Assembly: GCA_964458565.1 (NCBI GenBank)
Contig: CAYWJO010000013.1
Location: forward strand, 1-64,000
DNA length: 64,000 nucleotides
Reading direction: 5' to 3'
Origin: an uncultured archaeon
GTDB taxonomy: Archaea > Asgardarchaeota > Thorarchaeia > Thorarchaeales > Thorarchaeaceae
Part shown: positions 1 through 64,000 of the stretch, piece after piece
Layout: every line of letters starts with the position of its first letter
How positions within the stretch are numbered: the first letter of the stretch is position 1
The notes under the pieces: generated by a model
Told to the model about the DNA's origin: nothing
Seen by the model: the letters and a program-made list of their open reading frames with translations, nothing else
The model's database searches: none
Made by a program: the position numbers and the translations under genes

Positions 1-2
1 AC

Positions 3-284
3 AATTGTACTGGTGCACTGAATCTCTACATTCAGCACTCTCTTCAGACAGACGACTCACTTGATTGCGACATATATACAGATGCAATCAATGTGCATAT
101 CGACCTTCCCGAGGGACACTCTGGTGTTCTTAGACTTCTGAATGGGTATCCAAATATCGGGACTGTCTATAACGATGGATGGACTGAAGGATCGAATGAA
201 TACTGGATTGGAGAACGCCCTTCCTATCCTCGGGTCCTGATGTCAATAGGAGCAATCTATACTACAGTTTGGCTGTCCGCCTAG
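3..284 (+). CDS. 3' part of a hypothetical protein, truncated by the window start
   Basis: The frame of ORF 93..284 is open back to nt 3. The C-terminus loosely resembles that of the beta-repeat protein at 41623..42375. Confidence 0.6.
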   Translation, partial: NCTGALNLYIQHSLQTDDSLDCDIYTDAINVHIDLPEGHSGVLRLLNGYPNIGTVYNDGWTEGSNEYWIGERPSYPRVLMSIGAIYTTVWLSA

Positions 285-538
285 AACCAACTCAATTTGG
301 GTTAATTCCGACATCTCGGATGACGGCGTTCATATATTCTTTCCATCAGGATATTTAATTGTATAGTCTTTAATAAGTCAGAGAAAGCTTATTAGATGCA
401 TTCAACTCCATAACATCGATAATGTTTAGAATGGTTGGTTCTCAAATATGATGCAAGAAATAATCTTTCAAATCCAAATTATCAATAACGGAAAACCAGC
501 CGATATCAGTAGTAATAATTTAAATGGGGGTTTGAAAG

Positions 539-1084
539 ATTAGTAGTAATTATGATTTTTTATTCAAAATAGTTGTTCTCGGTGAAGGTGCAGTGGGAAA
601 AACAGCGATCGTCACGCGTTTCTCCCATGGATTCTTCCGTACAGATTACAAGACAACCATCGGTTCTCAATTTGCAGTGAAAAACATCGAAATCCCTTCA
701 ATTGACCGTTCTATGCTCACTGTAAAACTGCAGATCTGGGATGTTGCAGGCCAGTCCCGATTTCAGATTCTAAGACCAATGTACTATCGTGGAGCAAGTG
801 GCGGGCTTCTTGTATATGATGTTAGTCGCCGCAGGACATTTCTCGCTCTTGAGGAATGGCTTGATGAGCTGAGAAAAGCCATCAACAAGGACATTCCTCT
901 TGTACTCGTAGCTAACAAGACTGATCTTCCTGATCGTGTTGTCGAACCTTCAGAAGGTCACAAGTTTGCTAAAGATCGTAACATGCCGTATATTGAATCT
1001 TCAGCAAAGACAGGTCAAGGAATTGTTGACATCTTTGAAGAACTAGCCAAGACTCTCGTGAAGCAAAGAGAATCTCCTATGTAA
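539..1084 (+). CDS. Rab-like small GTPase (Ras superfamily)
   Basis: G1 GEGAVGKT, G2 TIG, G3 WDVAGQ, G4 NKTD, G5 SAK. The track start at 593 lies inside the P-loop. The frame extends to ATT at 539 (SSNYDFLFKIVVLGEGAVGKT), with TGA at 533-535 and GGGGGT at 526-531. Confidence 0.93.
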   Translation: MSSNYDFLFKIVVLGEGAVGKTAIVTRFSHGFFRTDYKTTIGSQFAVKNIEIPSIDRSMLTVKLQIWDVAGQSRFQILRPMYYRGASGGLLVYDVSRRRTFLALEEWLDELRKAINKDIPLVLVANKTDLPDRVVEPSEGHKFAKDRNMPYIESSAKTGQGIVDIFEELAKTLVKQRESPM

Positions 1085-1161
1085 AAATAACATCATTTTT
1101 CATGCCTTTGGATCACATAGAGTAAGGCATATCAGGAGCATATTCTAAACCATCTATTGCA

Positions 1162-1746
1162 ATGACCAAACCTGATGAGTACTATGCAGTTAACACGTTG
1201 CCTGCTCTTTCTTGGGCATTCGACCTATATTTCAAAAAGAAAGGACCATTCAAATCTACCGGAATCCTAGAAGCAATCCTTCCTGGTGGAAATCACAAAA
1301 GGTTCGGTGAGAAGGGTGGGCATGAGATATCTATTTGGATGTCAGATGACAGGAAGATATACGTTAAAGCAAAGTGTACTCATGATGCCAAATGTGAATT
1401 TAATAGTGAACGTATCGATGCGACTGACCGTGAGGGGTTGAAGACCATCGACTGGGATAAGATCAATGACCGTCGGTTCTTCCAAACTATGAGAAAGTGG
1501 CTCATGAAAATGAACCTTGACTTCAAACTCATTATCAGGGCTTTTGCCACAGTATGCGACAGAAAGGTTGAGATTCCACTTACGACTCAATATGGACGTA
1601 CATTTCAGAAATTTGACGAGTATAGGAAAAATCGATGGCCTGAGGAAACCACATCTGACAAACGCGATGATTTTCTTGAAGAAGTACTCGTGAGGGTTTG
1701 CTTTTGGATGATGACTGCCGCAGCTGTTGATGCAATAAAGGAATGA
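1162..1746 (+). CDS. Hypothetical protein
   Basis: 194-aa ATG ORF with normal composition, 9 nt upstream of the next gene. Confidence 0.75.
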   Translation: MTKPDEYYAVNTLPALSWAFDLYFKKKGPFKSTGILEAILPGGNHKRFGEKGGHEISIWMSDDRKIYVKAKCTHDAKCEFNSERIDATDREGLKTIDWDKINDRRFFQTMRKWLMKMNLDFKLIIRAFATVCDRKVEIPLTTQYGRTFQKFDEYRKNRWPEETTSDKRDDFLEEVLVRVCFWMMTAAAVDAIKE

Positions 1747-1755
1747 TGAATCGCC

Positions 1756-2886
1756 ATGAAGATAGGTCTCTTGGTGAATCCCATTGCGGGAATGGGTGGC
1801 AGAGTAGGTCTGAAAGGAACCGATGGTGTCGTCGAAGAAGCAATACGACGAGGTGCAAAACCTGTTGCTCCTGACCGTGCTAAAGAATATCTTGATGCAT
1901 TAAAGCGACTTGAACAGACAATGAACCTTACCTTCGAGCTTATCACCTGTCCTAATGAAATGGGCGCCAGAGTAACAACAGAATCTAATCTCCCTCACAA
2001 AGTTGTCACCGTCATGGTCAGTGGTTGGACTAGCTCTGATGACACTAAGAGGTGCACCGAAGCCTTGTACCACGAGGGTGTGCGGCTCTTGGTCTTTGTT
2101 GGCGGTGATGGTACTGCCAGAGATATACTTGATGCAGTTCAGGAATACAATCTTGAGGACCTTATGGTATTGGGTGTACCTTCAGGTGTTAAGATGTATA
2201 GTGGTATCTTCGTTGTGAATCCACGCGATGCAGCTGAAGTTGTTCGTTTAGTTTCAGAGGGCAGAACAACACCTTCCGAATTTGAAATCATGGATGCTGA
2301 TGAAGAAGCCATCCGAGAAGATCGCTTCATAATCAAACTCTATGGCTATCTGAAGGGTCCATCCGTTCCAGCACGGTTTCAAGGCACAAAACAGGCGAGT
2401 CCTGAAACAATCGATGAACATCAGGCTCAAGAGGCCATAGCACGTTTTATCATCGAGGAGATCAACCTCGATGAATACTATATTCTTGGTCCAGGTACAA
2501 CTGTTCGAAAAATCACTGAGTTGTTAGATCTGGAAAAGACCACCCTTGGAGTTGATGTGCTTCATAATGGGCAAATCCACAAAGATCTAAATGAGTCCAA
2601 AATCCTTGAGTTCATTGCGGATTTCGACAAGGCATGGATAGTTGTATCACCAATTGGGCATCAAGGGATGCTCTTTGGAAGAGGGAATCAACAGATTAGT
2701 CCCCGAATCATTGAGCGTGTTGGTAGAGACCATATCAGAGTTATCTGCACACCAGCAAAACTTAGGGACATTGAGGGAGGAACCCTGAAGGTAGACACAG
2801 GTGATTCTGAAATCGACGAACTCCTAAGAGGCAGAATCAAGGTCATAACTGACTATAATGAGATGCGTTTGGTGAAGATTGAATAA
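1756..2886 (+). CDS. ATP-NAD kinase-like family protein
   Basis: N-terminal NPIAGMGGRVGLKGTDG, GGDGT motif, GVKMYSG, GRGNQQ. Confidence 0.85.
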   Translation: MKIGLLVNPIAGMGGRVGLKGTDGVVEEAIRRGAKPVAPDRAKEYLDALKRLEQTMNLTFELITCPNEMGARVTTESNLPHKVVTVMVSGWTSSDDTKRCTEALYHEGVRLLVFVGGDGTARDILDAVQEYNLEDLMVLGVPSGVKMYSGIFVVNPRDAAEVVRLVSEGRTTPSEFEIMDADEEAIREDRFIIKLYGYLKGPSVPARFQGTKQASPETIDEHQAQEAIARFIIEEINLDEYYILGPGTTVRKITELLDLEKTTLGVDVLHNGQIHKDLNESKILEFIADFDKAWIVVSPIGHQGMLFGRGNQQISPRIIERVGRDHIRVICTPAKLRDIEGGTLKVDTGDSEIDELLRGRIKVITDYNEMRLVKIE

Positions 2887-2940
2887 GGTGCCTAAGACTT
2901 TTTCAACGCTCATGTTCCTCTGGTTCAAGGGTGCATAACT

Positions 2941-3672
2941 TTGATAGTGCTATTGACGGATTTTGGGCAGTCTGAATATGTTGGCATGATGAAAGGAGTA
3001 ATTCATTCAATTAACGCATCAGAGACCATCGTGGACTTGACTCATGATATCTCTCCTCAGCTGGTGAGAGAAGGTGCTTGGGTACTACTTAGAAGTTACA
3101 GATATTTTCCAATGGGAACAATCTTTGTCACTGTTATAGACCCAGGCGTTGGGACTGAAAGAGACCCCGTCCTAGTGAAAACAAATAATTACATTTTCAT
3201 CGGTCCGGATAATGGCGTCTTATACCCCACTGCCCATTCTGATGGCATCCAACAGATCTTCAAGATTGACATCGGAATTCCAGATTCCGAAACTTTCCAT
3301 GGTCGGGACGTGTTCGCAAAATTTGCAGCATTCTATGCTATTGGCAGACATGACGAATACATTGGTGAGGTCAAAAAACAGCTGGATGTGAGGTTGAATT
3401 TTCACCTTGACGGACGAACTGGAGAGATTGTTCGAAAAGACAGATTCGGAAATCTCATCACGAATTTAATTACTCTCGATAAAGAGAGTTACTCTTTATC
3501 ACATGAGAAACTATCTCGTGAGATAGGTTGGTTTTCAACATACAAATATGGGCCCTCTGATGATGTTTTTCTTGTAACAGGTAGTGCTGGAACACTCGAG
3601 TTCTCATGGAGAAATGGTCGTGCTGCTGATGTTCTTCCTTTCGAAATTGGAGAGCATATAACAATAGAATAG
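2941..3672 (+). CDS. SAM hydroxide adenosyltransferase (DUF62, chlorinase/fluorinase family)
   Basis: LLTDFG, VIDPGVGTER, GPDNG, TFHGRDVF, DRFGN motifs. Confidence 0.9.
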   Translation: MIVLLTDFGQSEYVGMMKGVIHSINASETIVDLTHDISPQLVREGAWVLLRSYRYFPMGTIFVTVIDPGVGTERDPVLVKTNNYIFIGPDNGVLYPTAHSDGIQQIFKIDIGIPDSETFHGRDVFAKFAAFYAIGRHDEYIGEVKKQLDVRLNFHLDGRTGEIVRKDRFGNLITNLITLDKESYSLSHEKLSREIGWFSTYKYGPSDDVFLVTGSAGTLEFSWRNGRAADVLPFEIGEHITIE

Positions 3673-3675
3673 TTC

Positions 3676-4401
3676 CTACTTAATGCCCGGAAAATATACA
3701 CATCGCTCTCTCTCACAATCGCGATTCTTCTCCCACTGTTTGCATGAATTATGTGGTGGGGATTGACCTAAATCAATACCTACTTCCCTAAGAATCTCAA
3801 TGGCCGCAGTCACTCCGTAGAATGTTGATCTCTTACAGCATCTCACTAGGTGGTCCTGTACCAAATTAATACCTCTTTGAGTAGCACGATGTGCAAGCTC
3901 TCTTTCTTCAGGAGTTTTTGGCGTAGAACCTAGAAATACAGCAATTGCTACCCCCGCACCAACACAAGCTCCGCACGTCCCCGCATATCCACAGAAACCC
4001 CCAGGTATTTTTGATCCTCTTCTAATTCCCTCAAGAATGTCCTCAAGAGAAACGACGCCACCTTTTGGTTTCTCTATTTTTTTATTCTTTAAAGAAAGAA
4101 GAATTGCCGCCGGAACAAGGCTATGATGTTCAGGACCATGGAAATTGAAACTAGGATGACTATACGCCAGATTGATAATATCAACTGGGTCAGTCAGGTC
4201 TTCTCTCTCACCCATTTTGCGAAGGAACTCTAGTGCATCGCTGGAATGGCAGGAATCACATACATAATGTCCGTTTGGGCATGATATGGGTGCAGGCTCT
4301 TCAATCCCACAATATGTGCATAGTTGTTCGTTTGCGTTATCTCCGTAAACCAGCGTTTGTCCGCAAATCATACATGCAAACTCATGCCTTTTATCAGTCA
4401 A
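3676..4401 (-). CDS. Cys-rich metal-binding protein (DUF5714-like)
   Basis: N-terminal CxxC clusters and GHYVCDSCH, then HGPEHH, PGGFCGYAGTCGAC, RCCKR. Confidence 0.8.
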   Translation of the reverse strand: MTDKRHEFACMICGQTLVYGDNANEQLCTYCGIEEPAPISCPNGHYVCDSCHSSDALEFLRKMGEREDLTDPVDIINLAYSHPSFNFHGPEHHSLVPAAILLSLKNKKIEKPKGGVVSLEDILEGIRRGSKIPGGFCGYAGTCGACVGAGVAIAVFLGSTPKTPEERELAHRATQRGINLVQDHLVRCCKRSTFYGVTAAIEILREVGIDLGQSPPHNSCKQWEKNRDCERERCVYFPGIK

Positions 4402-4510
4402 GTTTTACACCATCTTTCAGGTAGCTATGAGTCTTCTTAAGAGTCTAGTTCTGGCAACTATGTTTATTGCGAATCATGCCCTGAAAAGCATCCTTTTAGT
4501 ATAGTATTGC

Positions 4511-5065
4511 TTGACGAGATTCATGAAGTTCTCAATCACGGACAGTCCATTTGGCCATTTTGGAATTATATTCAAAGGTGTAGATGGCGTTGACAAACTG
4601 CAGAGATTTCTATTGCCTGGAGATAAAGACTCAATCCTATCTAAGATAAAGAATGACTATCCAACATCCCATGAGTCGACTGATAGTATGAAAGATCTGA
4701 TTGAGCTTGTTGTAAAATACTTGAATGGAGAAAAAATCACAATTTCCATGGATTTCGTTGACGAATCCATATGCTCGCGATTTCAGCTCCGTGTTTTTAA
4801 TGCAGAGAGAACAATTCCATATGGAAAGACTGCGACTTATAGCTGGTTAGCTCGAGAAACTGGAACGGGATCTGCCAGAGCTGTAGGGAGTGCGCTCGCA
4901 AAAAACCCATTCCCCCTCATAGTACCCTGTCATAGAGCAATTCGTGCCGATAGGTCGGTTGGTGGATTCCAGGGTGGAGGTCGAATGAAACGTGCTTTTC
5001 TGATAATGGAAGGTGTCCGTTTTGACGATATCGCCCGAGTTGTCGAGGAAGACATATTGAGATGA
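4511..5065 (+). CDS. ogt: Methylated-DNA--protein-cysteine methyltransferase
   Basis: IPYGKTATY, ARAVGSALAKNP, active-site PCHR. Confidence 0.92.
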   Translation: MTRFMKFSITDSPFGHFGIIFKGVDGVDKLQRFLLPGDKDSILSKIKNDYPTSHESTDSMKDLIELVVKYLNGEKITISMDFVDESICSRFQLRVFNAERTIPYGKTATYSWLARETGTGSARAVGSALAKNPFPLIVPCHRAIRADRSVGGFQGGGRMKRAFLIMEGVRFDDIARVVEEDILR

Positions 5066-5078
5066 GCTGGTATCACTT

Positions 5079-6044
5079 TCAATATTCGATTCGACTGAAT
5101 GCTACATCTAACATTGACTTGTATCCATCCCAATCAGCAATTCTTTGAATTAGTTCATTGAGACCATAATCTACCATGGATTTGATTTCATAAACCAAAC
5201 CAGATTCAATGTATATTAGAGGTTGGCGTCCAAATTGGAAGAGCATTCTTTCCCTTATACTACTGTCTAATGTTCTTGGATATGATTTCAGAAGTGATTT
5301 CAGAAATTCAATACCCTCTCCAAGGAATAGAAGATCTACTGCAGGATCATAGAGTCTGGTTTCTTCAAAGTCAATAATCCCTGTGACTTTGAGTGTACTC
5401 GGGTTAACAAGAATGTTTGACGTATCAAAATCACCATGAATAACACAGGGTTTGAATTCAAAATTCTCAGAGTTTTCAAGAAAATCAGTAAACAAGGACT
5501 CTGTCCAGTATATGGCATCACTCCAAAGGAGTGGATAAACAAAATCCTGTAAACGCGAATAGAATTGGGACCATTCCTTGTGATATAATTCTGGAGTGAA
5601 CTTGGAATGATTCTTCATTATTTCCCTAATCTTATCTGAGTGAAGCACTTCAAGAAAGGATGCAATTTGCACAGCAAGAGATTCTCTCTCTCTGGTACTA
5701 GTGTCGTTATAGCAGGTGTTGAGAGAAATTCCTGGGATTTTCCGATACCCGATTATCGGAATATCTGAGTCCAAATCAATAAATTCTGGATTAGGTATCT
5801 GGACGAATAGATGATTTCTAAGAACATTCAAAGTCTTGATTTCATTGAGAAGCAATTCTCTAGATTCACGCTTTGGAATATTTGAACTCGCAAATCTGAA
5901 AATATATTCTCCATTTACGATGAACACATTGTATGTGCCATGGTAATGAAACTCTATTTCTACTTCCTTCTCTGGAAAGAATCTCTCTAAGGCAAATTTC
6001 GCCTCGGAGATTGAGATATCTGGCGGATTGTTCTCTTCATACAT
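5079..6044 (-). CDS. Aminoglycoside phosphotransferase / choline kinase family protein
   Basis: HGDFxxxN and IIDFE kinase motifs. ATG at 6044 preferred over GTG at 6104. Confidence 0.85.
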   Translation of the reverse strand: MYEENNPPDISISEAKFALERFFPEKEVEIEFHYHGTYNVFIVNGEYIFRFASSNIPKRESRELLLNEIKTLNVLRNHLFVQIPNPEFIDLDSDIPIIGYRKIPGISLNTCYNDTSTRERESLAVQIASFLEVLHSDKIREIMKNHSKFTPELYHKEWSQFYSRLQDFVYPLLWSDAIYWTESLFTDFLENSENFEFKPCVIHGDFDTSNILVNPSTLKVTGIIDFEETRLYDPAVDLLFLGEGIEFLKSLLKSYPRTLDSSIRERMLFQFGRQPLIYIESGLVYEIKSMVDYGLNELIQRIADWDGYKSMLDVAFSRIEY

Positions 6045-6142
6045 CGCATATCGAATTGATTCAGCTACAAATGTAAATCTTACCAACTCTTCAAACACCC
6101 ACACTGATATACCTAAATAATTGGGTGAGCTGCCTGTATACC

Positions 6143-7357
6143 ATGTCCCTCATAGTTGTCATTGGTGGAAGCGGAGTTGTAGGAAGTGTTGCTGTCAGAA
6201 CATTAGCACGAATCGGTGAGTTCTCAGAAGTTGTCATTGCTGATATCAATCCTGCAGTAGCTGGGGATATTACTTCCGAATTCGAAGGTGTAGGAGTTAC
6301 TGCTATTCATCTAGATGCTACAAATTCCAAAGATCTAAAGGCCACTATCAAGGACGCTAAGGTTGTTTTGAACTGTAGTGGTCCATTTTACAAACTAGCT
6401 CCTACTGTATTGAAATCAGTCATAGAATCGGGAATTAACTATGTGGATATTTGTGACGATTATGATGCAACTGTTAAATTACTTGAGATGCAAGAGCCTG
6501 CAAAACACGCTGGAGTATCTGCACTGATTGGAATGGGTAGTTCTCCTGGTGTTTCAAATCTTCTAGCTCGTTTATGTGCAGATATGATGCTTGATGAGGT
6601 TGAATCTATTGATATACTCCATGCTCATGGGGGTGAACCTTCTGAAGGTGCAGCTGTTGTTGCACATCGTATCCATAGCATGACTTCACCAATTCCAATG
6701 TTTCTGGATGGTAAGTACGTAATGGTAGATTACTTCAGAGAGAGCGGAATAGCACTTCAAGCTGAACATGATTTCCATAATATTGGTACCTATAGATGCT
6801 ATCCCTATCCTCATCCAGAGACTTTGACTCTCCCCCAGAATATTGATTGCAGAAGAGTGACAAATCTTGGTTGTGTTCTTCCACCCGAATATTATGACCT
6901 TACTCGTGAGATCGTAAGATTGGGACTCACAAGTGAGAAATCAATCACTGTGAAAGGGCAGAGCATTTCTCCGATAGACTTTGCAATCGCTTATATCATT
7001 CAAGAGCGAAAGCGAATTTTGAAGGAAACTAATTTTGGAGTCCAACGTGGTTGTCTCAAGATATCTATCAAGGGGCTTGTTGAAGGAACACCCCACCGAT
7101 TTGACTTCTCCCTCTCTTCAGTTGGGGAAAGCATGGGTGAAGGTACAGGAATTCCTGCAGCGTTTGGTGCTATTTTAATGAACCGAAGTAAGATTACTGA
7201 GAAGGGTGTTATACCTCCTGAGGTTGGTGTGAATCCGCTTGATTTTCTAGGTCTGATGCAAGAAACTTTGGGCCTTGATGGTGCGACTTCAGAAGGGTCT
7301 CCACTGATTATCGAATCGATTGATCATCAAGGAAATGTTGAAAGAGTTGAATTATGA
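6143..7357 (+). CDS. Saccharopine dehydrogenase-family NAD(P)-dependent oxidoreductase
   Basis: GGSGVVG Rossmann motif, NCSGPFY, YVDICDD, GMGSSPG, HPE, GTGIP. Confidence 0.88.
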   Translation: MSLIVVIGGSGVVGSVAVRTLARIGEFSEVVIADINPAVAGDITSEFEGVGVTAIHLDATNSKDLKATIKDAKVVLNCSGPFYKLAPTVLKSVIESGINYVDICDDYDATVKLLEMQEPAKHAGVSALIGMGSSPGVSNLLARLCADMMLDEVESIDILHAHGGEPSEGAAVVAHRIHSMTSPIPMFLDGKYVMVDYFRESGIALQAEHDFHNIGTYRCYPYPHPETLTLPQNIDCRRVTNLGCVLPPEYYDLTREIVRLGLTSEKSITVKGQSISPIDFAIAYIIQERKRILKETNFGVQRGCLKISIKGLVEGTPHRFDFSLSSVGESMGEGTGIPAAFGAILMNRSKITEKGVIPPEVGVNPLDFLGLMQETLGLDGATSEGSPLIIESIDHQGNVERVEL

Positions 7358-7389
7358 AGTTTATATGGTGGATTGCTCCTATAGTATGA

Positions 7390-8982
7390 ATGGGAGTGGA
7401 GATGACGCCGGAATCAGAAGAACCCAAGTATTTCCTTGCTGTAGATCATGGCACCTCTGGAATGAAAGTCGCCATTACAGATACATGTGGTGAGATTATT
7501 GCTTTCGACTTTGAAAAGACCCCTGTGTATCTCTTTGATGGTGGTGGTGCAGAACAAGATCCTGATGATTGGTGGAATGCTCTTGTTAAATGTTCAAGAC
7601 GTCTCATTGAAGCGAATCATGTGTCAGTGGATGATATTGTAGCAATGTGTACCTCAAGTCAATGGTCTGGTACTGTAGTTGTGGACTCTGATGGAAACCA
7701 TCTGATGAATGCCATAATATGGATGGATTCGAGAGGCGCACCTTACATTAAGAAGGCTCTCAAAGGTATCATCAATATCCAAGGATATGGCCTGCTTAAC
7801 TTACTCAAATGGCTGAGAACAACCGCCGGTATTCCGGCAGGGAGTGGAAAGGATCCAATAGCACATATCCTCTACATAAAGCACGAGCATCCTGATATTT
7901 ACAACAAAGCCCACATGTTTCTTGAGCCAAAGGACTATTTGAACCTCCGACTCACAGGTGAATTTGCTGCATCCTATGACTCCATCATGCTACACTGGGT
8001 GACCAATACAAGAGATATCGCAAATATTCACTATGACAACAGTCTCATTAAGAAGCTTGGTCTTGATGGAGCGAAGCTTCCTCCATTGAAGCGTGCAATC
8101 GATGTATTAGGCACAGTCAAACCTTCAGTAGCCGCTGAGTTTGGTCTCAATAATGAAACAAAAGTAGTAATGGGGTCTCCAGACTTGCATTCTGCCATCA
8201 TGGGTTCCGGAGCAGTCCAAGACTATGAGGGCCATATTTACATTGGAACAAGCAGCTGGGTCATATGTCATGTGCCTTTCAAAAAGACCGATATCTCTCA
8301 TAATATGGCATCGTTGCCATCAGCGATTCCTGGACGGTATTTTGTAGCCAACGAACAGGAGTCTGCGGGGGCTTGTTTGACTTATTTGCGTGATAATATC
8401 TTCTATACTGAAGACGAAGAACAGCACGGGAAATATGAGGTGTATCAAGAATTCGATAAGATTGTTGAGAAATCACCAGCTGGAAGTAATGGATTGATAT
8501 TTACACCATGGCTTTATGGAGAACGTACACCAATAGAGGATCATACAGTCAGAGGTGGATTCCATAATCTCTCTCTGGAGGTAAGGAGAGCGGACATCAT
8601 TCGTTCTGTTTTCGAAGGCGTTGCATTCAACAGTCGATGGTTGTTTGAGCTCGTTGAGAAATTCATCAAGAGAAGAATGGATCCTGTCAATATTATTGGT
8701 GGAGGCGCACAATCCAATGTCTGGTGTCAAATCTATGCTGATGTCTTGAATAGAACAATACGGCAAGTTAAAGATCCCATAATGGCAAATGCTCGCGGTG
8801 CGGCATTTATCGCAGCAACAGCTCTTGGTTTCTGTACAATTGATAATATTCCTGAAATGACACAGTTCTCCAGGATCTTCCAACCCAACCCTGAGAATTG
8901 CAAGATATACGACACTCTCTATAAAGAGTTCTTGAACATCTATAAGAATAATAAGACAATGTATCAACGACTCAATAAGTAA
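7390..8982 (+). CDS. FGGY-family carbohydrate kinase (xylulokinase-like)
   Basis: AVDHGTSGMK, EQDPDDWW, IWMDSR, GTSS, GERTP, GGGAQS. Confidence 0.9.
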   Translation: MGVEMTPESEEPKYFLAVDHGTSGMKVAITDTCGEIIAFDFEKTPVYLFDGGGAEQDPDDWWNALVKCSRRLIEANHVSVDDIVAMCTSSQWSGTVVVDSDGNHLMNAIIWMDSRGAPYIKKALKGIINIQGYGLLNLLKWLRTTAGIPAGSGKDPIAHILYIKHEHPDIYNKAHMFLEPKDYLNLRLTGEFAASYDSIMLHWVTNTRDIANIHYDNSLIKKLGLDGAKLPPLKRAIDVLGTVKPSVAAEFGLNNETKVVMGSPDLHSAIMGSGAVQDYEGHIYIGTSSWVICHVPFKKTDISHNMASLPSAIPGRYFVANEQESAGACLTYLRDNIFYTEDEEQHGKYEVYQEFDKIVEKSPAGSNGLIFTPWLYGERTPIEDHTVRGGFHNLSLEVRRADIIRSVFEGVAFNSRWLFELVEKFIKRRMDPVNIIGGGAQSNVWCQIYADVLNRTIRQVKDPIMANARGAAFIAATALGFCTIDNIPEMTQFSRIFQPNPENCKIYDTLYKEFLNIYKNNKTMYQRLNK

Positions 8983-9008
8983 GAGAAAATTGTCAGAGGT
9001 GAATACAG

Positions 9009-9521
9009 ATGACTGACCCACGGTTTTCCTTTGAGCTCGTTGAGAAATATGTTAGGAATCGAACATTTGGAGTCCTGACCACAATAGACCGGAAAGGAAG
9101 ACCACACTCAACAGGTATCCTATACGGTGTTTCCCCTCCCGAGTCCAGGTTTGCCTTATTCATACTCACAGGAAACGATTATGTGAAGACAAAGAATGTT
9201 CAAAGAAATCCCAATGTGTCTTTAATCATTACATATCCCCATCATTATCTGAGATTTGTTCCTGACAACTATGTTATGTTTCGAGGGACCGCTGAGCTTG
9301 TTCCATTTGATGATGAGGATGGAACGTGGGCATTTCAACAAAAACGAATATTGCGGATGAATGAGGATACTGATCCAACTGAGGGCGGAGGATTTGTATT
9401 CATCAAAATAACTCCTGAACCAAAAGTATTCTGTTACGGTATAGGATTCGGACTCATGGAGTTACGAAAGGCGCACACTGAAGGAAGTTACAGTGTGATG
9501 ATTCCTGAAAAAAGATTATGA
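9009..9521 (+). CDS. Pyridoxamine 5'-phosphate oxidase-like flavin/F420-binding protein
   Basis: GVLTTIDRKGRPH and KTKNVQRNPNVSL split-barrel motifs. Confidence 0.8.
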   Translation: MTDPRFSFELVEKYVRNRTFGVLTTIDRKGRPHSTGILYGVSPPESRFALFILTGNDYVKTKNVQRNPNVSLIITYPHHYLRFVPDNYVMFRGTAELVPFDDEDGTWAFQQKRILRMNEDTDPTEGGGFVFIKITPEPKVFCYGIGFGLMELRKAHTEGSYSVMIPEKRL

Positions 9522-9531
9522 TTTGACCTCG

Positions 9532-10119
9532 TTAGACTTGGCTTTTTGATCTCCTATTTTTCCGTAGAAAAACATATGCACAGAGAGCAATGGGCAATGC
9601 GGATGCGGCAAAGCCCCCAACAAGAAGGAGCCATGACGGAATTCGAAACAGAAATGAGCGAAGCACAGTAATTGGTATATCTCTGGAAAATGTTAAGGTT
9701 CTATATGTCGAATCTGTGGTGATGACCTCTACGTATCCATAGAGTATCTGTCCCTCTTGGATATCAAACGGAAGTGGGTCACCAACTGAATGCGCAAAAA
9801 AGAAACCACTAGAACCATTTGCTGGCATAAGTTCTGGGTCATAGTTGCGATGAATGGCTAGTATGAATGTAACATTGTCAAGCGATAGAAAAAGTTTCTC
9901 TTCCACGATTCGTTCTGAACCATCAAGTGAGTAGTTGTAGTAGATATCCACGAACAGGTCTGATCCGTTATTGACTTCTGTTAGTTTAACTTCAGATATC
10001 CAGATTGGCACCTCATTATTCTGTTGTTTCAGGTTCATATTGGGATTTGATGAACTGCCCATTACTGAGGTAGTATTTATGATTCCCACCAGGAATAAAA
10101 GAACAATGATTCGATTCAT
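9532..10119 (-). CDS. Secreted single-pass membrane protein of unknown function
   Basis: Signal peptide, C-terminal TM helix with basic tail. Paralog of the adjacent split gene. Confidence 0.8.
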   Translation of the reverse strand: MNRIIVLLFLVGIINTTSVMGSSSNPNMNLKQQNNEVPIWISEVKLTEVNNGSDLFVDIYYNYSLDGSERIVEEKLFLSLDNVTFILAIHRNYDPELMPANGSSGFFFAHSVGDPLPFDIQEGQILYGYVEVITTDSTYRTLTFSRDIPITVLRSFLFRIPSWLLLVGGFAASALPIALCAYVFLRKNRRSKSQV

Positions 10120-10135
10120 CCTCTTCTCATCCTAA

Positions 10136-10729
10136 TTACCTCTTTGGATCTCTTATAATCAGGTAGTAACAGAATCCTATAACTGGAATAGATGCTAAAA
10201 TTGCATACAAAAGGAACAATCCCGATGGTATCCCGAAATACGGACGAATAATTGTCAATAATATCTCAATTGAGAATGTACGCGTTCTGTATGTTTCGTC
10301 TTCGGTTGTGCTTATTTCTGCATATCCATACATTGTTTAGCCTTCATATACATCAAACGGTAGTTGCATATTGCTAGGAGGGTTTAGGCTAAAACCTGCT
10401 GTTCCATTAGCAGGTCGTTCTTGCGGATTGTAGTAGTACTGATATGCAAGGAGGAATGTAACATTATCCGGAGAGAGGAAGAGTTCTCTTTCCACCATTC
10501 GTTCTGTTCCATAGAGTGTATAGTTGAAACATATCGAAATAGATAAGGTTTCATCATAAAACTCGTTGCTTCCGACATATGTGTCCACATAGTCTAGCCA
10601 AATGCCAGACTCGCCTGCTTGTTTTGATGTAATAGAATTTGGATTTTGCATGGAACTATCGAAGGAGCAGAATGCAGCTATGACGATGAGGAATCCAACA
10701 ATCAAAATCCGTTTCATAGGCTCAATCAC
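10136..10729 (-). pseudogene. Paralog of 9532..10119 interrupted by an in-frame TAA
   Basis: ORFs 10337..10729 and 10136..10333 share a frame. PFDVYEG*TMYGYAE aligns with PFDIQEGQILYGYVE of the paralog. Confidence 0.8.
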
Positions 10730-11721
10730 ACTCCATCACACTTCTTCAATACTCGCAATGCACGTAAAGTAATCCACTTTGAAGGTTTGTTCTTTTCATC
10801 AAAATTACAATACATCTTTCCATTATACGTATTTTTTAGAAGCCACCTGCCAGATGTGTCTTGAGATTTTACTACTAGTTCTATTGACTCTTTCATCCTT
10901 TCATCTTTAACTCCTAGACTAGTCAGAATATCCAGAACCTCTAGCACATCTGATTGATAAAAAAGCGGAAATCCAAACTTTTTCCATCCTGCTTTTACCT
11001 TTCGTGTACCATCTGGGTTGCGGAGGTATTTGAATACTCCATTTTGTAGAATGTTCTCGATTTCTACATCAATTATTTTTTGGACATCAGGAGTCCTCTT
11101 ATCCTCTGGGATTGCAGCTAGTCCTCGAAGTGCCTTGACTGCTCCCATGAAACAATTAGTTGGGAATACAGCATCTGGGTTTATGGGAAACGCACGACAA
11201 TTCCATCCACCATCAGATGAGTGATAATCTATTTGAAATTGTAATAGTTTCTCAAATCGCGAGTCTTCCAGATATCCAAAATGGACTAGATAATACATTA
11301 TATTCCCATCTAGACAACAACCATCCTTGACTATACTATCTCTTCCTTTCTCTGTCTTTGGCATATTCATTAGAAAGTGACCCGAGTTTCTCTGAAACTT
11401 GAAGAGATGCTCTATTGCTTTTTTAATCTCAGGAACCGGACTTGATCCTAATTCAGCTAGTAATAGTAGATTATGAGTTGTTGCTTGGTATTTTGGTTCA
11501 TACATATTGCCAGAACTTAACCAGTAGCCTTCTGGATTTAGTGCGTCAAGGATAGTTCTAACGCACTCAGAATTCATGATTTGTGACTGTGTTTGTACAA
11601 CTTCCTTATCCCGTGCATGTTTGTCTTGAAGATGCTGTAAGGTCCAAAATCTCACACTCGGATTCTCAGTTTCAAGAAGCCACTTCAATACATCATCTCT
11701 GAAATAATTCTCCCAACTCAT
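10726..11721 (-). CDS. Alpha/alpha-barrel protein (prenyltransferase/squalene-cyclase repeat-like)
   Basis: LKWLLETENPSVR, DGGWNC, FGFPLFYQSDVLEVL, SQDTSGRW, SKWITLRAL. Confidence 0.75.
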   Translation of the reverse strand: MSWENYFRDDVLKWLLETENPSVRFWTLQHLQDKHARDKEVVQTQSQIMNSECVRTILDALNPEGYWLSSGNMYEPKYQATTHNLLLLAELGSSPVPEIKKAIEHLFKFQRNSGHFLMNMPKTEKGRDSIVKDGCCLDGNIMYYLVHFGYLEDSRFEKLLQFQIDYHSSDGGWNCRAFPINPDAVFPTNCFMGAVKALRGLAAIPEDKRTPDVQKIIDVEIENILQNGVFKYLRNPDGTRKVKAGWKKFGFPLFYQSDVLEVLDILTSLGVKDERMKESIELVVKSQDTSGRWLLKNTYNGKMYCNFDEKNKPSKWITLRALRVLKKCDGV

Positions 11722-11833
11722 CTAGAATACCTCGACATTGAAGTATTTGTGTCATACACGGTTTAACTTTTCCGTCGTTTCATGGGATCTATTGGTTGAA
11801 ATGGCGTAGAGGTTGGAATTCCTCAATGGGTCA

Positions 11834-13153
11834 TTATAAGTCAAAACCTGTTTTTCCTGAACCCCAAGACTCCATTGCTGCTCTGAGTTCTTCATGACCA
11901 TCTTCTTTTGCATACCTGCTAACAGGTATTCCCTCCATTTTAGCATCAATCGCCTGTCTGAACGCAATTGCTCCTGCTCTTGGACCCATTGGATGCGCAT
12001 GAATACCAGCACCAGTTCCGATTACAATATCCGGACCAAGGTCGTTTATGACATCCTCGACATGTCCCGGACTTATTCCACCACTTGGCATTGGTGCAGT
12101 CTGTTCTATATGATGTAAGGGCATGACCATATCATGTGCCATATGCAAGAATCTCTCTCTCAAGATTGGTGCTTTTCCATAAGGTGCAGGAAATACAGTA
12201 ATGTCAGAGCCACAAATCCGTGGTAGTTTACCTATCACCAAATTAGTACCAATTCCTGTAATCGGTGAATATGACATAGCACCAGTGATATCCATATGTG
12301 CTAGAATTGGAACATTGATCGAAGGATCTTCGCAAACTGCACGGAATGCTGAATATCCTACTGCTAGGAAATTGATCATCAAACCATTTGCACCAAGTTC
12401 CATTGCTCGATCTGCAAGTTCGAACATTTTCGGAACTTCATCTGTGATGTTGATTGTAAATAGGGTCTTTTCCCCCTTTTCTGCGTCTGCTCTATCAATA
12501 GATTCCATGAATAATGGTAATCTTTCTTCAACGGTGTTAAAACAGGCGTTTGCAAGGAGTTCATCGTCCTTGATGATGTCTGCTCCCCCCACTGCTGCTT
12601 CGTAACAAAGTTCAGCCCCCATTTTCGCAGAAGTGTATACACATGGTTTGATCATATTATTCACAAAAGGTCGTTTCTTGATGTTGAGCAGTTTCCTCAA
12701 TCCCTTAATACCAAATTTTGGTCCCTTGAATCCTTTCAACCACGATTTGGGAAACCTCATATCGAGACACTTAATCCGACCTCCTAATGCAATATTTCCA
12801 ATTACAGTGCTCATCATCATAGGTATCTGCTGTCCAAAATTTTCCCATGGAAATGCTACTTGAATTATGTATTGTCTTCGCTCAATATCTTTTGGGATGC
12901 TATATTCATACTGAGGAACCTCGTAGAGACCAATCACCTTGGCCACGTGCCTTTTTCTAATCTCAGCAGTTTCACCTGGGACTAATGTCCATGTGCCAGT
13001 ACTCTGCTCTACTGCTGCCGCTTGAGCAACTTCTCTTGCATCAAACATTGGCGGAAGTCCGACATAGTATGTTCCAATCACATATTTCTCCATATCAATG
13101 GAGTCTGGTAGTGCATCTGGTAACGCATCGAGAGGCATTTTATTCATCATCAA
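11834..13153 (-). CDS. RuBisCO-like protein (form IV, RLP)
   Basis: EQSTGTW, FKGPKFG, MIKP, GGADIIKDDE, PSGG, GAGIHAHP. Several RuBP-binding residues appear substituted (K177 to C, R295 to M, H327 absent). Confidence 0.9.
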   Translation of the reverse strand: MMMNKMPLDALPDALPDSIDMEKYVIGTYYVGLPPMFDAREVAQAAAVEQSTGTWTLVPGETAEIRKRHVAKVIGLYEVPQYEYSIPKDIERRQYIIQVAFPWENFGQQIPMMMSTVIGNIALGGRIKCLDMRFPKSWLKGFKGPKFGIKGLRKLLNIKKRPFVNNMIKPCVYTSAKMGAELCYEAAVGGADIIKDDELLANACFNTVEERLPLFMESIDRADAEKGEKTLFTINITDEVPKMFELADRAMELGANGLMINFLAVGYSAFRAVCEDPSINVPILAHMDITGAMSYSPITGIGTNLVIGKLPRICGSDITVFPAPYGKAPILRERFLHMAHDMVMPLHHIEQTAPMPSGGISPGHVEDVINDLGPDIVIGTGAGIHAHPMGPRAGAIAFRQAIDAKMEGIPVSRYAKEDGHEELRAAMESWGSGKTGFDL

Positions 13154-13285
13154 TCAACTCGTAAGATTAGAATACATCCTATCTTATGTTCTTTTGGAGC
13201 TAAGAATGAAGTGGGATGTGAATCGATATTCCTTTATGCTAGTGGGTTAAAACTCTCCATACTTGGTCATTGGTAGGTTTACAAT

Positions 13286-14887
13286 TTGATACAAATCACT
13301 GAATTAGCAAATCGAGCTGGAATCTCAGAAGATTATCTCGAGCTCTATGGGAAGTATATTGCAAAAATTAACCTAAATATTAGAAAGACTTTGGGGGAAC
13401 GAAAGGGCAAATTGATACTTGTTACTGCAACAACCCCTACCCCTGCTGGAGAAGGAAAGACAACAAACTCTATTGGTTTATCAATGGCCTTGAATGCATT
13501 GGGTCATAATTCTGTTGTCACACTGCGAGAACCCTCTTTAGGACCTGTCTTCGGAGTGAAAGGAGGTGCAGCAGGTGGAGGTAAATCTCGAGTTGAACCT
13601 TTTGAAAATATCAATCTTCTCTTCACTTCAGATTTTCCAGCTGTATCGGCAGCGCATAATCTTCTATCCGCTATGCTTGACAATTATGTCCACCACGAGA
13701 AGGAGCCAGAGATTGATATTCGTAGAGTATATTGGCCACGAAATCTGGACATGAATGATAGGGCTCTAAGAAAAGTGATTGTTGGACTTGGAGGTCGTTG
13801 GGATGGCTTTCCCCGTGAGGACTCCTTTGTAATTACAGCTGCTTCGGAAGTCATGTCTATTCTCGGTCTGGCAAAGAATTATACAGATCTCAAGACACGT
13901 TTGGGAAACATCCTGATAGCTCGAACCACACGTCTTAAAGAAATGTTCGCCAGGGATTTGAGGGCTGAAGGCGCGATGACTACTCTATTACGAGATGCTC
14001 TTAAACCCAATTTTGTGCAGACTACTGAAGGTACACCCGCCTTTGTCCATACTGGTCCTTTTGCAAATATAGCTCATGGCACAAGTTCTTTGATTGCTAC
14101 AGACTTGGCTCTCCGTCTTTTTGATTATGTTGTTATTGAAGCTGGCTTTGGAGCTGATCTTGGAGCTGAGAAATTCTTCAATATTGTAACACGCGCAGGC
14201 GACTTCAATGTAGATGCAGTAGTTGTGATTACAACTATTCGTGCATTGAAATATCATGGATATGGCAAATTGGAGGATGGGTTCGTCAACTTGGAGGCTC
14301 ATATGAGGAACATTCATAATTTTGGTGTTCCTGCTGTTATAGCTTTGAACAGATTTCCTGACGATACTGATGAAGAAATCAACACCCTCCGGGATTTCTG
14401 CAAGGAAAAGGGTTGGGAAATGGAAGTATCCGAGGTATTTGCTAAAGGAAGTAAGGGTGGAAAAGTTCTTGCAGGAACTGTTATTGAGACCATTCAGAAT
14501 AGCAAAAACACAGGGATAAAATATACCTATGACTTGGAGGATGATTTAGAGACTAAAATCCACAAAGTAGCAACTCAAATCTATGGATCTACAGATGTGG
14601 TTTATACAACTGGCGCAACTGGCAGAATTCGTTCACTTGAAAAGAGAGGATATGGTAATCTTCCAATATGCATTGCGAAGACACAATTTAGTCTCAGTGA
14701 CAATAAGGGACTGAGAGGTAGACCCTGTGAAGACGTTGCCGAAGTTATGGGGGCTGATGTTAGTTACGGTGCAGGTTTTGTGGTTATATACATGGGTGAG
14801 ATCAACCTGATGCCTGGTCTGCCCGAAGAGCCTAATGCAATGGAGATGGATGTAGATGAGGATGGTAACATCTCGGGAGTTTTCTAA
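13286..14887 (+). CDS. fhs: Formate--tetrahydrofolate ligase
   Basis: TPTPAGEGKTT, LREPSLGP, KGGAAGGG, GPFANIAHG, EAGFGADLGAEKF, AKTQFSLSD, MPGLP. Confidence 0.97.
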   Translation: MIQITELANRAGISEDYLELYGKYIAKINLNIRKTLGERKGKLILVTATTPTPAGEGKTTNSIGLSMALNALGHNSVVTLREPSLGPVFGVKGGAAGGGKSRVEPFENINLLFTSDFPAVSAAHNLLSAMLDNYVHHEKEPEIDIRRVYWPRNLDMNDRALRKVIVGLGGRWDGFPREDSFVITAASEVMSILGLAKNYTDLKTRLGNILIARTTRLKEMFARDLRAEGAMTTLLRDALKPNFVQTTEGTPAFVHTGPFANIAHGTSSLIATDLALRLFDYVVIEAGFGADLGAEKFFNIVTRAGDFNVDAVVVITTIRALKYHGYGKLEDGFVNLEAHMRNIHNFGVPAVIALNRFPDDTDEEINTLRDFCKEKGWEMEVSEVFAKGSKGGKVLAGTVIETIQNSKNTGIKYTYDLEDDLETKIHKVATQIYGSTDVVYTTGATGRIRSLEKRGYGNLPICIAKTQFSLSDNKGLRGRPCEDVAEVMGADVSYGAGFVVIYMGEINLMPGLPEEPNAMEMDVDEDGNISGVF

Positions 14888-14905
14888 TGGTAGGAGTTTT
14901 ATAAT

Positions 14906-15784
14906 TTGACTGAAGATAATTCTAAACCAATCTGTGAAGATCACGTCATTGATGGACGAAAACTCTCGAAGATAATCCGTGAACAAATCACCGCAGAAGT
15001 CGATACGCTCTCAAAGAAATACGGTGTCGCTCCAAAGCTGGTTACAATCTTAGTAGGTGAGGATTCTGGATCTCAGATGTATGTTCGTATGAAACACAAA
15101 GCATCCAATAAAGCAGGTATTCTCTCTGAACATCACGACTTGTCTGAAGACATCTCCCAAGAAGAACTTCTAGGACTAATACAGAAATTGAATGCGGATT
15201 CAACAGCGCATGGAATTCTTGTTCAACTTCCCTTACCCAAGCAAATTGATGAAAAAACTATCATAAGCACGATATCTCCATTGAAAGACGTTGACGGCTT
15301 TTCTCCCACCAATGTCTATCGATTATTCTATGGCGGTGAAGAACTCAGTGCGGCAACACCTCACGGTATTGTCACTATGTTAGATGCACTTGAAATAGAT
15401 CTCACCGGAATGCATGCCGTCATCATAAATCGATCTACTATTGTTGGTAAACCCCTAATCATGTTACTTCTCAACCGAAATTGTACTGTTACTGTATGCC
15501 ATTCACGTACTAGGGACATATCTAAATTCACACTTGATGCGGACATCTTAGTAACTGCAATCGGTCGTAGACAAACTGAGGATGATGCATTTTACATCAC
15601 AGCTGATATGGTCAAAAAAGGAGCTATTATCATAGATGTTGCTACACCGCATGGAGATGTCGATTTCGAAGCAGTGAAGGAAAAGGTGATGTGTATCACT
15701 CCCGTACCAGGTGGGGTTGGGCCAATGACAATCACTATGCTGTTAAGGAATGTATTAGATGCATACAAGGCACAGGTGTCATAA
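14906..15784 (+). CDS. folD: Methylenetetrahydrofolate dehydrogenase/cyclohydrolase
   Basis: YVRMK, GILVQLPLP, KDVDG, RSTIVGKP, PVPGGVGPMT. Confidence 0.97.
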   Translation: MTEDNSKPICEDHVIDGRKLSKIIREQITAEVDTLSKKYGVAPKLVTILVGEDSGSQMYVRMKHKASNKAGILSEHHDLSEDISQEELLGLIQKLNADSTAHGILVQLPLPKQIDEKTIISTISPLKDVDGFSPTNVYRLFYGGEELSAATPHGIVTMLDALEIDLTGMHAVIINRSTIVGKPLIMLLLNRNCTVTVCHSRTRDISKFTLDADILVTAIGRRQTEDDAFYITADMVKKGAIIIDVATPHGDVDFEAVKEKVMCITPVPGGVGPMTITMLLRNVLDAYKAQVS

Positions 15785-15803
15785 CTATCCTAGTGCATCC
15801 AAA

Positions 15804-16037
15804 ATGGAAGAAGAACCTCGTATTGCTCTTGCTAAAGATTACAGTCTATCATGCAGTGATACCTGTTGTTTTTGGCTTATCGCATTCTTTTCAATTCTCA
15901 TGGTTGCATTTGCGTTTTTAGGTCGCATTGAACCACTCCTCTTGATTCTTGAGATGACCGCGATGGGTGGAGCAGTGCTCGTTCTAGCAATGAAAATCAT
16001 ACGAAACTCCCCACTAAGACGCATACCAGGTGAGTAA
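15804..16037 (+). CDS. Small two-TM membrane protein
   Basis: ATG 19 nt after the folD stop, two hydrophobic helices, basic tail. Confidence 0.6.
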   Translation: MEEEPRIALAKDYSLSCSDTCCFWLIAFFSILMVAFAFLGRIEPLLLILEMTAMGGAVLVLAMKIIRNSPLRRIPGE

Positions 16038-16105
16038 TCGTGATATAGTGTCCTTGCCCAAACCCTTTTTTGCATAGTAATACGGAACCCGCCTTGGTGA
16101 CTCAC

Positions 16106-17668
16106 ATGAAGATTGTTGAGTGCGTGCCCAACTTTTCCGAGGGACGTCGAAAGGATGTCATTGATGCCCTAGCTGAAGCCATCAAAAGTGTAGAAGGTAT
16201 CAGATTACTAGATGTTGAATTTGATCCAGATCACAATAGGTCTGTGTTTACATTCATCGGGGAACCACAGAAGGTTAAAGAAGCTGCCTTAAAGGCTGCA
16301 GAGCTAGCTGTTGACCTGATTGATCTCACAAAACACAAAGGGCAACATCCTAGAATGGGTGCTGTTGATGTGGTTCCATTCATCCCTCTACATGGAACAA
16401 CAATTGGTGAATGTATTGAACTGTCCAAGCAATTCGCTGACGAATTCGCAAACGGTAAGAAGGTGCCAGTCTATCTGTACGCAAAGTCCGCTACAAGACC
16501 TGAACGTGTAGACTTACCAAATATCCGAGAGGGTGAATTCGAAGGTCTCAAGGAACAGATTGGTGTCGACCCTGCGAAGACTCCTGATTTTGGTCCGGAA
16601 ACAATTCATCCAACAGCTGGAGCAACTGCTACAGGGGCACGTAATTTCCTAATTGCAATTAACTTCAACCTCAGTACGACCGATGTGAAAGTGGCAAAAG
16701 TGTGCGCTGATGCTGTTAGGGCGACTACTGGCGGATTTGTGAATGTTCAAGGAATTGGGCTCGAACTTCCAGATAAGAACTGCGCTCAGGTATCTCTCAA
16801 TCTGACACACCCGAGGAGAACCAAAATACATCAGGTCCTAGAGGTAGTCAAGAACGAGGCACGACGATTTGGAGCTACCGTTATTGAGACCGAGATTGTA
16901 GGCATGGTTCCATTATTCGCGCTCCTTGATGCTCTCAAATACTATTTACAACCTGAGAAACTCGACGAGAGTATGATCCTTGACCTGTACTATTTAGGTG
17001 GTGCAGAGGATCCAACTGAGAAGACATTCACAGAGATGTCTGTTCTTGAGTTTGGAGATCAGATTCGGAGAGCACGAGCCACACCTGGTGGTGGAAGTGT
17101 AGCAGCTGCGTTGGGCTCTTATGGTGCAGCTTTAATCTGCATGGTAACAGGTCTCTCACTCTCGGGACGTCGCTTTGCTGCAATTAAAGATGAGATGGTT
17201 GGGCTTCGCCATGCCTGCGAAAACGATAGAGGAATCCTCATGGATTTAATTGAACGTGATTCCACTGCATTTGATGAAGTTATGGCTCTTTTCAAATTAC
17301 CTGAAGAAACTGACGCAGAGAAGAAGACGAAAGACGAAGCAATTGAGATTGCGACGATAAAAGCAGCATCCGTTCCATTAGAAACAATGCGCTATTCATT
17401 CAATGCACTGACTCATGCAAGACCTGCAGCTGAGAAGGGCAATGCCAATACGATAACAGACGCTGGCGTTGCAACACATGCATTAATGGCTGCTATGGAG
17501 GGTGCGGCTCTTAATGTTCGAATCAATCTTGGCAATATAAAATCAAAAAGTTTCGTTGAGACGACTGCTGCAGAGGTTGATACTCTACTCAAAGATGGGA
17601 GAAAACTCAAAGAGGAAATCCTTGAAATTGTCGAACGAAGAATGAAAGAGATTGCTAGCAAAGACTGA
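16106..17668 (+). CDS. ftcd: Bifunctional glutamate formimidoyltransferase / formiminotetrahydrofolate cyclodeaminase
   Basis: ECVPNFSEGR, DHNRSV, HPRMGAVDVVPF, plus cyclodeaminase PGGGSVAA and NVRINL. GGTGA RBS before ATG 16106. Confidence 0.95.
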   Translation: MKIVECVPNFSEGRRKDVIDALAEAIKSVEGIRLLDVEFDPDHNRSVFTFIGEPQKVKEAALKAAELAVDLIDLTKHKGQHPRMGAVDVVPFIPLHGTTIGECIELSKQFADEFANGKKVPVYLYAKSATRPERVDLPNIREGEFEGLKEQIGVDPAKTPDFGPETIHPTAGATATGARNFLIAINFNLSTTDVKVAKVCADAVRATTGGFVNVQGIGLELPDKNCAQVSLNLTHPRRTKIHQVLEVVKNEARRFGATVIETEIVGMVPLFALLDALKYYLQPEKLDESMILDLYYLGGAEDPTEKTFTEMSVLEFGDQIRRARATPGGGSVAAALGSYGAALICMVTGLSLSGRRFAAIKDEMVGLRHACENDRGILMDLIERDSTAFDEVMALFKLPEETDAEKKTKDEAIEIATIKAASVPLETMRYSFNALTHARPAAEKGNANTITDAGVATHALMAAMEGAALNVRINLGNIKSKSFVETTAAEVDTLLKDGRKLKEEILEIVERRMKEIASKD

Positions 17669-17669
17669 T

Positions 17670-18749
17670 TCACTTTTTGATTTCAGATAGAGTTGCTCTT
17701 CTTCCCCTATCCACAATATATGCTGTCCCACCAGCACGGACTATTGCTGATGCCACTTCTCTCTCCCAGCCATTGCAATAAGCCATCATCGTACCTCCCC
17801 TACCGCTTCCATTGATCTTGCACCCCAAGGCTCCCCCTTGATATGCGGCCTCAATCATTCTCTCAATCTTGGGAGTTGACCTGTTTAGCCCGTCTCTGAG
17901 AATTTCGTGATGCTCCTTCAAAGCCGCTCCTACCTGCTTGGGGTCTATCTTTTCCTTGCTTAACAGATTATGTGCACGACTAGTGAGATCTCTGATCCTT
18001 AGTGTTGCTTCAGCCATTTTCCTATTCTTATCCGGTCTGTTTCTCTGAAGACTATACACCTCATTGAGTGGTGTAGTTCTCCTATCAAAGGATTTGATTT
18101 TCCATGATATCTTTTGATACTCCGCCTCTACAGTGGTCTTGATATATCTAATATCTCCCACAGTGTCTTCCTTTTTCTCACCTGAATCGCCAATGACTAA
18201 TTTTCCTAATTTTGCTGGGAGTTTCGTCACCCGATAATCGTTTCCCAAATCCAAGTGTATAATACCGCCATATGCTGACGCAAAGTGGTCTTGCATACCC
18301 CCACTTTCTCCAAATTCAACTACTTCCACTTTGTGTGCCATTCTAACTAATTGCTCTCTCGAGAGTTGCTTACCTGCGGCATATGCAGCCGTCATGACTG
18401 CTGCTATAGATAATGCGGATGAGCTTGAGAGCCCGCCTGCAATTGGTATATCCCCCTTAACTATCAAATCAAATCCACAATTTATTCGGATCCCTTCTCT
18501 AGCAATTACATTGAAGGCGCTTCGCATGTAGTCTCGATTATTTCTGTATTGAATTAGTTTCTTCAGCGTGAATTCATCTGTTTCATTCAGATCTTGATAG
18601 TCCACAGTGACAATAGAATCATCTCTGGGATGTGCTATTATCTCGATATTCAGGTCGATGGCTGCTGGAATCACATCTAACCCTATGTAATCACTATGCT
18701 CCCCGAAGAGACAGATTCGCCCCGGAGCACGAACATGGAATGGTTTCAT
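17670..18749 (-). CDS. GHMP-family sugar kinase (galactokinase-like)
   Basis: APGRICLFGEHSDY, PIAGGLSSSSA, GGMQD, KINGSGRGG. Confidence 0.88.
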   Translation of the reverse strand: MKPFHVRAPGRICLFGEHSDYIGLDVIPAAIDLNIEIIAHPRDDSIVTVDYQDLNETDEFTLKKLIQYRNNRDYMRSAFNVIAREGIRINCGFDLIVKGDIPIAGGLSSSSALSIAAVMTAAYAAGKQLSREQLVRMAHKVEVVEFGESGGMQDHFASAYGGIIHLDLGNDYRVTKLPAKLGKLVIGDSGEKKEDTVGDIRYIKTTVEAEYQKISWKIKSFDRRTTPLNEVYSLQRNRPDKNRKMAEATLRIRDLTSRAHNLLSKEKIDPKQVGAALKEHHEILRDGLNRSTPKIERMIEAAYQGGALGCKINGSGRGGTMMAYCNGWEREVASAIVRAGGTAYIVDRGRRATLSEIKK

Positions 18750-18806
18750 CACACACACCTGAATTGAGGAATCACATGAATAAACCCTACTCTGCGTGTT
18801 AAGTTG

Positions 18807-19904
18807 TTATTTGTCACCAATTGCCATCTTGATTGCAGTGTTGAGGTCTTCTGGTGTGATGCCTGGTGATTCAACAGGAATCTCTCTATACAATTCTTGC
18901 AGTTTTTGGAGTAAATCATTTCCAGTTGTCTTCGTTCCAATCAGACCCTTTTCTAATTTGGTTATTGCATCATATGGTAGCATGAAATAGTCACCACTAA
19001 TGATAATCTCATTGAGTCGATCCTCTACATCTTCTATCGTGATTCGTATTAGCCCACCGACTGCCTTGTAATTCGAAGTTCCTATTGTACTTGTAGCTGA
19101 CAATCTCACAACACGTGCGTCAAGTCGACCTCCACTTCTCCAGTGAAGCCATTCATCGGAGAGGTATTTGGGCTCTAACTCTCGCATTCTATCCTTTTCC
19201 CATTTTGTTAGTTCTCCCCGTTCGAACTCAACATCCATAGCCCTTCTAAATTGATTCAGGAGGTCCATTTTGACTTCTTCACGATCTGGGAGTTCACCTT
19301 TCTCGAGAAGAATTGTTGACATTCTCTGTCTGAGACCCTGTGCAACTTTGTCTCTGAACTTCTCATCCGGTACCTTAAGCACTCTCACCATCATGTCGAA
19401 ATTGAAGTCGAAGATTATATTCCCAGTTAAGATTCTCGCATCACCGACATCTCCCGCACCATTTCCAGAAATTTTCTTCCCGGCCAATGTCTGAATATCA
19501 TTCACAGGTCTGAAGTACGCATCGATTCCAAGATTCCGATAAGCCTGTACAGGTGCATCTAGGAATTTCTTGTAATATGCATCAATGCTCTTTGGTGTTG
19601 TCGGACTATCAATTCTTCCTATTAACTGATAGAACATCTGTCCCTCATCGAGGTATACGCCCCCGCCACCAATTACACGACGAGTTACGAAAATATCATT
19701 ATTTCGACAGAACTCCAAGTCTATATCCTTCTCAATTTCCTGGAAGTAACCAAGACTCACTAATGGCTTCGCAGGCCAACAGATAATTAGTGTATTCTCT
19801 GATTCTCCCTCAGTGATTCCTTGGGCAATCATATCGTATATCATCTGGGTTTCGAGAGGTGGTATTGGTCCAAGGTCCAATAATCTCCATGTTTCTAGAG
19901 GCAT
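18807..19904 (-). CDS. lplA: Lipoate--protein ligase A
   Basis: RRVIGGGGVYLD, NDI, KKISGNG, and a C-terminal LplA domain (GGLIR...ISGDYF). Confidence 0.9.
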   Translation of the reverse strand: MPLETWRLLDLGPIPPLETQMIYDMIAQGITEGESENTLIICWPAKPLVSLGYFQEIEKDIDLEFCRNNDIFVTRRVIGGGGVYLDEGQMFYQLIGRIDSPTTPKSIDAYYKKFLDAPVQAYRNLGIDAYFRPVNDIQTLAGKKISGNGAGDVGDARILTGNIIFDFNFDMMVRVLKVPDEKFRDKVAQGLRQRMSTILLEKGELPDREEVKMDLLNQFRRAMDVEFERGELTKWEKDRMRELEPKYLSDEWLHWRSGGRLDARVVRLSATSTIGTSNYKAVGGLIRITIEDVEDRLNEIIISGDYFMLPYDAITKLEKGLIGTKTTGNDLLQKLQELYREIPVESPGITPEDLNTAIKMAIGDK

Positions 19905-20001
19905 AACTTGGGGCCTATTAGAACTCGTAATAAGGATAACTACTGCTGGGCATCAAAGCTCCACGATGCTAAGGATTAAATCATTACATCATTCGGTTCA
20001 T

Positions 20002-20775
20002 GTGATTTCATTGATTCAAGCTAGAGAACTCACAAGAAGGTTCAGCGCTTTTACCGCAGTTGACAAACTCACCTTTGATGCACCCTCTGGAGAGATTTAT
20101 GGGCTCCTCGGTCCAAATGGATCAGGCAAATCCACGACTATGCGAATGCTTCTCGGTCTGCTCAAACCCTCCTCCGGAACTGCAAGAATTTGGGGGTATG
20201 ATATTCAGAAGGATTCTATAGAAGCAAAAAGACTCATAGGCTTCGTTCCTGAGGAAGCCATCCTGCCTGAATCACTGACTGGCTGGGAGTATATCAATTA
20301 TGTCAGTGATATCTGGCGTATTCCTCGTGGACCCGAGCGTGATGGTGAGGTTGATGAACTTCTTGAGCTTCTTGATATTAAAGATGCCAGTGATGATTTG
20401 ATTGAAACTTACTCAAAAGGGATGTCCAGAAAGATTTCGCTCGTTGCAGCACTTATTCACAAACCTAGGGTCCTGATTTTAGATGAGATGCAAGCTGGAA
20501 TTGATCCAAAGGGGGCTGCAACAATTAAGGAGATTATAACGGGGTTGTGTGCACGTGGTGTTGCAGTCTTGATGTCTACTCATGTGCTTGAAATTGCTGA
20601 ATCAATGTGTGATAAAATTGGAATAATCAATGAAGGAAAGCTGGTTGCAGAAGGCACAATGAACGAACTCCGTAAACAAGCCAAGGGCGAATCCTCTCTG
20701 GAGGAGATTTTCCTCGATCTTACTGGTGGTCCAGATATGAAACGGATTGCTGAGTTTTTGGGTGAGATTAATTGA
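20002..20775 (+). CDS. ABC transporter ATP-binding subunit (ABC-2 exporter type)
   Basis: GPNGSGKST, YSKGM signature, ILDE, STH. The track start at 19813 overlaps the divergent lplA, so GTG 20002 or TTG 20011 is likelier. Confidence 0.93.
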   Translation: MISLIQARELTRRFSAFTAVDKLTFDAPSGEIYGLLGPNGSGKSTTMRMLLGLLKPSSGTARIWGYDIQKDSIEAKRLIGFVPEEAILPESLTGWEYINYVSDIWRIPRGPERDGEVDELLELLDIKDASDDLIETYSKGMSRKISLVAALIHKPRVLILDEMQAGIDPKGAATIKEIITGLCARGVAVLMSTHVLEIAESMCDKIGIINEGKLVAEGTMNELRKQAKGESSLEEIFLDLTGGPDMKRIAEFLGEIN

Positions 20776-22490
20776 CATTAGCAGACCTTCTCATTCTTCT
20801 TCGTCTTGATTTGCGACAGAGCTATAGAGTTACAGGCGCTAAAGGAAGCAGGACCACCCAGAAATCAACTCTCCGCCGTCTGTTACCGGTTCTTCTTGTC
20901 GTGGTGGTTGCCTCTATCATCATTTGGTTTATCGTAAGTATTGCACCTCCATTCTGGGCTGACATCGAAAACATAATTCTCAATGATCCCGGTCTTGGTG
21001 CAACTATCTTCAACGCCATTCTTCTTTTTGGATTACTAGGGTCTCTTATGATAAGTGCTACAACTGTAGGAAATAGCCAGAGAATGGAATATGTTATGGT
21101 CATGCCATTATCTCTGACCACCCTCTTTCTTGAGAAGATGATTATCATTGTGCTTTATAGTTCACTTCTTTGGATGGTCATCGGAGTGCCTATTTTCATT
21201 GGTTTGAGCATCGTATCGCCTGCTACTTTTGCATTTCTCTCAGTACCTGTCTTTGCACTCACACTCCTCACACTCACCTGCATCGGAGTTTCATTTGGTG
21301 GACTTTTGGGATTGATTGGTGCACGACTTGTTGCTGGGCGCCGTGTCTTGAAACAGGTAGGATACGCTCTATTCACATCTGTGGCTATTATTGCCAGCTC
21401 ATTGTGGTACCTCTCGATTTATCTGGGAGGTGATGAAGGAGGATTCTTCTTCGACATTTTCTTTGAAATTGCTGCCGCTCTTGGTTTCACTTCTAATATC
21501 ACTCCTGGTTATGTCGCAAGTGCAATCTCCCTGAATCTAGTCATAGGTGCACCAGTAGCATTAGAATCAATTATTGTTCTTTTAGTGATGACCCTTGCTG
21601 CGGGTCTTCTTCTCTATGGAAATGCTAAAGTCAGCGAACGAGCTCATTATAGCGGCTGGTTAACCTCTGGATCAAAAAGGTCCTCAATTAAAGAAATTAA
21701 AATCCAGCATGGTTCGTGGGATCCAAATCCAATTCCATGGATACGTCTCAACACAACGATCACTGCATCCATTTGGTATAATACTGCCAACATACGAAGA
21801 GAGGCTAGAGTTTTTACACAATATCTTCTTGGTCCATTACGATTTGCGATATGGATAATATTCCCTCTTCTCGCAGGAGTAGGCGAATTTGGATTCATAA
21901 CGCCGCTGCTTCTCATTGCAGTTTTGATACCCTTTGCAACCTCCTATGGAGTGTATTTCGCAGGGTATGAAACCGTCTATGAAGGTAAGAATCTGATGAA
22001 TTTACAGCTCGCAGGGGCCAATATGGTCGACTACATCAAAGGTAAAGCTATCAGTGCAGTACCATTTTCTGTAGGAGCTGCTGCAGTTGTATCTATCATT
22101 TTTATGCTATTCACTAGCATATCTGAGTGGATATTTGTTCCACTCATACTAATCTCAGCAGCAGCTACAACACTTGCATCCGGTGCAATAGCTGCAAATG
22201 CAGCATCACTAGGTGGAGATTTTAAAGCAAATCGTATGTTTGTGCGCCAGAGAGGTGCCTCTGTTCAGATGCCAATTAGGGGGTGGTCAATAATAAGAGC
22301 ACAGCTATTGCCTAATGTTATCGCATACATTGGAATTTTCGCTATGCTTATAGTTGGCATCTTCATGGGCTTTTTCTATTCATACATAGGCTTGTTCTTA
22401 TATGTTCTAATCTGCTTCTCACTATACAGAAGTTATTCATCAAGTGCAGGTAGAAATTTGATGAATATTGAAGCCACTGATTATCTCTAA
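20772..22490 (+). CDS. ABC exporter permease
   Basis: More than 12 hydrophobic segments; 4-nt overlap with the ATPase gene. Confidence 0.85.
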   Translation: MTLADLLILLRLDLRQSYRVTGAKGSRTTQKSTLRRLLPVLLVVVVASIIIWFIVSIAPPFWADIENIILNDPGLGATIFNAILLFGLLGSLMISATTVGNSQRMEYVMVMPLSLTTLFLEKMIIIVLYSSLLWMVIGVPIFIGLSIVSPATFAFLSVPVFALTLLTLTCIGVSFGGLLGLIGARLVAGRRVLKQVGYALFTSVAIIASSLWYLSIYLGGDEGGFFFDIFFEIAAALGFTSNITPGYVASAISLNLVIGAPVALESIIVLLVMTLAAGLLLYGNAKVSERAHYSGWLTSGSKRSSIKEIKIQHGSWDPNPIPWIRLNTTITASIWYNTANIRREARVFTQYLLGPLRFAIWIIFPLLAGVGEFGFITPLLLIAVLIPFATSYGVYFAGYETVYEGKNLMNLQLAGANMVDYIKGKAISAVPFSVGAAAVVSIIFMLFTSISEWIFVPLILISAAATTLASGAIAANAASLGGDFKANRMFVRQRGASVQMPIRGWSIIRAQLLPNVIAYIGIFAMLIVGIFMGFFYSYIGLFLYVLICFSLYRSYSSSAGRNLMNIEATDYL

Positions 22491-22493
22491 ATC

Positions 22494-23207
22494 CTAGTAT
22501 TCAGCAATCACTTTTGCATACGGTAAAGTTATGTCAGTATCAAAGTAGAGTCCTATCATCGGAGTTTCTATTTCAATAAGCGTGAAATCATCATTGGGTC
22601 CACTGGTAATCTCTATCTGTACATCTCCTGAACGCCCCTTCTTTATTTTATAGTCAAGATATGCTGCAGTAATCTGAGATATATCGTGTTCTCCTCCTTT
22701 TGAACTCGGGATCATTTTGACGTTTATATTAGGACCTGAATCTATCCATTCTCCTTCATCATCAAGAGTGCAGGTCGCTTTCAATAAAGTATGACCTTCA
22801 CGGATTGTCGTAGCTGTTAATGTATCACCGTTCCACTCCATAGATGTCTTTGCTTTCTTTCTAGGGTAACCCCAAATCTCTCTTCCTGCCGCAATTGAGG
22901 TATCTGTATCTGAATAGGCATGAGCAAAATATACACCGACCTCCTCCTCCTTGGTTTCTGGGTTATCAAACATACATTGGACAAGAATAGCTGATTCAAA
23001 GAACGCCCCGGTTTCCTTGCATGGTTGTTCCCCGAAGAGTACTCCTGCAAGAGGCATGGATGGAGGCCTGAGTGGTTCTGGTAGCATCTTTTCAATGCTC
23101 CCTTCTGGTGGATTAAAGAGGGCAAGTAGGATCTTAGCACCAACATAGTGATAGGGTGGTGCAGGATACAATGGACTATTCAACGGAGTACTAAATATCC
23201 CGCTCAT
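22494..23207 (-). CDS. Acetoacetate decarboxylase-like superfamily protein
   Basis: PLYPAPPYHY, LPEPL, AAGREIWGYPRKKA. Confidence 0.85.
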   Translation of the reverse strand: MSGIFSTPLNSPLYPAPPYHYVGAKILLALFNPPEGSIEKMLPEPLRPPSMPLAGVLFGEQPCKETGAFFESAILVQCMFDNPETKEEEVGVYFAHAYSDTDTSIAAGREIWGYPRKKAKTSMEWNGDTLTATTIREGHTLLKATCTLDDEGEWIDSGPNINVKMIPSSKGGEHDISQITAAYLDYKIKKGRSGDVQIEITSGPNDDFTLIEIETPMIGLYFDTDITLPYAKVIAEY

Positions 23208-23317
23208 TTCTCATCAGCAATTCATTGGTACTATCCATGTATTGAATCTGTCGAGTATGCGATGTATGTGTACGCGGAATTCAATTTAACGCTCGTAGGA
23301 TAAGATGACCTATGAAT

Positions 23318-24208
23318 TCAGAGATTCATTCGTTTGAAAATCCATGGCCAAACAACAACTCCGACGATGACTAATATTACATAGCGAAGTGTTCTCAACC
23401 ATACTATCTCAGAGGGGAGAAGGAAATCAAGAGAAAGTACAATTATCAGTCCCACAATTATGATGAGTCCAATCACTACTCTAATGACAAGACGCCATTT
23501 TTGACCATTGTACGAATCGACACTGAAATTGACATATCTTTTTTCAAGAGGCAAACTGATGGCTAAACCTATCAATAGTCCACCATACACTCCAAAATTA
23601 TCATTATCTGGAATTGTTTCAGGGGGAAACAATATCGTGGTCAGAATTGTGGTGAGTAAACCAAACACAAAGAGACCTCCATAGAGAACTAGGTCACTCT
23701 TCTGCGAGATGGCATTAGCTATCTTTGGTTCAAGAAAGTGGATTGATACTATTATGAGAATACCAATTCCCCATCCCAGAAGTACATCCTCAAGATAATG
23801 AACTCCCAAAACCACACGAGAAATCCCAATCAAGGTAGCTAACACTGCTGCAATTATTATTGCGTAGAACTTCTTTACTTTCAGCCCAATCCAGCCAAAG
23901 AGAGAAGTTGAGTTTTGAGCGTGACCACTCGGTGTGCTATAGTTTACATCTGAATATCCTTGATATCCATAACTTGCGTCTGGTCTTGGATTCGCAATGA
24001 TTACTTTCAACCAGTAGTTGATTATTAGAGAAGTGATCAACACAAATCCAGTTATTATAGTCTCTCTCTTCTTGAATGCCCAAAATCCAGATAGAACCAG
24101 ACCGATGAAGAATAATTCCGAACCTAATTCAGTAATCATTCTAAAAAAAGGAGCTGCCCATCCTAGGACATCCTGAATATACTCAACAACTCCAATATCA
24201 AATTGCAT
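23318..24208 (-). CDS. PAP2-family membrane lipid phosphatase
   Basis: KxxxxxxRP, PSGH, SRVVLGVHYLED. Confidence 0.92.
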   Translation of the reverse strand: MQFDIGVVEYIQDVLGWAAPFFRMITELGSELFFIGLVLSGFWAFKKRETIITGFVLITSLIINYWLKVIIANPRPDASYGYQGYSDVNYSTPSGHAQNSTSLFGWIGLKVKKFYAIIIAAVLATLIGISRVVLGVHYLEDVLLGWGIGILIIVSIHFLEPKIANAISQKSDLVLYGGLFVFGLLTTILTTILFPPETIPDNDNFGVYGGLLIGLAISLPLEKRYVNFSVDSYNGQKWRLVIRVVIGLIIIVGLIIVLSLDFLLPSEIVWLRTLRYVILVIVGVVVWPWIFKRMNL

Positions 24209-24273
24209 GTATCGTTCTCCTCTATCTATTTCAGAGAATTCCTAAGCTCATCACAAGAGAAAAACATTATGAG

Positions 24274-26085
24274 TCAGCTCAAACCGAGCTCTTTGATTCT
24301 ATCTGCTGATGGTTTTCCGCTCTTGCGATTCCAACCCCGATAGTCATACCATTTGTTAAGTTGTGCTTCGACATCCGGTACGTGTTCTTCTGTTGGCCCC
24401 TCAAGCGGCTGTAGTAATAATTCTGGTAGTTTCTCACTTTCCACATTATAACCAAGTTTCAGATTTAGTAATCTCATAAGGGTGAATATCCTCTCCCCTG
24501 TAACTCTTAGTTCATCTACAGTCATGTCCCACCCCACTACCAAGTTGAATAATTTTGCCAGCTCCTCTCCCTGAATGGGATAGAAATTACATATTACAGA
24601 TGAGTTTGTCAGACAGCGAAAATTCTGAACACGTGCGACTAAATCTGCCTCATTTTCGAAACGGTCTAGACTCTCAATTTCAAAACTGGGATCTTCCACA
24701 CCCATCTGGATGTTATACATATCCGCACTCATATGACATGCACCCCTTGGACCAGTCGCATAACCAGTTGCCATCCCTGAAAAGCCTCGAGGATCATGCA
24801 CAGGAGGTTCCAAACCATTCACATGAACTGCATATTTCTCCAAACCAAACTCACTTGCAAATCGTAAGGCACCTTCTGCGAGAAGATCTCCCACTCCATC
24901 TCTGTTTGCAATCTTTTCAATCATCTCTAAAGCTGTGTCAACATCTCCCCACTCAGGAGTCAGCCCATCCAGATCATCAGCTCCAATTTTTCCTTCCTTG
25001 AATAGATAGTACGCAAGAGCAATAGTATTACCTCCTGATATAGTGTCAATCCCATAAAGATCGAGCATCTTGTTGATATATGCAAGTGCCTCAATGTCAT
25101 TGTTTAGTATGAGCGTTCCCATTGACCCAGTAACTTCTAGTTCTGGTCCCGCAAATTCTCCCGTCATGTATTTTCCATTTGTTACGTTGATTTTCCTTCC
25201 ACAACCAATCGGGCATCGAAAACATGCACTCTTACCCACAAGTATGGTTTCTTTCATACTAGTTCCACTCAGGTTATAGGAATCAAAGTCTGAAACCGTG
25301 TAATATCCTGCTGGAAGTGAACCATACATCATGCTGGCCATGTCAACAAATCCAGTTGTACCTAGATCTGAATACATAATGAAGGTAGGATCTTCTTTCT
25401 TATCCTCATTGAGATTTTTAACATATTCAAGAAGTCCGTCGGGATCGTTTACTGGTACCTTTCGATTACTACCATTGACAACAATTGCTTTGAGGTTTTT
25501 TGAGCCCATTACGGCTCCCATTCCTGTTCGTCCAGCAGCTCGATAATGATCGACCATTATACACGCATACTTGACCATATTCTCTCCTGCAATACCGATT
25601 CTAGCAATTCCTGCATTCTTAAACCCGGTTTCTGTTTTGAGGATGTCCCATACTTCCTGGGTGTTTTTTCCCCAAAGATGCGTTGCGTCTACAATCTCGA
25701 TTTGTGAATCATTTATGAAGAGGTAACATGGTATACTTGATTTTCCCTCTATGACTATCCCATCCAAACCTGCAAACTTTATGTCTGCTCCCAAATGACC
25801 TCCAACTGTGCTGTACCCAAGTATTCCCGTCTGTGGTGATCTTGCGCAAAATGTCATTTTACTTCCTGTGGGTACCATAGTTCCTGCAAATGGACCGGGG
25901 AGTAATATCAGTGGATTCTCAGAACCGAGCGGATCCGTATTTTCATCTATCTTGTCATATAGTAGCTTGGTTCCAAGTCCAGCACCACCATAGAATGACC
26001 GAAGAACACTCTCTTCGATTTCAAAATTCGTGACTTCTTCAGTACTCAAGTCAACTCGAAGAAAGTTCCCTACAAATCCTTTCAT
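24274..26085 (-). CDS. aor: Tungsten-dependent aldehyde:ferredoxin oxidoreductase
   Basis: RSPQTG, AAGRTGMGAVMGSKNLKAI, CFRCPIGC, GIDTIS, HDPR, RGACH. Confidence 0.95.
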   Translation of the reverse strand: MKGFVGNFLRVDLSTEEVTNFEIEESVLRSFYGGAGLGTKLLYDKIDENTDPLGSENPLILLPGPFAGTMVPTGSKMTFCARSPQTGILGYSTVGGHLGADIKFAGLDGIVIEGKSSIPCYLFINDSQIEIVDATHLWGKNTQEVWDILKTETGFKNAGIARIGIAGENMVKYACIMVDHYRAAGRTGMGAVMGSKNLKAIVVNGSNRKVPVNDPDGLLEYVKNLNEDKKEDPTFIMYSDLGTTGFVDMASMMYGSLPAGYYTVSDFDSYNLSGTSMKETILVGKSACFRCPIGCGRKINVTNGKYMTGEFAGPELEVTGSMGTLILNNDIEALAYINKMLDLYGIDTISGGNTIALAYYLFKEGKIGADDLDGLTPEWGDVDTALEMIEKIANRDGVGDLLAEGALRFASEFGLEKYAVHVNGLEPPVHDPRGFSGMATGYATGPRGACHMSADMYNIQMGVEDPSFEIESLDRFENEADLVARVQNFRCLTNSSVICNFYPIQGEELAKLFNLVVGWDMTVDELRVTGERIFTLMRLLNLKLGYNVESEKLPELLLQPLEGPTEEHVPDVEAQLNKWYDYRGWNRKSGKPSADRIKELGLS

Positions 26086-26097
26086 TGTCTGTTACCC

Positions 26098-27270
26098 CTA
26101 GAAGTCGATAGTTTTTCCTGCGAACATATATTCATAGAATTTCTTTAACCCATCACTATCAATGAAACGTGGATTCATCGTAATTGAAGAGTCCATCATA
26201 GTGAATTCTATGAGTCGGTCTAGTTTTTCTTCAAAATCCTTCTTGGAAAGTCCCGCCTCTTTCAGATTTGATGGTGCACCAACAGATTTCATTAATTCCC
26301 TAATTCTTTTCGCAAATTCCAATGCTGCTTTTGATGGATCTGTTTCATGAATTCCGATTAGAGCGGCTAACTCTTGGTAATTTCTTGCGGCATCTTCTTC
26401 GTCTTTCTGGTTGAACTCGATTGTGTATGGTAAGGCCATTCCGACTGCCATGCCATGCTGGAGTCGATGAACCGAACCAAGACAGTGTCCTAGAGAGTGT
26501 GCGAGAGCTACCTGTGAATTGCTAAAGGACATTCCAGCAAGGCTCGCTGCAATAAGCATTTTCTCTCTAGCTTCCAGGTCCTCTAGATTCTCTACTGATT
26601 TTGGTAGCCACTCAAAGACCATTTTAACAGCCTTCATACTACAGGCATCGGAGAAGTCGTTTTTCCACATAGATACGAATCCCTCTACTGCATGAGTCAA
26701 GGCATCCATTCCTGTATATGCTGTGAGGCTCTTTGGAAGTCCTTTGACGAAGATGGGCTCCAGGATTGCAATATCCGGTACCAGTTCTGGATTTGTGGTG
26801 GCGAATTTTCTTCCAGTTTCGTCCTCTCGAATGACTATTGCTTTTGTTGATTCGGATCCTGTCCCTGCAGTTGTGGGGATACAGATTAAACGAGCTTTCT
26901 GTCGCAAGTTGAGTGGTTCCAATGGAGTCACAGCTTCTAATCTGATTTTAGGATGTTCATAGAGAATCCAAGCTGCCTTTGCTGTGTCCATGACACTTCC
27001 ACCCCCTATCGCGATAATCCAATCGGGCTCAAAATATGTCATCGCAGCAGCTGCATCCTTGACAGTCGAAACTCGAGGGTCTGGTTCTGCACAATCCCAA
27101 ATAGCGACATCCCATTGACAACCAGTAAGTATGTCGCTTACCTTTGCTGGAAATCCAAATCCGTTAACTATTTTATCCGTTACTATGAATGCTTTTGAAC
27201 CTGACAATTGCTCAAGATCTTCAAGTGCGTCTTCTCCAAAGATTATCTTTGGAATATCAAACCACCACAT
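26098..27270 (-). CDS. Iron-containing alcohol dehydrogenase
   Basis: GGGSVMDTAK, PTTAGTGSE, DALTHAVE, HSLGH, HG. Confidence 0.95.
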   Translation of the reverse strand: MWWFDIPKIIFGEDALEDLEQLSGSKAFIVTDKIVNGFGFPAKVSDILTGCQWDVAIWDCAEPDPRVSTVKDAAAAMTYFEPDWIIAIGGGSVMDTAKAAWILYEHPKIRLEAVTPLEPLNLRQKARLICIPTTAGTGSESTKAIVIREDETGRKFATTNPELVPDIAILEPIFVKGLPKSLTAYTGMDALTHAVEGFVSMWKNDFSDACSMKAVKMVFEWLPKSVENLEDLEAREKMLIAASLAGMSFSNSQVALAHSLGHCLGSVHRLQHGMAVGMALPYTIEFNQKDEEDAARNYQELAALIGIHETDPSKAALEFAKRIRELMKSVGAPSNLKEAGLSKKDFEEKLDRLIEFTMMDSSITMNPRFIDSDGLKKFYEYMFAGKTIDF

Positions 27271-27352
27271 TGTCTAATCTCTCCTATTCTTTTGACCTAA
27301 TATGTTACAAATGCACTAACCCTTACTTTAATCCTGCTATCTTTTGACTGGC

Positions 27353-28459
27353 TCAGCTAATAGTGCTTGGAAGTCTCTTAATAACTTGAATTGCCTCAGC
27401 GATGATTTGTGCTATAAGATCCTCTACGGTTGGAAGATCGTTAATTCTCCCTACTACTTCTCCACCAAACATCAATGCAGTATCAGGTCTTCCATCAATT
27501 AGATGCTCAAAACCCTCCCGTTCTAAATCAAGAATCGCCTCATTCGATTCTACAGGTTCACCAAGATAGAAATGAGGAACGTCATCAAGTGTCTGCTGAA
27601 CAATATCTTCAGCTCGTTTGTTTCTCAAGAAACGCATTGGGCCAAATAACCCTCGACCTGTGAGGGTCTGTCTTTCCTCGCGCATCATCACCGCTTGTTT
27701 CCACATATCCTCAAAATCACTCTCTTGTGTCGCAATGAATCGAGTTCCCATCTGTATTCCTTTTGCTCCAAGTGCAAGCGCTGCTGCGAGTGTGTTTCCG
27801 TCGCAAAACCCTCCTGCTGCTACAACAGGAACCTTGACTGCATTAGCTACTGCTGGGACAAGAACCATTGAATGTACTGGGTCCCAGGAAACATGAGCAC
27901 CGCCCTCATGACCTGATGCAATGATAATATCCGCTCCACTTTTTTCGGCTTTCTTCGCATGATATACGGAGGGAACAACATGTGCCCAGATGAGACCGTG
28001 TTTCTTCACTTCAACCCATGGAGTCGGATTACCTGCCGAAGTTATTAAAACTCTCAACTGTCTTTCAACATCGGAACTAGCTTCTCTTGCTTGAATTACC
28101 TCCTCAACGAACATTTTAGACGCAAGAATGAATTCTGCAGCCACAGGCACATTTACTCCAAACACTCCTTTCTTGCCTTTGGTTTCTTTTGTGACACGGT
28201 CAATCGACTTCTGTAGAATTACCCTGGGTGGATCTGACCCAAATAGCTTCACTGGATCAATTGGGGCTGCTTCAGGTAGAAGTGATGCTGCCATTCCTAT
28301 GCTACTTATCACTCCTAGCGCTCCTGCGTTTGATATTGCTATAGCTAGGTCCTCTGTCTTGTATGGTCCCATTCCCCCTTGAAGGATGGGATGTTGGATT
28401 CCGAGTATGTCACAGAGTTCCGTATGAATCGACAAAGGGACCACTTTATCCTCATTCAT
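27353..28459 (-). CDS. FMN-dependent nitronate monooxygenase / FabK-like enoyl reductase family protein
   Basis: PILQGGMG, GHEGGAH, PVVAAGG, GIQMGTRF. The start overlaps the SCP2 stop. Confidence 0.88.
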   Translation of the reverse strand: MNEDKVVPLSIHTELCDILGIQHPILQGGMGPYKTEDLAIAISNAGALGVISSIGMAASLLPEAAPIDPVKLFGSDPPRVILQKSIDRVTKETKGKKGVFGVNVPVAAEFILASKMFVEEVIQAREASSDVERQLRVLITSAGNPTPWVEVKKHGLIWAHVVPSVYHAKKAEKSGADIIIASGHEGGAHVSWDPVHSMVLVPAVANAVKVPVVAAGGFCDGNTLAAALALGAKGIQMGTRFIATQESDFEDMWKQAVMMREERQTLTGRGLFGPMRFLRNKRAEDIVQQTLDDVPHFYLGEPVESNEAILDLEREGFEHLIDGRPDTALMFGGEVVGRINDLPTVEDLIAQIIAEAIQVIKRLPSTIS

Positions 28460-28862
28460 CAGGGAATCTTGTAGGTACTTGATTAGCTGTTGCCACAAGT
28501 TCAGCAGCGGCTTTGGTGTATCTCATTATTTTACCCATTTCACCTGTTAGTTTGAACTTTCTTGACATGATTCCTTTTATCGGATCTATTTTTCCATCGA
28601 ATAATAACTTCCAATTCTTCAATGGTCCGGCGTAGATGAATTCAGCTTCATCACCTGGTTCAGCCATTCTAGCCTCACGGCACTTTCCATGCCATAGATC
28701 AATGTAGAAACGTTCTGGTTCTTCGTCTTCCGTCCCATCAATCTGGAAAATAAAATCGCCTGTCCAATCTCTTGCACTATCTTCATAAGCCTTGTTTGCA
28801 TTAAGAAGCTCCAAATATTTCTCAATCCACTCTGGTGAAGGAAACAGCAGTTTTTCGGTCAT
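28452..28862 (-). CDS. SCP2 sterol/lipid-carrier domain protein
   Basis: FPSPEW, WKLLFDGKIDPIKGIMSRKFKLTGEM. ATG at 28862. Confidence 0.88.
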   Translation of the reverse strand: MTEKLLFPSPEWIEKYLELLNANKAYEDSARDWTGDFIFQIDGTEDEEPERFYIDLWHGKCREARMAEPGDEAEFIYAGPLKNWKLLFDGKIDPIKGIMSRKFKLTGEMGKIMRYTKAAAELVATANQVPTRFPDE

Positions 28863-28970
28863 TATCAATCTCTCCAATCTTTGACATGTTGTGAACGTCA
28901 TAAACATTGTGACTAATAAAACGCATTGATGCCTTAAACACCTCATTTCTAATGAAGCTGAATAATTAAT

Positions 28971-29621
28971 TCAATAATTAACCAGAGGGAGATTTAATCC
29001 CTTAGCTAATTGTCTCTGTTTTTCCAGACGTCCTATACTATCAACCCAGTGCGCATCACTGCCCAGACTAAATTTACATCCCTGGTCTCTTGCAATTTCA
29101 AGAAAATACTCCCATTGACACTCATACCGCAAACTCAACTCAACTGCTATATTTTTCTCTGCGAGTACAGACGCTACTGATTCTCCGTCTTCTTTTCTGA
29201 AATTTTCCAAATATCCGTCCCAGTGACCCAGAATATCAAATTTGGCTTTCTCTAAAACACGAGTGAGTGTACGTTCCCATCTCATTGAGTCACAAGGATA
29301 ATGTATCGAGCCAATAATGATATCAAACTGATCAAGACCTCCTGCTACAGGCTCAAGCTGACCATCCAATGTTATATCTACCTCAACTCCATCCAGTATC
29401 TTTAAACTTGGAAACTCATTTCTTGCATCTTCAATGTCAGTTCTTCTTCTCTGAATCACATTCATGCCGCCTTTCTGTGATCCGATTGAAGGCCAAAAAT
29501 GATCTGTGAGTGCTATTACTTCCAAGTTGAGTGTGTTTGCTCTCTCAGCCGCTTCTCTAACAATTATCCTACCATCTGAATACTTTGTATGGATATGGAG
29601 GTCTTGTCGCTGTTTTGTCAT
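28971..29621 (-). CDS. PHP-domain phosphoesterase
   Basis: DLHIHTKYSDG, TDH, GVE, GSIH, GSDAH. Confidence 0.9.
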   Translation of the reverse strand: MTKQRQDLHIHTKYSDGRIIVREAAERANTLNLEVIALTDHFWPSIGSQKGGMNVIQRRRTDIEDARNEFPSLKILDGVEVDITLDGQLEPVAGGLDQFDIIIGSIHYPCDSMRWERTLTRVLEKAKFDILGHWDGYLENFRKEDGESVASVLAEKNIAVELSLRYECQWEYFLEIARDQGCKFSLGSDAHWVDSIGRLEKQRQLAKGLNLPLVNY

Positions 29622-29715
29622 ATTCCTTCACTCGATAAATTCTGGCATTCGAATACTCAATTGGTAGCCCTTTTAACAGAAGTGTTATCCGAGCTGAATC
29701 GAGGTTTGAGTAGCT

Positions 29716-31494
29716 TTGTTGGACCATATGTCATGGGATCTCACTCCAATGGTTGAAGGTGCGAAAGTTCCTACAGTGAAGAAAATGATTGAGCAGCGTC
29801 TCAAGAAAATAGAAGCGCATCTAACAAATTGTGACGATGTCATTGCAGGTGGAATGCCACACGAGCTTGTAGAATTTTTAGTAGAATATGAGCGTTTGCT
29901 CGTTCCAATATCTGATGTTCTTTCATATTGTGGATTGACCTACTACACAGATACTACCGACAAGGATGGAAATCAGCTAAACACTTGGTATCTGACATAC
30001 AGGAGTCATTTAGAATCTATGCAGACCGTTTTTGAACTCAAGCTAAGTAACTTGCTCATGAGGCAACCCGATTTAGTCAATCATGACGACCTATCTACAT
30101 ATCGTCATTATCTTGAACGGATTCTAGCAAGTGCTCCCTATCAACTCAGTGAGAGAGAAGAAACCTTAGCATCTGCAAAGGATGTTAATGGTATTCATAC
30201 AATTTCACAACTTCAAGAGGCTTGGGTCTCTCAGAAGGAATTCGATTTAGAAATCGGAGGTGAACGTAGGAAATTAACATTTCCTGAATTGAGTGCTTTG
30301 CGACTTGACGCAGATCGGGACGTACGTGAGATGGCCACTTTAACACTCTACAAAAGCTATGCAGATGACAGTATGATGCATGGTCTTGCTCTGAAGTCAA
30401 TATGCTCTGACCATGTGATGATGACCCAACGCCGGGGGCTCCCGTCAACTATGACTCAGAGTCTTCTAGACCAGGATGTTGAGGAATCCGCGATTGATGC
30501 GCTACTCACTACAATTGAGGAAACATCTTCTGTCTTTCAGGAATTCTTGAAGTTGAAAGCTAAGTTTTTCGGCACCAAGAAACTTCTTGGACATGATGTG
30601 ATTGCACCTTGGACGAATGACCCAATATGGAGTTTTGAATACAGCAAAGCTCGAGATATTATTGTAGATTCTTTCAAGTCCTTCGATTCAGAACTTGGTG
30701 ACGTGGTTGAAAACATGTTCACAAATCATCGAATTGACGCTGCTAACAGAGTTGGCAAACGAGGTGGTGCTTTCTGTGCAGGTTGGTATAGTGATAAGAA
30801 GTCATATGTTTTTATGAATTTCAATAAGTCTCTTAGGGATGCTGCCATATTAGCTCATGAGAATGGACATGCAGCTCAACATCATCTCATTTACAACTCC
30901 CAGACTCCACTAAATTATAGGTCCTCCTCATGTATGGCTGAATGTGGAAGTATCTTTGGAGAGCTTCTTCTAACTGATAAAATCCTTTCAATATCAAAAA
31001 CTGATGGTCAGCGAATGGAAGCACTGAGTGGAACGCTCAATGACTACTTCTATGTTGTTTATTACGTTGGCACACGAGCATTGTTCGAGCGGACGCTCTA
31101 TGATGTAATCGAAGATGGTCGGAATCTCGATGCTGAACTTGCATGTGAATTATGGACAGCTGCTAAGAACAAGATATTTGGTGATGCTGTTGATTGGACT
31201 CCTTACATGGAATATGAGTGGGCTCGGATTCCGCATTTCTTTTTCCCGAATTTCCGCTTCTACAATTATAGCTACAGTTTTGCTCAGATGCTAGTGTATG
31301 CGGTCTATGACGAATATAAAAGAGGTGAAGCTGATTTCAACAATCGTTTCAAATGCCTTCTCGCCACTGGTTCCAGTTTGAGTCCGAAACAGCAGATTGC
31401 ACAATTTGGCTATGATCTTGATGATCCTGGATTCTGGAAGATGGGTCCACGACAAGCTGATAGATTACTTTCAGAACTAAAGAAACTGATATGA
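29716..31494 (+). CDS. pepF: Oligoendopeptidase F (M3B)
   Basis: WDL, GKRGGAFC, HENGH zinc motif, AECGS, WARIPH, FYNYSY. Confidence 0.93.
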   Translation: MLDHMSWDLTPMVEGAKVPTVKKMIEQRLKKIEAHLTNCDDVIAGGMPHELVEFLVEYERLLVPISDVLSYCGLTYYTDTTDKDGNQLNTWYLTYRSHLESMQTVFELKLSNLLMRQPDLVNHDDLSTYRHYLERILASAPYQLSEREETLASAKDVNGIHTISQLQEAWVSQKEFDLEIGGERRKLTFPELSALRLDADRDVREMATLTLYKSYADDSMMHGLALKSICSDHVMMTQRRGLPSTMTQSLLDQDVEESAIDALLTTIEETSSVFQEFLKLKAKFFGTKKLLGHDVIAPWTNDPIWSFEYSKARDIIVDSFKSFDSELGDVVENMFTNHRIDAANRVGKRGGAFCAGWYSDKKSYVFMNFNKSLRDAAILAHENGHAAQHHLIYNSQTPLNYRSSSCMAECGSIFGELLLTDKILSISKTDGQRMEALSGTLNDYFYVVYYVGTRALFERTLYDVIEDGRNLDAELACELWTAAKNKIFGDAVDWTPYMEYEWARIPHFFFPNFRFYNYSYSFAQMLVYAVYDEYKRGEADFNNRFKCLLATGSSLSPKQQIAQFGYDLDDPGFWKMGPRQADRLLSELKKLI

Positions 31495-31673
31495 ACTCTT
31501 GAAAGTTACTAGAGCTTTGAATTTACGAGAGGTATAATCAAAGCTCATTTCTTCTTTCTTTTTCCATCCTTTGTTTTAGCTTCACCAAACACTAGTCCCA
31601 TAAAACTATGAATTTCTTTTATACACACTATAGTAGTTTTTAGAATCCTACATATTCACAATAAAATGGTATA

Positions 31674-32693
31674 CTAGAAGCGGAATTTTGAAGTCCATCT
31701 CTTAGCTAGAGCTGTGGATGTGAACCATTCGGGGTCTGCATCCTTTATCATATTCAATACTCTGCGATAGAATCCCAATCTCTTTGGATGTCCAAGATCC
31801 TCTGGATCCGGATGGATTACGAAAACGGCAAGTCCATTTTTCGATTTGATATATTCCATCTTCTTTTTCCATGCTTTCAGCATCTCTTCCTCTGACATTT
31901 TGTAGTAGTACAATAGTGTCCAATCTTGAGGCATAGTGACGGGAATCTCTAGTAGAGGACTTTTTTGCCAAGAACCTGTATCTCTCCATAACGGATGAAA
32001 CGGAAAAAGAGTTCTACTCCCAGTGTCTGCATATCCGACTGTGGATTCGTCTGTGTCAGGATATGAGGAATCCCAGATATAACCCTCCTTTGTTAAACTC
32101 CCGATGAGCTGTTTGGTTCTATGAAGATATGGCGCTCGGTACCCCAGAGGGAGCTCGAATTCCTTTGCTATATCTGCTGCCATCTTGACTCTCATATACT
32201 GTTCATCCAATGTTAAGTAAACGAATTTTCCATCATGATGCAATCCGTGCATACCAAAATCAAATCCATCTGAAACCAAATCTTGGATATACTCTCTTTC
32301 AAGAGTGTATTCTTGTGAATCTGGTACAACATTGAACGTTGATACTACATCTAACTCCTTCTCAATCTCAACAAATTTTCGCATTCCGTAATCGTACCCT
32401 ATTTTAGTATCAACATCATGACTCATAATGACTCCAAAGTCCTTCTGCCAAAAATCTCTCTTTTCCACAGTCGAAGTATCCAACTCATCTGCGAGGTCAT
32501 CTGTTGGGAACTTTCTTCTTCTATTCTCAATTTCTTTTGGACCAAAAAGAGAAAGCATCGACACAAAACGGTTTCTTATCTGATAGGGAATGAACTGTGC
32601 TAATCCTAAGCTAACACCAAGTCTTAAGGCAATCCCTGGATTGTAATCGATGTCCATTTCATTTCGATAATAGTCACTCTTCGAAACTGTCAA
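31674..32693 (-). CDS. Polysaccharide deacetylase-family (CE4-like) protein
   Basis: SHDVD, GMHG, GYRAP, WDSS, LLEIP, HP. Confidence 0.82.
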   Translation of the reverse strand: MTVSKSDYYRNEMDIDYNPGIALRLGVSLGLAQFIPYQIRNRFVSMLSLFGPKEIENRRRKFPTDDLADELDTSTVEKRDFWQKDFGVIMSHDVDTKIGYDYGMRKFVEIEKELDVVSTFNVVPDSQEYTLEREYIQDLVSDGFDFGMHGLHHDGKFVYLTLDEQYMRVKMAADIAKEFELPLGYRAPYLHRTKQLIGSLTKEGYIWDSSYPDTDESTVGYADTGSRTLFPFHPLWRDTGSWQKSPLLEIPVTMPQDWTLLYYYKMSEEEMLKAWKKKMEYIKSKNGLAVFVIHPDPEDLGHPKRLGFYRRVLNMIKDADPEWFTSTALAKRWTSKFRF

Positions 32694-32708
32694 TGGTAGT
32701 TCCTCATA

Positions 32709-34196
32709 TTATCCTGTATACTTCATCCAGTGTCCGTATCTAGCTAACCAGCCATTAATAACCAAGCTTACTGAGGTTCGCGTCCCTCCCCATGTGCTGT
32801 TCTCTAAGTCAAACCACCACGAGTTCATTCGCTCGATTTCCTCTATTTTAGAGGATTCTAAAGGGAATAGTGTTATAACAAAAGTTCTCTCTCTCACCTT
32901 TTCCCAGAGTTCTGGTTTGTCTTCATACATGAAGATCACATGATTGTCTACCATAGATGATGGGCCATATGGAGTTCGAAATGACATCATTGCAAATGAG
33001 TCATCATATTGAGGATCCGATGGTACCCAATCCTCGATTCGGAGGTATCCAACGAGTTCTTTCATAATATCGTTTAGAATCTCGCACTTCTCCTTGTGTG
33101 AATACCGTTTGATGTACTCATCATCAGTGCGTCGAACCTGTACGGGTACTCCTGCAGCAAGAGACCTTGCTGGGATATCTTTGTTAATCACGGAACCCGC
33201 TCCAAGTGTTGCCTCTCTCCCAATGTGCACATTTGGTAAGACGAAGACTCTCCATGGAAACCAAACCCCATCCTCGATTGTGATTGGTCCAAATGCAATC
33301 GGAAATCCATCAAGAATTGGTTGCCAAGAGCCATGTGTGAATAGAAAATTAGAACCTCCAATACCAACTCTCTTCCCAATCTTAATGGGATATGTTGGAT
33401 TGAGTACACTCTGTGCAAAAATCATAGAAAGATCTCCAATTTCGATTATGGACTTGTCAGTCTTCAACCCGCCAATGTATGTCTGCTCCTGAATCGTAAC
33501 TTCTTCGCCAATGATTACCTTGTGTGTGTCTATGATAACCATCATTCCGAAACTGGAATAACGTCCAATTTTGAGTACATTGCATCTAATCATGCATGCC
33601 ATTCCAATCTTGACATGGTCTCCTATCTCAATATCTTTCGCATCAATTATTGAGAGTGGACCAAATGATACGCCCTCTCCAATTTTCGCGCCTCTCCGAC
33701 GATAGTACCAAATCTTGAGAGATGAGGGTAAAAGTCCAATGGATGCCATTTGTCCTATTGGCATCTCAAATAGATTAGGATCGCCAATTGGTGTACGAAC
33801 AAAGATGATCGGTGATATGAAAACGATAAGGGCAAGAAAGAATCGTGGACTGAACAAGCATGCGATAAGAACGTCCAAAGGTTGAGCTGCTCTGAACATT
33901 GTACGATACACGATTTCAAACACAAGCTCAAGAATGGCCCATATGAGTCCAATTGTAATGATTCTACCACGTTTGTATCTTGGTACAATCTTGAACACCA
34001 ACCAGACTGAGAGTAGCATTGTGATGATGAGACTCCAAGCTGATATGAGGCTCAGAAATAAGGGGTCCAATACTCCTGCAGCGATATCCATCCAAAGCCA
34101 GTCATTGAAAAGAACAACAATAGGGACTACCAGCCATGCTAAAAGCGCAAAGAGGCGGTTTTTATCACCAATCTCATTCATTTCTTGTTCCTCCAT
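32709..34196 (-). CDS. Membrane-anchored hexapeptide-repeat (left-handed beta-helix) acyltransferase
   Basis: About 4 N-terminal TM helices, then [IV]G-rich hexapeptide repeats, FTHG, GAGSVI, AAGVP. Confidence 0.82.
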   Translation of the reverse strand: MEEQEMNEIGDKNRLFALLAWLVVPIVVLFNDWLWMDIAAGVLDPLFLSLISAWSLIITMLLSVWLVFKIVPRYKRGRIITIGLIWAILELVFEIVYRTMFRAAQPLDVLIACLFSPRFFLALIVFISPIIFVRTPIGDPNLFEMPIGQMASIGLLPSSLKIWYYRRRGAKIGEGVSFGPLSIIDAKDIEIGDHVKIGMACMIRCNVLKIGRYSSFGMMVIIDTHKVIIGEEVTIQEQTYIGGLKTDKSIIEIGDLSMIFAQSVLNPTYPIKIGKRVGIGGSNFLFTHGSWQPILDGFPIAFGPITIEDGVWFPWRVFVLPNVHIGREATLGAGSVINKDIPARSLAAGVPVQVRRTDDEYIKRYSHKEKCEILNDIMKELVGYLRIEDWVPSDPQYDDSFAMMSFRTPYGPSSMVDNHVIFMYEDKPELWEKVRERTFVITLFPLESSKIEEIERMNSWWFDLENSTWGGTRTSVSLVINGWLARYGHWMKYTG

Positions 34197-34323
34197 ATGG
34201 TGGCAATTATTCTCTCTATATTATGATTGTTATGGACCCTAAATTGCGTCATTGTAAATTGATTATAAGCGAAGCTACATGCTGGTTTGTATTAATTCGA
34301 CTTGGATGATGAGGTGAAAAGGA

Positions 34324-36048
34324 ATTAGACTTAGTAGAACTAAACTTATACTTCTTGCTCTACTTCTATCGAGTCTGTTCGTTCTAAGCGATCTTCAGGT
34401 ATCTGCTGTCGATACCGAATTGCCTGTTGTATCACGTCAAGATCTAGCATCGGTGACAAGGACATGGACGAACCAGACCTTGATGTATCCTGATCAATGG
34501 CATAATTCATCAGAAATTGATGAGGAGTTAGCTCTTTGGAATGCAGCTGTTCCTGAATTAATTGATTGGTTTGTTATAGGTCAGAGCTTTCAAGGTAAGA
34601 ATTTGACCTGTGTTAGGATTACGAATGAACAGATTACCGAACAGAAGGCGAAGAGCTTTATCGTAGCAGAGCATCATGCAAGAGAACAGATTACTGTTGA
34701 GTTTGCATTGCGTTTCATTCTGTACATGGTTAACGGATACGGAATAGATCCCCTGATTACAGAATATCTGGATACCATAGAGATTTTTGTGATTCCTGCA
34801 CTTAATCCTGATTCTCTCAATCTTGTTGTGGATGGAGGAAATCACTGGCTTAGACGTAATATGAGACCATACAATGCTGATGGTGACGATGAGACTGATG
34901 AGGATTCATGGGAGGATGTGGATGGTGATGGATACATATCATCATTTGAATTATATGAGAAACCTGCAGATTTCATCAACCCAGTTGAATTTTGGTATGA
35001 AGGTATAGACAATGATGGTGATGGTTTGGTTAATGAGGACTATGTTGGTCTTGTTGACTTAAATCGGAACTATCCTACAGGTTTTGGTGAAGGTGAGTCA
35101 TCTGACAATCCTGATTCTGATGTTTACCATGGAGAATATGCATTTTCCGAACCCGAGACCCAGGCTCTCAGGGATTTTGTCGAACAACATCGCTTCGCCA
35201 TGGCTTATTCACTCCACTCTGGTATTAATACAACATATTTACCTACCAATCCCTATGGTTATTTTCCTGAAACAACTCTCTATTGGGATATCCTAGATGA
35301 CTATGACGAGATTCTACCGCCTGGTTTCAATGAAGTGTATGGCTATACAGCAACTAAACTTGCATCAGCAAACAGTGGCATGTGGGACGAGTGGATGTAT
35401 TATGAACGTGGTTGTACAGCCCCTGTAACTTTTGAAGTATATCACAATGGGAGTGCTGACACTTTGGATACGTACACAGTTTTGGAGGAGAACGAAACAC
35501 ACATCCTCTACGAGTGGGAAGGTATCTATCCATATTTCGCTCCTGTAGAAAGCTATATCGAAAAACTATGGATACAACTCAGGCCTGCATTTGATTATCT
35601 TATAGTCAACACACCTCGACTTGAGATTGATTTTGTTGGCGCAGATTACGATGGTAGTACGTTCACAGGCAATCTCTCGGTTTCCTGTATTGGGCACAGA
35701 TTAGATACTGTTGAGGGGATAGTTGTGCTCGATGCTGAAGGTACAGCATTGAAATCGTATGCAGTTATGGACCCTGATGAATCGATAACTAAGCGGGTAT
35801 CAATGGATCTAGCACCTGGTGAGAGTGTAATTATTCGGATTGGAAACAATTACACCGGATTTGCGGAGTACACAATCGAATCATCTGCAGAAACAAGTAC
35901 TCAACCGACAACAAGTACTAGTAATATGACAACCTCAACTACGCCTGAGACTCCCACCACTCTTACAATTGAGATGTTGGTGATAATAGCAGGTGCAGGA
36001 GTTGCTGTTGTAGTAGGCGCAATCATCATTTTGAAACGTCGAACTTAG
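34324..36048 (+). CDS. Membrane-anchored M14 zinc carboxypeptidase
   Basis: HHARE, LRRN, DLNRNY, FSEPET, LHSG, TFE, Thr-rich linker and C-terminal TM. A signal peptide appears only if translation starts at ATT 34324, after GAGGTGA. Confidence 0.92.
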   Translation: MRLSRTKLILLALLLSSLFVLSDLQVSAVDTELPVVSRQDLASVTRTWTNQTLMYPDQWHNSSEIDEELALWNAAVPELIDWFVIGQSFQGKNLTCVRITNEQITEQKAKSFIVAEHHAREQITVEFALRFILYMVNGYGIDPLITEYLDTIEIFVIPALNPDSLNLVVDGGNHWLRRNMRPYNADGDDETDEDSWEDVDGDGYISSFELYEKPADFINPVEFWYEGIDNDGDGLVNEDYVGLVDLNRNYPTGFGEGESSDNPDSDVYHGEYAFSEPETQALRDFVEQHRFAMAYSLHSGINTTYLPTNPYGYFPETTLYWDILDDYDEILPPGFNEVYGYTATKLASANSGMWDEWMYYERGCTAPVTFEVYHNGSADTLDTYTVLEENETHILYEWEGIYPYFAPVESYIEKLWIQLRPAFDYLIVNTPRLEIDFVGADYDGSTFTGNLSVSCIGHRLDTVEGIVVLDAEGTALKSYAVMDPDESITKRVSMDLAPGESVIIRIGNNYTGFAEYTIESSAETSTQPTTSTSNMTTSTTPETPTTLTIEMLVIIAGAGVAVVVGAIIILKRRT

Positions 36049-36063
36049 TCCGAACGAATGTGA

Positions 36064-36092
36064 GTGTGGGGTATCCCCCACACATGTTTTTT
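36064..36092 (+). terminator. Hairpin plus T-tract terminator
   Basis: GTGTGGGG-tatc-CCCCACAC followed by TTTTTT, 15 nt after the stop codon. Confidence 0.7.
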
Positions 36093-36358
36093 CTAAGGCA
36101 TGTGAAGCTCCGATTTAGAACCAAATAGACTCACATCAGTTATTCATAACGAACCAACCAAACCTATCGCGATTATAATGAGAAAAAGAAATGAAATCGT
36201 TCTCATCTTGACTTGGGCCCTCCGTTCATGATGTATCTACCCTGAATCACTATAATCTTTTCTTCACCTTTTTACTTGTTTAGCGTAATTCTAAATCCTA
36301 TTATAGGTAAAAACAGTGCATAAGATATTTCATATCCCACGTTCAGGGGTGACAGGAA

Positions 36359-38092
36359 ATAAGAATCAGAAAGCACTTTCTCTTGATTATTTTGATACTG
36401 ACGATACCTATGCCTTCAGTTTTGAAAATTACTTTTGAAACCACCTTTGAAACTACTCAGGAGAATATCGTTCTATCTTCAAATCTGATTTACGAAGATC
36501 AATACCATGACTATGAGATGATGTCTGATGAGGTTGACAACATCGCACAAAACGCGCCTGGAATAATTGAAGTGTTTTCAATTGGTCATAGTTATCTAGG
36601 AAAAGATCTTCTAGCTCTAAAGATAACTAATGAGTCTATCACACGACAAAAAGCAAAAACATTGGTAGTTGCACATCATCATGGACGAGAGCAAATCACA
36701 ATTGAAATGGCTCTCCGATTCATTCTCTATCTGGCGAATGGGTTTGGTCATGACGCACAGATAACCCATTATGTGAACTCATTGGAGATTTATGTCATTC
36801 CCACATTGAACCCTGATGCACTTGATAGAGTAATAAATGAGAATGATTTCTGGTTGAGGAAGAATCTACATCCATATGATAATGACTATGATGAGGAATC
36901 TGATGAGGATCCCATTGATGATGCAAACGGGGATGGATGGATCTCAAGATATGATGTTTATGACCGCGTTGACGAAGATTCAGAAATCTATCTATATTCA
37001 TATTATGAGGGAATTGACGACGACGGAGATGGAGAATTCAACGAAGATGAAATCGGGTATGTTGACCTAAATCGAAATTATGATGCTGGTTGGGGTGGAA
37101 GTGGGTCCTCAGGAGACCCTACTGATCAAACGTACCGAGGGAGGCGCCCCTTTTCAGAACCCGAGACCCAAGCTATGCGTGATTTTGCTGAGCAGCATCG
37201 ATTTGCGATGGCTTTCTCACTCCACTCAGGGATAAATGCAACATATCTTCCATCTGATGATAACGGGTATGTTGAACCTGAGTTGTATGATGAGGTGTTT
37301 GGTGATTTTGCAGATATTCTTCCGAATTCATTCATCACGGGGGGAAGATATGAAGAGACGACAGAATCCGGTCCTATCATTGAAGCTAATCATTTTGGGA
37401 AATGGAGTGACTGGATGTATGTAGAACGAAACACTCCTGTGCCAGTGTGTTTCGAGATCTTTCACGATAGCCGGGTTGATGATGCTTCACGCTATACAAC
37501 TATACTTGAGAACGATACTCACCTCATAAAGGAATGGCATGACATCTATGGTTATTTCAACCCTCCTGCCAGTAAGATTGATTTACTCTGGATGATAATC
37601 CGGCCTGCTTTCATATACTTACTCGATATGATTCCTCAGCTCGATGTTGAGGTTGTGGTTTTACCTAATGCAAGTCCAGATTTGCATGATATCCGATTGG
37701 GAGTAAACATAGGTTGTGACGCTCCAAGAATCAGTTCGGTAGACCCCATATTCGTTAAAACTACAACTGGTGAGATTATTCATTCATGGTCTGCCCTAGA
37801 TGCTGGAGCCCTATTACATGATAATGTGACGTTCTCACTTCCTTTCGATGCATCAATCTCACCGTTTACACTTCTGATTGGTAACAACTACACCGGATTC
37901 GATTCTATCATCTTAGAACGGTCCCCTCTGACCACTGTGACATACCAAACTCCATCTAACACACAATCCAGCACAGAACCAATTCCATCGAGTGGAGTCT
38001 ATCCTCTGGATTCATCTATAATTCTTATTGTGTCATCGACTGGTTTCTTAGTAGTCGCCACTATTGCTATCATCTATATCCGAAGGAGATGA
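36359..38092 (+). CDS. Membrane-anchored M14 zinc carboxypeptidase (tandem paralog)
   Basis: HHGRE, LRKN, DLNRNY, FSEPET, LHSG, CFE, C-terminal TM. ATA at 36359 after GGGGTGA adds the basic n-region; TTG 36383 is the alternative start. Confidence 0.92.
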   Translation: MRIRKHFLLIILILTIPMPSVLKITFETTFETTQENIVLSSNLIYEDQYHDYEMMSDEVDNIAQNAPGIIEVFSIGHSYLGKDLLALKITNESITRQKAKTLVVAHHHGREQITIEMALRFILYLANGFGHDAQITHYVNSLEIYVIPTLNPDALDRVINENDFWLRKNLHPYDNDYDEESDEDPIDDANGDGWISRYDVYDRVDEDSEIYLYSYYEGIDDDGDGEFNEDEIGYVDLNRNYDAGWGGSGSSGDPTDQTYRGRRPFSEPETQAMRDFAEQHRFAMAFSLHSGINATYLPSDDNGYVEPELYDEVFGDFADILPNSFITGGRYEETTESGPIIEANHFGKWSDWMYVERNTPVPVCFEIFHDSRVDDASRYTTILENDTHLIKEWHDIYGYFNPPASKIDLLWMIIRPAFIYLLDMIPQLDVEVVVLPNASPDLHDIRLGVNIGCDAPRISSVDPIFVKTTTGEIIHSWSALDAGALLHDNVTFSLPFDASISPFTLLIGNNYTGFDSIILERSPLTTVTYQTPSNTQSSTEPIPSSGVYPLDSSIILIVSSTGFLVVATIAIIYIRRR

Positions 38093-38427
38093 GTTCCTTA
38101 GGGTATGTGGAGTTCTGATTTATCTACAAAACGTATTCGACCAAAACAGAACCCTATCACAAGTACACCACGTGTTAATGCAACTAGGCTGATTATTAAT
38201 GCTCTATCAAGTTCATTCTCGCGAGGTGAAGTTGTAATGGAAGTTATCGTCGTTAGTGGATATACTGGGTTCTATTATGGTATAATTCGTTCTCATGGGG
38301 GATTGATTTACTCTCAATTTTACATCTCCTACACAATACAGAAAGACTCCATATGACCCAGCGCCATCTACACCGTACATATATCTAGATGTATTAATGC
38401 TCTGCTCAATCCTCGTTTCAGATGGGT

Positions 38428-38892
38428 CTAACTTCCTAGCTCAGCAGCAAAACGTTGTCCAAATTCATGCGCCTTTCCAGGTTCATCAGCATTGAGCGGT
38501 CCCTTGTCCGTATCAACCAAGGCTGACAATCCTTCGCTAAACAGTCTCGCTCCGGAAGCCTTCTTCCTCAGGATCTTCTCAATGCCCTGAGTGCCCTTGT
38601 GTTCATGTCTCTTTGCTAGGTATGTGTCAAATGCTGCTACAAGTTTTCCATCAAGTCCTGCCTTACATGCTCGATTTGTGGCATCTCTGATACCTCGTGA
38701 AGCTCTGAACGCATGGACTGGGCCTCCGAAGAGAACTCCATCGTATTGGGTGTAGTCCACGTCTTTAGCATCTTTCTGATTCAAGACGGCGCACTCGCTC
38801 TCACCCGAGTCCTCAATGCCGGATGCAATCTCTTTTGCTAACTGTTCTGTATTTCCGTAGGTTGTATCGAATATGATTAAGACCTTCTTCAT
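38428..38892 (-). CDS. Flavodoxin-like protein
   Basis: DTTYGNTEQLA FMN loop, FGGP, AAFDT. Confidence 0.9.
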   Translation of the reverse strand: MKKVLIIFDTTYGNTEQLAKEIASGIEDSGESECAVLNQKDAKDVDYTQYDGVLFGGPVHAFRASRGIRDATNRACKAGLDGKLVAAFDTYLAKRHEHKGTQGIEKILRKKASGARLFSEGLSALVDTDKGPLNADEPGKAHEFGQRFAAELGS

Positions 38893-38943
38893 TTCTGGAA
38901 CCCTTTTTTATTCTCTATGCTATTGCTCGAACCATTCCTTTAT

Positions 38944-39005
38944 AACGTTTGGCAAACAATGAACACCGAACGATTGATGTTTGACATATACCAAACGTTT
39001 AAATA
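38944..39005. promoter_or_regulatory. Inverted repeat next to a TATA-like box in the divergent flavodoxin / membrane-operon gap
   Basis: AACGTTTGG (38944-52) with CCAAACGTT (38991-99); nested CAAACA/TGTTTG; TTTAAATA at 38998-39005. Confidence 0.45.
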
Positions 39006-39057
39006 CAAATTACACGCTAACATACTTAGACACAACACAAAGTTTCGGTGAACAATA

Positions 39058-39963
39058 ATGTCTACAAGCTTCAACACAATTCTTGACGACCTGAAGTCGA
39101 GCCTTAAGCTGGCTTGGGGTAACATGCTAAGTTACTTTCTCGCCAATCTAGGAATGCTTATCCTGATTGGACTTCTCTTCGCGATTGTCGCAATCCCTGT
39201 AGTTGTCTTTGTCTTTATAGCTGCAGGTAGTAACTGGACTGCTTTTGCTAATATGATGCCAGTGTATGCTGAGGCTAATCCTTGGGTTCTAGGAGGAATT
39301 GCTCTTATGATTCTAGTACCGATCATTGCCCTCTTCTTAGTAGTCGTTGGCTCAATCTATGGTATGAGTAAGGAACTCGTAGCCACTGGTGAGACCAAGG
39401 CTGAACTTGCATTCTCATATTTCAAGAACAAGTTCTTCTCATTTGCTGGAGCAGGTGTACTACTTACAGTGATAATCATCCTCCCCATGATTGCCCTCTG
39501 GGGTTCTGTCAGTATCCTTAATGGTTATGTGATAACTAATGAACTCTCTACTCTCCTCTCCGTTATTACCTTCGTTTGGGCCTTCTTCACTGTGGGTTTC
39601 TGTGCAAACGTCTTTCCAGCCATCACCTATGGATCTGGTGTCATCGATGCCTTCAAGGAATCTTTTGATTTAGCCATTCAGCGATTCGATAGGGTCTTTG
39701 GCCTACTCAGTGCATTTATTGTGCTTGGAGTGGTCACATTTGGACCATTGATTCTCTGGGGTCTTGGTGCCGCCTCTATGCCACCACTAACACCCGTCAT
39801 CGATCCTCTCTTTGGAGCCGTCATGCTATGGACTTTGGTATCCGCGTTCTTGTGGGTATTCCTTCTCCTCCCCATGACAATCATTGCATGGGTCAAGTCC
39901 TACGCTGAGATGACTCAGAAGGAGATCGCCTCTCCTCCTGTCATCGAAGTACCAATTGTTTAA
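39058..39963 (+). CDS. Polytopic membrane protein
   Basis: About 6 TM helices. Paralog of the next gene (DDLK...GM.[KR]E[LI]V...F[DE]RVF). Confidence 0.85.
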   Translation: MSTSFNTILDDLKSSLKLAWGNMLSYFLANLGMLILIGLLFAIVAIPVVVFVFIAAGSNWTAFANMMPVYAEANPWVLGGIALMILVPIIALFLVVVGSIYGMSKELVATGETKAELAFSYFKNKFFSFAGAGVLLTVIIILPMIALWGSVSILNGYVITNELSTLLSVITFVWAFFTVGFCANVFPAITYGSGVIDAFKESFDLAIQRFDRVFGLLSAFIVLGVVTFGPLILWGLGAASMPPLTPVIDPLFGAVMLWTLVSAFLWVFLLLPMTIIAWVKSYAEMTQKEIASPPVIEVPIV

Positions 39964-40047
39964 TTGGGACGGGTGTATCGTGAGAGTGTCTTCAAAGCCT
40001 GGCGATGAAGGCATTCTCACACCTATATTTCCTTACGGAGGTACAAG

Positions 40048-40980
40048 ATGATGCAGAAAAGAACAAGTTTCAAAGTTGTTTGGGACGACCTAAAGATCAG
40101 TATCCGTTTTGCTATTAGCAATATAGGGTCCTTCCTGCTAGCAATGATTGGAGTACTAATAGTCACAGGTCTACTCTTTATCCTTGTTTTTGGAATACTT
40201 ATGATATTCCTTGTCATATTTGCTGGTGGACTCCCTGGTCTTATTCAATTCTTCACAGATATTAGCACCTCATTTGAGGTTCTCGATTTTGGTGCATTGG
40301 GACTTGGGCTGCTTGTCCTAGTACCTCTAATTAGCCCCCTTTTCGTGGCAATTGGAGCCCTCTTCGGAATGGGTCGTGAAATAGTTGAGAGTGAAGGAAC
40401 TTCTGCTGAAGGAGTTTTCACATGGTATCGGCGTAAGTTCATTCCTCTTGCAGGTGGTGGAATAATTCTCTTTTTAATAACCGCTCTACCTCCTGTATTA
40501 GGTTTCACGATTACATACGTAATATTCGGGCTTAGTGTTCCCCCGCTGGTAAATTCAATTCTTGCTGGATTGACATTTGTGTGGATAATCATCGCTACTG
40601 GAAGTCTATCGATGTTGTTTCCCGCCATTATCGATGGGCACAGTGCGGTTGACGCTACAATGTTGTCCATCCGATTGAGTTGGAAGTACTTTGATCGGGT
40701 CTTCTCAGTCTGGCTAGGCATACTCTCAATGATATTGTTAGTGTTCATACCCATAGTTGCTTTTCCATTTGCAACATTCAATGATCCTTCAGGTCTAGCA
40801 TCATCTGGTATGTGGGTTGCAGTATATGCCGTGCCAGCAGTTTTCATCGTTGCGTTAGTGTTTATTCCAGCCGCAGCGATAGCGCTCAGCAGAGTGTATC
40901 TTATCTTGACAGCTACAGAGAATCATACTCAAACAGATAAAGATGACACTCCGGGCCTGAGCTTCGTTGGAGGCTTCTGA
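40048..40980 (+). CDS. Polytopic membrane protein (paralog)
   Basis: Same motif pattern and topology as 39058..39963. Confidence 0.85.
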   Translation: MMQKRTSFKVVWDDLKISIRFAISNIGSFLLAMIGVLIVTGLLFILVFGILMIFLVIFAGGLPGLIQFFTDISTSFEVLDFGALGLGLLVLVPLISPLFVAIGALFGMGREIVESEGTSAEGVFTWYRRKFIPLAGGGIILFLITALPPVLGFTITYVIFGLSVPPLVNSILAGLTFVWIIIATGSLSMLFPAIIDGHSAVDATMLSIRLSWKYFDRVFSVWLGILSMILLVFIPIVAFPFATFNDPSGLASSGMWVAVYAVPAVFIVALVFIPAAAIALSRVYLILTATENHTQTDKDDTPGLSFVGGF

Positions 40981-41626
40981 TTTGGCCAAAGTGTATGATA
41001 AAATCGAACCAATGAAAGACCTAGAAATAATATCTGATCCTAGGACTATTAAGGTCCTTTTTGAGCCTACTCGTTCCGAGATAGTGTTCAGATACCTTGT
41101 GAATGGCTCGATGACTGTAAAACAGCTATCAGATGCCCTTGGAAAGAATCCTGGAACCATACTTCACCACATTGACAAGTTGAAAGATGTCGGTCTTGTG
41201 GTTCAGGATTATACTGAACAAACAATAACTGGTATTGTCCAACGATACTATCGTGCAACTGCTCGAGAGTATCGACTTGGTATTGGCGGGATGATGCAGA
41301 CTGATAGTGGTGTCGCTGAGTTTGCAGAAAAACGTCTCAAATCAATGCTTTCTAGTCTCACATATTATGGTATTGAGATTCCAGAGGGAGATCTGGCGGA
41401 AGCAACTCAACTATTGAGACAATTGATTGAACGTGAGAACGAAGTGAGTTCTAAACTTCCCATCTCCGATGAGAAGATCTTTGCTAAGCTTCAACGTCCA
41501 GTCAGAAATGACGCATCGCGAATCATGAGACGGTTCATCCTCGATCAAGATTCGCAATATCGCGGACTACGAGATAAGTGGAATGTCTTTCTCAAGTCCC
41601 ATCAAAAAGGTGTGAGTAAACAATGA
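40967..41626 (+). CDS. ArsR-like winged-helix transcription regulator
   Basis: PTRSEI...MTVKQLSDALGKNPGTILHHIDKLKDVGLV, RYYRATA. Confidence 0.88.
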   Translation: MEASDLAKVYDKIEPMKDLEIISDPRTIKVLFEPTRSEIVFRYLVNGSMTVKQLSDALGKNPGTILHHIDKLKDVGLVVQDYTEQTITGIVQRYYRATAREYRLGIGGMMQTDSGVAEFAEKRLKSMLSSLTYYGIEIPEGDLAEATQLLRQLIERENEVSSKLPISDEKIFAKLQRPVRNDASRIMRRFILDQDSQYRGLRDKWNVFLKSHQKGVSKQ

Positions 41627-42375
41627 GTAATTACGAAAGAAATACGACAATGATTTTTTGCATACTGGGTGTTCTCGTAGTTGGTTCGATTGCTGTCGGT
41701 GCAATTACGTTCTACGGGTCATCATGGCTTGGACATGATAACACGCCAGTATACTTCCATGAGGATAGTACCATCGGTAGCGTTAGCGGTCTTGTAACCA
41801 TCAATGCTGATATTAATACAGGCTCTTTGAACATCCTATTTGTTGACAATGATACACTCTTGTATGATGTAGATGTTCAGATGTCGAATAGATCCTATTT
41901 GCAATATGGTGACCCAACAATTGCATTCAGTAGTAATACACTGACCCTAAGTCATGAGGTTGCAGCATTCAATATCACTCTGGGCAATGGAATCAATTAC
42001 ACTATCAACGCTCAGACAAGTACTGGAAGCATAGCTTGTGTGCTCTCTCATGATGCCTTGGTTGGAGATGTGGCTTTGACCACAGGAACTGGTTCAATCG
42101 CATTCACAATGACAAACGATGTGACTCTGATTGGCAATGTTGATTTTGATTTAACAACTAACACTGGTTCAGTAACAGCTGTAATTATCCTCCCAGATGA
42201 TGTGGGGGCTGATTTCAGTGCAGAACTTGGTGTCGGTTCAATTGTTGTCAATGCTCCAACATGGGATAAGGTGACCAGTACACATTATCAATCAGATGAT
42301 TACGGTGATGCGCCTCAGAATCTTGACATAGTTGTCGAGACTAGCGTGGGTAGTGTGACCGCCACTCTTTCATAG
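41623..42375 (+). CDS. Membrane-anchored beta-repeat protein (DUF4097/adhesin-like)
   Basis: N-terminal TM and repeated TxxGS[IV] motifs. Confidence 0.75.
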   Translation: MSNYERNTTMIFCILGVLVVGSIAVGAITFYGSSWLGHDNTPVYFHEDSTIGSVSGLVTINADINTGSLNILFVDNDTLLYDVDVQMSNRSYLQYGDPTIAFSSNTLTLSHEVAAFNITLGNGINYTINAQTSTGSIACVLSHDALVGDVALTTGTGSIAFTMTNDVTLIGNVDFDLTTNTGSVTAVIILPDDVGADFSAELGVGSIVVNAPTWDKVTSTHYQSDDYGDAPQNLDIVVETSVGSVTATLS

Positions 42376-42413
42376 GATGCAATGCATGCTCATCATGGTT
42401 GATTTAGACAATC

Positions 42414-42445
42414 GAGAGGGATATCCCCTCTCCTTCTTCCTTTTT
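42414..42445 (+). terminator. Hairpin plus pyrimidine/T-tract terminator
   Basis: GAGAGGG-atatc-CCCTCTC then CTTCTTCCTTTTT. Confidence 0.65.
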
Positions 42446-42465
42446 ACTAAATTTGGCTTGCTTTT

Positions 42466-42801
42466 CTATCTTTCATTTTTCATAGCACCAAACGCCAACC
42501 GTTTAGCTGCTTCTCTCATTTCAGATAATTTCTCGCCATATTGAATGACATCACTATAGAGATCCATTTGCTCATGAATACTCTTCTCAACATAGGATGA
42601 AACTGCTTCGGAGCGGCTTCTAAAAACATCAAGTTCAACGAGGGTGTCGATTATTTTAACTATATCTGCACTAAGTCGTGTCATCACATGGACTTCTCGC
42701 TTTTTGATCTCAAACTCCTCTGATTGAAGTTCACCAAGAATTCTATCTTTTAGTGTGATCTGTACCTGGTCGCCCTCTGATTCACTTTTTTTCGGTGGCA
42801 T
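42466..42801 (-). CDS. Ribbon-helix-helix (CopG/Arc-like) regulator
   Basis: HVMTRLSADIVKIIDTLVELDVFRSRSEAVSSYV. Confidence 0.75.
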   Translation of the reverse strand: MPPKKSESEGDQVQITLKDRILGELQSEEFEIKKREVHVMTRLSADIVKIIDTLVELDVFRSRSEAVSSYVEKSIHEQMDLYSDVIQYGEKLSEMREAAKRLAFGAMKNER

Positions 42802-42893
42802 TGTACCAACTCCATTTTGGTCTTACACATACATAGTATACATTACGCTTAATAATCTTTATCATTAGGTAGATACCAATAACGAAACATTAT

Positions 42894-42931
42894 TAAGTTG
42901 TAAGATGTAATATAATTAACATAAGATGTAA
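42894..42931 (+). promoter_or_regulatory. Phased direct repeats upstream of Lrp gene 1
   Basis: TAAGATGTAA at 42901 and 42922 (21 nt apart); TAAGTTGTAA at 42894. Confidence 0.5.
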
Positions 42932-42970
42932 GGAATTCGAGTTACAAACTGGACTCAAGGAGAACTGAAG

Positions 42971-43921
42971 ATGGATAAGCTTGACAAAACCCTGCTCCTG
43001 AAGCTTCTCAGCGATTGTAGAGCATCCTACAGAGAACTCGCAAGAGAGTTAGGAGTTACCTGTCCCACAATTAAGAGAAGAGTGGATAAACTCATCAAGT
43101 CAGGTATTATAGAGAGCTTCACCATCGATATCTCTCAAGAAACTCTTGGTGTAAGTTGGGTGTATGCTGAGATTGAAACCGATCTATCTGAAGATCGAAA
43201 CGCATTAATCCATGCTATTTGTGCGCATAAATTCACAAATGAGATATTCGCTGTTGGATCCAAGAAATACATCGTATTTGGTGAAGTACCGCTTCTCGAA
43301 GGTATGTATGACTATGGTAAATTCTTGCGAAGTCTAGATGGAGTATGCAATGTGGAAATCACACCTGTTCGGCAATTACCAACAAGCCAGCTCTCAACTA
43401 ATAGCAAATACAGCTCAAGAGGTGGGAAGGTATCTTTCACCGAACAGCACTTACGTATCTTGAGACATCTGATGAACAATGCCCGAATTTCCATTTTGGA
43501 CCTCTCTGAAAAGGTCGGATTCAAACCAAAACGAGTAAGACGGGTTCTAAAACAACTTGAAGAGAGTGAGGGAGTTCATTTCACAATACGATTCAATCCA
43601 TCTGTGGAGGATTGTATCAGTTTCATCCTAAAGATCAGCTTCAATGAGAATATGATTGCTCCAGGTGATATCACCTATTGGATGGAAGAGGAATTTCCTC
43701 AAGAGTATTGGATGTCTTTTCTCCTCTCAAGTGGACCTGAGATGGTTAACTACATGACTGCTGATAGTCTCTCAGGTGTTGAGAAGATAATCCGAAGAAT
43801 GAAGGAAATACGATTCATAAGTGATGTTGAAACGATGTTAATCTATCATCTTGAGAAGCCGTCCGAAGACGGATCTCTGACCACATCCGAGATTACACTC
43901 GAGCCACTCTCTGCAGTATGA
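42971..43921 (+). CDS. Lrp/AsnC-family regulator with tandem HTH-RAM units
   Basis: MDKLDK...DCRASYRELARELGVTCPTIKRRVDKL, and a second HTH NARISILDLSEKVG. Confidence 0.9.
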   Translation: MDKLDKTLLLKLLSDCRASYRELARELGVTCPTIKRRVDKLIKSGIIESFTIDISQETLGVSWVYAEIETDLSEDRNALIHAICAHKFTNEIFAVGSKKYIVFGEVPLLEGMYDYGKFLRSLDGVCNVEITPVRQLPTSQLSTNSKYSSRGGKVSFTEQHLRILRHLMNNARISILDLSEKVGFKPKRVRRVLKQLEESEGVHFTIRFNPSVEDCISFILKISFNENMIAPGDITYWMEEEFPQEYWMSFLLSSGPEMVNYMTADSLSGVEKIIRRMKEIRFISDVETMLIYHLEKPSEDGSLTTSEITLEPLSAV

Positions 43922-44070
43922 TTTTTTCTAGCTAAAAGAATTACGTATACAGCGAATCCCTTGATTCTAAGATAATTCCATACATTTCGATTAATGACAA
44001 TATTTCTGCAAGGGGCCGTTTTGTAACGCGGCCGCTTCATGTTTTTCCATTTGTTCATGTGCATTGGCCG

Positions 44071-44108
44071 ATTTGGAAGACTCCGTCTTAACGTGAGTTT
44101 ATACTATT
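44071..44108 (+). promoter_or_regulatory. Promoter A: 15-bp semi-palindrome plus TATA box
   Basis: GAAGA-ctccg-TCTTA then TTTATACT (44098-44105). 28/38 nt identical to 45697-45734. Confidence 0.7.
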
Positions 44109-44183
44109 CTTGTAGTATGTATTGTTCAAGTCATTCTCCTGAATCATTGCGAGAATGTACCGATAAAAAACAGTGGTGAAGAA

Positions 44184-44486
44184 ATGAATAAGAAAAACTT
44201 GCGAAGAATTGCAGCGGGACTCATCCTCTTTGCTTTCAGTATTGGTATGCTTACCAGTCTGGCTGGCACCTTCATGACAAGTGGAGTTGCAGAAGCTGGG
44301 GATGATACAGCTGATGATTGGCCAAATCAGGATCAGGTAGTTGATTACCGCATTGATGAGCCCGCACATCCTGACCTTGATGAGTATCAAGTCGTAGATT
44401 ATCGAATTGATACACCATCAGATGAATCAGGTTTAGAAGGCGAGGCTATTCAGGTAGTCGAATACAGAATCGATACTCCCTGGTGA
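44184..44486 (+). CDS. Secreted multi-core precursor peptide (3 x QVV[D/E]YRID[E/T]P)
   Basis: GGTGA RBS, signal peptide ending AEA, acidic spacers, three cores with synonymous codon differences, own promoter and terminator. Confidence 0.85.
   Translation: MNKKNLRRIAAGLILFAFSIGMLTSLAGTFMTSGVAEAGDDTADDWPNQDQVVDYRIDEPAHPDLDEYQVVDYRIDTPSDESGLEGEAIQVVEYRIDTPW
44334..44480 (+). repeat. Three 30-nt core-coding repeats
   Basis: 44334-44363 QVVDYRIDEP, 44388-44417 QVVDYRIDTP, 44451-44480 QVVEYRIDTP. Confidence 0.95.
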
Positions 44487-44509
44487 TTCTCCCTGAAACT
44501 CATCTATAC

Positions 44510-44550
44510 GCCTAGCGTTGTTTTGGCAGCGCTAGGTGATTTTTCCTTTT
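44510..44550 (+). terminator. Hairpin plus T-tract terminator after the peptide gene
   Basis: CCTAGCGTTG/CAGCGCTAGG stem followed by GATTTTTCCTTTT. Confidence 0.7.
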
Positions 44551-44589
44551 ATTTTCTTATCCGCTGTGAAAAAGAATGAGATGATGCAT

Positions 44590-45597
44590 ATGGATTTGCT
44601 AGATAAAAAGATCATACGAAGACTGTTAGGAAATTCAAGAGAATCCTTTCACAGTATTGCGAGAGCGTTTGATGTCACCTGTCCAACAATAACCTCACGT
44701 GTTAATCGGTTGAGACAGATGGGTGTGATCCAGCGCTTCGTAACGGAATTATCTCATGAAACAATGGGTGTTGAGTGGATTCTGACTGAGATAAAGACCA
44801 ATGGTGGGATCAGGAAATCCGATCTGTTGCAGGAGTTCCAATCGAATGCTTGTATCGGGGATGTTTACATGTTAGGCAGAAGTCGTTATCTTGTACTTGC
44901 TGAAGTCTATCCTGAAGAAAAGAGTGGATATGTATCATGCCTCAAGAAGATAGATGATATCGAATATATTGAGGTAAGTGATATTCATCCAATATCTACT
45001 CAGATTAGTAATGGAAACTGTAAATTCACAACAAGAGGGCAAAAGATAGATTTATCCCCCATCGAGGTGGATCTTTTAAGATTCCTGGTAAGGAACTCAC
45101 GCACTCCAATAAAAACGATAACTGATTGCACAGGGTACAGTACAAAGCTTGTACGCAGAGTTATGAGGAAATTCATTCAGTGCAATGGCATACATCTCAC
45201 GTTGAAACTAAATCTCTCACAATGTGGTCAGATTAATTTCATACTACGCACCCGTCTAAGGGATATGACCGTGCAAGCTGATGAAATTGCAGATTGGGTA
45301 TCTTGTAGGTACCCTGAGGAACTCTGGTTCACACTCTTTGCTCCTCGTTCAGACAGTCTTTTACACTATATGACCGTAAGGCAGCCACAGTCTATCGAGC
45401 GAGTGATTAGAGAGGCCATCAAGCACCCTCGCATCGAAGATGTTGAAGCTACCATAATCTATAGTATGTTCAAATCAGAAGGACGAACGCAACAGTTCCT
45501 CAAACATTGTATTGGCAACTTCTCAGAGGATGAATTAGAATTACCGTTATCTTCTCTCCACGAACCGAGTCTGTTAGAACAAGAAATACATACCTGA
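44590..45597 (+). CDS. Lrp/AsnC-family regulator with tandem HTH-RAM units (paralog 2)
   Basis: MDLLDKK...NSRESFHSIARAFDVTCPTITSRVNRL. Shares VTCPTI, S[QH]ET[LM]GVxW, RGxK and YMT with paralog 1. Confidence 0.9.
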   Translation: MDLLDKKIIRRLLGNSRESFHSIARAFDVTCPTITSRVNRLRQMGVIQRFVTELSHETMGVEWILTEIKTNGGIRKSDLLQEFQSNACIGDVYMLGRSRYLVLAEVYPEEKSGYVSCLKKIDDIEYIEVSDIHPISTQISNGNCKFTTRGQKIDLSPIEVDLLRFLVRNSRTPIKTITDCTGYSTKLVRRVMRKFIQCNGIHLTLKLNLSQCGQINFILRTRLRDMTVQADEIADWVSCRYPEELWFTLFAPRSDSLLHYMTVRQPQSIERVIREAIKHPRIEDVEATIIYSMFKSEGRTQQFLKHCIGNFSEDELELPLSSLHEPSLLEQEIHT

Positions 45598-45608
45598 ATC
45601 AAACACAC

Positions 45609-45641
45609 GAGCTGAAGGATCTGTCTCCAATCCTTCAGCTC
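45609..45641 (+). terminator. 12-bp perfect hairpin after Lrp gene 2
   Basis: GAGCTGAAGGAT-N9-ATCCTTCAGCTC, with only a weak pyrimidine tail. Confidence 0.6.
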
Positions 45642-45696
45642 TCCTTCATTATCTAGTTTGATACAATTTTAGGACTATCGATTATCAAAAAGGGAA

Positions 45697-45734
45697 ATTT
45701 GTAAGAGACTCTCGTAACGCGTCTTTATACTAAT
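45697..45734 (+). promoter_or_regulatory. Promoter B: near-copy of promoter A
   Basis: TAAGA-gactc-TCGTA then TTTATACT (45724-45731), with the same spacing as promoter A. Confidence 0.65.
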
Positions 45735-45754
45735 AATTTCTCTATAACTCCTAC

Positions 45755-45880
45755 AAGTGTCACTCAAACCAAATTTGGATGTAATGGATTTCCTGAAAGA
45801 CGGTCTTCCTTATCACCTCTTCATCTCCTCACGAGTGCACTTCGGGTGGGGGGCTGGTCACTCCCCGCTCGTATTTTTTC
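45755..45880 (+). ncRNA. Candidate ~125-nt regulatory small RNA
   Basis: Downstream of promoter B. C/U-rich anti-SD tract (45806-45830), GC-rich three-way junction (45831-45872), T6 tract (45874-79), and no credible ORF. Confidence 0.5.
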
Positions 45881-45960
45881 ATATTCTCTCTTATAGAATC
45901 TGTTTCAGAAACTTATGCATTCTGTATTATTGTGAATCCCTTCGACTAACAGTTCTTGTT

Positions 45961-48900
45961 TCATCTTTTTTTCTTATAGATAATCACGACAACCAAAATG
46001 CCTATGGAACATCCACCTATCAACAGCAACGGTCCCCAAAGTTCCCAATCAATACAAGGCCACACACAAGGTTCTACCTCCTCTTCACCCTTAACGACAA
46101 TAACTTCAGCTATGCCAATGAGATCCCCATTGAGATATCCATAAATGGTGAACTGTCGCTCATCATCGATTTCTGCATCATCAGTTGGTTCGAAAGTTAT
46201 CGTGATTTCCTGATATTCTCCAGGTGCCAATGAATGCAGAGCCAAACCATCTATCTCACATCTCCAAAGTGGCAATGTGCTATCAACCTGTCTTGCTACT
46301 AAGAACACAGTACCCGTAGGACCACTTGTTTCATTCGATGGATTTCCAACAATCATTGTTACATTGACTGGAGAGGTGGCAGTTGCAATCTTTATGTTTT
46401 CTTGAGCCTTATTATTTGAGAGGTGCAAATCAGCAGGATCACAGGAGGTGATGGTTGCTCTTATGCACCTGTCTCCGTATATCAATGGGGTCCACGTTAT
46501 GGATGCGTATTCCTGACTTCCTGCCGGTACCGTAATACTCACGATATCAGTAGGACTGGGTTCAATCTCCTCCCACAATCCTCCTGGCTGACCTACACCA
46601 TAGTCACCTATTGAAAAGGTCACCTCTGTGTTTATCGCATCAACTGTTGCAAGGTTATGTATCGTCGCCCTTATAGTATATTTTTCTCTCATCTCCAAAC
46701 CATATCTATCTATGACCGCTCCTGTATCATAGTCACGAATCTCGATATCTGGATTATCAGGAGATGGATTCACATCATGTCCCGATCCTGCTGGATTGGC
46801 AACCCACGTGGATTCCACCCACCAACTATAGATGAATGGATCTGGAAGAACTCCAGGTGGTAGTACTCGATATTGAGTCACTGCTGCCTTTGTTACACCC
46901 TGCTTAGCGATGATGTTGATTGTACCTTCCAAGAGACCTGAAGGTATTATGTAATCTATCACTGTGTCAGCGGTAGTCACTGTAGTACTGAACGGAGCTA
47001 ATCCATCCACAGTGATATCAATTGTTCCTGCATCAAAGTGTTTCAATGTGATTTTTGTTGGAGTGCCTTCCGGTCCTTGAACTGGATCGATTGTTATCTC
47101 TCCTCCATCGCTAACAGCAATCTCGTAATTGAACTCGGGTTGTATATAGTTGTGTTTTGTGACTGTAAGATGTATGTTTTCACCAGATGTGGGAGCAAGC
47201 TCAAAGTATGCATTACCATTCCCATCTGTATATCTGACTTCGAGTATGTCTGGGTCTCTGAAGAGACACACCTTTGCATTATTTACAGGGGTAATTCCAT
47301 CTGTAACGGAAACCACAAATGACTGAGTATAAGTGGATCCAATCGTATCAGGATAGGTAATTGTCAACGGGGTGGGAAGTGATGTCCAGATTTCCATCTC
47401 GGGGTCGCCAAAGAGATTGAAGAGTTCAAGTGTTTCATCTAAAGCCGTCGGATAGTCACTAAATTTGAGAAGTATACTTTCATATTCAGTGATCCCCTGT
47501 CCTGCAGTAAGCAGCTTACCATAAGCAATGATTTGACCAAGGTCGTAAAGGCCTCCTGAAGCATATCTTTCATCAAAGTCATCCCAGATAGCATCAACGA
47601 AGCCCTTCAATAGGATATCATTCCATCCGCTATAACTCATTCGAGATGATCCAATTGTAGCAACGGCTCCCTTTGGTCCTAGATCAGGATCATAAAGATT
47701 CACTAGTTCTTCACAGAGTGAGTCTACATCTCTACTCAAAACAATATCATCATCATCATCAGTTTCACTATCAAACCAACCGGTGTTACAATCCATACTG
47801 AATATGACTGGCCAATTATTATCATAATTTTCCAGACCCCCGATATGATCCTCGATAATGAACTGAGGTAAAGACCATCCGTCTCTATCTGTTATGAAAT
47901 TACCCTCTTCATGATTATAGAAATTACTTGATACTCCATGGTCCCGGTGAAAGATCAGGAATTTACCTGAATTAAAACAATCAACAATATCTTTTTCTTT
48001 CCCTGTATCACTTACAGTCTCTGGCCATTTGTAATTTAATCCATAATCCCATGAATATCCTGTATACCAAGCCGCATCGATTAAATTATATCCATTGATT
48101 TCTGTTTCCTCGAAATACTTTTCGGGAGCATGAGACCTCCAAACACTTATTGGATTTGTGCAGTAGATTCGTTCTGTGGAATAGTCATTTTGATCAAGAA
48201 ATTGCGCAATTTGTTCTGAAGTCAAAATAAATGGACGGTCTTCCTCCCCATCAGAACCGTCTTCAGCTACATCATCAATACCATCGTCATTAGAATCAAC
48301 AAGGGAATATTCATCTTGGAAGCAAGAAACTGCACCAACGTTTGTATAGAACGAAGGCACATCAACCGGATTCTGCTCATAGTCTATTATCTTCTTGATG
48401 ACCTGAGATAATGTGTCTAAATCATCTACAGGAAGTCTACCGATGAATATATCACTAAAAGAATCAAGTCCATCAACTGTTGTGTAAATTACATCTGAAG
48501 CAATATACCCAAAGGCCTCACCTACGGGGTGATGCTCTTCTCTTCCACTAAAAGTTTCATAATTTGTTGGTATGAGATTTGTATCTCCAACTAGTAGAAT
48601 ATAGGTGGGAGCAGTTGCCCACGTTGTATATGCATTACTTATCTGCGTTTTAATACCTGCACTAGTAATAGGGGGCGATAGAGTCCAAATCTTTGTTCTA
48701 AGCCCCTTCATTTGTTTCCAAGTGGCAAGTGTATCTACATCATATTCATACGAGCCTGTAATATCATCAAGATTTGAATGAGTGATGATGAGATAATCTA
48801 CATTTTCAGGTCCCTGGGACGGTATGATTGGAGCTACTGGCATCATTGATTGCATGGGGCGATTTAATGGGTCATAATTTAGAATCATCCCTGAGAGCAT

Positions 48901-49686
48901 TTCTTCAAAGGGCTGAGAGTACAGGTTATCATCTATCGGATCTATTTGTGAAAGGACGGAGTATTCAATCTTGATTTTGATGTTCGAATATACTCTCATT
49001 ATGTTAAGTTGAGGATTGATTTGAATTGGAAAAAAAATGAGTTGAACCAACCTATGGCCTCTAATTTTCATAGGTGCGTTATCTACCGCACCTATGATTT
49101 TTGCTGGTTGGAAAGGGAAGTAAGTATTATTTGAATAAGTGATATAATCAATAAAGTGAGGGCTTGCAGTGATGTTTGGATGATCTACTTGTGGTTCTTG
49201 AGCTGGCGAGATATTGAATCCTGTATGAAGTTTGTAATTAGCTGATTCAATATGAAGACTGACGTTGACATCCCTTGGGATTTCTATAAACCGAGAAACG
49301 ATGGGAACTGCAGGTTTCCCGACATCCTCCAATAGACTTCCTCCTGGCAGGCGGAACAAATCGTATATCATTCCCTCTAGAGGTATCTTCAGCAAATGCG
49401 CTCCGTAAAATGTTGATTCGACCATAATTCCTGTTGTATCACTTGAGAGAGGGATTATCTCTGGTTTCGTATCTGGTATGGACCCATTTATGAACTCAAA
49501 CCAAGTACTACTGGACCAGTCTGATTCTTCAAATTGTTCGTAGTAATCCTTCTCAATCTTTTCGCCCTCTATCATTTCTATAGATAGATGGGACAGTGAT
49601 ATTGGTGGACCAATTATAATCAGGATGACAAGCGCACATGAAAATCTCAGCTTAAGATTCCGGTTCAAAAATCTGCTATCCTTCAT
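45961..49686 (-). CDS. Membrane-anchored gingipain-like cysteine peptidase (C25, clan CD)
   Basis: Signal/TM, C25 propeptide (GKPAVP), WKQMKG, YILLVGD, IGRLP, catalytic DHG and MDCNTG, LFGDP, Ig/CARDB-like domains, C-terminal TM-KKKR. Confidence 0.92.
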   Translation of the reverse strand: MKDSRFLNRNLKLRFSCALVILIIIGPPISLSHLSIEMIEGEKIEKDYYEQFEESDWSSSTWFEFINGSIPDTKPEIIPLSSDTTGIMVESTFYGAHLLKIPLEGMIYDLFRLPGGSLLEDVGKPAVPIVSRFIEIPRDVNVSLHIESANYKLHTGFNISPAQEPQVDHPNITASPHFIDYITYSNNTYFPFQPAKIIGAVDNAPMKIRGHRLVQLIFFPIQINPQLNIMRVYSNIKIKIEYSVLSQIDPIDDNLYSQPFEEMLSGMILNYDPLNRPMQSMMPVAPIIPSQGPENVDYLIITHSNLDDITGSYEYDVDTLATWKQMKGLRTKIWTLSPPITSAGIKTQISNAYTTWATAPTYILLVGDTNLIPTNYETFSGREEHHPVGEAFGYIASDVIYTTVDGLDSFSDIFIGRLPVDDLDTLSQVIKKIIDYEQNPVDVPSFYTNVGAVSCFQDEYSLVDSNDDGIDDVAEDGSDGEEDRPFILTSEQIAQFLDQNDYSTERIYCTNPISVWRSHAPEKYFEETEINGYNLIDAAWYTGYSWDYGLNYKWPETVSDTGKEKDIVDCFNSGKFLIFHRDHGVSSNFYNHEEGNFITDRDGWSLPQFIIEDHIGGLENYDNNWPVIFSMDCNTGWFDSETDDDDDIVLSRDVDSLCEELVNLYDPDLGPKGAVATIGSSRMSYSGWNDILLKGFVDAIWDDFDERYASGGLYDLGQIIAYGKLLTAGQGITEYESILLKFSDYPTALDETLELFNLFGDPEMEIWTSLPTPLTITYPDTIGSTYTQSFVVSVTDGITPVNNAKVCLFRDPDILEVRYTDGNGNAYFELAPTSGENIHLTVTKHNYIQPEFNYEIAVSDGGEITIDPVQGPEGTPTKITLKHFDAGTIDITVDGLAPFSTTVTTADTVIDYIIPSGLLEGTINIIAKQGVTKAAVTQYRVLPPGVLPDPFIYSWWVESTWVANPAGSGHDVNPSPDNPDIEIRDYDTGAVIDRYGLEMREKYTIRATIHNLATVDAINTEVTFSIGDYGVGQPGGLWEEIEPSPTDIVSITVPAGSQEYASITWTPLIYGDRCIRATITSCDPADLHLSNNKAQENIKIATATSPVNVTMIVGNPSNETSGPTGTVFLVARQVDSTLPLWRCEIDGLALHSLAPGEYQEITITFEPTDDAEIDDERQFTIYGYLNGDLIGIAEVIVVKGEEEVEPCVWPCIDWELWGPLLLIGGCSIGILVVVIIYKKKR

Positions 49687-49846
49687 GCTACTTTCCTCCC
49701 TAACACACGATGGCGCTTCGCACGACTATTTGTGAACTCTGTAATAAGTAGTATGCAATCATTCGAACTAAAGAAATTCAATGAGGGATTAACCTTATAA
49801 TAAAGTAAAATACTATATAATGAAAAATGACTTGAGGAGTTTCACT

Positions 49847-50503
49847 GTGGTACAAGATGCAATTACCCCTTTGGGATATCACTATATCCGTTGTTTTTGG
49901 CGATTTGTTCACGACAAAGCATTTCCCGGCCCTACCAATTTGAGCGAATTCATCAAAAGATTACGGTGCATTGCACGTTTGACACGACATGATCTTGTCG
50001 AAAAGCTATACGGTCTAGATCGAGAAGGTAATCCACTGAATGAATTCTTTGAAAAATTAGTAGAGAACTATAAGACATTGCTTGAAACCATATTCGATAA
50101 ATATCCCATTCTAAAGAAAAGCGTAAATGGGAAACGGACTCCATTCATTCGATGTCTATGGCGATATATCCACATTCTTGCTTTTGGTGATCCGGAGATA
50201 GACCCGTTAAAACAGCTCGCTAAATTCAAATGTTATAGAAAAGTTCCGAAAATTCTAAGAGATATACCTAATTATCTCAGTTCTAAATCGTTTTATACAG
50301 TGGTTGACTGTTACATAAAAATCATCTTTGCTGTATTCCACGAGAATCCTGAACTAGGTGATCCGGGTGATATTGATTGGGGTGGAGACGACGAGTATGA
50401 TGGATTTGGACCTTGTATAATACATCAACCTCCCAACCCACCTGATTGTGATTACATTGGGAGAACGATACAGGGTTATTGCCCGACTCATTATCCACTA
50501 TAG
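49847..50503 (+). CDS. Hypothetical protein with an internal duplication and a Cys/His-rich tail
   Basis: Two IRCxWRxxHxxAF repeats. GAGGAG RBS precedes GTG 49847; ATG 49820 is the alternative start. Confidence 0.8.
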   Translation: MVQDAITPLGYHYIRCFWRFVHDKAFPGPTNLSEFIKRLRCIARLTRHDLVEKLYGLDREGNPLNEFFEKLVENYKTLLETIFDKYPILKKSVNGKRTPFIRCLWRYIHILAFGDPEIDPLKQLAKFKCYRKVPKILRDIPNYLSSKSFYTVVDCYIKIIFAVFHENPELGDPGDIDWGGDDEYDGFGPCIIHQPPNPPDCDYIGRTIQGYCPTHYPL

Positions 50504-50529
50504 AGTTCAATAAGACGGAGTATAATACG

Positions 50530-52011
50530 TTATACTCCTTCCAATCTTTTTATTATTCTCTCTAAGTAGTTTAGATTGTTTTCTTGAATTATCACACGAA
50601 GCTGTTTCAACACACCTTTGCCTTCATTATATTTCTCCTGAAACAGATACCATTGAGTTTTGTAAAACAAAGCTTGTCCCAAGATTCCAGGCAAGTCATT
50701 CGATTGTGCTCTCTCTTCCAACAATGTAAGCCATGGACCAAGCCCTTTGGAGGTGTCTGCGAATTGGCTTGACCCTGCAAGAAGAACTTCACTCTTCGCT
50801 AAATGATGCAAACAGATGTACTCGCTCATTAAAGTCCCCCTCCGATTGTAGATGTCCAATGCCTCTTCAAGACTTGCTTGTGCCTGAAGAAAGTTATTCT
50901 TCTCAAGTTCTATAATCCCATCAATAAGGTATAATGCAGCAAGATGTGACTCCAATCCTGACTTCAATATATTTTCCCGGACTTCATCTACCAACTCAGT
51001 CGCACCTGAAATATCCTGCATCAAACAAAGTGCCCAGGCTTGGTTAAGAATTGCTCTTGGTTTGTGTACCGGCTGAAATTCAACCTCTGCCATCTTTGCC
51101 CACTCAAGACCCGCCTCGGCATTTCCAATTGAATTGAAGAGTGTAGAGAGAGTTATGGCATATGGTCCTATTGGTTTACCCAAGCTCTGACGCAGTGTAA
51201 TATTTTCCAAGTTGTGTTCAATAGCTTGATCGTATTCTCCGCGAATTGCTTCAATTTTACTCAATTGAAAGATGGTATAGCTTAAACCATCTTTATCCCC
51301 CATAGATTTCAACATATCCAGTGATTGCAGGAGTAATTCTAGAGATGCTTTCAAATCAGATGATTGTATGTGTACTGCTTTGGTACGTAAAATTCGAGCT
51401 AATCTATTCTCATCGTTGTATTCCTCAGCAATTGATGCAGCACTTTCAATGTTTTGAATGAGTTCATCTGTATCGCCATCCCTTGATGCTCTTATGGCTA
51501 GCAAATCATGTAGTCTTGCCTCGTAAAAACGAAATTGAGAATTTGGTTTGAGTAATCCCATGATTCTATCTAATGTGGTGCTATCAAACAAACACTTAGG
51601 ATATACAAATGATTCCGCTTCGAATTTGATCAGGAGCATCTCTAGCTCTAACCACTTTGGAGGGTTACTCTTAAGCACTTCATCAACTGCTTCTCTTGTT
51701 TTCTCAATATCCGCTTCTCTACCTTGATACGCACTTGCAAAAAAGAGATGCGGCCGTATTATAGTCAGGTCCCCGTATTTCTGAGCAATTCTTTCTAAGC
51801 AATTGAAATCGGAAACAATCGAGGCATGATATGTAGCAAAATATGCAGTTAGCTCTGAGACCTCTTCATTACAGGCTTTGTGATTCAAGATTTGCACAAA
51901 ATCATAATAATTGTACGCCGCTTCCATGCAATTCTGAATATTCTCTTTAGTAACCGAGTCAATAAATGGAAAATACATTGTAATGGTACCGATTGGTTGG
52001 AACTCCTGCAC
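50530..52011 (-). CDS. TPR-repeat protein
   Basis: Helical repeats such as GEYDQAIEH, GNAEAGLEW, NNFLQAQASLEEAL. Confidence 0.85.
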   Translation of the reverse strand: MQEFQPIGTITMYFPFIDSVTKENIQNCMEAAYNYYDFVQILNHKACNEEVSELTAYFATYHASIVSDFNCLERIAQKYGDLTIIRPHLFFASAYQGREADIEKTREAVDEVLKSNPPKWLELEMLLIKFEAESFVYPKCLFDSTTLDRIMGLLKPNSQFRFYEARLHDLLAIRASRDGDTDELIQNIESAASIAEEYNDENRLARILRTKAVHIQSSDLKASLELLLQSLDMLKSMGDKDGLSYTIFQLSKIEAIRGEYDQAIEHNLENITLRQSLGKPIGPYAITLSTLFNSIGNAEAGLEWAKMAEVEFQPVHKPRAILNQAWALCLMQDISGATELVDEVRENILKSGLESHLAALYLIDGIIELEKNNFLQAQASLEEALDIYNRRGTLMSEYICLHHLAKSEVLLAGSSQFADTSKGLGPWLTLLEERAQSNDLPGILGQALFYKTQWYLFQEKYNEGKGVLKQLRVIIQENNLNYLERIIKRLEGV

Positions 52012-52181
52012 ACTCCAGTTCAGTGGGACGCCAATGAAATATAGTTCAATTGAGGAAAAAGAGTCTTTCGATAAGTGGATTGACCAAATTTTTTCTGTTA
52101 GTTCATGATAGCCTGGGATTTATCCTCCGTCCCAGATGCTCTACTTCTGATGAGGACCGGGTTTGTATTTTTTCTCTACGA

Positions 52182-52334
52182 TTACATTCTCTCCCTTTCT
52201 TCGTAACGCTCAAGGTATTCCCGAATTGCATCCCTCACAAACGAAGGGAATCCTTTCCATGAATTGTGCAAAGCTAATCTTTCATAGCGTGTTCGCAACT
52301 CTCGGGGAATTCGAACCATAATATCTTCACTCAT
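52182..52334 (-). CDS. 50-aa ribbon-helix-helix regulator, below the ORF-track cutoff
   Basis: Manual translation MSEDIMVRIPRELRTRYERLALHNSWKGFPSFVRDAIREYLERYEERERM*, with a GAGGCGA RBS-like sequence upstream. Confidence 0.8.
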   Translation of the reverse strand: MSEDIMVRIPRELRTRYERLALHNSWKGFPSFVRDAIREYLERYEERERM

Positions 52335-52354
52335 GATGAAATCGCCTCAGAGGG

Positions 52355-52416
52355 TAGTATACGATACGTATACATTAGTAGACATATTTATATACTTATC
52401 GTATACTAATGTATAC
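52355..52416. promoter_or_regulatory. GTATAC operator array flanking a TATA box
   Basis: Four GTATAC sites (52357, 52368, 52401, 52411). 12-bp IR 52355-66/52397-408, 13-bp IR 52368-80/52404-16, TTTATATA at 52387-94. Confidence 0.7.
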
Positions 52417-52471
52417 AATGTACAATGATTATTTGAATATCATCGTGCATGAAAATAGAAGGAAAAAAATA

Positions 52472-52849
52472 ATGTCTACAACAGAAGCAGCTCCTCTTGG
52501 AGTTTCTTTGCTAGCAATCTTGAATGTAATAGTCGGTATATTCGGCATCTTGAGTGGGATCACAATTGATTTCATTCTTGCAGGTGGCGAACTGACAATT
52601 GTTGGCTCTTATCAACTCGGAGCTTTGATAATTGGGATATTTCAGATTATTGCTGGTTATGGTCTCTGGACATTGAAATCTTGGGCGTGGTACTTGGCAG
52701 CTTTTGTGACTTTACTTGGTCTAGTCATCAACATTTTGATAGTGCTCTCTGAATTCGCATTATGGCAGACCTACTTACTTACAATGTTGATTCGTGTTGT
52801 AATCCTCGCATATCTGTTTAGGTCCTCGGTAAAGGCAAAGTTCAGGTAG
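52472..52849 (+). CDS. Small four-TM membrane protein
   Basis: PLGVSLLAIL, GYGLWTLKSWAW, YLFRSSVKAKF. Confidence 0.85.
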   Translation: MSTTEAAPLGVSLLAILNVIVGIFGILSGITIDFILAGGELTIVGSYQLGALIIGIFQIIAGYGLWTLKSWAWYLAAFVTLLGLVINILIVLSEFALWQTYLLTMLIRVVILAYLFRSSVKAKFR

Positions 52850-52862
52850 TAATATTGGAAAT

Positions 52863-52895
52863 GAGCCATCTGAAGGGTGGCTCTTGTTTTTCTTT
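52863..52895 (+). terminator. Hairpin plus T-tract terminator
   Basis: GAGCCATCT-gaa-GGGTGGCTC then TTGTTTTTCTTT. Confidence 0.65.
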
Positions 52896-52925
52896 GTTCT
52901 GTTTATTTCTCTGATTTGAAACGAG

Positions 52926-53504
52926 TCAAATCCCAACTATGTCGGCTTTAGACTTATCCCATCCAAATTTCTTAGCCTTCTTGAAAGCATCACTTGCATC
53001 TTCATAACGCCCTAATATCCACAGTACAATCCTCACTTGGTTCCAGTAGTTCGGATCTTTTTTTCTAGTTTCCATCTGACTTCGAAGCCCAACCTCAATG
53101 CGTTCATACCTTTGAATTTCTCTCTCGTCAATGGTCTTGGCAGCTTTCAAGACACCACGAATATACTCTCCTGGTCTATGGAACACATATGATTGAAATT
53201 CAATAGGAGTGTCTTTTAGAAATGAACTCAATGTTGCATTTGGTGTGTCTGCCTCGCGTCGTATATCCCCTTCAAGTAACCGTCTTTCATAATCTGTTTG
53301 CATGAAGCTAAGCAGTTCGTTTATTTGTGCAACGACTTCGTCATCATCACCATAGGTTTTCCTTGCTTCTTGCCATTCAGAGTATAGAACTTCTGATCCG
53401 ATTGTATAGAGTGCGGTAGGAGTGAGCCTAAGTTTTTTGACATCACTAAGAAATGTCTTAACGGTGTAGGTGTCTCTCCTGGTCAACTTCACATCCTTTG
53501 TCAT
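52926..53504 (-). CDS. Hypothetical protein with a C-terminal TPR motif
   Basis: DPNYWNQVRIVLWILGRYEDASDAFKKA. Confidence 0.75.
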   Translation of the reverse strand: MTKDVKLTRRDTYTVKTFLSDVKKLRLTPTALYTIGSEVLYSEWQEARKTYGDDDEVVAQINELLSFMQTDYERRLLEGDIRREADTPNATLSSFLKDTPIEFQSYVFHRPGEYIRGVLKAAKTIDEREIQRYERIEVGLRSQMETRKKDPNYWNQVRIVLWILGRYEDASDAFKKAKKFGWDKSKADIVGI

Positions 53505-53739
53505 AATATATTCCCTTCAATTGTAGTGAATAAATAGATCTCCAAACAATATACGCTATAGAAGTAATTAGTGTTTTCTACCAATTTCAATCCTGCGGAA
53601 CATTCCGTCATCTCATCAATTTAAGTTTTTCAAGCAAACCAAAGGTCGTATCATTGGTTGGCATAACAAACGCTTTTGGAAATATTTATAACATGACTTT
53701 ATCTCAGGCACGACTATCAATTCTGGAGTCGTTAGATAA

Positions 53740-56700
53740 ATGACAAGCAGACACACCGAAGGTAAGGTACGAGACTTTGAGATGACAATAGAGGATGCTG
53801 CTCGTCTAGCTGAGTGTTTCAACTCATTTGATGATAGCGACTCATGGCCGGGCGGCTTTACCCAAGGAAATCCATACACAGCTCAGAGAATCTTCGATGA
53901 CCTTAGTAAAAGAAAGAATCTCCGGATAATCGTAGCAGTTGCAGATGATAAGATAGTGGGGCACTGTAATCTTGCATACCCCGAACGAGACCCCGAGTCT
54001 TCATACGTAGGGTTACTCGGTGTTAATCCGAACTATCAGGGGCAGGGTTATGGAAAAGCGCTCTTAATCGAGGCAGCAGAAACTGCGGCTCAATTTGACA
54101 AGAGACGTGTTGACCTACACACCTGGGGTGGGAACCTCAAAGCGGTCCCGCTCTATAAGAGAACCGGATACAATTGGGTTCCAGCAACGCGTGTGTTGAT
54201 GGAATCGCATATCCCAGGAATCATCGGATGTCCACTATTCAAGGAATTCTTCGAACGCCATTACTGGTACGATGTGTTCAAGCCTGATGTAAAACAAGAA
54301 ATGGATGACATTGTAGATGATGGCATTGGCGTCTTCAAGTATCCCTTTGAGGCTGATAATGGGGATTCTCTTGAAGTTACTGTGGATCGAGAGGCTAAAG
54401 GCATCTGCGGTTTTGTGTTGACTATGGATGGAAAGACTATTTCAGCAGATGTTAGACCGGAAAGTCACAAAGGCCACATTGGATTTGGAAAGGTGCCTGC
54501 AAAGCTTGTAATTCAAAATCAGAGTGATGAACCACTAGCCTACTCTGTTTTGATTTCGCCTGATGATAGCCTTGCAGTAGATATTGTAAGTCCCACTTCA
54601 GGTACAATCGAAGTTGGAAAAATTGTAGAGATTAAAGCTGATTATGAAATCCTCCCAAAAACTGATCATCTGGATAGGGAATCAATAGCCGACATCAAAA
54701 TAGACACTCAAGCAGAATGGTCACTAACACTTGGTGGGAAATCAATCAATCTCTATGCTGGGATTATCCCTAATGAAGCAATTTCATTAACAATGGGTCC
54801 AAAACAGACAAGTTTTGGAATCAATGAATCCAAGAGCATTATCCTATCTCTGAAGAATAATACTGAACGTAAACTTGAGGGCAAATTGGTACTCACTCCA
54901 AAGTCCTCAACTGAACCTGAAAATAGAGTCATGGATTTCTCTATTCCTGAAAATCGAGATAGTCACATTCCATTGACTATAAAATCTGATAATATTGATA
55001 ACAGTTCCTTAATCTCATTCGAAGTTTCAATCTATGTGAGTGATGATGGTCGTGATGTGCTAGTAAACAATCGATCATTGAATTTGAGTGTAATTGGTTC
55101 AACTGGTGCACTCGTCTACGAGGATTTGGATAATCATTACATCTTGGAAACCGAGTCGTTCTTAGTCCGAATTATGAAGATTCCACCAATGGTGGTTGAT
55201 AAAATTATTCACAAAGTATCTGGCAACCAATATGGAGGATGGGCGTTGATGCCCCATATTGGCTATCCATTTACAAGTGGAGGGTCCGAGTGGGACCGAA
55301 AGCGATTTGATGTAACATTGAGGAATGAAGGTGAATTTGCTGAGATTGAACTTGCAGCTGACTCAATAGAACGTCCGGGTATGAGGTTTTCTATCATGTT
55401 TCGAGCATATGCGGGACGCGAATATATGACCTATTCAACGCGATTCACAAATCTTGGTACAACAACTTTGAAAGATATGGGTATCAGAGTTGGTGGATGG
55501 ATGGCCTTCTATTTTGATCAGATGCACATCCCGTTAAATAATGAAATATACCGACTTAATTCGTGTGATTGGCATGGATACAGGCAAATTCCCAAGTCAC
55601 CTGAATATTATCATGAGGGATGGAGTGCAATGACTCAAGCTGATGGTAGTATGTGTATTGGTTACATCTGGAATCAGGAATGTCTAAAGGAAATCATTCC
55701 AAAGCGGTCTTGGGGAATCTCCACCTTCGAGTATACGCTACCCGATCTTGCTCCAGGTGATATCCACGAACAGAAAATATTCAACCTTATGATAGGTCAT
55801 GGTGATTGGAAGAAGGTGCATGCATTGTGGGCGAGATTGAATGGGCTCTCTCTCGATAACGAAGAACCGAGAGATATCCGTTCTGATTTAGAAATGGAAC
55901 TTGTTCGCGCAAAAGACCGAGATGGAACAATCCTTGGGTCGCCTGTCTTGCTTGACCGAAGTACTGAAAATGAACTTGAAGTTCGAGTACGAGTCCTTTC
56001 CGAAGAACCGATGTCTGGTGATATAGTGCTGAGGTTGCCAAATGGTCTAACCTCAGAAGGCAGTAAAGAGATTCAAATCAAGGCAGAGGACATATCCATC
56101 AAATCGTCTTTCAAGAAGCCAATTATGGTTACAGTTGAGGCTACAGACGATTGGATTCTCACAGGTGGTGAGATGAAGTTTATTGGTGGTAGTAGGATCG
56201 ACACAATTCCCATTACAGCTATATTATACGATTCCAAGGTAGATGTTGAGAAGCAGACTGAACCTATCCAAGGTTTGGAATTACGCACTCTCATAAGTGG
56301 TAGATCTAGAATTGCAGTTTCTGCTGACTACGCAGGCACTCTTACTAAATTTGGACCTGTTGGGGAAGAGAGCTACTTCTATGATACTTTCCCGGAAGCC
56401 AAACCGTATATCTGGTGGGATAAGCACTACAGTGGAGTAATGCCTGTAATCTGGTCTACAGATGTCTGGGACTGGGAATCGGGTCTCTCCAAAGAGAAAT
56501 GGTCTATGCAAGAAACCACTTCTGGGAACTGGAAGGGATATGAGTTAAGATCAACTCTTGAACATTCGATAAAGCTTCAAGGTGTCGAAACAATAGTTCG
56601 TTTCTTGCAGTTAAACGATGCTCCTGCAGTTTATTCTGAAATAAGAGCAGTAAACAAGACACCACAGTGGAAGGAGTTGTATCTCGGATTTAGGGGATCA

Positions 56701-57045
56701 CCACGTCTGAACGGAAAATCACAGAGTTGGATTCACAGTATAGCAAATGGTACGCCTGTTGATTACCAACCTACAGACAGTGAAGCTGATGTTCGTGTCA
56801 GTCCAGATGCTGGGTGGGCAGCCTTTAGAGAACCCGAAAGCGGAATGGTGTTGGGAGTTGTTTCGACCTGTCATTCTGGGTTGGGTATCTCTGCTGACAA
56901 TCTAGGTGCCAATGCGCAAATGATTTGGGTAAGAGAGCGAAGATTGATACCTCCTAATGCGGAAACCAGGCTCTCATGTTACTACCTTGCAGCCCCCTCT
57001 GTAGAAAGCGTGCGCTATTCAAGAGGGCTTCCAGCTTTGGACTAA
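53740..57045 (+). CDS. Large protein with an N-terminal GNAT acetyltransferase domain
   Basis: LGVNPNYQGQGYGKALL, NLKAVPLYKRTGY, followed by about 900 aa of beta-rich sequence. Confidence 0.85.
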   Translation: MTSRHTEGKVRDFEMTIEDAARLAECFNSFDDSDSWPGGFTQGNPYTAQRIFDDLSKRKNLRIIVAVADDKIVGHCNLAYPERDPESSYVGLLGVNPNYQGQGYGKALLIEAAETAAQFDKRRVDLHTWGGNLKAVPLYKRTGYNWVPATRVLMESHIPGIIGCPLFKEFFERHYWYDVFKPDVKQEMDDIVDDGIGVFKYPFEADNGDSLEVTVDREAKGICGFVLTMDGKTISADVRPESHKGHIGFGKVPAKLVIQNQSDEPLAYSVLISPDDSLAVDIVSPTSGTIEVGKIVEIKADYEILPKTDHLDRESIADIKIDTQAEWSLTLGGKSINLYAGIIPNEAISLTMGPKQTSFGINESKSIILSLKNNTERKLEGKLVLTPKSSTEPENRVMDFSIPENRDSHIPLTIKSDNIDNSSLISFEVSIYVSDDGRDVLVNNRSLNLSVIGSTGALVYEDLDNHYILETESFLVRIMKIPPMVVDKIIHKVSGNQYGGWALMPHIGYPFTSGGSEWDRKRFDVTLRNEGEFAEIELAADSIERPGMRFSIMFRAYAGREYMTYSTRFTNLGTTTLKDMGIRVGGWMAFYFDQMHIPLNNEIYRLNSCDWHGYRQIPKSPEYYHEGWSAMTQADGSMCIGYIWNQECLKEIIPKRSWGISTFEYTLPDLAPGDIHEQKIFNLMIGHGDWKKVHALWARLNGLSLDNEEPRDIRSDLEMELVRAKDRDGTILGSPVLLDRSTENELEVRVRVLSEEPMSGDIVLRLPNGLTSEGSKEIQIKAEDISIKSSFKKPIMVTVEATDDWILTGGEMKFIGGSRIDTIPITAILYDSKVDVEKQTEPIQGLELRTLISGRSRIAVSADYAGTLTKFGPVGEESYFYDTFPEAKPYIWWDKHYSGVMPVIWSTDVWDWESGLSKEKWSMQETTSGNWKGYELRSTLEHSIKLQGVETIVRFLQLNDAPAVYSEIRAVNKTPQWKELYLGFRGSPRLNGKSQSWIHSIANGTPVDYQPTDSEADVRVSPDAGWAAFREPESGMVLGVVSTCHSGLGISADNLGANAQMIWVRERRLIPPNAETRLSCYYLAAPSVESVRYSRGLPALD

Positions 57046-57067
57046 TTGAAAATGTAGGGATGCAATG

Positions 57068-58324
57068 TTACCCAAGTCGTTTGGTTCTAGCATTGCATTC
57101 AGCAGCTTTTGTTACGTCTCCCATCTCATCGTACAGCCCTGCTGCTACTTGCCACGTTCGCTTTGCTTCAGCTTTTCTATCTAGTTTTTCTAGAATCAGA
57201 GCTCGATAATAGAGATGATTTGGATTGCCTGGGTCTGTTGAAAACGCTTTATCAAAATCGTCTAGGGCGTCCTCATATCTCTCGAGTGAAAAATAGAGTC
57301 TTCCGCGTCGGTGAGCTACCTCCGCATTTCCTGGGTCAAGTGCTAATGCGGTATTGAAGTATTCAAGAGCTGTGTCTTGCTCATTCATGAGGAGCATTAC
57401 TCCTCCACATTTTACCCATGCTTCAATATTCTCTGGGTCCGCATTGATTGCTTTGTGATATGCATCAGAAGCTTCCTTGTACGATTTCATTACCCTGTGT
57501 GTATCACCTTTTCTAATCCAGAGTACAGGGTCTTCCCCTCTGAGCGTAACCGCGATTTCAAAATGATTGAGGGCATCAATATACAAGGATGCTTTGTAAT
57601 AAATGTCCCCAAGCAGTTGATGGGCATAGGGTTGTTCAGAATCAATCTGTAATAGTGTTTCCAACGCATGTATTGCCAGATCTTGCTGACCTAGCTTCAT
57701 GTGAAGTCTTCCAAGTTCCATCATAGCAGGTACGAAACGCTGATTCACTGAAAGTGAGTTTTGAACCCATGATATCGCTCCTCTAAGGTTACCCTGAGCT
57801 TCAAAATAAAGTCCCTTGACAAGAAGCGCTCGTTCATAGTTTGGTCGAATTCTTAGTGCTTCCTCAACATTTTTCCAACAATTGTCCAGATTTCCAAGTT
57901 TTAATTCAGCTCTAGAAAGATATGTTAATGCATCCACATTATCAGATTCTATAGCCAATGCACTACCAAAACAAGATATCGCATCCTTCGGCTCTCCCCC
58001 TAGCAGGTATGCGAGACCCATGTGAACCCAACCTGCTACTTGATCACTGTCAAGACCAAGTGTAATCTCGTAGAGTATGATTGAACGACCATAGCTGCTC
58101 TCACTCAGGTGGATGTTTGCCAGACGGAGTATCAGCTCAGGAACTCTTGGATCGTGCTTGAGGACTTCAAGTCCTCTTTGTAGTTCAACCTCTAACTGTT
58201 CAAGCTCTCTCCTCTCTCTCGACTTGAGTGTAGCAGGATGGATGTCTTCAGGACGTATCTCATCCTTAACACCTACCGAATCGAGCTTGGATAAGATTGC
58301 TGTCAGGAGTTCCTCTTTCTCCAT
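57068..58324 (-). CDS. TPR-repeat protein (about 10 repeats)
   Basis: Canonical 34-aa TPRs (AW..G......A...F..AL.LDP). Confidence 0.92.
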   Translation of the reverse strand: MEKEELLTAILSKLDSVGVKDEIRPEDIHPATLKSRERRELEQLEVELQRGLEVLKHDPRVPELILRLANIHLSESSYGRSIILYEITLGLDSDQVAGWVHMGLAYLLGGEPKDAISCFGSALAIESDNVDALTYLSRAELKLGNLDNCWKNVEEALRIRPNYERALLVKGLYFEAQGNLRGAISWVQNSLSVNQRFVPAMMELGRLHMKLGQQDLAIHALETLLQIDSEQPYAHQLLGDIYYKASLYIDALNHFEIAVTLRGEDPVLWIRKGDTHRVMKSYKEASDAYHKAINADPENIEAWVKCGGVMLLMNEQDTALEYFNTALALDPGNAEVAHRRGRLYFSLERYEDALDDFDKAFSTDPGNPNHLYYRALILEKLDRKAEAKRTWQVAAGLYDEMGDVTKAAECNARTKRLG

Positions 58325-58422
58325 CTTACTCTAAACCATTGTATTGTTAGAAAAAAGTCCTCATTTTCTCTTAAGAATATTAGCGAAGGGGGATTTTACG
58401 GCAGGTTCACTGGATAATCCCC

Positions 58423-61400
58423 CTATGCTACGATTCTCACAGGTTTCAGGTTCACTATCTTGTGTTCACCCTCGATATTGTCATACTCCAACATTCCCAC
58501 GAGCTCACCCTCTGCGCCAGGTTGTAGTTCAAACATAATCTCAACAACCGAGAGCCCTCCTGCATCCACCAGACCAATGTTCTCACTCTTGATGGTATCT
58601 GTTAGGTCTGGAACACCGAGGGTAACTTGCACGTTCTGCATTGCATTCACTGAACCATTTCGAATGACTACACCAAAGATCACCTTTCCTTCACGAATCT
58701 TGTATTCGACTGCAATATCCATGCCCGATTCTAATCCTGGGCTTGCTGGTTCTGCTCCTGTCACGTACTCTCTAGTGGCCATACGCACGCGTATACGTTT
58801 GTACACAATAGCACCTAGGAATGCGAGGATTGCGAAACCCGCCGCTGGGAATATCCAATGCACTGTTGGTTGAAAGTCCATTCCGTCTATGAGGAAATCA
58901 CCATCGGTGTCTGCTATTAGGGGATTGCTGCCAACAATGAATATCTCTGTGTAATCATCTAAACCATCGAGATCAGTATCAGAACTATTTGCCAAAGTTC
59001 CGTAAGTAAGATACTCTCTACCATCGATTATGCCATCACTATCGGTATCATTGTTATTTGCATCAGTTCCAAGAACAAATAGTTCGAAGTAATCGTCCAA
59101 GAGGTCATCATCCGTATCTTCTAGAATAGGGCTAGTTGTACCATCAATCTCTTCTAGATCTGATAGTCCGTCACCATCAGTGTCGCTATTATTGATATCA
59201 GTTCCATAGACCATTACTTCATCGTAGTCTAAGACCCCATCACTATCACTGTCATTTGATGATGCGTTGGAGAAGTACAAGAATATCTCATCATAATCTC
59301 CTAGGTTATCGGAATCAGTGTCATCTGTTATCGGTGAGGTATGGTATGTGTCCACTTCTGTACCGTCAAGAATACCGTCCATGTCAGAATCCGGATTCAA
59401 TGGGTTTGAACCCCATTCAATCTCTTGACCATCCAGAAGATCATCATTATCACTGTCCTTATCGTCTGGACTTGTGCCATAGGTTCTGAGTTCCTCAAGA
59501 TTTCCTAACCCGTCTGAATCAGAGTCCCATAAAGAGTCGAGAATCAAAGTCCCATTAGGAGCTGAGAAGGTGCGTTGTCTCGTAGGGTTAGTGCCTGTGA
59601 GTTCAACTTCCTCCCAATCTGTCAATTGGTCCGCATCAGTATCAACGTTCGTCGCATTAGAGCCAAGGTCGTTAATTTCACGTCCATCGTTCAGACCATC
59701 GAGGTCCGTATCTTCAGCAAGAGGGTCTGTCCCGTATTCCATAATCTCGTCATAATCATTAACATCATCTGAATCTGTGTCTTCCTCAAGTGGATTAGTC
59801 CCATAGACGTGAACCTCTTCATCATTGGTCAGTTCATCGCCATCCTCATCGTCATTCAGGTCGGATACTCCATCGTCATCCGAATCTTTGTCTCGAGGGT
59901 CAGTTTCAGTAAGGACACATTCCTCATAGTTCGTGAGTAGGTCTCTATCCTCATCATCCAGACCATCAATCACCCCATCTCCATCTGAATCTGCTAGTGT
60001 TGCATTTGTCTTTGTGAGAACAATCTCCTGATAGTTGGAGAGGAAGTCATTGTCCTGGTCCCAATCTGCATCAGAGACCCCATTACCTTGAGTGCTGTAG
60101 AGGCGTGGGTTTGTATGAGTCTGATTTACCTCTTGGAAATCTGTGAGATCATCTCCATCTGAATCTTTTTTGAGCGGGAGTGTGTTAAGCGCTATCTCCT
60201 GTCCATCTAGGAGTAAATCTCCGTCTGAATCCTCCTCAAGCGGGTCTGTATTGTAGAAATTAAGTTCATCTCCATCACTCAGCCCATCGTAATCAGTATC
60301 ATTGTTGAGTGCATTGGTTTCAAAGACCTTGATTTCATCATAATCGCTTACGTCATCATTATCAGTATCTGTACTGTTCAAGAAGGTGTGGAACGTGTAG
60401 GCTTCTTCACCGTCTTCTAATAAATCTCCATCAGTGTCTCTTTCATTTGGATTACTAAAGAAGTAAAATAGCTCATCCCAATCGCTAATGGTGTCCTCAT
60501 CAGTATCCCAGAGAGTTGGATCCGTATCGGAGATGTGCACCTCGTAATAGTCTGATAGCCAATCCCCATCTGTATCAATGAGTGTGCAGTTTGTTTCATA
60601 GCGATAGGTTTCATTGAAGTTGCTTAGTCCGTCTCCGTCCTCATCATCTAACCAATCCGGGATGGAATCTCCGTCTGTATCGTATAGGTTAGGATCCGTG
60701 TGACTGTTCCATAACTCATCATTGTCTGCTAGAAAGTCGTCATCAGTATCCTCATCGATTGGTGAAGTGTTATAGATGTATATCTCATCGTAATCGTTAA
60801 GATTATCAAAGTCAGAATCTGGATTCTCCGGATCTGTCCCCTCCTCAATCTCTTCTTTGTCATTCAGTCCATCATCGTCTGAATCGCTATCTAGTGGGTC
60901 TGTGTCGTAGATTCTCCATTCTTCGTAATCACTCAATCCATCACCATCAGTGTCATTGTTTAGAGGATCTGTGCCTAAATCCAATTCTCTTCCATCATTG
61001 ATGAAATCTGAGTCAGTATCCGCTTTAGTTGGGTCTGTGCCATAGTCATTCACCTCTTGCCCATCTTCGAGGAGGTCTCCATCTGTATCCCAATCTGTTG
61101 GTGAGGTGAGAGATACATATACCTCATAATAATCATCTAATCCGTCTGAATCAGAATCAGTACCTGTCGGATCGCTGTGCCAAATCCAATACTCATCATA
61201 ATCATTGACGCCATCATCGTCTGTATCCTGATCGAGCGGCGAGGAACCACATACGTTTACTTCTAGACCGTCTCCGAGTTCGTCACCGTCAGAATCCCAC
61301 CACGTTACATTAGTCAGCCATCCGTAAATCTCAAGGCCATCTGAGAGATTATCTCCATCAAAGTCCAGATCATAATCAGAAGTCCCATTCAAATAAGTAC

Positions 61401-63999
61401 TGTATCTGCTTGCGTTATACCCTAGCAGGTCTATCTCATAGTTATCATGCAGCAAATCGAGGTCAGTATCCATTCTAGTTGGGTCTGTTCTCTCCTCCCA
61501 TTCTTCAAAGTCTGTGAGAGTATCTCCATCTGTGTCTGTTTTGTTCGGCATTGTTGTTACCCACACAGTCTGGAGACCAGTTGGACCAAGGTATTGTACC
61601 TGCCACCCAGCTACCTCGAATCCATCACTGAGATTATCGTCATCAGAATCCATATCTCCAGGTGATGTATCATAAATGTCAATTTCTTCACCATTTGATA
61701 ATCCGTCCCCATCAGAATCGTAGTCATAGTCGAGGAACGGTGAGTAGGTCATGTTTGTTGTTGGATCAGTTTCAGTGATCTCCACTTCTGTGTAATCATC
61801 TAGACCATCTGAATCAGTGTCTTTGAGAAGTGGGTTCGAGCCGTGGTCATTCACTTCAGGTCCATCCATAAGCCCATCGCCATCAGTATCTGGATCTAGA
61901 GGATCTGTACCCCAAACTAGTACTTCTAGTCCGTCAAGCAACTCATCAGAGTCGGTATCATCATTATTCGGATCGGTTTCACCAATGTCAATGATTCCGT
62001 CTGCATCGATGTCCTCACCGTATTCAGAGGGATCATAGATACCGTTGACAGTTGTATCATGCCATCCATCATAGAGCCCATCCTCATCAGTATCGACATT
62101 TGTTGCATTGAGCCCCATCTGAATCTCAAGTCCATCGCGAATCATATCCCCATCTGTGTCTCGATTTGTAGGATCTGTGTGATAGGTCCGTATCTCATCC
62201 ACATTTGAGAGGCCATCGTTGTCACGATCGTCATCAGCATCTAGGATTCCATCATCATCAGAATCTGCATCCAGCGCATCAGTGCCGACCTCGTTGATTT
62301 CCTCCCCATCAGTCAAACCATCTGCGTCAGTATCTGCTACCTGAGGATCGGTTCCTGCAAGGAACTCGCCCTGATTATTCAAGTCATCTGCGTCAGGGTC
62401 CTCTTCCCAGTCAAAGTCACCATTATCATTGGTATCATTATAGAGCGGGTCGGTCTCGGACTCGAAGATCTCAAACCAGTTAGGCAATTTGTCTCCGTCT
62501 GAGTCATAGTTGTAGTCATCAGGTTCTGTTATACCATGTGAGAAGGCATTGAGTGGGTCCGTTTCTGTGATGTAGAGCTCGATACCATTGCTCAAGTCAT
62601 CATTATCGAAATCCTCATCATAATCGCTTATTGAGTCATCATCAGTATCATCATCATTAGGGGAAGTTCCTAAGACAAGCCATTCATCCCCATCTTTGAC
62701 ACCATCATCATCAGAATCAGGGTCTCTTGGTAAAGTCAATGTAACGTGTATCTCATCATAATTGATGATTCCATCAAGGTCGGAGTCTTCAATATCGTCA
62801 TTGGTTCCATCAAGATCCGAATCCGCCTCTGCTGGATTGGTCCTGGTGAGATAAATTTCCTCACCATTTGTTAAATTATCTGAATCATAATCCCAAATGT
62901 AATCATTGGTGGTATTTGTAGGATCGAATGTATACGCGTCTGTTGGGTCAAATAGAGGCAGTCTGTTGATCTCATCCTTATCGAAGATTCCATCGCCATC
63001 AGTATCCTTGAGATTTGGATTGGTATGATATTGGAGAACCTCAAGTCCATCTGAAACACCATCTTTGTCAGTGTCACTCAGGGTTGCGTTTGTACCGATG
63101 GTCATGATCTCATCATAATCAGAAAGATTGTCAAGATCAGTATCGTTTGAATTCGGGTCTGTCTTCCAAACCTTTACTTCAGGACCATCTAAGAGGCCAT
63201 CAAAATCGCTATCATTGTAAGTCGCATTAGTATAGTACACATTGATCTCATCTGCATCATTGAGCCCGTCAGAGTCTGTGTCCTTCAAGTTAACATTTGT
63301 CCCATAAATGACATACTCATCGTAATCACTGAGAGTATCCTCATCAGAATCAGCAAGTCGTGGATTCGAACCAACAATCATAACTTCTTCGTAATCGCTG
63401 AGCTGATCATTATCTGTATCCGAGTCAGTTGGCGAGGTCTTGTAAATTTTAACCTCCGCCCCATCAAGCAATAGGTCGTCATCGGAATCGGGGTCATGAA
63501 CATCACTTCCAACGCTTATCTCCTTCCAGTTCGCGAGGTTGTCTCCGTCCTCATCGTCATAATAGTCTGTGACGCCGTTATTATTCGTGTCAACGTCATT
63601 CGGGTCGGTCTCAGTGATTCTGACCTCTTGCAGATTTGTCAGGCCATCTCCATCATTATCATCCTGTCCATCATCGATGCCATTGTCATCCGAATCTGCA
63701 ACAAGTGGATCTGTGAGTGTGATATTGTTCTCTTCGTAGTCTGTGAGAACATCTTGATCTGTATCTTCATTGTTAGGATCTGTCCCGAGAAAGACCTCTT
63801 GCCAGTCTGTGAGGTCATCATTGTCGCTGTCAACATCATTGGGATCAGTTCCGTAAGTTTTGACCTCTGCAAAGTCTGACAGCTTATCATCATCGGAATC
63901 TTTGTCTAATGGGTCTGTTCCATAAGTAAGAATTTCTTCCCCGTCACTAAGCCGGTCTCGGTCGGTGTCAAAGTCATTGTAGAGGGTTCCCTCAAGTAG
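58423..63999 (-). CDS. Giant acidic Ca-binding (TSP3-like) repeat surface protein, truncated by the window end
   Basis: Dozens of T[DN]P...D[TS]DxDG[LI]xDxxE repeats. The frame continues upstream of 63471 with the same repeats to the window edge. C-terminal TM plus a ~120-aa beta domain. Confidence 0.92.
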   Translation of the reverse strand, partial: LLEGTLYNDFDTDRDRLSDGEEILTYGTDPLDKDSDDDKLSDFAEVKTYGTDPNDVDSDNDDLTDWQEVFLGTDPNNEDTDQDVLTDYEENNITLTDPLVADSDDNGIDDGQDDNDGDGLTNLQEVRITETDPNDVDTNNNGVTDYYDDEDGDNLANWKEISVGSDVHDPDSDDDLLLDGAEVKIYKTSPTDSDTDNDQLSDYEEVMIVGSNPRLADSDEDTLSDYDEYVIYGTNVNLKDTDSDGLNDADEINVYYTNATYNDSDFDGLLDGPEVKVWKTDPNSNDTDLDNLSDYDEIMTIGTNATLSDTDKDGVSDGLEVLQYHTNPNLKDTDGDGIFDKDEINRLPLFDPTDAYTFDPTNTTNDYIWDYDSDNLTNGEEIYLTRTNPAEADSDLDGTNDDIEDSDLDGIINYDEIHVTLTLPRDPDSDDDGVKDGDEWLVLGTSPNDDDTDDDSISDYDEDFDNDDLSNGIELYITETDPLNAFSHGITEPDDYNYDSDGDKLPNWFEIFESETDPLYNDTNDNGDFDWEEDPDADDLNNQGEFLAGTDPQVADTDADGLTDGEEINEVGTDALDADSDDDGILDADDDRDNDGLSNVDEIRTYHTDPTNRDTDGDMIRDGLEIQMGLNATNVDTDEDGLYDGWHDTTVNGIYDPSEYGEDIDADGIIDIGETDPNNDDTDSDELLDGLEVLVWGTDPLDPDTDGDGLMDGPEVNDHGSNPLLKDTDSDGLDDYTEVEITETDPTTNMTYSPFLDYDYDSDGDGLSNGEEIDIYDTSPGDMDSDDDNLSDGFEVAGWQVQYLGPTGLQTVWVTTMPNKTDTDGDTLTDFEEWEERTDPTRMDTDLDLLHDNYEIDLLGYNASRYSTYLNGTSDYDLDFDGDNLSDGLEIYGWLTNVTWWDSDGDELGDGLEVNVCGSSPLDQDTDDDGVNDYDEYWIWHSDPTGTDSDSDGLDDYYEVYVSLTSPTDWDTDGDLLEDGQEVNDYGTDPTKADTDSDFINDGRELDLGTDPLNNDTDGDGLSDYEEWRIYDTDPLDSDSDDDGLNDKEEIEEGTDPENPDSDFDNLNDYDEIYIYNTSPIDEDTDDDFLADNDELWNSHTDPNLYDTDGDSIPDWLDDEDGDGLSNFNETYRYETNCTLIDTDGDWLSDYYEVHISDTDPTLWDTDEDTISDWDELFYFFSNPNERDTDGDLLEDGEEAYTFHTFLNSTDTDNDDVSDYDEIKVFETNALNNDTDYDGLSDGDELNFYNTDPLEEDSDGDLLLDGQEIALNTLPLKKDSDGDDLTDFQEVNQTHTNPRLYSTQGNGVSDADWDQDNDFLSNYQEIVLTKTNATLADSDGDGVIDGLDDEDRDLLTNYEECVLTETDPRDKDSDDDGVSDLNDDEDGDELTNDEEVHVYGTNPLEEDTDSDDVNDYDEIMEYGTDPLAEDTDLDGLNDGREINDLGSNATNVDTDADQLTDWEEVELTGTNPTRQRTFSAPNGTLILDSLWDSDSDGLGNLEELRTYGTSPDDKDSDNDDLLDGQEIEWGSNPLNPDSDMDGILDGTEVDTYHTSPITDDTDSDNLGDYDEIFLYFSNASSNDSDSDGVLDYDEVMVYGTDINNSDTDGDGLSDLEEIDGTTSPILEDTDDDLLDDYFELFVLGTDANNNDTDSDGIIDGREYLTYGTLANSSDTDLDGLDDYTEIFIVGSNPLIADTDGDFLIDGMDFQPTVHWIFPAAGFAILAFLGAIVYKRIRVRMATREYVTGAEPASPGLESGMDIAVEYKIREGKVIFGVVIRNGSVNAMQNVQVTLGVPDLTDTIKSENIGLVDAGGLSVVEIMFELQPGAEGELVGMLEYDNIEGEHKIVNLKPVRIVA

Positions 64000-64000
64000 A

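Follow-up and report, generated by a model that had tools for sequence, protein, structure and literature searches.

The archaeal DNA analysed here (the window, 64,000 nucleotides on contig C13 of a 3.73-Mb assembly) contains a gene for a 100-residue peptide that carries three short repeated cores, and this gene was shown to be real and under purifying selection focused on the cores. The peptide family is undescribed and restricted to a single lineage (Thorarchaeota, Asgard archaea). The product is best explained as an exported signal or sensor pro-peptide that is paired with dedicated Lrp/AsnC-type regulators, regA and regB, with a neighbouring peptidase of the C25 (gingipain) family as the likely processing protease; we hold this explanation tentatively, at somewhat less than an even chance. 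The peptide gene and its cores are located as follows:

44184..44486, + strand: peptide gene, an ORF for a 100-aa precursor with basic residues 1-8, a predicted uncharged helix at 9-36 and an acidic, predicted disordered tail at 37-100
44334..44363, + strand: core 1, QVVDYRIDEP, aa 51-60
44388..44417, + strand: core 2, QVVDYRIDTP, aa 69-78
44451..44483, + strand: core 3 and a C-terminal aromatic residue, QVVEYRIDTPW, aa 90-100

Reading of the ORF confirmed the layout that the original prediction had proposed, namely 38 residues ending in AEA and cores that begin at aa 51, 69, and 90. As had been claimed, a single residue separates the end of the last core from the stop (P99, W100, stop), and a C-terminal P-[WFY] was kept in most family members in the alignment. 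The tail contained 20 acidic residues (D+E) and three basic residues (K+R), one Arg per core with no further K/R after the hydrophobic segment, in agreement with the claim that the core arginines are the sole basic residues of the mature region. The basic N-terminus of the window peptide is followed by an uncharged run of 24-28 residues, and the run was 24-33 residues long in all family members. The first 38 residues had been taken for a signal region; their length and the AEA end stand, but a membrane anchor fits them at least as well as a cleaved signal peptide. The uncharged run is long, AlphaFold (run with a 14-sequence alignment) predicted a helix at residues 3-34 only, and no AxA-type or other small-x-small cleavage site was conserved among the aligned homologues; therefore, the N-terminal segment looks more like an N-in/C-out membrane anchor, which it appears to fit at least as well as a signal peptide. 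The positive-inside rule would place the tail outside the cell, as an exported segment. The rest of the AlphaFold model had a pLDDT of <50, and a tail predicted to be disordered is as expected of a precursor or of a set of linear motifs.

The core codons were exactly those quoted in the original prediction, and they differed mostly at synonymous positions; comparison of the cores with each other within the window gene gave a pS of 0.54-1.14, which indicates synonymous saturation, and a pN of 0.04-0.19. Across orthologues, amino acid identity was 75% in the cores (pN/pS 0.22), 46% in the helix (pN/pS 0.42), 19% in the spacers (pN/pS 0.62), and 16% in the linker that precedes the first core (pN/pS 0.81). 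The contrast between cores and spacers bears out the claim of unrelated spacers and of selection at the level of the peptide. When the 3.73-Mb genome was scanned in six frames with the pattern V[VIL][DE][YFW]R[IVL][DE], only the three cores of the window and one unrelated single site were recovered, and this rarity indicates that the repeat is not an effect of chance or of composition. A folded repeat domain with conserved spacers and a silent ORF had been named as the main arguments against the predicted peptide; the spacers proved to be unconserved, the tail unfolded in the AlphaFold model, and the gene covered by contigs from an RNA library.

In the family as a whole, the core can be generalised as [VIL][VL]x[YFHW][RK][ITV][DN]xP. 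Exactly three aromatic-basic motif sites, 15-21 residues apart, were found in 14/15 members scanned, and the core number was three in nearly all of the approximately 30 homologues compared. The basic residue of the core was R or K at 44/44 recognised sites in 15 members, and the residue before it was always aromatic. The peptide of L010 has two motif sites only, and its third is replaced by a different C-terminus; together with P0017 and P0023 it forms a small sub-family with two cores and another C-terminus. In the genus g8, the repeat is widened to approximately 16 contiguous residues (…VYADPDVLD[FH]RTNxP), and core 3 is distinct in every species (…RII[ST]P[FYD]). The fixed number and the distinct third core of g8 suggest that the cores are old, position-specific orthologues and not freely exchanging copies. 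No conserved dibasic or other processing sites flank the cores; K/R residues outside the cores numbered 0 in the window peptide and 0-3 in the homologues. Positions before and after the basic residue are both conserved; judged from the alignments, this pattern suits a site of recognition or cleavage better than a peptide that is released.

With these features, the comparison with yeast alpha-factor and neuropeptide precursors that had been drawn for the peptide is a poor fit. The N-terminal export segment, the several copies of a short peptide, the unconserved acidic spacers, and the selection on peptide and not on DNA are points in common. On the other hand, alpha-factor and neuropeptide precursors differ in their dibasic KR/RR flanking sites, in place of which the present peptide has a single basic residue inside each core, and the copy number of its position-specific cores is invariant in nearly all homologues.

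The peptide gene and a second small unit downstream of regB are associated with the following elements:

44014..44033, + strand: distal conserved element TTTGTAA[CA]G within a short GC hairpin, either a terminator of regA or an upstream operator (conserved in 9/9 aligned upstream regions)
44074..44103, + strand: peptide promoter, with a putative operator and BRE/TATA (a GGAA-N4-6-TTCC-type semi-palindrome and TAAC[GA]CG, abutting TTTATA)
44132..44157, + strand: hairpin in the 5'UTR, of 7 bp in the window, where the mRNA is predicted to begin (RNAalifold)
44173..44179, + strand: Shine-Dalgarno-like GTGGTGA, 4 nt before the ATG, conserved in position in the upstream alignments
44509..44545, + strand: terminator-like hairpin of 13 pairs, then a T-run, from a hairpin listing
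45700..45729, + strand: second copy of the promoter/operator, from a motif search
45750..45878, + strand: short sRNA-like unit behind the second promoter, with a terminator-like hairpin at 45843-45871

The promoter motif occurred twice in the window against 0.01 expected, and twice in the whole genome (3.7 Mb). It also precedes the peptide genes in L001, L002, L006, L007, L010, and L017. The upstream regions compared all contained this motif, the distal element, and the Shine-Dalgarno-like GTGGTGA, and the motif is kept across genera. Archaeal activators of the Lrp type bind semi-palindromic sites just upstream of BRE/TATA, and the semi-palindrome that abuts the TATA of the peptide gene, together with the AsnC-type HTH of regA and regB, is a likeness to archaeal Lrp/AsnC (feast/famine) systems. 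The hairpin in the 5'UTR was recovered by RNAalifold across 12 loci with 8 pairs, 5 of which showed compensatory changes. A search of positions 43800-46100 against Rfam gave nothing above noise; the transcribed part of the sRNA-like unit was nearly identical in L003. The terminator-like hairpin behind the stop codon indicates that the peptide gene is a monocistronic unit. Contigs from an RNA library (one salt-marsh metatranscriptome run) matched positions 44150-44492 at 100% identity, which reach from within the 5'UTR to slightly beyond the stop codon. The same run yielded two short pieces in regB; no contig covered the promoter, the intergenic stretches, or the second unit, and these gaps are uninformative. 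The coverage is a hint that the peptide gene is expressed, and it is a hint only because the contigs are unstranded, come from one run, and may reflect DNA carry-over.

The gene lies within a cassette of regulator genes:

42466..42801, - strand: first cassette gene, a small RHH-like regulator of 111 aa (the RHH assignment is inferred from the sequence pattern)
42971..43921, + strand: regA, a double HTH_AsnC/Lrp-type regulator of 316 aa, upstream of the peptide gene (Pfam)
44536..45597, + strand: regB, a double Lrp/AsnC regulator (Pfam HTH_AsnC), whose true start is likely the ATG at 44590, giving 335 aa

The cassette RHH-regA-peptide-regB was found, with rearrangements, in the window and in L014 (genome G382), L006, L013 (G330), L016 (G327), L017 (G326), L020, L021, and L022. 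Orthologues of the RHH-like protein with 63-69% identity are located beside regA in L013, L014, and L016, and equivalents were found in L017, L019, L020, L021, and L022; the protein had no match in Pfam and a weak match of the AbmR type only in NCBIfam. Both regA and regB are tandem doubles of approximately 320-350 aa, with two HTH-plus-effector modules per chain, and they are 30% identical to each other. Their HTH_AsnC-type matches had E-values of 1e-10 to 1e-19. In regA, HTH_24 and HTH_AsnC of Pfam matched residues 1-48, and a second HTH lies near residues 156-205; orthologues of regA with 55-70% identity were found in L002, L006, L013, L014, and L016. The effector domain is divergent, given that PF01037 matched neither regulator. 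Residues 19-142 of regB nevertheless align to residues 1-126 of Lrp-family structures of 150 aa, and also to LysM, LrpA, and Lrp/Grp models, with the effector domain included. The effector domains of Lrp/AsnC proteins bind amino acids and similar small molecules, and we know of no member of the family that senses a peptide. Known Lrp/AsnC regulators differ further from regA and regB, which are tandem doubles that are each tied to a gene for a small, putatively exported peptide.

The regulator regB is the closest partner of the peptide gene. It was missed in the original reading of the locus, which was right about the peptide gene itself. The peptide gene has regA on one side and regB on the other, and in all loci the distance to the downstream regB is about 50-110 nt. 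Orthologues of regB with at least 40% identity were confined to G000, G382, and G326-G330, which are exactly the peptide-bearing genomes, whereas paralogues with 25-33% identity are common throughout the family. A tandem duplication of the peptide-regB pair was found in L022. The two peptide copies share 78% identity, and cores 1 and 3 both contain changes; the two regB copies are 86% identical, and 21/47 substitutions between them fall within the first Lrp effector domain, residues 61-135 (Fisher p = 2.8e-4), a region that is not unusually variable among orthologues. No small exported ORFs were seen beside the four other double-Lrp paralogues of the genome that contains the window; thus, the pairing is specific to the regA/regB lineage. 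A reading of the ORF list placed other double-Lrp paralogues next to an OppA-like binding protein and an ABC ATPase. A complex prediction with the regB alignment and residues 39-100 of the tail scored 0.00 with controls not run, and it was counted neither way.

Sequence searches recovered about 30 relatives of the peptide, 78-127 aa in length; the named ones are all "hypothetical protein" entries of Candidatus Thorarchaeota. The peptide matched nothing in Pfam or NCBIfam, a look-alike search of the ESM Atlas gave a best score of 0.76 and no lead, and a pattern-based scan of metagenome contigs produced 507 pattern matches, none of them a relative. No longer or fused forms were found, which is weak evidence, and no description of the family was found in the literature. 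The peptide was present in 8 of the 86 genomes of one family and in 0/314 other genomes of the phylum. A profile search of 400 genomes of the phylum matched G000, G382, and G327-G330, and G326 was added by direct reading of its locus. Genomes G383 and G384 (95 and 92% complete, respectively) contained neither the peptide nor an orthologue of regB, and this patchy presence within genera indicates that the cassette is accessory. Small anchor proteins with other tails were also detected. In L001, the gene of the paralogue P0012 follows a promoter of the shared type; its product carries three repeats of the WELDEDIQ type and ends in YVTDTPI. Locus L018 contains two paralogous small anchor ORFs with different repeated tails beside a regB paralogue.

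Two further genes are located downstream of the cassette in the window:

45961..49686, - strand: C25 (gingipain-family) peptidase of 1241 aa, putatively membrane-tethered by a C-terminal anchor and convergent with regB (Pfam)
50530..52011, - strand: putatively cytoplasmic TPR superhelix protein of 493 aa (weak TPR matches in Pfam, AlphaFold)

The peptidase matched Peptidase_C25 (PF01364, 1.2e-44) and Propeptide_C25 (PF08126, 4.8e-10). It was alignable to gingipain R only around the catalytic His-Gly, and its Cys was assigned by eye (SMDCNTG). A bona fide C25 gene that includes the propeptide adjoins regB in four of the seven informative loci, which belong to different genera (window, L017, L021, and L022); in L017, the start of the C25 gene abuts the stop of regB, and in L022 the C25 gene is cut by the end of the contig. 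The connection with C25 that had been suggested for the window is therefore more than a coincidence of one genome. No C25 gene was present within 10 kb in the L020/L013 lineage. A divergent C25-like protein of 464 aa beside regB in L012 was rejected as a C25 neighbour, given that its Pfam score was borderline and that it is cytoplasmic, lacks a signal peptide, and is not orthologous to the peptidase of the window.

Taken as an exported signal or sensor pro-peptide, the product would act as follows. The gene would be transcribed alone from its operator-bearing archaeal promoter, and the product would insert N-in/C-out by means of its long hydrophobic helix and either stay anchored or be freed by signal peptidase. 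Outside the cell, a disordered and very acidic tail would display the three core motifs. An extracellular protease, for which the often adjacent surface C25 peptidase is the candidate, would cleave the tail at the invariant basic residue or close to it, and the products or the state of the tail would feed back on regB and regA, directly after uptake or indirectly. The target of the regulators would in turn be the GGAA-N-TTCC/TAACGCG operator that precedes both the peptide gene and the second small unit. We infer the export topology, the proteolysis, the active fragment, the sensing by regB/regA, and the autoregulation from the features described above. This explanation is suggested by the selection on the cores, the unfolded tail, the private promoter, the hint of expression, the adjacency to and co-occurrence with regB, the co-duplication, the paralogous tails, the constant R or K of the core, the C25 neighbour, and the precedent of the RRNPP systems. 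It is weakened by the fixed number and the position-specific nature of the cores, since interchangeable signals are expected to vary in number, by the two-sided conservation around the basic residue, and by the lack of flanking processing sites, of a conserved AxA-type site, and of a peptide importer in the cassette across the loci read. The Lrp/AsnC family, which is without known peptide sensing, and the missing C25 gene near L020/L013 weaken it further.

In Bacillota, pro-peptide genes adjoin the genes of their receptors, and the mature peptides are derived from the C-terminal part of the precursor (PMC7425212, PMC10075063). Multi-repeat Phr precursors are established in this phylum (PMC5199041, section 12), and RRNPP receptors carry a C-terminal TPR or TPR-like peptide-binding domain (PMC7425212). 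The present locus resembles RRNPP systems (Rap-Phr, NprR-NprX, PlcR-PapR, AimR-AimP, and AloR-AloP) in that a short ORF with a hydrophobic export segment is located beside the gene for a cytoplasmic regulator, a conserved motif occupies the extreme C-terminus of the peptide, and the genes for peptide and regulator are duplicated jointly and diverge in parallel, as in L022. The multi-repeat pro-peptide is also similar to that of Phr (PMC5199041). However, the adjacent regulators lack TPR repeats (regA and regB are double Lrp/AsnC proteins with HTH_AsnC/HTH_24-type matches only) and the host is an Asgard archaeon, so the locus is not a member of RRNPP. Further differences from RRNPP are the absence of an Opp-type importer in the cassette, the core number fixed at three, and a longer precursor with a helix that resembles a membrane anchor; the separate TPR protein is a loose neighbour with generic fold matches.

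To our knowledge, a ribosomal-peptide signalling system has not been described in archaea. No archaeal peptide-signalling system was found in the literature, and a review of archaeal quorum sensing lists carboxylated AHLs and diketopiperazines as signals and names no ribosomal peptide (PMC4609331). The peptide-regB pair is a candidate for such a system. Its genomic hallmarks as a peptide-regulator pair are the private promoter, strict co-occurrence, and co-duplication with divergence of both the core and the effector domain. The most far-reaching form of this reading, a first case of ribosomal-peptide signalling between cells (or of a cell to itself) in Archaea, in which tandem Lrp/AsnC readers respond to a C25-processed pro-peptide and the pairs diversify in the manner of Rap-Phr, is on the unlikely side. 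If the signalling reading is true, peptide signalling extends to the Asgard archaea, and the effector domains of Lrp gain a new type of ligand. The pieces involved are short and can be synthesised, and the question is therefore testable in vitro without cultivation of the organism.

The role of the peptide may alternatively be centred on the protease itself: anchored at the cell surface, it would act as pseudo-substrate, decoy, inhibitor, or tether of the cell's own C25 peptidase, with the Lrp regulators simply controlling the module in response to amino acids. The three Arg/Lys-centred sites, placed by the anchor beside the membrane-tethered enzyme, would then buffer, position, or report C25 activity. 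This alternative is rather unlikely, and it is kept alive by the fixed set of three position-specific cores, the two-sided conservation, and the lack of flanking sites and of an importer. Arg and Lys occupy P1 in substrates of the characterised gingipains R and K, every core has one of the two, and conservation on either side of this invariant residue is like that of a P4-P4' site. The peptidase itself resembles gingipain systems in its propeptide and its catalytic His-Gly motif, and besides the four loci in which C25 adjoins regB, contig C18 of the window's genome carries a second C25 gene in the vicinity of a TPR gene and a paralogue of regA. As in a stable anchor, the helix is of considerable length and fairly well conserved, and the double-Lrp paralogues beside the OppA-like protein and the ABC ATPase suggest that this regulator family governs peptide catabolism. 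However, linkage to C25 is frequent and not universal, given that C25 is not always near (L020/L013) whereas regB always is, and a decoy leaves unexplained why peptide and regB were duplicated together with divergence of the core and of the effector domain. Furthermore, the archaeal C25 aligned to gingipain R at the catalytic His-Gly region only, and, in contrast to gingipain pro-domain inhibitors, the peptide does not resemble C25 pro-domains (it had no match in Pfam). If the protease-centred reading is true, the cassette shows how peptide-degrading Thorarchaeota control a gingipain-like surface enzyme or protect themselves from it.

A signal or sensor pro-peptide also competes with two less likely readings. 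In the first, the gene encodes a small integral membrane protein, the conserved transmembrane helix of which modulates a membrane partner such as a transporter, a sensor, or an intramembrane protease, and the tail is no more than a short extracellular appendage for binding or regulation. Residues G21, G28, and F30 of the helix are near-invariant, its identity (46%) and pN/pS (0.42) show moderate conservation, AlphaFold is confident for the helix only, and the helix is common to paralogues with quite different tails (P0012 and the L018 ORFs). This function is nevertheless improbable, as conservation in the cores far exceeds that in the helix and no gene for a membrane partner is conserved in the cassette. 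In the second, the three motifs act as amphipathic, strand-like elements that associate as a beta-sheet, an oligomer, or a component of the envelope or matrix that resembles amyloid. The alternation of hydrophobic (V-Y-I) and charged (D-R-D) faces, with each core followed by Pro, the number fixed at three, and the roughly regular spacing of 15-21 residues would be compatible with such a structure. However, AlphaFold assigned neither strand nor fold to the tail with the 14-sequence alignment, the net negative charge (20 D/E vs. 3 K/R) disfavours self-assembly, the spacers vary in length, and one sub-family replaces core 3 by an unrelated C-terminus. Dedicated regulators and co-duplication with regB would also be unusual for a structural protein, and we see only a slim chance for this role.

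The original prediction had further considered a RiPP-like precursor, which was unsupported by any conserved modifying enzyme or by a radical-SAM gene on the contig; a precursor with cross-links or other modifications on its aromatic-x-x motifs (such as cyclophane-type chemistry on [YFHW]-R-I) would account for repeated motifs in which the aromatic residue varies among exactly Y, F, H, and W, and a gene for a B12-binding radical-SAM protein about 3 kb away in one relative (L012) and the match of the TPR protein given below also point in this direction, but 0/25 radical-SAM matches of the genome (PF04055) are on contig C13, no known RiPP enzyme other than that of L012 is among the cassette neighbours in at least eight loci, and the N-terminus is a predicted membrane helix and not a typical leader, which makes a RiPP highly improbable.

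The TPR protein of the window was predicted by AlphaFold to be all-alpha with a pLDDT of 91. A fold search of the PDB with the model returned generic peptide-binding TPR proteins, with LGN and MalT ahead of Rap (rank 38), and does not discriminate. The protein also gave a far sub-threshold match to a RiPP-associated TPR model. Proteins of this kind (approximately 490 aa) recur in the window, L012, L015, and L021 (40% identity for the homologue in L021), where they lack an HTH and are encoded 2-6 kb from the cassette.

The pairing of the peptide gene with regB, the double Lrp/AsnC regulator gene directly downstream of it, was found in tandem duplicate at the related locus L022 (7063-10219), in the order P0027-regB-P0024-regB, P0027 and P0024 being the two peptide-family proteins. 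The array was followed by a gene for a C25 (gingipain-family) peptidase. Nature has thereby supplied duplicated pairs on which pair specificity can be tested.

At locus L001, the promoter and 5'UTR hairpin of the peptide gene recurred downstream of regB, ahead of a gene for another small anchor protein (P0012, 114 aa; L001:1799-2246). The tail of P0012 carried three WELDEDIQ-type repeats and ended in YVTDTPI. A third promoter copy (L001:2432-2461) started just short of the contig end. Further features related to the cassette were located as follows:

L018:5735-8771 (genome G326, contig C8), paralogous cassette
Window 45700-45878, second copy of the peptide promoter with a short unit, behind regB
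C18:38838-46228 (own genome, G000), second cluster with a regA paralogue and a C25 peptidase

The L018 cassette contained two small ORFs that shared the N-terminal helix of the peptide family and had differing, acidic, Pro-rich tails, one of them ending in WDGYRTDAPH. A regB-like gene (43% identity) lay downstream of both, and a regA-like gene was convergent.

The unit driven by the second promoter copy in the window was ~130 nt long, contained ATCACCTC/CATCTCCTCAC (anti-SD-like), and ended in a GC hairpin and a T-run; it matched no Rfam family. L003:1628-1738 was nearly identical to its transcribed part, even though the adjoining regB proteins of the window and L003 shared only 68% identity, and a looser version occurred at L016:4240-4426(-). 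At L019:1979-2190 (G325), the conserved promoter and hairpin lay behind RHH (the ribbon-helix-helix-like gene) and regA, but the only ORF after them was one of 40 aa that ended in PPW and lacked the cores. The genome, which is 93% complete, yielded no regB orthologue, and the cassette at L019 may have decayed or may be a minimal form.

In the C18 cluster of G000, the regA paralogue showed 38% identity, and the C25 peptidase, the second in this genome, was 37% identical to that of the window. The cluster also encoded a secreted 291-aa protein and a 258-aa ORF with putatively TPR-like sequence; no small peptide gene was present. Further double-Lrp paralogues of G000 were located at C29:4143-7037 and C58:10929-13357. 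Inspection of the ORF list by eye placed beside such a paralogue a 642-aa protein whose N-terminus resembles a family-5 (OppA-type) binding protein, and also an ABC ATPase-like gene (C29, C58); because of these neighbours, there are hints that the regulator family might govern peptide uptake or catabolism.

A 227-aa Cys/His/Trp-rich protein without a Pfam match was encoded divergently from the C25 gene (window 49820-50503). The RHH gene was flanked at three loci by a metallo-beta-lactamase-fold protein (~262 aa) that carries a hydrophobic segment at its N-terminus:

L017:6961-7752, L020:13466-14254 and L022:4465-5262, metallo-beta-lactamase-fold protein (Pfam-supported)
L013:3637-4425 and L016:1758-2549, ORFs matching in size and position

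The N-terminus of the L016 ORF closely matched the L017 protein. In the window, a LiaF-like_C protein (41623-42375) took the place of this gene.

Follow-up and report, generated by a model that had tools for sequence, protein, structure and literature searches.

A candidate small non-coding RNA gene with an open pyrimidine-rich tract beside a secreted-peptide locus in Thorarchaeota

The RNAIII of the Staphylococcus agr system lies beside a secreted-peptide signalling locus, has the promoter type of the peptide operon, and targets Shine-Dalgarno (SD) regions with its C-rich loops. This RNA of 514 nt doubles as the messenger for a peptide, and its activator is the response regulator of a two-component system. 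A different arrangement is found in the enterobacterial 3′UTR-derived small RNAs (sRNAs) CpxQ, SroC, and DapZ, where the 3′ end of an mRNA, together with its terminator, also acts as a regulator. Among archaea, the trans-acting sRNAs of Methanosarcina mazei mask ribosome-binding sites, and they have TATA promoters and U-tract 3′ ends. The RsaE/RoxS-type sRNAs of Firmicutes carry unpaired C-rich UCCC motifs that pair with SD regions and block ribosome binding (PMC9266662). Our literature searches turned up no description of a regulatory RNA in Asgard archaea, nor any Asgard sRNA of such a kind.

Here, we analyzed a stretch of 64,000 nt (the window), which is contig C13 of a 3.7-Mb MAG of 93 contigs (genome label G000). 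It holds a unit of about 125 bases that is, judged from comparison with related loci, very probably a real and previously undescribed small RNA. The unit and its neighbours are as follows.

42466–42801, minus strand: RHH-like gene
42971–43921, plus strand: Lrp1, with a double AsnC/Lrp HTH
44071–44106, plus strand: promoter copy A, upstream of the peptide-precursor gene
44184–44486, plus strand: peptide precursor, 100 aa, secreted, with three QVV[D/E]YRIDxP repeats
44536–45597, plus strand: Lrp2, a double AsnC/Lrp-type HTH regulator (Pfam HTH_24 and HTH_AsnC)
45598–45960: non-coding gap between Lrp2 and the C25 gene
45697–45732, plus strand: promoter copy B, with the upstream box TGTAAG-N9-GTAACGCG and then the TATA element TTTATAC (45724–45730)
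45753–45879, plus strand: predicted small RNA, about 125 nt, scoring 132.8 bits with covariance model R1
45816–45760, minus strand: GTG ORF of 18 aa, present but rejected as a gene
45961–49686, minus strand: convergent C25 peptidase gene
49820–50503: geneX, Cys/His-rich, 227 aa, with the family motif GPWDxxGDxxYDxxxC

Several of the features by which a trans-acting sRNA is generically recognized are found in this sequence, namely a promoter and terminator of its own, a lack of coding function, and a conserved accessible seed. Like RsaE/RoxS, the unit would be a short RNA with its own promoter and terminator and with unpaired pyrimidine-rich motifs, and the pairing with SD regions is here a proposal. 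However, it shares no sequence or structural homology with RsaE/RoxS and no Rfam match, and it has an archaeal host, a TATA promoter, and U-tract termination. Unlike RNAIII, it is only about 125 nt long and is read as non-coding, its candidate regulators are Lrp-type, and the signalling role of the neighbouring peptide is putative. With CpxQ, SroC, and DapZ it has in common that its core is the 3′UTR of the peptide gene in three sister-lineage loci (L045, L048, and L054), whereas the element in the window has a full promoter of its own and no upstream CDS. The sRNAs of M. mazei belong to the same domain and resemble it in the proposed pairing at translation starts; their sequences are unrelated. 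We regard it as a new family within a familiar kind of RNA; its alternation between a 3′UTR and a free-standing gene is unusual.

The earlier note on this DNA had compared the unit with RNAIII and Qrr. Membership in either was rejected, with no Rfam match and a promoter of the archaeal TATA type, so that the likeness is one of functional analogy only. No Rfam 15 family overlapped window positions 45700–45900 at E ≤ 10, and the orthologous loci L041, L044, L050, and L048 gave no Rfam match at E ≤ 1. The C/D-box sRNA class was also considered; no C/D family matched the unit, and there is no RUGAUGA box within 45753–45879.

BLASTN searches of the 361-nt gap against its own genome and 40 relatives returned chance matches only. 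The orthologues are too diverged for BLASTN, and therefore protein-anchored synteny was needed. We collected Lrp2 orthologues by protein search of the family genomes and of a large protein collection, and then inspected their contigs; an Lrp2-based search for related loci in the genome contig collection found nothing. By synteny, eight further stand-alone copies were detected in Thorarchaeota MAGs and metagenome contigs, each just past an Lrp2 orthologue and preceded by the same promoter motif. Across these loci, the RNA unit always adjoins Lrp2 on its downstream side and in the same orientation. The nine stand-alone copies are those of the window, L050, L051, L079, L080, G021/L041 (the Thorarchaeota MAG TEKIR_12S), L044, L077, and L078. 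Together with the 3′UTR elements of L045, L048, and L054, they make up the 12 copies considered below. The lineage nearest to the window consists of L050, L051, L079, and L080, with about 66% amino acid identity in Lrp2.

A covariance model built from five copies recovered all nine stand-alone copies (E ≤ 1 × 10−12), and model R1 likewise found eight of them besides the window. When 86 family genomes were searched with a covariance model, members were found only in G000 and G021. The model of 12 sequences gave no additional members among 150 genomes of the same phylum, and exact-pattern scans of metagenome and genome contigs returned known copies only.

We compared the window with the four loci of the nearest lineage region by region. 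The 89-nt RNA body was 91–93% identical and gapless, against 68–69% identity in the Lrp2 CDS and 37–46% at the fourfold-degenerate sites of Lrp2. Identity was 53–60% in the spacer past the Lrp2 stop, 58–63% in the promoter region from −60 to +5, where the key motif positions are kept, and 40–50% in the 100 nt downstream. At the fourfold-site rate, at least 81 identities in 89 positions would be expected with P < 1 × 10−18. The terminal hairpin was 43–70% identical between the window and the nearest lineage; its sequence varies, while the hairpin and the T-run persist.

All 12 copies contain CTCCTCA[CT]GAG without change, 7–9 nt ahead of a G-rich/C-rich hairpin. An equivalent of this terminal hairpin is present in each of the 12, of which 11 fold with 8–11 bp and that of L054 was read from the alignment. 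A run of T4–T8 lies 0–9 nt from the hairpin in 11 of the 12 copies. The order of promoter motif, 77–96 nt, CTCCTCA[CT]GAG, and hairpin was found in every stand-alone copy (9/9), and these copies represent three lineages (the window type, G021, and the L044 type). A T-run follows the hairpin in eight of the nine, the copy of G021 being without one. As far as such comparisons can tell, this is how a transcription unit looks when selection acts on the nucleotides of its body. We are confident that the unit is real, selected, non-coding, and restricted to this lineage, and we think it probable that it is an independently transcribed sRNA.

Promoter copies A and B are 75% identical. A duplicated promoter had been claimed in the earlier note, and the pattern TKKAA-N10-TAACRYG-N3-YTATA indeed matches the window twice (at 44074 and at 45700, the latter match spanning 45700–45729), against 0.00 matches expected from 100 shuffles. 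Only four matches to this pattern exist in the whole 3.7-Mb genome. The promoter motif was found upstream of all nine stand-alone RNA units and of every peptide-precursor gene examined. Because the RNA unit and the peptide gene have this motif in common, their co-regulation is plausible. Copy B faces a gap between convergent genes, which runs for 363 nt from the Lrp2 stop at 45597 to the C25 stop at 45961 and agrees with the roughly 360 nt first proposed. From the usual archaeal TATA spacing, the RNA is predicted to start at about 45753–45757.

The other two matches to the promoter motif in G000 are at C6:110818 (minus strand) and C17:12280 (plus strand). The former is upstream of a gene for a Cys-rich small protein of 86 aa (C6:110496–110756) and the latter is upstream of an ORF of 159 aa (C17:12329–12808). 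Both genes may belong to the same regulon as the peptide gene and the RNA unit.

We also observed a conserved leader that opens all peptide-precursor mRNAs, as well as the Lrp2 mRNA in L045 and L054. It consists of ACAAGTCATTCTCGTGA, a loop, and CACGAGAG, and forms a hairpin immediately after the predicted start site (window 44107–44183; L048 5185–5260; L079 1745–1815). The TCACGAG arm of this hairpin is a heptamer that also occurs within the invariant CTCCTCACGAG of the RNA unit, and it could be a recognition site for a protein or an RNA. A palindromic hairpin of 13 bp lies 12 nt past the Lrp2 stop (window 45609–45641). Its stem, GAGCTGAAGGA...TCCTTCAGCTC, is retained in L051 and L052 with a different loop, within a spacer of 53–60% identity.

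The predicted anatomy of the RNA, all on the plus strand, is as follows.

45755–45765: 5′ strand of the closing stem P1, AAGUG-U-CACUC, in both the MFE and the centroid folds (mean unpaired probability 0.12)
45805–45832: pyrimidine-rich tract, largely unpaired (mean unpaired probability 0.62)
45812–45819: anti-SD-like motif ATCACCTC within the tract
45825–45831: anti-SD-like motif CTCCTCA within the tract
45833–45842: 3′ strand of P1, GAGUGCACUU, in the MFE fold
45843–45871: terminal hairpin of 11 bp, G-rich/C-rich (terminator scan, dG −19.2)
45874–45879: T6 run, a likely archaeal termination signal, from reading of the sequence

In the MFE fold, P1 joins the 5′ end to 45833–45842, the 11-bp hairpin follows, and the pyrimidine tract stays mostly open. 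Direct reading of the sequence bore out the earlier note on the pyrimidine tract TTCCTTATCACCTCTTCATCTCCTC, with ATCACCTC inside it, and, together with the terminator scan, on the GC hairpin followed by T6. The three-way junction that the note had placed between the tract and the T6 run fared differently. Its pairs can be drawn, but the fold is not favoured, the best version reaching −23.3 kcal/mol versus −36.6 kcal/mol for the MFE. In addition, its 3′ partner CTCGT is absent from the close orthologues L050, L051, and L079. We rejected the junction for its energy and for this lost partner.

P1 is also predicted in L050, L051, and G021. The window type and G021 have a common architecture of a closing stem, small internal hairpins, an open CU tract, and a terminal hairpin. 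The L044 type is without P1, and its tract is closed by a local stem, GGUCCUC...GAGGUC. The folding energy gave z = −1.95 for the window, which is weak evidence when taken alone, and z = −4.58 for the G021 orthologue, which is strong. Within P1, a single clear compensatory change (A-U to G-C) was seen, along with a change from A-U to G-U. Pair counting in nine sequences, which come from few independent lineages, showed that 86% of the cells pair versus 80% in shuffles, and a slide of +2 scores similarly. Double changes were found at six pairs in these nine sequences, again from few independent lineages. Overall, the covariation is weak, and the predicted fold is plausible. The terminator signal of archaea consists of U-tracts, and a hairpin is not strictly required (PMC8716108). 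Thus, the conserved terminal hairpin may serve the stability of the 3′ end.

The relation between the unit and the peptide gene is clearest in L045, L048, and L054, where the peptide-precursor gene lies after Lrp2 instead of before it. In these loci, the covariance model matches the 3′ end of the peptide gene (36–43 bits, E from 1 × 10−7 to 1 × 10−8). The peptide stop codon adjoins GGUCCUCC, after which come a loop rich in C and U, CUCCUCACGAGGAC, a hairpin, and finally a T-run. The core of the sister-lineage 3′UTR consists of CTCCTCAYGAG, hairpin, and T-run. An alignment of the 3′ half of the L044-type unit with the L048 3′UTR scored 49. Between the unit behind promoter B and the peptide unit of the window itself, no similarity above that of shuffles was found beyond the promoter.

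Gene order could be read fully in the window, L079, L044, G021, L045, L048, and L054, and each of these loci carries a single peptide gene and a single CU element. The two share a transcript or are on separate transcripts whose promoters are of the same type. Since the same core comes right after the peptide stop in L045, L048, and L054, these data support a functional tie between the CU element and the peptide system. Contiguity with an upstream CDS and a terminator in common with it, by which a 3′UTR-derived RNA is recognized, are seen in those three loci and are not seen in the window, where a promoter precedes the unit. The stand-alone gene may well derive from the 3′ end of a peptide gene. 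Sister lineages have the element as the 3′UTR of the peptide mRNA, and on grounds of sequence and gene order we read the unit as its stand-alone counterpart.

The strong conservation of the body has to be weighed against coding and against mere descent. A micro-protein could be read from the plus-strand ATG at 45784 (MDFLKDG[L/H]PYHLFISSRVH...) or from the minus-strand ORF of 18 aa, and the former ATG and its first 19 codons are retained in five window-type copies. However, 7–8 of the 8 fourfold sites of the plus-strand ORF are unchanged, as conserved as the rest, which argues for selection on nucleotides and not on codons. The ATG has no upstream SD motif, and the ORF reads on through the hairpin and the T6 run for 356 nt, antisense to the C25 gene, before its first stop at 46233. 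Its C-terminal continuations are wholly different among copies, and it is absent in G021. L044 has an unrelated ORF of 31 codons in the same frame over TCC TCA CGA, the ATG of which is probably upstream of the predicted start site. The minus-strand ORF, offered in the earlier note as the alternative to an RNA, showed 0 synonymous versus 3–5 non-synonymous codon changes in four orthologues, and its stop is lost in L051; at the same position, G021 has an unrelated peptide of 16 aa from a GTG ORF. Conservation following the codons of this ORF, which that note had named as speaking against the RNA, was not seen, the changes being non-synonymous only. Judged by codon patterns, the unit is non-coding, since both candidate ORFs fail these tests and neither is conserved outside the close group; we regard a micro-protein as highly unlikely. 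The unit could also be an inert relic of a peptide-precursor gene, which has lost its CDS and kept the promoter, a leader remnant, the 3′UTR, and the terminator. Its position is the one that the peptide gene has in L045, L048, and L054, where the order is Lrp2, promoter, peptide CDS, core, and terminator; the alignment of the L044-type 3′ half with the L048 3′UTR fits such a descent, and the 5′ hairpin of the unit resembles the 5′UTR hairpin of the peptide mRNAs. Such a relic would be expected to decay neutrally, yet the body has 91–93% identity where fourfold sites have 37–46%, and outside the promoter the unit and the peptide unit of the window are without significant similarity. The origin may well be of this sort, but the unit is maintained by selection, which makes an inert relic very unlikely.

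Other readings accept the unit as a functional element and deny that it is a free sRNA. It may be a cis element, either a structured 3′ terminus belonging to the Lrp2 transcript or a platform for a protein (Lrp, RHH, or Sm-like), with the near-palindrome CCTCA[CT]GAGG acting at the DNA or the RNA level. This would fit its constant place directly past Lrp2 in the same orientation, and the role of its core as a 3′UTR in sister lineages. CTCGTGA/TCACGAG also makes the conserved 5′ hairpin of the peptide mRNAs and could be a recognition motif for a protein or an RNA, and the G021 motif is a perfect palindrome of 10 bp. However, a full promoter motif with its key positions kept in 9/9 copies separates Lrp2 from the body, and the palindromic hairpin at 45609–45641 looks like the 3′ end of Lrp2 itself. 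A near-invariant stretch of 89 nt also far exceeds a transcription-factor site, and we consider a cis element rather unlikely. The geneX family suggests yet another role, that of a terminator-containing leader (attenuator) of the downstream geneX. In L041, L044, L077, L078, and L050, the unit is followed by a geneX relative that points the same way, and G021 has no T-run between the unit and the geneX relative. Against this, a convergent C25 gene of 3.7 kb lies between the unit and geneX in the window, and the next genes in L079 and L080 are convergent as well, so the unit does not appear to be a leader. The body is fully conserved in loci with such convergent neighbours, and the gaps of 100–130 nt past the T-run leave room for a promoter of geneX itself. 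We therefore consider the leader role highly unlikely.

The small RNA remains the reading that we prefer, and its possible action was examined through the pyrimidine-rich tract. In the window's own genome, the SD 5-mers GGAGG, AGGTG, and GGTGA are enriched 4–6 times before the start codons of long ORFs. Thus, ATCACCTC and CTCCTCA are complementary to ribosome-binding sites in use, as had been said of ATCACCTC at the outset. No 16S rRNA gene is assembled in G000. The sole 16S gene among the relatives searched is that of L081 (G019:C2:61808–63345, minus strand), and its 3′ end is atypical, with unrelated sequence after GTAGCGG replacing the usual 3′ terminus, possibly an intron or an insertion. 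The anti-SD identity of the motifs therefore rests on the enrichment of SD motifs and not on an rRNA sequence. With CTCCTCA[CT]GAG present in 12/12 copies and a mean unpaired probability of 0.62 in the window fold, the tract has the character of a conserved accessible seed.

A mechanism can be proposed from this anatomy. Transcription would start near 45755 from the TATA promoter, whose upstream box is common to the peptide gene, and would end near 45879 at the T6 run behind the stable hairpin. The RNA would then close on itself by a stem between its 5′ end and 45833–45842, which would leave a pyrimidine-rich tract of about 25 nt (ATCACCUC, then CUCCUCA) mostly single-stranded. As its most likely action, the tract would pair with the purine-rich SD and start regions of one or more mRNAs and lower their translation. 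Since the peptide gene has this promoter box as well, the RNA and the peptide would be made together; the Lrp-type regulators encoded nearby presumably recognize the box. We infer that a repressor with an anti-SD tract is the most economical reading of the anatomy. On balance, we lean towards reading 45753–45879 (plus strand) as the gene for a small non-coding RNA, confined to a narrow clade of Thorarchaeota and acting by the mechanism proposed here. Masking of SD sequences, taken as a separate claim, is put forward tentatively.

Candidate targets were explored by a genome-wide duplex ranking of 4659 start regions, in which there was no clear outlier; taken singly, pyrimidine-rich motifs that can pair with SD sequences are common. 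The top predicted target is a gene for a winged-helix protein of 93 aa (MarR/HTH_20-like) at C52:14856 (−32.8 kcal/mol). Here, GTGAGGAGATGAAG (G000 C52:14837–14856) is a perfect 14-nt complement of CUUCAUCUCCUCAC in the RNA and lies over the ribosome-binding site of the gene. An equally long 14-mer complement elsewhere is intragenic, and the C52:14856 gene is a member of a multi-copy family in which orthology is unclear. The start region of Lrp1 ranked 117 and that of the peptide mRNA ranked 1009 (−15.1 kcal/mol). Pairing with the cognate peptide 5′UTRs was inconsistent across lineages (z from +0.9 to −2.9). A full-length duplex scan of the locus pointed to a site in the Lrp2 CDS (44770), which was not among the top matches in L079.

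It is conceivable, although unlikely, that the RNA serves as the post-transcriptional branch of a peptide-signalling circuit in archaea, composed of Lrp-type receptors, a secreted repeat peptide, and the C25 protease. If this were true, one and the same CU-rich element would work in cis where it is the 3′UTR of the peptide mRNA, and in trans where it comes from a separate gene with the same promoter. It would then be an RNAIII-like effector in Asgard archaea and belong to the first sRNA regulon defined there. Apart from such a circuit, comparative evidence makes the unit a compact candidate, with a promoter, a selected body of 89 nt, a 3′ end, and a locus that holds two Lrp-type regulators and a peptide precursor. 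The alternation between a 3′UTR and a free-standing gene bears on the origin of sRNA genes. If the anti-SD-like tract acts on translation, it would offer direct access to post-transcriptional regulation in the prokaryotes most closely related to eukaryotes.

Some further observations concern the neighbouring genes. Members of the geneX family lie directly downstream of the RNA unit in L041, L044, L077, L078, and L050, and their kinship by pairwise BLASTP is weak (E from 0.006 to 0.05). In the window, it seems that an inverted C25 gene has come to lie between the RNA unit and geneX. Some relatives have two or three small secreted-peptide genes in tandem, each with its own copy of the promoter motif (L040 1576–2686, in G070:C8; L053 164–2491). 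The peptide sequences of these relatives differ strongly among lineages, while the promoter and the leader are conserved.
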